This document shows positions 1 to 63,912 of a stretch of 63,912 nucleotides of DNA, in pieces. Position 1 is the first letter of the stretch, and each line of letters starts with the position of its first letter. The notes under the pieces were generated by a model that saw only the letters and a list, made by a program, of their open reading frames with translations, was not told the origin of the DNA and did not search any database. Source of the DNA: Octopus bimaculoides (taxonomy: Eukaryota); NCBI RefSeq assembly GCF_001194135.2, contig NC_068989.1, positions 74,126,622 to 74,190,533 on the forward strand, given 5' to 3'. The position numbers and the translations under genes were made by a program.

Positions 1-489
1 TATATTCTTTCATACAATGTATAAGCAAAAGTATACAGATGCAAACGTGTGGGATTGTTACATATGAAACTTTTTGAAGATATTTCTCCAGGGAATTATT
101 GTGTGAAATATAAAGCAGTGGTGGCTGCAAGCAATACGAATATATATCAGGGAACTCTGTTCACTGTAAATCATCTAAGGGACCTCTAGATATATAACGC
201 ATAATTTCTTCTAGATATCTTCTATTCCAATTTAGATCATTTCGTAATATGCCATACGCTGTTCTATGATTGAATTTGAATAGTATATCTCTGCCAATAC
301 TTTACTTTTTTTTCTTCTAGCATTTGCAGTGAATAGATCTTTCCTGCACATAACTCGATTGTTATTTACGTGTCAGTTTGCCATCCAATCACTTCAATGC
401 CTGCTGGAATTCAATATGAAAATATCCCCCCAAGCAAAGTTACCTTACTGTCTACGAAGTGCGATCAAGTGTTTATCTTATGCGCTGAG

Positions 490-967
490 ATAAACATTCC
501 GATATATTCGCACGTGTACACACACGCACACACACACACGCACACACACATACGCACACACACAAACATATACACACACACACACTCATACACATTATGT
601 AAGTATTATGCAGTAACAGACACTGCAACACATATATGTAATAATAATTGTATTACACAAACACACACAAAACACACTCACACATTTATATAAATACATC
701 CATATTTTCTTGCATACGTATGCATGTACGCATATATTGAGTAGATTATTTATACATATTCCTTTATTTACACATTATATTACATGTGAATGGATATGTA
801 TCTATATTTCAATCTATCCATCCGTCCATGAATCATCTATCTATCTATCTATGTGTGTGTCTATTTGTCGGTCTGTCTATCTAGGTATTATTTGCCTGTC
901 TCTCTCATTCACCGTATCTCTCTCTTTCTATCTATCTCTTTATATGTATATATCTATCTGTCTATTT

Positions 968-1030
<63 letters not shown>

Positions 1031-1075
1031 TGCGTGTGTGTGTATGTGCGTGTGTGTGTGTGTCTGGGTGTGTCC
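490..1075. repeat. Compound microsatellite field: (CA)n-rich, (TCTA)n, (TA)n, (TG)n
   Basis: Read directly; pure (TA)n run about 975-1027. Source of the H/T/Y/I/C/V low-complexity ORFs here. Confidence 0.95.
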
Positions 1076-1753
1076 ACGCATGTGCCATTGCATTGTTATC
1101 CTATGTGCACTGGAAGAAACAACAGATACAACTGTCCTTGCTGTTAAAAACAAGCTTTTATCTCTATCTGCCATTGATTGTCGATAGAAAGTTTGCTTTC
1201 AGTTTTGAGTAGGCACTTCAGATCTGCTGGACATTTCCATTCCGAAAGTTTTAATCGATTCTAGTCTTTAAAAGTGCTGTTGTACTCTTGTTGCAAAAGA
1301 AATCACAGTTATTTCATTTCATCTTGTCGGGATTCAATTTAATTGTCAGATTCGTTATGTAAACATCCCTTATGATTGCATTTTCTATTTTGTTGCGTTA
1401 CCTTAGCTGACATAAGTCTTCTTAATGCTTGCTTTCTTCATAGCATTGTGTCAAACTACCCAAAGCATTCAAGAAAGTTTCAATGTAGGACATACATACA
1501 CACTTACATGCATACATTCCTTCACACATGCATAAATACATACATACATATATACATATATGCATACACACATACGTACATAAATATAAACATACGTTCA
1601 TACATACATGAAATACATATATATGCATATGTGTGTGTATATACGTAAATACATATAAATATATATATGTACATATGTATATACATGTATATATACGTAC
1701 ATACAAGTAAATATGTTTGTATATACGTATATGTATGTACGTACGTATGTATG

Positions 1754-1787
<34 letters not shown>

Positions 1788-1912
1788 NNNNNNNNNNNNN
1801 NNNNNNNNNNNNNNNNNNNNNNNNNNNNNNNNNNNNNNNNNNNNNNNNNNNNNNNNNNNNNNNNNNNNNNNNNNNNNNNNNNNNNNNNNNNNNNNNNNNN
1901 NNNNNNNNNNNN

Positions 1913-1944
<32 letters not shown>

Positions 1945-2667
1945 CATATATATACATATATGCAACTTTAACGTCACAGTAAACCTTCTGCTGAAAGTTT
2001 TCTCACAAACAACAATCTAAGTAATGTACAGTCATTGTTATCTTTTAAACTCTCACCCTGAGCTTGCGTCTACCAGGTCAGAAGAAGATGGTTAATATAA
2101 TGATAGACGCTCTATCCATGATCATCCTGTCTTTTATGATAGAGTTTATATCAGGCAATCACATCCATTATGCACCTTTTTTCTATCGTATGAAAGAGGA
2201 AAGTATGATCTGTAAGAAAAGAAGAATCTAGTAAAGTACATATCTATGCAGGGGCTACCAACGAAATAGCATCGAGACAGCCTCAAATGAGAAAGCAGCG
2301 ATTGCTTTTCAGGAAAGGTAAGTATGTTTTAGTTATTGTCTAATACCTTGTCGACCCGCACGAAAAATATTTAAAATCTAGGGAATTCGAAACAGTATCA
2401 TTCCATTTTGGTTATAATCTTTTAAACTGTTGCAGGCGTCGAACCTCCTGGGGCATGGCCGAAAAGGTATTATTCGAAAAACATCAAAGCTAGTACTTAT
2501 GGCTTTAAAAGTCTGGTATATATTTTAACGGTCCATTTTGCCGAAGCGCTAAGACTACGGGCACATAAATAAAACAACACTGGCTGAGATGCACACACAC
2601 GCAAAAAAACATACATACACACACACATATATATGCACACACATATACATTTATATATATAAATATA

Positions 2668-2739
<72 letters not shown>

Positions 2740-2810
2740 GAATACATATATACAGGTATACATACGTAGAATATATATATGTACATACATATATATATAT
2801 ACATACATAC

Positions 2811-2843
<33 letters not shown>

Positions 2844-3844
2844 TGTATGTATCAGAGAGGTGCCACCTAGGTAGGCAATGTAGGCAGTGCCTATCTACAA
2901 TAAAATAGATCGATAGCAACCTTTTTCTCTCATGGCAAAATATGCACCTAATTCAATAAAATAATGAAGGTTAGTCTTATTACTATGCATAAAATGCAAA
3001 ATATTTTATATTTTTGTAGATTAGGTAAGCATAATTCGATCTTGTTTTTCAATCTCAGCATTTAAGCTACGCATAGTACTGCTGCTGGTACACGTGTTTC
3101 GTACATTTCTACAATACCGTTTTCTTTACGTGCTATATAGGCAGAAATAGATCTGCCTTCAACTCAGTCGCGCGCCTGTGTTTCGCGTATTTGTTGTGTG
3201 TTTTACTAAATAATGGTCACCAACTGCTTACCCTGAGTAACTACTGACGACAGCACAGTTCCTATCAACCTAATCCACTGATAAAGCATTACTAGCTGAG
3301 AAAATGTAGTAGAATACACGTTCCGAAACTGCTACGCAGTTGCACTGATTTGAAACTGAAACCTTGTGGTGGCAATATAAGATTATCCGCGCAGGCAATA
3401 CTATGCCTAAAATAACTATTACCGAGCAATATATATATACTGTTTGTTGCAATACGGTGTAATAATCATTATATTACTTGTAAGGCTGCTTGGAAAATAG
3501 GAAAACAATGATGATCTGATGTCTAATATGGACTACAGTTATTTCTCTGTTAATGAAATTATTGGTAAGATGGATTTGATATAAGTATTGTTTGGTGAAT
3601 ATTACTGGGTCTCGGCAATGATGATGTAGCTGTTCAATCAAATGAACTAGCTTCTTTTGAATTAGCGTGTGAGTGGCTTTCTACAAACAAGTGTAATTTT
3701 AACGTAATTTTCAACCAGAATCTACGTAAAACAGTATGTGACAAGATTGTTAGCTTTTGAATTACGGCGGGTTTCTAAATATTTCCGTTTACCAAATTTT
3801 ACTCATAATGTGTGAAGCGACGTAAAAATTTAGAACACGGCATA

Positions 3845-3932
3845 TGCCAAAACTGCCACTCGCAGACGTATTGAACACGAGAACAGGTGACTGCGAAGCA
3901 AACAACTTAACCATAGACCCAGAATATGCCCA
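3845..3932 (-). mobile_element. Degenerate tRNA-derived SINE head (family A)
   Basis: Reverse complement tgggtctatggttaagttgtttgcttcgcagtcacctgttctcgtgttcaatacgtctgcgagtggca aligns by eye to the family A head at 6588. Confidence 0.6.
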
Positions 3933-4411
3933 TATATATAGCTTATATTGTACCGAAAGAGATTTCTGTAATAAAACTTGTGTACATGATAACTCTTCTC
4001 TCTTTCATAACCGTAGGGAATGCATTCGAAAGATACTTAATAAAAATTGATTAAAAGAATTCTCAGTCATGCTTAAATGAAGAATTAAATCTCAAATATA
4101 TTTAAATGTTCAAGTATATCATTATATATCATATTACATCTCTTTAATTATGAAGTCATTGATGTCAGCTTTCCAACGAACCAATCAGCAGTTTATCGCC
4201 TTTATAAGGTTGGTAGATGAGAGTTGAATGTCTCTACGATTCCGAATAAATACCGCAACGTATTTCTGTTCTTAAACATTTACTTATTAATTTTATCGCC
4301 GATTCTATCACTGTCTCTTTCTATACGTTATCAAACGAGCCACACATACATATGCACAGTCAAACATATATATGCATACGTACATAGATAAATAGATAGA
4401 TAGATAGATAG

Positions 4412-4443
<32 letters not shown>

Positions 4444-4457
4444 CTATACGTATATAT

Positions 4458-4735
4458 ATGGCTGAGTGCTTAGAACGTCAGGCTAACAATCATGAGGTAG
4501 TGGTTCGATTACCGGACCGACTGTGTGTTGTGTGCTTCAGGAAGACACTTTATTTTCCCTTGCTCCAGTTCATTCAGCAGTAGAAATCAGTCGGGATGTC
4601 ACCGGTGCCAAGCTGTATCAGCTTTTGCCTTTTCCATCAGTGACATGAAGAGGGGAGGTTGTTATGCATGGTCGACCGCTAGTCTTCCATAAAGAACCTT
4701 GCCCGGATTTCTGCATCGGAGGGTAAGTTTCTAAG
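4458..4735 (+). mobile_element. tRNA-derived SINE (family D)
   Basis: A-box-like tggctgagtgctt and B-box-like ggttcgattacc; body (caccggtgccaagctgtatcagcttttg...) is shared with the copy at 45853-46185. Confidence 0.85.
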
Positions 4736-4992
4736 TATAATAAACCTAAATCTGTCCTCAAATATCTTATGCACTTGTAGCATGGAAGAAATATAAACTA
4801 GTGTTGCGAAGACTATGATATGGTCCACTTGAGAGGATATATACATACACTAAGGCGTACGCATGCACATATAGAGAAACAAAAACGCACATTTATGTAT
4901 GTATGTATGTATGTAAGTACGTACGTAGGCACGTGTGTGTATTTCTGCATGTGTGTTTGTGTACGTATGTATGTGCATGTGTGTGTATGCAT

Positions 4993-5160
4993 AATGCTGA
5001 TACATTTTTGGAAAGAATAAGCAAACTGTTAAGACATTTAGTAAAACGAGGGTATAAATATGGTAAATTGGTTAAAACTTTTAATCGTTGTTTAGGTAGA
5101 AAACATGAAATTTTAAATTAATATGGGGTAGTATCTAGTCTTCAACTTTGTAAGGATTTG
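4993..5160 (+). mobile_element. Penelope-like element (Naiad-type) reverse-transcriptase C-terminal fragment, pseudogenised
   Basis: Translates NADTFLERISKLLRHLVKRGYKYGKLVKTFNRCLGRKHEILN*YG, resembling the PLE RT thumb/C-terminus pattern F..R...L...L...GY....L..TF..F..RH..L..KY. Starts at a (GT)/(ATGT) microsatellite. Confidence 0.6.
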
Positions 5161-5164
5161 GAAG

Positions 5165-6150
5165 GATTTGGAAGGTTTACGATTCGAGTTATTTGCTTAC
5201 TACGTCACCAATATTGTTTGAGGCAGTTGAGGAAGTAGAAATTATGCTCTATGTCATCAATAGTTAAGTTAATCTTTTTAAATTCTTGGTGATGGAACTG
5301 CATGTCTTATAAAAACGTGTGTAGTTATATAACTTGTAGTGATATTATCTTTTAAACAGTTTCAATTAGTTTTAAACATAGCAATGTTTTATAATAATAG
5401 TTAACTTCCAGTACGTTTATTAGTTCCGATTTAATAAAATTTAATGTTTCTAGTAGTTACTGGTAATTTAATATAGCTTCTAGTGGTGATTCATTAATGA
5501 GTATGTAGTGCTTTTATTATTATCTTTTAAATGGGAAAATAATGTAATGTATTTCACACATAATTATTATATTATTATTTAAATTAAATTCAATCGTGTT
5601 TATTTTGTTTCGGAGAGATTTATATAAAGTTTGAGTTTTTTTTTATTTTAGTAGTAACTATGGAAGACTGGTGGGATTATTATTTATATGGACTTAAAGA
5701 CTGGTCGCGATTTAGCATATAATTTAGTTATTGCAGGTTTACTATTAATACTGATACGATGTACAATGGCTTATGTTTTTCTTTGTTTTAGCTTTATTAA
5801 AGTTAGTGAGCTTTCACTTTTATATTATACTATGGAAGACGGTAGGGAATATAATTTTTGTATGACGTAATGGATTGTTCGCTGTTTCGTTACGTATTTA
5901 TGAGTTGGTTATAATTTACTTATTGGAATTTATTTACCGATACGGTTGTACATAAGGTAAATGTGTTTGAAATATGTGGTTTCTTTGGTATGTTTGTTCC
6001 CAAACAACGCTTATTTTAGTGCTGCGGGATTGAATGGTACTGTCCAGGTGTCGAAACCATAATGATATCGGTGGGGTAGCTGATGATGGTGGTATGTTGG
6101 ATTGTTGGTATGGCTGTTTTTGTATATGTGGAATAGTATTATAACACATC
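5165..6150 (-). mobile_element. Possible decayed Penelope-like (Naiad) internal segment, inverted relative to 4993-5160
   Basis: Strong strand bias (A-rich on minus). Minus translation gives two copies of IIxP(T/P)VFHS followed once by KLTNFNK, similar to the PLE linker motif P.V.Y.Y.K.I.SKL.NY. Many stops and frameshifts. Confidence 0.3.
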
Positions 6151-6202
6151 CTTTTAATATATATGTACACACACACACACACACATACACGCGCGCGCAC
6201 AT

Positions 6203-6273
<71 letters not shown>

Positions 6274-6515
6274 CATAGATGAAGAAACATTGGTCAAAGA
6301 AGAAACATCAAGTTCGAGTCAACGACTTATATATAACACCATACCTCAAACATTTAACCATATATAAATATTACCATGGATCTTAAATATGTAAAGACAT
6401 GCTTGTTCTATGACCAATGTTTCTTTATCGTTGTCTCATTTACGCTTGAGTACTTTTTTGCAGTCCAACAAACCCTTTTGTTTCCATAAAAAGAGACGAA
6501 TATTATTTCTTTTCG

Positions 6516-6587
<72 letters not shown>

Positions 6588-6589
<2 letters not shown>

Positions 6590-6727
6590 TGCAGGAGTGG
6601 CTGTGTGGTGAGTAACTTGCTTACCAACCACATAGTTCCGGTTCAGTCCCACTGCGTGGCACCTTGGGAAAGTGCTTTCTACAAAAGCCCTGTGAATGGA
6701 TATGGTAGACGGAAACTGAAAGAAGCC

Positions 6728-6765
<38 letters not shown>

Positions 6766-6990
6766 GTATGTGTCTGTGTTTGTGTGTCTGTGTTTGTACC
6801 CCCACCATCGCTTGACAACCGATGCTGGTGTGTTTACGTCCCCGTAACATAGCGGTTCGGCAAAAGAGGCGAATACGTACTAGGCTTACAAAGAATAAGT
6901 CATGCGATCGATTTGTTCGACTAAGGGCGGTGCTCCAGAATGGTTGTAGTCAAATGACTGAAACAAATGGAAGAATAAAAGAATAAAAGA
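6588..6990 (+). mobile_element. Full-length tRNA-derived SINE (family A: tRNA-like head, internal microsatellite, 3' module, short tandem tail)
   Basis: Head ggtgcaggagtggctgtgtggt...ggttcagtccc with A/B boxes; internal (TA)/(TG) tract; 3' module ...gtcaaatgactgaaaca and aagaataa tail. Both modules recur many times in the window. Confidence 0.92.
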
Positions 6991-7051
6991 CTGAATATTT
7001 GTACGCACACAATACAAGGAACCAGAAGAAGAAACTAAAAATGACGAACAA

Positions 7052-7298
7052 TATTACGTTGGTGCATAATTATTGCAGCTTTTTTATTTTCAACAAATTT
7101 TATTCAAAAAACCAATAACAATATTTAACAAAAACATCTTTAAATGATGGTTCTGTCTGTCTTCCAAGCAAATGGGACGCAGTAACTGAAGTAGATGGTG
7201 AATATGCTCCGGAATAATCATTTAAAGATATATTTGTTACATGCTGTTATTCTTTTTGTTGAATAAAATTTGTTGAATAATTATGCACCAACCCAATA
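7052..7298 (+). mobile_element. Mariner-derived MITE (non-autonomous)
   Basis: TIRs tattacgttggtgcataattatt / aataattatgcaccaacccaata (21/23 match) with terminal TA; subterminal caacaaattttattcaa also inverted. Interior keeps the transposase C-terminus LPSKWDAVTEVDGEYAPE*. Confidence 0.9.
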
Positions 7299-7665
7299 GC
7301 AATATTTCGTTACAAGCATTATTCTCCGATATCATTTCTATGAATTTTCCTCTGGAAAAAACAAATAAATTATATTATTGTTTGTTTTATTTCCATGCTA
7401 ATAAAATTAAACGTGTTTATTTTCGACACTCATGCAGATATATAGGTTATCAAATTTTATTGAAGTCGAATTATACACGATCTAATTAATGTATATTATA
7501 TATATTTATATATATATATATACTAAGTCAGGATGCACTCAATATATCGCAGATGCATAGTGAATATTATATTAATACAACGTTATACCAGGATTTTTTG
7601 TCTGTTCATAATGTTTCACTCATACAGTCTGTCTTTCCCCTTTCCCTTTGTCTCCCTATATATGC

Positions 7666-7675
<10 letters not shown>

Positions 7676-7750
<75 letters not shown>
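7676..7750. repeat. (TG)n microsatellite
   Basis: Long pure TG run. Confidence 0.97.
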
Positions 7751-7756
<6 letters not shown>

Positions 7757-8019
7757 TTTATGTGTTTGCATATACGTATGTGTGTATGTGCGTGTATGTG
7801 TTTGTGTCAGAGAGAGGATATTCCTTTTACGCTCTCAGGATATGAAAACTCATAAACATTTGTTTCAGTTTGATTAACTCTAATCATCGATATTTATTAA
7901 TGGGCGATTGGTCAAAACCGACATCATACTTTACATCATGGCAGGATGAAATTATCGATGTTTGGTTGATTATTTTCTTAATTTCCTAAAGTTATCAATA
8001 ATTAATGCTAAAAGGCCAT

Positions 8020-8160
8020 CGTGTGGTTGGCAGGCTCTTAGGAGCGTCGGAATGCCTAAGTAACTGGCAGTAATTATTTTCAACCTTTTGCATTTTGATG
8101 TCATATCCCGCTGAGATCAACTTTGACTGTTGTCTTTTGGCTATCGATAAACTAGGGTAT
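8020..8160 (+). mobile_element. Degenerate SINE (family B)
   Basis: Weak by-eye alignment to the family B copy at 35974 (ttggcaggctcttag...gagatcaactttgac...tcgataaac). Confidence 0.45.
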
Positions 8161-8425
8161 CACTAAACGACTTTTGTCAATTTAATCAACTATTCTAGGT
8201 CACATGTTGTGTAACCTTTTATAATACATGATAAATGTTAGAAATTATAATACAAAAAACAGAATCAAAATATATCGCTGAAGACACTAGTCTTCAGCAT
8301 TTCTGAAACTTCAGCCAAACTTCTATTTTGTTATAAATATCACTACCTTGTTTCGGTAATGTCTAACTTTTTATTCCTCATACTCGCTATCGATAATGGC
8401 CCGAAACTGCTATGATCTTAGGCTG

Positions 8426-8460
8426 ATAACTGATGAGGGATGATCATGTCCACGTCTTAT
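8426..8460 (+). ncRNA. Degenerate minimal type I hammerhead ribozyme-like motif (GAA missing)
   Basis: ataa-CTGATGA-gggatgatcatgtcc-ACGTC-ttat: stem I ataa/ttat, intact CUGAUGA, GUC triplet, but no GAA of the GAAA element. Confidence 0.3.
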
Positions 8461-8554
8461 GTGTGATTTTTCTGTGGATGCTTTGTCGTCCTTCTGTGCA
8501 ATTTTTCACTCTTCCCCTCTCTCTCTCTTCTCTGTGTACATGTGTGTGTGTGCA

Positions 8555-8598
<44 letters not shown>

Positions 8599-8862
8599 TA
8601 TATAAATTTAAAGGAGGGTGACCAGTTGTTTGCTGCTAGACAGGTGTAAGATGGGCCTTGATACACTTCGGCTGGATCAATTGCGCGTGGGGTCTGATCT
8701 TGGAATACCCGAAACTCGCTTAGACTCTGGAAACATTACTGAGATGTATCTTCAAACTAATTTTATACATACATAAATGCATGTTGATGCAAACAAGAAA
8801 AATGGAACTCAAAATATGAGTGTATGTATATTTTCATTAATATATAGAAGTAACAGTGACCG

Positions 8863-8924
8863 AAGATCTGAGAGTTTGGTGTGTTGGCGCTTGTCAGTGC
8901 CAACGCATGAAATTCTCGGACCTT
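8863..8924 (+). ncRNA. Candidate pre-miRNA-like hairpin
   Basis: Paired by hand: 28 stem positions with no bulges (21 Watson-Crick, 5 G:U, 2 mismatches) and a 6-nt loop UUGUCA. A short basal stem (8856-8860 with 8927-8930) extends it. Confidence 0.45.
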
Positions 8925-9022
8925 GAGTACACATACACGCACACAGATATATATATATATATATATACACAATACACATACATACATAGATACATATATG
9001 TTTGCGTGTGTGTGAGTGTATG

Positions 9023-9059
<37 letters not shown>

Positions 9060-9244
9060 CCGAGCAAGCAAGTTTTTCTAACAAAACTGTCCGATGAACG
9101 GGAACGTGAAACTCCGAGTATCAGCTTTTTGTTATATTTCAGAATAATTGAGACAAGAGTAAAATATTAGATATATAATAACTAATATTGAGGGGGTGTG
9201 ATATGTTCAGTCGTTAACCCAGTCCTTTTATTCTATAACTAATA

Positions 9245-9271
9245 TATATAGATAGATAGATGGATAGATAC

Positions 9272-9331
<60 letters not shown>

Positions 9332-9362
9332 GTAGGTAGGTAGGTAGGTAGGTAGATAGATA
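9245..9362. repeat. (ATAG)n/(GTAG)n tetranucleotide microsatellite
   Basis: Read directly. Confidence 0.95.
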
Positions 9363-10049
9363 TCATATGTAGGTAGAGAAAAATCCAAGCAGTATCTTCT
9401 TGCATCACCTCTACTTACTGCAGAATTACAAAATTACAAAACCATATATAATTTGTGTCGTTGTCATATTAATGTGAGATATACATTACTTGCAGAGTTA
9501 TTATATAACAAAATAGGAAGTTTGAAAATTACACCCCCNNNNNNNNNNNNTATATATATATATATATATATATATGATGATGAAGAGATCATATGTAACA
9601 AAGAAAAAGCTACTAATTTCTATTCATACGTATACTTTTGTTTACATTTACGTCTAGGAAAACCGAGGGAAAATAATTTGTAGACATTCATTGTTTTCTC
9701 AAATTCGAAATAATTTAGATTTCATTTCAGATTTAGGCTAATTATTTTCCAGAATAATGGTTATTTCCTAGCTGCGAAACCAGTTATCTAATATAGACTC
9801 ACCCACACATATTTCCCAACGCGTACAAATACGCCAACATACGCAGATGTGTGGAAAATTTGTCTGACACTTTGTGGATTAACTCCGCTGTTCTCTCTGT
9901 CTCTCTGTCGATCACTATCTCTCTCCATTCGTCTGTGTTTCCATATCTCTCTTTTATATATATATATATATATATATATTTTTTATTTTTTTCATATATA
10001 TGCATGTAGATATGTGTGTGTGTGTATGGATGTATGTATTTGTTGTTTA

Positions 10050-10232
10050 TGTCTGTGTTTATCCCCCACCATCGTTGGTGTATTTACGTCCCCATTACTT
10101 AACGGTTCAGTAAATAGAGACCGATAGAATAAGTACTGAGCTTACAAAGAATAAGAGCTGGAGTCGATTTATTCAACAAACAGTGATGCTTCAGCGTGGC
10201 CGCAATGAAATGACTGAAACAATTAAAAGAGA
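10050..10232 (+). mobile_element. SINE family A, 3' module
   Basis: cccccaccatcg...tttacgtcccc...gagaccgatagaataagtact...aatgactgaaacaattaaaaga; matches 6780-6990 and 17204-17392. Confidence 0.85.
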
Positions 10233-10264
10233 GAGAGTGTGTATAAGAAGGAGGTGTATTTGAC

Positions 10265-10900
10265 ACTCGGAAAAGAGAAAGTGTCTTTTACGTTTCGAGC
10301 CTTCGCTCTTCAATAGAAAGGAATAATAGAGAATAAAACAGAAATAGAAAAAAAAAAACCCTGTAGATTTAGCAGTAAATCATGGTGATTAAATAGAATA
10401 AAAGTTTGAAAGAAGAGGCTGGACGAAAGGGAGATAATGATGTAATAATGTGATGGTGATCCCATATGGAGGCGCGCGCGCGTGTGTTTGTAAGTGTGTG
10501 TATGTGAGAATGGTACATGTCAATGTGTAAGTGTGTGTGTGGGCAAATAGGGGCTAGTGTCTTTGACGTGTGTGGATGTGTGCGTGTGTAAGTGTGTGCA
10601 TCTATAGCGTGTGGCTGCTCATATAGTGGTATGTGTGGTGACGCTACTGAAGAGTGTGTGGGTGTGTGGATGACGGTGTGTGGTGTGGGTGCTGGGAAGT
10701 TATCAGCGCTAGCGTGTGGAGTAGCGTGGGTTGGTGTAGTGGTGCAGCGTGGGGTGGGAATAGGGAGTGGGTGGGGTTCGTGGATGTAGGTAGACGTGTG
10801 GTGTGGGGGTTTCAACGAAGAGAGGGGGTGGGTTGGAGTGAAGAGAAGAAGTAGGTGTCGGATGAAGAGGGGAAATAGGTGTCAGATGAAGAGATGAAGT
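10265..10900 (-). mobile_element. Penelope-like element 3' end (C/A-rich tail ending in a hammerhead motif)
   Basis: On minus, a long C/A-rich tract is followed by a pyrimidine-rich tract and a minimal hammerhead-like fold. Same layout as 52720-53215. Confidence 0.55.
10285..10320 (-). ncRNA. Minimal type I hammerhead ribozyme motif (core mutated)
   Basis: Minus strand: cttt-CTATTGA-a-GAGC gaag GCTC-GAAA-CGTA-aaag. Stem I cttt/aaag and stem II GAGC/GCTC are perfect, with GAAA and a GUA triplet; core reads CUAUUGA instead of CUGAUGA. Confidence 0.6.
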
Positions 10901-10907
10901 AGGAATG

Positions 10908-11123
10908 CTCTATACCTTCCGAAGGAGTTAACACAATCCTTTATATATTAACCAAAATGAAGTAGATTGACAAAATTATTTGTTGAACCTGTTGAAGACA
11001 CAAGATATGGGAATATCGTTCACCAGATGACAATGGTACTCTTCTTTTAATTTTGACTCTACATCTTCCGGAGGTGTTACCTCAATCCTTTTTATATTAA
11101 CCAAAATGAAGTAGATTGACAAA

Positions 11124-62701: not shown

Positions 62702-63901
62702 TGGTTTTCATGTTTTTTATTTTTATATTTTAAAAAAAATTGGGGGGAAATGTTGAAGTGTATTAAACGTTAAAAAAAATATTTTGCAATGTTCATAAAG
62801 TTCAATTAGCGATTCCATTCGTTCGTATTAATCATTAGGTTTCAAAATGTATTGAGTGACAGTTGAGTTGATTGCTTGATAAATGCAGTAAAATGATTGA
62901 CTTTTTCCTTTTTATATAACTTTGTTGGCTTCGATCGTTTTCATTTAAATCGGTGGGAGTCTTCTGTAATTTGTTTACATTCATATGTTAAAGATATTTT
63001 TTAATCCACATCATTAACTGGTTGTTATATTATTGATGTTATTTCCGTTCAAAACAGGTTTGGACATTATAATAAAACGTTTTTCTTTTATCTTTCTTCC
63101 AAATTCACTTGTGTCATGTAGTTTGCGAAAAGGAAAAATTAGAGACATTTTCTGAACACATGTTTCTATATGTTTACTCGATGGAACTAGGTGAACATTA
63201 GTGTTCAAGATTTGTTGTTTCACGTGTTCACCGACAACAAATTCGGAACTCTAATTTTCGCCGAATTCCGTTGAGCGACATAGAGAAATAAGTGGTCAGA
63301 AAATGTTTCTAATTCTTCCTTTCCACAAAGTACATGACATAAATGAGGTTAGTAGAAAGATAAAAGACAAACGTTTCATTAAAATGTCCAAACATTTTCT
63401 GAACGGAAATAACAACAATAATATAACAACGAGTTAATGATGTGGATTAAAAATTACCTTTAACATATGAATGTACACAGACTACAGAAGACAATCACCG
63501 ATTGAAATAAAAAACGATCGAAACAACTAAGATTGCTAACTCATAAAACCATTATATGTAAACCGCAAGCTAATTGGTTAAAATAAAGGCGGGAACTAGG
63601 CCGGTAATATCGGTGCGGCCGGCAAACACTGGTATTAATACTGCATACTAATTGGTCAAATACGTATTCGGAATGTTCAGCTTGTCGGAGCCTTCGAAAA
63701 GGAAGAAGAAATCAGTCATTTTACTGTTGTTAAGAGCGCAACTGTCAGTTAAATACATTTTGAAATCTGATGATTAATACGGACGTATGGAAGCGCTAAT
63801 TGAACTTTATGATCATTACAAAATATTTTCTTAATGCTTAACACACGTCAACATTGTAAATTTTTGTTTTTTAAATGCAATAATAAAAAATGTGAAAACC
63901 A
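62702..63901. repeat. ~1.2-kb imperfect palindrome / fold-back element
   Basis: Left arm 62702-63218 aligns by eye to the reverse complement of 63234-63901 (e.g. ataaagttcaattagcg, tacattcatatgttaaag, ttaatccacatcattaact, atttgttgt); 15-nt spacer 63219-63233; about 160 extra bp in the right arm (about 63536-63696). Confidence 0.93.
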
Positions 63902-63912
63902 GACCATGTTGT

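What the first reader, a model, noticed from the sequence alone, without database searches (positions are those of the whole stretch)
8856..8930. Bulge-free pre-miRNA-like hairpin with + strand G:U bias
Seen: 5' arm AAGAUCUGAGAGUUUGGUGUGUUGGCGC and 3' arm GUGCCAACGCAUGAAAUUCUCGGACCUU pair at 26 of 28 positions with no indels, closed by a 6-nt loop containing UGU, with a short lower stem after an internal loop. Five of the seven non-Watson-Crick positions are G:U on the + strand and only one is A-C; neutral decay of a DNA palindrome should give G:T and A:C about equally. It is a GC-richer island among microsatellites, and I saw no second copy in the window. Established: animal pri-miRNAs have stems of about 33-35 bp, often with an apical UGU motif, and coleoids have many lineage-specific miRNA families. 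Neither arm matches a conserved miRNA I recognise. Inference: possible novel intronic miRNA. This is my best candidate for a functional unannotated element here.
Basis: partly seen in the sequence, partly recalled or inferred. Interest (0 to 1): 0.72.

Follow-up and report, generated by a model that had tools for sequence, protein, structure and literature searches.

The report
Stable single-copy hairpin, unproven microRNA
The 62-77 base hairpin is real and is more than chance would give in this window. Nothing I could reach shows that it is a microRNA, so the likeliest reading is an ordinary local inverted repeat in repeat-rich non-coding DNA.

Summary
Bases 8863-8891 and 8896-8924 form an ungapped 29-position stem of 22 Watson-Crick pairs, 5 G:U, one A.C and one G.G. 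It has a 4-nt loop (UGUC) and a short lower stem (8856-8860 with 8927-8932). The + strand folds at -45.6 kcal/mol (z -6.2) and the - strand at -34.8 (z -3.7). It is the best non-microsatellite hairpin in the window, is single-copy there, and has no Rfam match.

The microRNA reading could not be tested. No cephalopod genome or small-RNA data were reachable, so conservation, copy number and processing are unknown.
- One cleavage register (5p 8867-8888, 3p 8901-8922, 56-nt precursor, 12-nt inter-arm loop) lies inside MirGeneDB ranges.
- The unpaired loop is only 4 nt, there is no CNNC downstream, and the basal UG is out of register.
- The register that fits UG and UGU exactly gives a 48-nt precursor, outside known ranges.
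- The G:U bias is not significant (p 0.11) and is partly an ascertainment effect.
- Chance alone predicts about 90 such hairpins in a 2.7 Gb genome, against about 164 annotated octopus miRNA genes.

Best reading: a local inverted duplication (template-switch type) that has since diverged, with no demonstrated function. I put bona fide miRNA at about 10%.

The parts
8863..8891 (+). 5' arm of the main stem. It is G+U-rich (11 G and 10 T out of 29).
8892..8895 (+). Terminal loop UGUC, 4 nt, closed by U8891-A8896. It contains UGU at 8892-8894.
8896..8924 (+). 3' arm of the main stem. It pairs with 8863-8891 at 27 of 29 positions (22 Watson-Crick, 5 G:U) with no indel.
8856..8862 (+). Lower stem, 5' side. 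GUGAC 8856-8860 is paired; C8861 and G8862 lie in a 2x2 internal loop. It contains the only basal UG (8857-8858).
8925..8932 (+). Lower stem, 3' side. G8925 and A8926 are in the internal loop, 8927-8928 and 8930-8932 are paired, and A8929 is bulged. It runs straight into the CA/TA microsatellite.
8867..8888 (+). Hypothetical 5p product in the only register compatible with MirGeneDB ranges: UCUGAGAGUUUGGUGUGUUGGC (seed CUGAGAG). This is a prediction to test, not an observation.
   Evidence: Inference and the propensities in PMC11701709
8901..8922 (+). Hypothetical 3p product in the same register: CAACGCAUGAAAUUCUCGGACC. It gives 2-nt 3' overhangs at both ends and a 12-nt inter-arm loop (8889-8900). 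This is a prediction to test.
   Evidence: Inference

Best explanation
This is a single-copy short inverted repeat in non-coding, microsatellite- and transposon-rich DNA.

It was most likely created in one step by a local inverted duplication, a replication template switch that copies a stretch as its reverse complement next to itself. The two arms now differ at 7 of 29 positions through point substitutions, with no indels.

If the + strand is transcribed, the RNA folds into a very stable 29-position stem with a 4-nt loop. Such a stem is a default substrate for dsRNA-binding enzymes (ADAR, possibly Dicer). No specific function is indicated.

Shown: the structure, its strand asymmetry, its uniqueness in the window and the absence of any family match. 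Inferred: the mutational origin and the lack of function.
For: 1. The arms are adjacent with a 4-6 nt spacer and no indels, as a one-step inverted copy would give. Template switching is documented to create perfect stems of this size in a single event; a 28-base event founded hsa-mir-4713. Most such loci later gain point mutations (PMC10710096).
2. There is no copy elsewhere in the window. By contrast, two SINE-like families each have 4-7 copies in the same 64 kb. I saw no flanking direct repeat of 2 nt or more at any plausible boundary (read by eye).
3. There is no Rfam family at gathering score anywhere in the window. In the E-value search, the only hit covering the stem itself is mir-4798 on the - strand (19 bits, E 1.6). 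A few weaker hits overlap it only as extensions from the neighbouring microsatellite.
4. Base rates: chance alone predicts about 90 hairpins with at least 27 of 29 pairs in a 2.7 Gb genome. Octopus species have about 164 annotated miRNA genes (PMC9699675). Few real miRNAs are this bulge-free.
5. The departures from a perfect palindrome are statistically compatible with neutral decay. G:U versus A.C at 5:1 gives p = 0.11. Five of 7 differences preserving pairing gives p = 0.045 for a named strand and 0.09 for either strand.
Against: The + strand is clearly the better folder, by 11 kcal/mol, because 5 of 6 transition-type differences are G:U. Selection for RNA structure would produce that.

Arm divergence of 24% with no indel means the repeat is not very young, yet the stem is still intact.

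One cleavage register matches several MirGeneDB propensities: U at positions 1 and 9, a mismatch at position 12, a star arm starting with C, and a 56-nt precursor.

I have no outgroup sequence, so the template-switch origin is inferred rather than shown.
Confidence: 0.55

Rival explanations
1. It is a young, lineage-specific canonical microRNA gene (or proto-miRNA) on the + strand. Drosha would cut about 11 positions above the base, between 8866 and 8867 and between 8922 and 8923. Dicer would then release a UCUGAGAGUUUGGUGUGUUGGC / CAACGCAUGAAAUUCUCGGACC duplex. The 5p arm would be loaded because of its 5' U.
For: - The total stem from 8856/8932 to the loop is about 35 positions, the optimum for Microprocessor (PMC7174388).
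- This register gives a 56-nt precursor, a 12-nt inter-arm loop, 2-nt overhangs, 21 of 22 duplex positions paired, U at positions 1 and 9, a mismatch at position 12 and a star arm starting with C. All lie within MirGeneDB 3.0 ranges.
- UGU is present in the loop.
- The + strand G:U bias and the z-score of -6.2 fit an RNA-level structure.
- Octopus gained many novel miRNA families, and the published set is stated to be an underestimate (PMC9699675).
- Template-switch hairpins are a documented source of new miRNAs.
Against: - The unpaired terminal loop is 4 nt; pri-miRNAs strongly prefer at least 10 nt unstructured.
- No CNNC occurs in the 35 nt downstream.
- In this register, the basal UG sits at -10/-9 instead of -14/-13.
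- The alternative register that fits UG at -14 and UGU at 22-24 gives a 48-nt precursor with a 4-nt inter-arm loop. That is below the MirGeneDB minima of 49 nt and 5 nt.
- In that alternative (UG/UGU) register, a G:U wobble falls at upper-stem position 4 and a mismatch at position 8, both reported to impair or shift human DROSHA cleavage. In the register proposed here, the wobbles fall at positions 3 and 8.
- There is no Rfam match.
- None of the 12 candidate seed sites appears as a seed entry in the held part of the octopus seed table.
- There is no expression, conservation or host-gene evidence.
- Register choice was post hoc.
Confidence: 0.1
2. It is a chance or microsatellite-assisted hairpin. 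A G/T-rich stretch (GAGAG, TTTGG, TGTGTG) happens to lie next to a partly A/C-rich stretch in DNA full of GT/CA/TA repeats. On this reading there was never a perfect palindrome.
For: - The 5' arm is 72% G+T, and G:U-tolerant pairing favours such arms.
- The window holds thousands of microsatellite-derived hairpins with at least 24 of 29 pairs.
- The 3' flank is a CA/TA repeat.
- Genome-wide, about 90 hairpins at this level are expected by chance, and about 2,300 at the Watson-Crick-only level of 22 of 29.
Against: - The expectation in one 64 kb window is only 0.002 in the RNA sense, or 0.055 for Watson-Crick pairs only.
- Simulations never exceeded 25 of 29.
- The outer half of the stem (AAGATCTGAGAGTTT with AAATTCTCGGACCTT) is complex sequence, not repeat.
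Confidence: 0.12
3. It is a fragment or a complete copy of a very small inverted-repeat transposon (a tiny MITE), or an internal hairpin of a larger element.
For: The window is transposon-rich, with SINE-like families and LINE remnants. The hairpin lies at the edge of a 330-bp unique island between microsatellites.
Against: - There is no other copy of 8600-8930 in the window, even with word-7 blastn or with 3 mismatches.
- I saw no target-site duplication of 2 nt or more at boundaries 8863/8924, 8856/8932 or 8850/8936 (read by eye).
- A six-frame translation of 8601-8930 has no relative among 5.8 billion proteins. This is a weak test, because the source genome appears not to be in that collection.
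Confidence: 0.08
4. It is a functional dsRNA element other than a miRNA. One option is a cis-acting ADAR editing or recruitment hairpin in a neural pre-mRNA. Another is a short hairpin source of Dicer-dependent endo-siRNAs.
For: Coleoid A-to-I editing is concentrated in introns and 3'UTRs, where hairpins are enriched (PMC9699675). A near-perfect 29-position duplex with a small loop resembles an shRNA more than a typical pri-miRNA.
Against: There is no evidence of transcription, editing or a host gene. Known hairpin-RNA siRNA loci have far longer stems (from memory). This reading is indistinguishable from the neutral one with the present data.
Confidence: 0.05

Closest known systems
Template-switch-generated inverted repeats, the raw material of de novo miRNA hairpins (Monttinen, Frilander and Loytynoja 2023, PMC10710096)
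   Same: The arms are adjacent reverse-complement copies of about 28 nt with a very short spacer and no indels. Later point substitutions introduce wobbles and mismatches. The setting is non-coding, possibly transcribed DNA.
   Different: That class is defined by comparing parent and child sequences on a phylogeny. No outgroup was available here, so the origin is inferred from anatomy alone.
Canonical bilaterian microRNA genes as curated in MirGeneDB (including the 90 novel cephalopod and octopus families of Zolotarov et al. 2022, PMC9699675)
   Same: The stem is about 35 positions and the hairpin is imperfect with wobbles. One register gives 22-nt arms, 2-nt overhangs, a 12-nt inter-arm loop and a 5' U. 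UGU is present in the loop.
   Different: The unpaired loop is 4 nt, there is no CNNC and the basal UG is out of register. The stem is almost bulge-free. There are no reads, no second-species copy and no match to any Rfam miRNA model or to the listed octopus seeds.
Engineered shRNAs and Drosophila-type hairpin RNA (hpRNA) endo-siRNA loci (from memory, not checked here)
   Same: Both have a near-perfect duplex closed by a tiny loop, the geometry that Dicer accepts without Drosha.
   Different: hpRNA loci have stems of hundreds of base pairs. shRNAs are artificial and are driven by their own promoters. Nothing comparable is shown here.
Microsatellite pseudo-hairpins that mimic miRNA families (mir-297, mir-466, mir-3149, mir-1277)
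   Same: They occur in the same neighbourhood (8536-8606 and 8924-9072) and fold strongly.
   Different: Those are simple-repeat artefacts that score 30-51 bits, below gathering. The hairpin under study is complex sequence and matches none of them.

Membership tests
Canonical animal miRNA gene (MirGeneDB / Fromm 2015 criteria) | Imperfect hairpin with at least 16 complementary nucleotides between the two arms | tested here: met
   27 of 29 stacked positions pair. In the 8867-8888 / 8901-8922 register, 21 of 22 duplex positions pair. The MirGeneDB mean is 19 +/- 1.6.
Canonical animal miRNA gene (MirGeneDB / Fromm 2015 criteria) | Reads of 20-26 nt from both arms with 2-nt 3' offsets | not testable with these tools
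   No small-RNA data are accessible. The criteria are as quoted in PMC9074900.
Canonical animal miRNA gene (MirGeneDB / Fromm 2015 criteria) | 5' end homogeneity of the mature product (typically above 90%) | not testable with these tools
   No small-RNA data (for the criterion).
Canonical animal miRNA gene (MirGeneDB / Fromm 2015 criteria) | Inter-arm loop of at least 8 nt and precursor length in the known range (median loop 15-16, minimum 5; mean precursor 60 nt, shortest 49 nt) | tested here: inconclusive
   Register A gives a 12-nt inter-arm loop and a 56-nt precursor, inside the range. Register B, the one that fits UG and UGU, gives 4 nt and 48 nt, outside it. The truly unpaired loop is 4 nt, against a preference for at least 10 nt.
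Canonical animal miRNA gene (MirGeneDB / Fromm 2015 criteria) | Stem of about 35 bp (13 from the basal junction plus 22 to the apical junction) | tested here: met
   There are about 35 positions from G8856-C8932 up to U8891-A8896, including a 2x2 internal loop, one bulge and two 1x1 mismatches (rule from PMC7174388).
Canonical animal miRNA gene (MirGeneDB / Fromm 2015 criteria) | Processing motifs: basal UG at -14/-13, apical UGU(G), CNNC 16-18 nt past the 3' cut, mismatched GHG/CmR | tested here: inconclusive
   UGU is present (8892-8894). UG occurs only at 8857-8858, which is -14 for a cut at 8871 but -10 for a cut at 8867. There is no CNNC anywhere in 8925-8960. CmR is partial in register A: mismatch C8861/A8926 and G at +5, but G rather than C at -5. 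Individually the motifs have only moderate effects.
Canonical animal miRNA gene (MirGeneDB / Fromm 2015 criteria) | Presence in a second species, as required for novel octopus families by Zolotarov et al. | not testable with these tools
   No cephalopod genome is in any searchable collection. Indirect routes gave nothing.
Any described miRNA or other RNA family (Rfam 15) | Covariance-model score at or above the gathering threshold | tested here: not met
   There are no gathering-level hits in the whole window. The only hit covering the stem itself is mir-4798 on the - strand, at 19.2 bits against a gathering score of 75, E 1.6.
MITE / small inverted-repeat transposon | Terminal inverted repeats flanked by a target-site duplication | tested here: not met
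   I saw no flanking direct repeat of 2 nt or more at boundaries 8863/8924, 8856/8932 or 8850/8936 (read by eye).
MITE / small inverted-repeat transposon | Multiple dispersed copies | tested here: inconclusive
   There are none in the 64 kb window. The genome-wide count is not testable.
Mirtron | Hairpin ends defined by splice sites (5' GU, 3' AG) that pair with each other, inside a spliced gene | tested here: not met
   GU is at 8856-8857 and AG at 8926-8927, but G8856 pairs with C8932. The would-be 3' site is GAG, and no flanking exon or ORF was found.
Template-switch mutation product | One arm appears as a reverse-complement copy of the neighbouring sequence between a parent and a child node of a phylogeny | not testable with these tools
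   No outgroup sequence. The anatomy (adjacent arms, short spacer, no indel) is compatible.

The most novel reading that the evidence does not exclude
The hairpin is a recently born, species- or genus-restricted octopus microRNA. It would be caught at the proto-miRNA stage: created by a template-switch inverted duplication inside a transcribed intron, with pairing kept on the transcribed strand through G:U-only drift, and processed despite a minimal 4-nt terminal loop.
Probability: 0.1. Interest if true: 0.4.

Novelty: new member of a known kind. Interest (0 to 1): 0.18.

Why it matters
If it proved to be a processed miRNA, it would add one young family to the unusually large coleoid miRNA repertoire. 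It would also be an invertebrate example of miRNA birth from a one-step inverted duplication, with an unusually small loop. That would be useful but incremental.

If it is a neutral inverted repeat, as seems more likely, it matters mainly as a caution. In a multi-gigabase, repeat-rich genome, a very stable, strand-asymmetric hairpin of about 35 bp containing UGU is expected many times over without being a gene. Structure alone cannot nominate miRNAs.

Tried and rejected
1. Rfam, over the whole window at gathering score and over 8000-10000 at E up to 10. Nothing real covers the hairpin. The strong-looking mir-297, mir-3149, mir-1277 and mir-466 hits are TA/CA/GT microsatellites.
2. Full-text search of about 8 million papers for six 20-mers from both arms: no hits.
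3. Supplements of the octopus miRNA paper, searched for arm sequences and for 12 candidate seed sites. None appears as a seed entry. The file is truncated and carries seeds only, so this is a weak negative.
4. Exact look-up of the two long ORFs overlapping the hairpin, hoping to recover contigs of the same or sister genomes: not on record.
5. A six-frame translation of 8601-8930, concatenated, searched against 5.8 billion proteins as a proxy for a nucleotide search: no hit.
6. A 4,927-aa concatenation of 60 complex ORFs of the window, to find a host gene or the organism: no hit. A first attempt exceeded the length limit. Concatenated queries seem to work poorly in that tool.
7. A single transposon ORF did find relatives, at 50-57% identity in unnamed ENA contigs such as ERZ25073825. 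So the source genome itself is evidently not in the collection, and the organism could not be confirmed.
8. A gapped 18-base pattern in metagenome contigs and genome contigs. This was a poor choice.
9. Mirtron reading: rejected because the end geometry and splice signals do not fit.
10. tRNA-derived SINE head near the hairpin: ARAGORN finds nothing in the window.
11. A larger inverted repeat enclosing the island: only (TA)n self-complementarity.
12. Fromm et al. 2015 could not be opened. The criteria were taken from PMC9074900 and PMC11701709 instead.

Full report
**1. What is in the sequence**

RNAfold of 8840-8945 on the + strand gives one dominant hairpin at -45.6 kcal/mol. The 200 dinucleotide shuffles average -24.0 (z = -6.17), and none folds as well.

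The main stem runs from A8863-U8924 up to U8891-A8896. It has 29 stacked positions with no bulge or indel: 22 Watson-Crick pairs, five G:U pairs, one A.C and one G.G.
- G:U pairs: 8869/8918, 8874/8913, 8879/8908, 8882/8905, 8889/8898
- A.C: 8866/8921
- G.G: 8878/8909

The loop is UGUC (8892-8895).

Below a 2x2 internal loop (C8861 G8862 / G8925 A8926), GUGAC 8856-8860 pairs with 8927-8928 and 8930-8932, with one bulged A. Three more pairs (8850-8852 with 8934-8936) are possible.

The stem survives in context. The core pairs keep probability of at least 0.96 when 191 or 401 nt are folded.

On the - strand the five G:U pairs become A.C mismatches. The fold drops to -34.8 kcal/mol, z = -3.72.

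**2. Is it more than chance?**

Within this window, yes. I ran an ungapped scan of both strands for 29-position stems with loops of 3-12 nt. Setting microsatellite sequence aside, this hairpin is the top hit at 27 of 29 pairs. The next complex candidates reach 24 of 29. Forty first-order Markov simulations of a 63.9 kb sequence also top out at 23-25. From the window's base composition, the expectation is 0.002 such hairpins per window.

The same arithmetic gives about 90 per 2.7 Gb genome. Counting Watson-Crick pairs only (22 of 29), the figure is about 2,300. So the hairpin is not a chance event locally. Hairpins of this quality are still expected many times in a genome of this size, even before counting those made by mutational mechanisms.

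**3. The G:U argument**

That is correct under strand-symmetric mutation, but the numbers are small.
- Five G:U against one A.C gives a binomial p of 0.11 one-sided and 0.22 two-sided.
- Five of seven differences preserve pairing on a named strand. With an expected fraction of one third, that gives p = 0.045, or 0.09 if either strand had been acceptable.

Two further points weaken it.
- The hairpin was noticed because it pairs well when G:U is allowed on the strand being read. That selection enriches for G:U.
- Transcription-associated mutational asymmetry, an excess of A-to-G on the coding strand, could produce the same pattern with no selection for structure. This is known from mammals and recalled from memory; it has not been checked for cephalopods.

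The asymmetry is therefore a hint and nothing more.

**4. Surroundings**

The hairpin sits at the 3' edge of a unique island of about 330 bp (about 8600-8930). The stem region is about 50% GC, in a window of about 34% GC.

The island lies between (AT)19 at 8558-8595 on one side and a run of arrays on the other: an ATATATAC-type array, (TA)21 and (ATAG)30 from 8947 onward.

The window is a draft-quality, N-gapped sequence with 15 N runs totalling 5,021 N. It is AT-rich and microsatellite-dense, with dispersed SINE-like repeats and LINE remnants. I could not confirm the organism, because the closest relatives of a transposon ORF in the protein collection are unnamed ENA contigs at only 50-57% identity.

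I found no convincing exon, so 'intronic' remains an assumption.

Neither the hairpin nor the rest of the island has another copy in the window, although two SINE-like families have four to seven copies each. I saw no target-site duplication at any plausible boundary (read by eye). ARAGORN finds no tRNA-like sequence.

**5. Comparison with what defines a microRNA gene**

The criteria come from three papers.
- PMC9074900: reads from both arms with 2-nt offsets, and 5' homogeneity.
- PMC11701709, MirGeneDB 3.0: required inter-arm loop of at least 8 nt, observed minimum 5 and median 15-16. Mean precursor is 60 nt, with the shortest at 49 nt. Arms pair at 19 +/- 1.6 positions. U is favoured at positions 1 and 9. 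Bulges, wobbles or mismatches are favoured at positions 10-12. The motifs UG, GWG, CmR/mGHG, UGUG and CNNC are ancestral to bilaterians.
[quoted passage not shown] The optimal stem is about 35 bp, CNNC lies 16-18 nt downstream, and an unstructured apical loop of at least 10 nt is preferred.

The read-based and conservation criteria cannot be tested with these tools. The structural ones give a split result, depending on the assumed cleavage register.

*Register A* (5p 8867-8888 UCUGAGAGUUUGGUGUGUUGGC; 3p 8901-8922 CAACGCAUGAAAUUCUCGGACC)
- It fits 2-nt overhangs at both ends, a 12-nt inter-arm loop and a 56-nt precursor.
- It has U at positions 1 and 9, the G.G mismatch at position 12, and a star arm starting with C.
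- The lower stem is about 11 positions.
- The only basal UG (8857-8858) then sits at -10/-9 rather than -14/-13.
- The CmR motif is only partial.

*Register B* (5p from 8871)
- It puts UG exactly at -14/-13 and UGU exactly at positions 22-24, with 35-nt spacing. This is the textbook geometry.
- It leaves a 48-nt precursor with a 4-nt inter-arm loop, shorter than anything in MirGeneDB.
- It also puts a G:U wobble at upper-stem position 4 and the mismatch at position 8. Both are reported to impair or shift human DROSHA cleavage.

In both registers there is no CNNC anywhere in the 35 nt downstream, which is a CA/TA repeat. The truly unpaired loop is four nucleotides.

Because I chose the registers after seeing the sequence, the agreements carry little weight. 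The structure is compatible with a miRNA precursor, but it is not diagnostic of one.

**6. Searches for relatives**

Rfam 15 has no gathering-level match anywhere in the window. At E up to 10, the only hit covering the stem itself is mir-4798 on the opposite strand, at 19 bits against a gathering score of 75. A few weaker hits overlap it only as extensions from the neighbouring microsatellite. The high-scoring 'miRNA' hits nearby (mir-297, mir-3149, mir-1277, mir-466) are microsatellite artefacts.

The arm sequences occur in no full text of the paper library, and not in the supplements of the octopus miRNA study. None of the twelve candidate seed sites appears as a seed entry in its truncated table. 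By memory, neither arm resembles a conserved lophotrochozoan family.

Attempts to reach cephalopod DNA indirectly all failed or returned only chance matches:
- exact ORF look-ups
- six-frame translations searched as proteins
- a gapped pattern in the metagenome and prokaryote collections

**7. Most likely explanation**

The anatomy is two adjacent reverse-complement arms of about 29 nt, a 4-6 nt spacer, no indel, and differences that are nearly all transitions. A single replication template-switch event produces this, followed by point substitutions. That mechanism is documented to create stems of just this size and to seed some young miRNAs. Most such loci never become genes, because transcription and processing are separate requirements (PMC10710096).

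The arms differ at 7 of 29 positions, so the event is not very recent. With an indel-to-substitution ratio near 1:8-1:10 (recalled from memory, not checked), seeing no indel among 7 changes is unremarkable.

Octopus species have about 164 annotated miRNA genes. The authors stress that many lowly expressed hairpin products are background of the pathway (PMC9699675). Set against at least 90 chance hairpins, plus an unknown and probably larger number of mutationally generated ones, the prior for any one such hairpin is low.

My estimates are:
- neutral local inverted duplication: 0.55
- chance or microsatellite-assisted complementarity: 0.12
- bona fide young miRNA: 0.10
- transposon fragment: 0.08
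- other functional dsRNA element (ADAR or siRNA substrate): 0.05
- unassigned: the remainder

**8. Novelty and verdict**

The feature is real but of a familiar kind. Even in the best case it would be one more lineage-specific miRNA, with an interesting origin story. I score interest at 0.18.

The decisive tests are simple but need data I could not reach. They are a BLASTn of the hairpin against octopod genomes and mapping of the public octopus small-RNA libraries (GSE192550, PRJNA791920). The specific prediction is stacks starting at about 8867 and about 8901.

Noticed in passing
window 6565-6988, 9994-10231, 11420-11652, 14849-15067, 17204-17387, 39093-39211: A dispersed SINE-like repeat family with six or more copies at 70-85% identity, in both orientations. 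It is often adjacent to microsatellites, and its translations share a '...PHHRLTTDAGVFTSP...' string. ARAGORN finds no tRNA-like head.
   Followed up: partly
window 17470-17862, 25619-25699, 35934-36138, 55324-55429: A second dispersed repeat family at 76-89% identity, including a local tandem pair at 17524-17645 and 17741-17862.
   Followed up: no
window 49359-49571 (-) and 49830-50093 (-): Two open frames look like the C-terminal nuclease region of a retrotransposon ORF. The Pfam hits are weak: PD-(D/E)XK_9 at E 0.002, and VRR-NUC. The 88-aa frame has relatives at 50-57% identity in unnamed long ENA contigs such as ERZ25073825. They lie beside long AAT/ATT-type simple repeats at 50.1-50.7 kb.
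   Followed up: partly
window 52080-52358 (+): An open frame whose string (...LRKLQLYSLERRHERYAIICIWKI...) resembles, from memory, the C-terminal region of LINE reverse-transcriptase ORFs. It has no significant Pfam hit.
   Followed up: partly
window 43942-44482 (+): Two adjacent open frames, offset by a frameshift, with a transposon-gene-like look (...PELASDCDRTRVSARAAGLL...IGRSNVRRE...). The second frame (44219-44482), the only one scanned, has no Pfam hit. They are unexplained.
   Followed up: partly
window 8536-8606 and 8924-9072: Microsatellites (TA, CA/GT, ATATATAC) score 30-51 bits against the Rfam families mir-297, mir-3149, mir-1277 and mir-466, with E-values down to 1e-8, on both strands. 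All are below gathering. These are composition artefacts that could mislead an E-value-based miRNA screen.
   Followed up: yes
window 56890-56954 (-): The second-best hairpin in complex sequence: 24 of 29 pairs, 20 of them Watson-Crick. That equals the level reached by Markov-1 simulations, so it is probably chance.
   Followed up: partly
whole window (15 N runs, e.g. 15978-16892, 29438-30118, 47100-47791): There are 5,021 N in 15 gaps, nearly all abutting microsatellites. This marks a short-read draft assembly, so the true spacing and repeat lengths around features are uncertain.
   Followed up: no
protein-search tool behaviour: Concatenated multi-ORF queries returned no hits. An 88-aa ORF from the same 49.4-50.1 kb transposon region found 15 relatives when searched alone; that ORF itself had been dropped from the trimmed concatenation, which kept only its neighbour at 49359-49571. 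Negative results from concatenated queries may therefore not be informative.
   Followed up: partly
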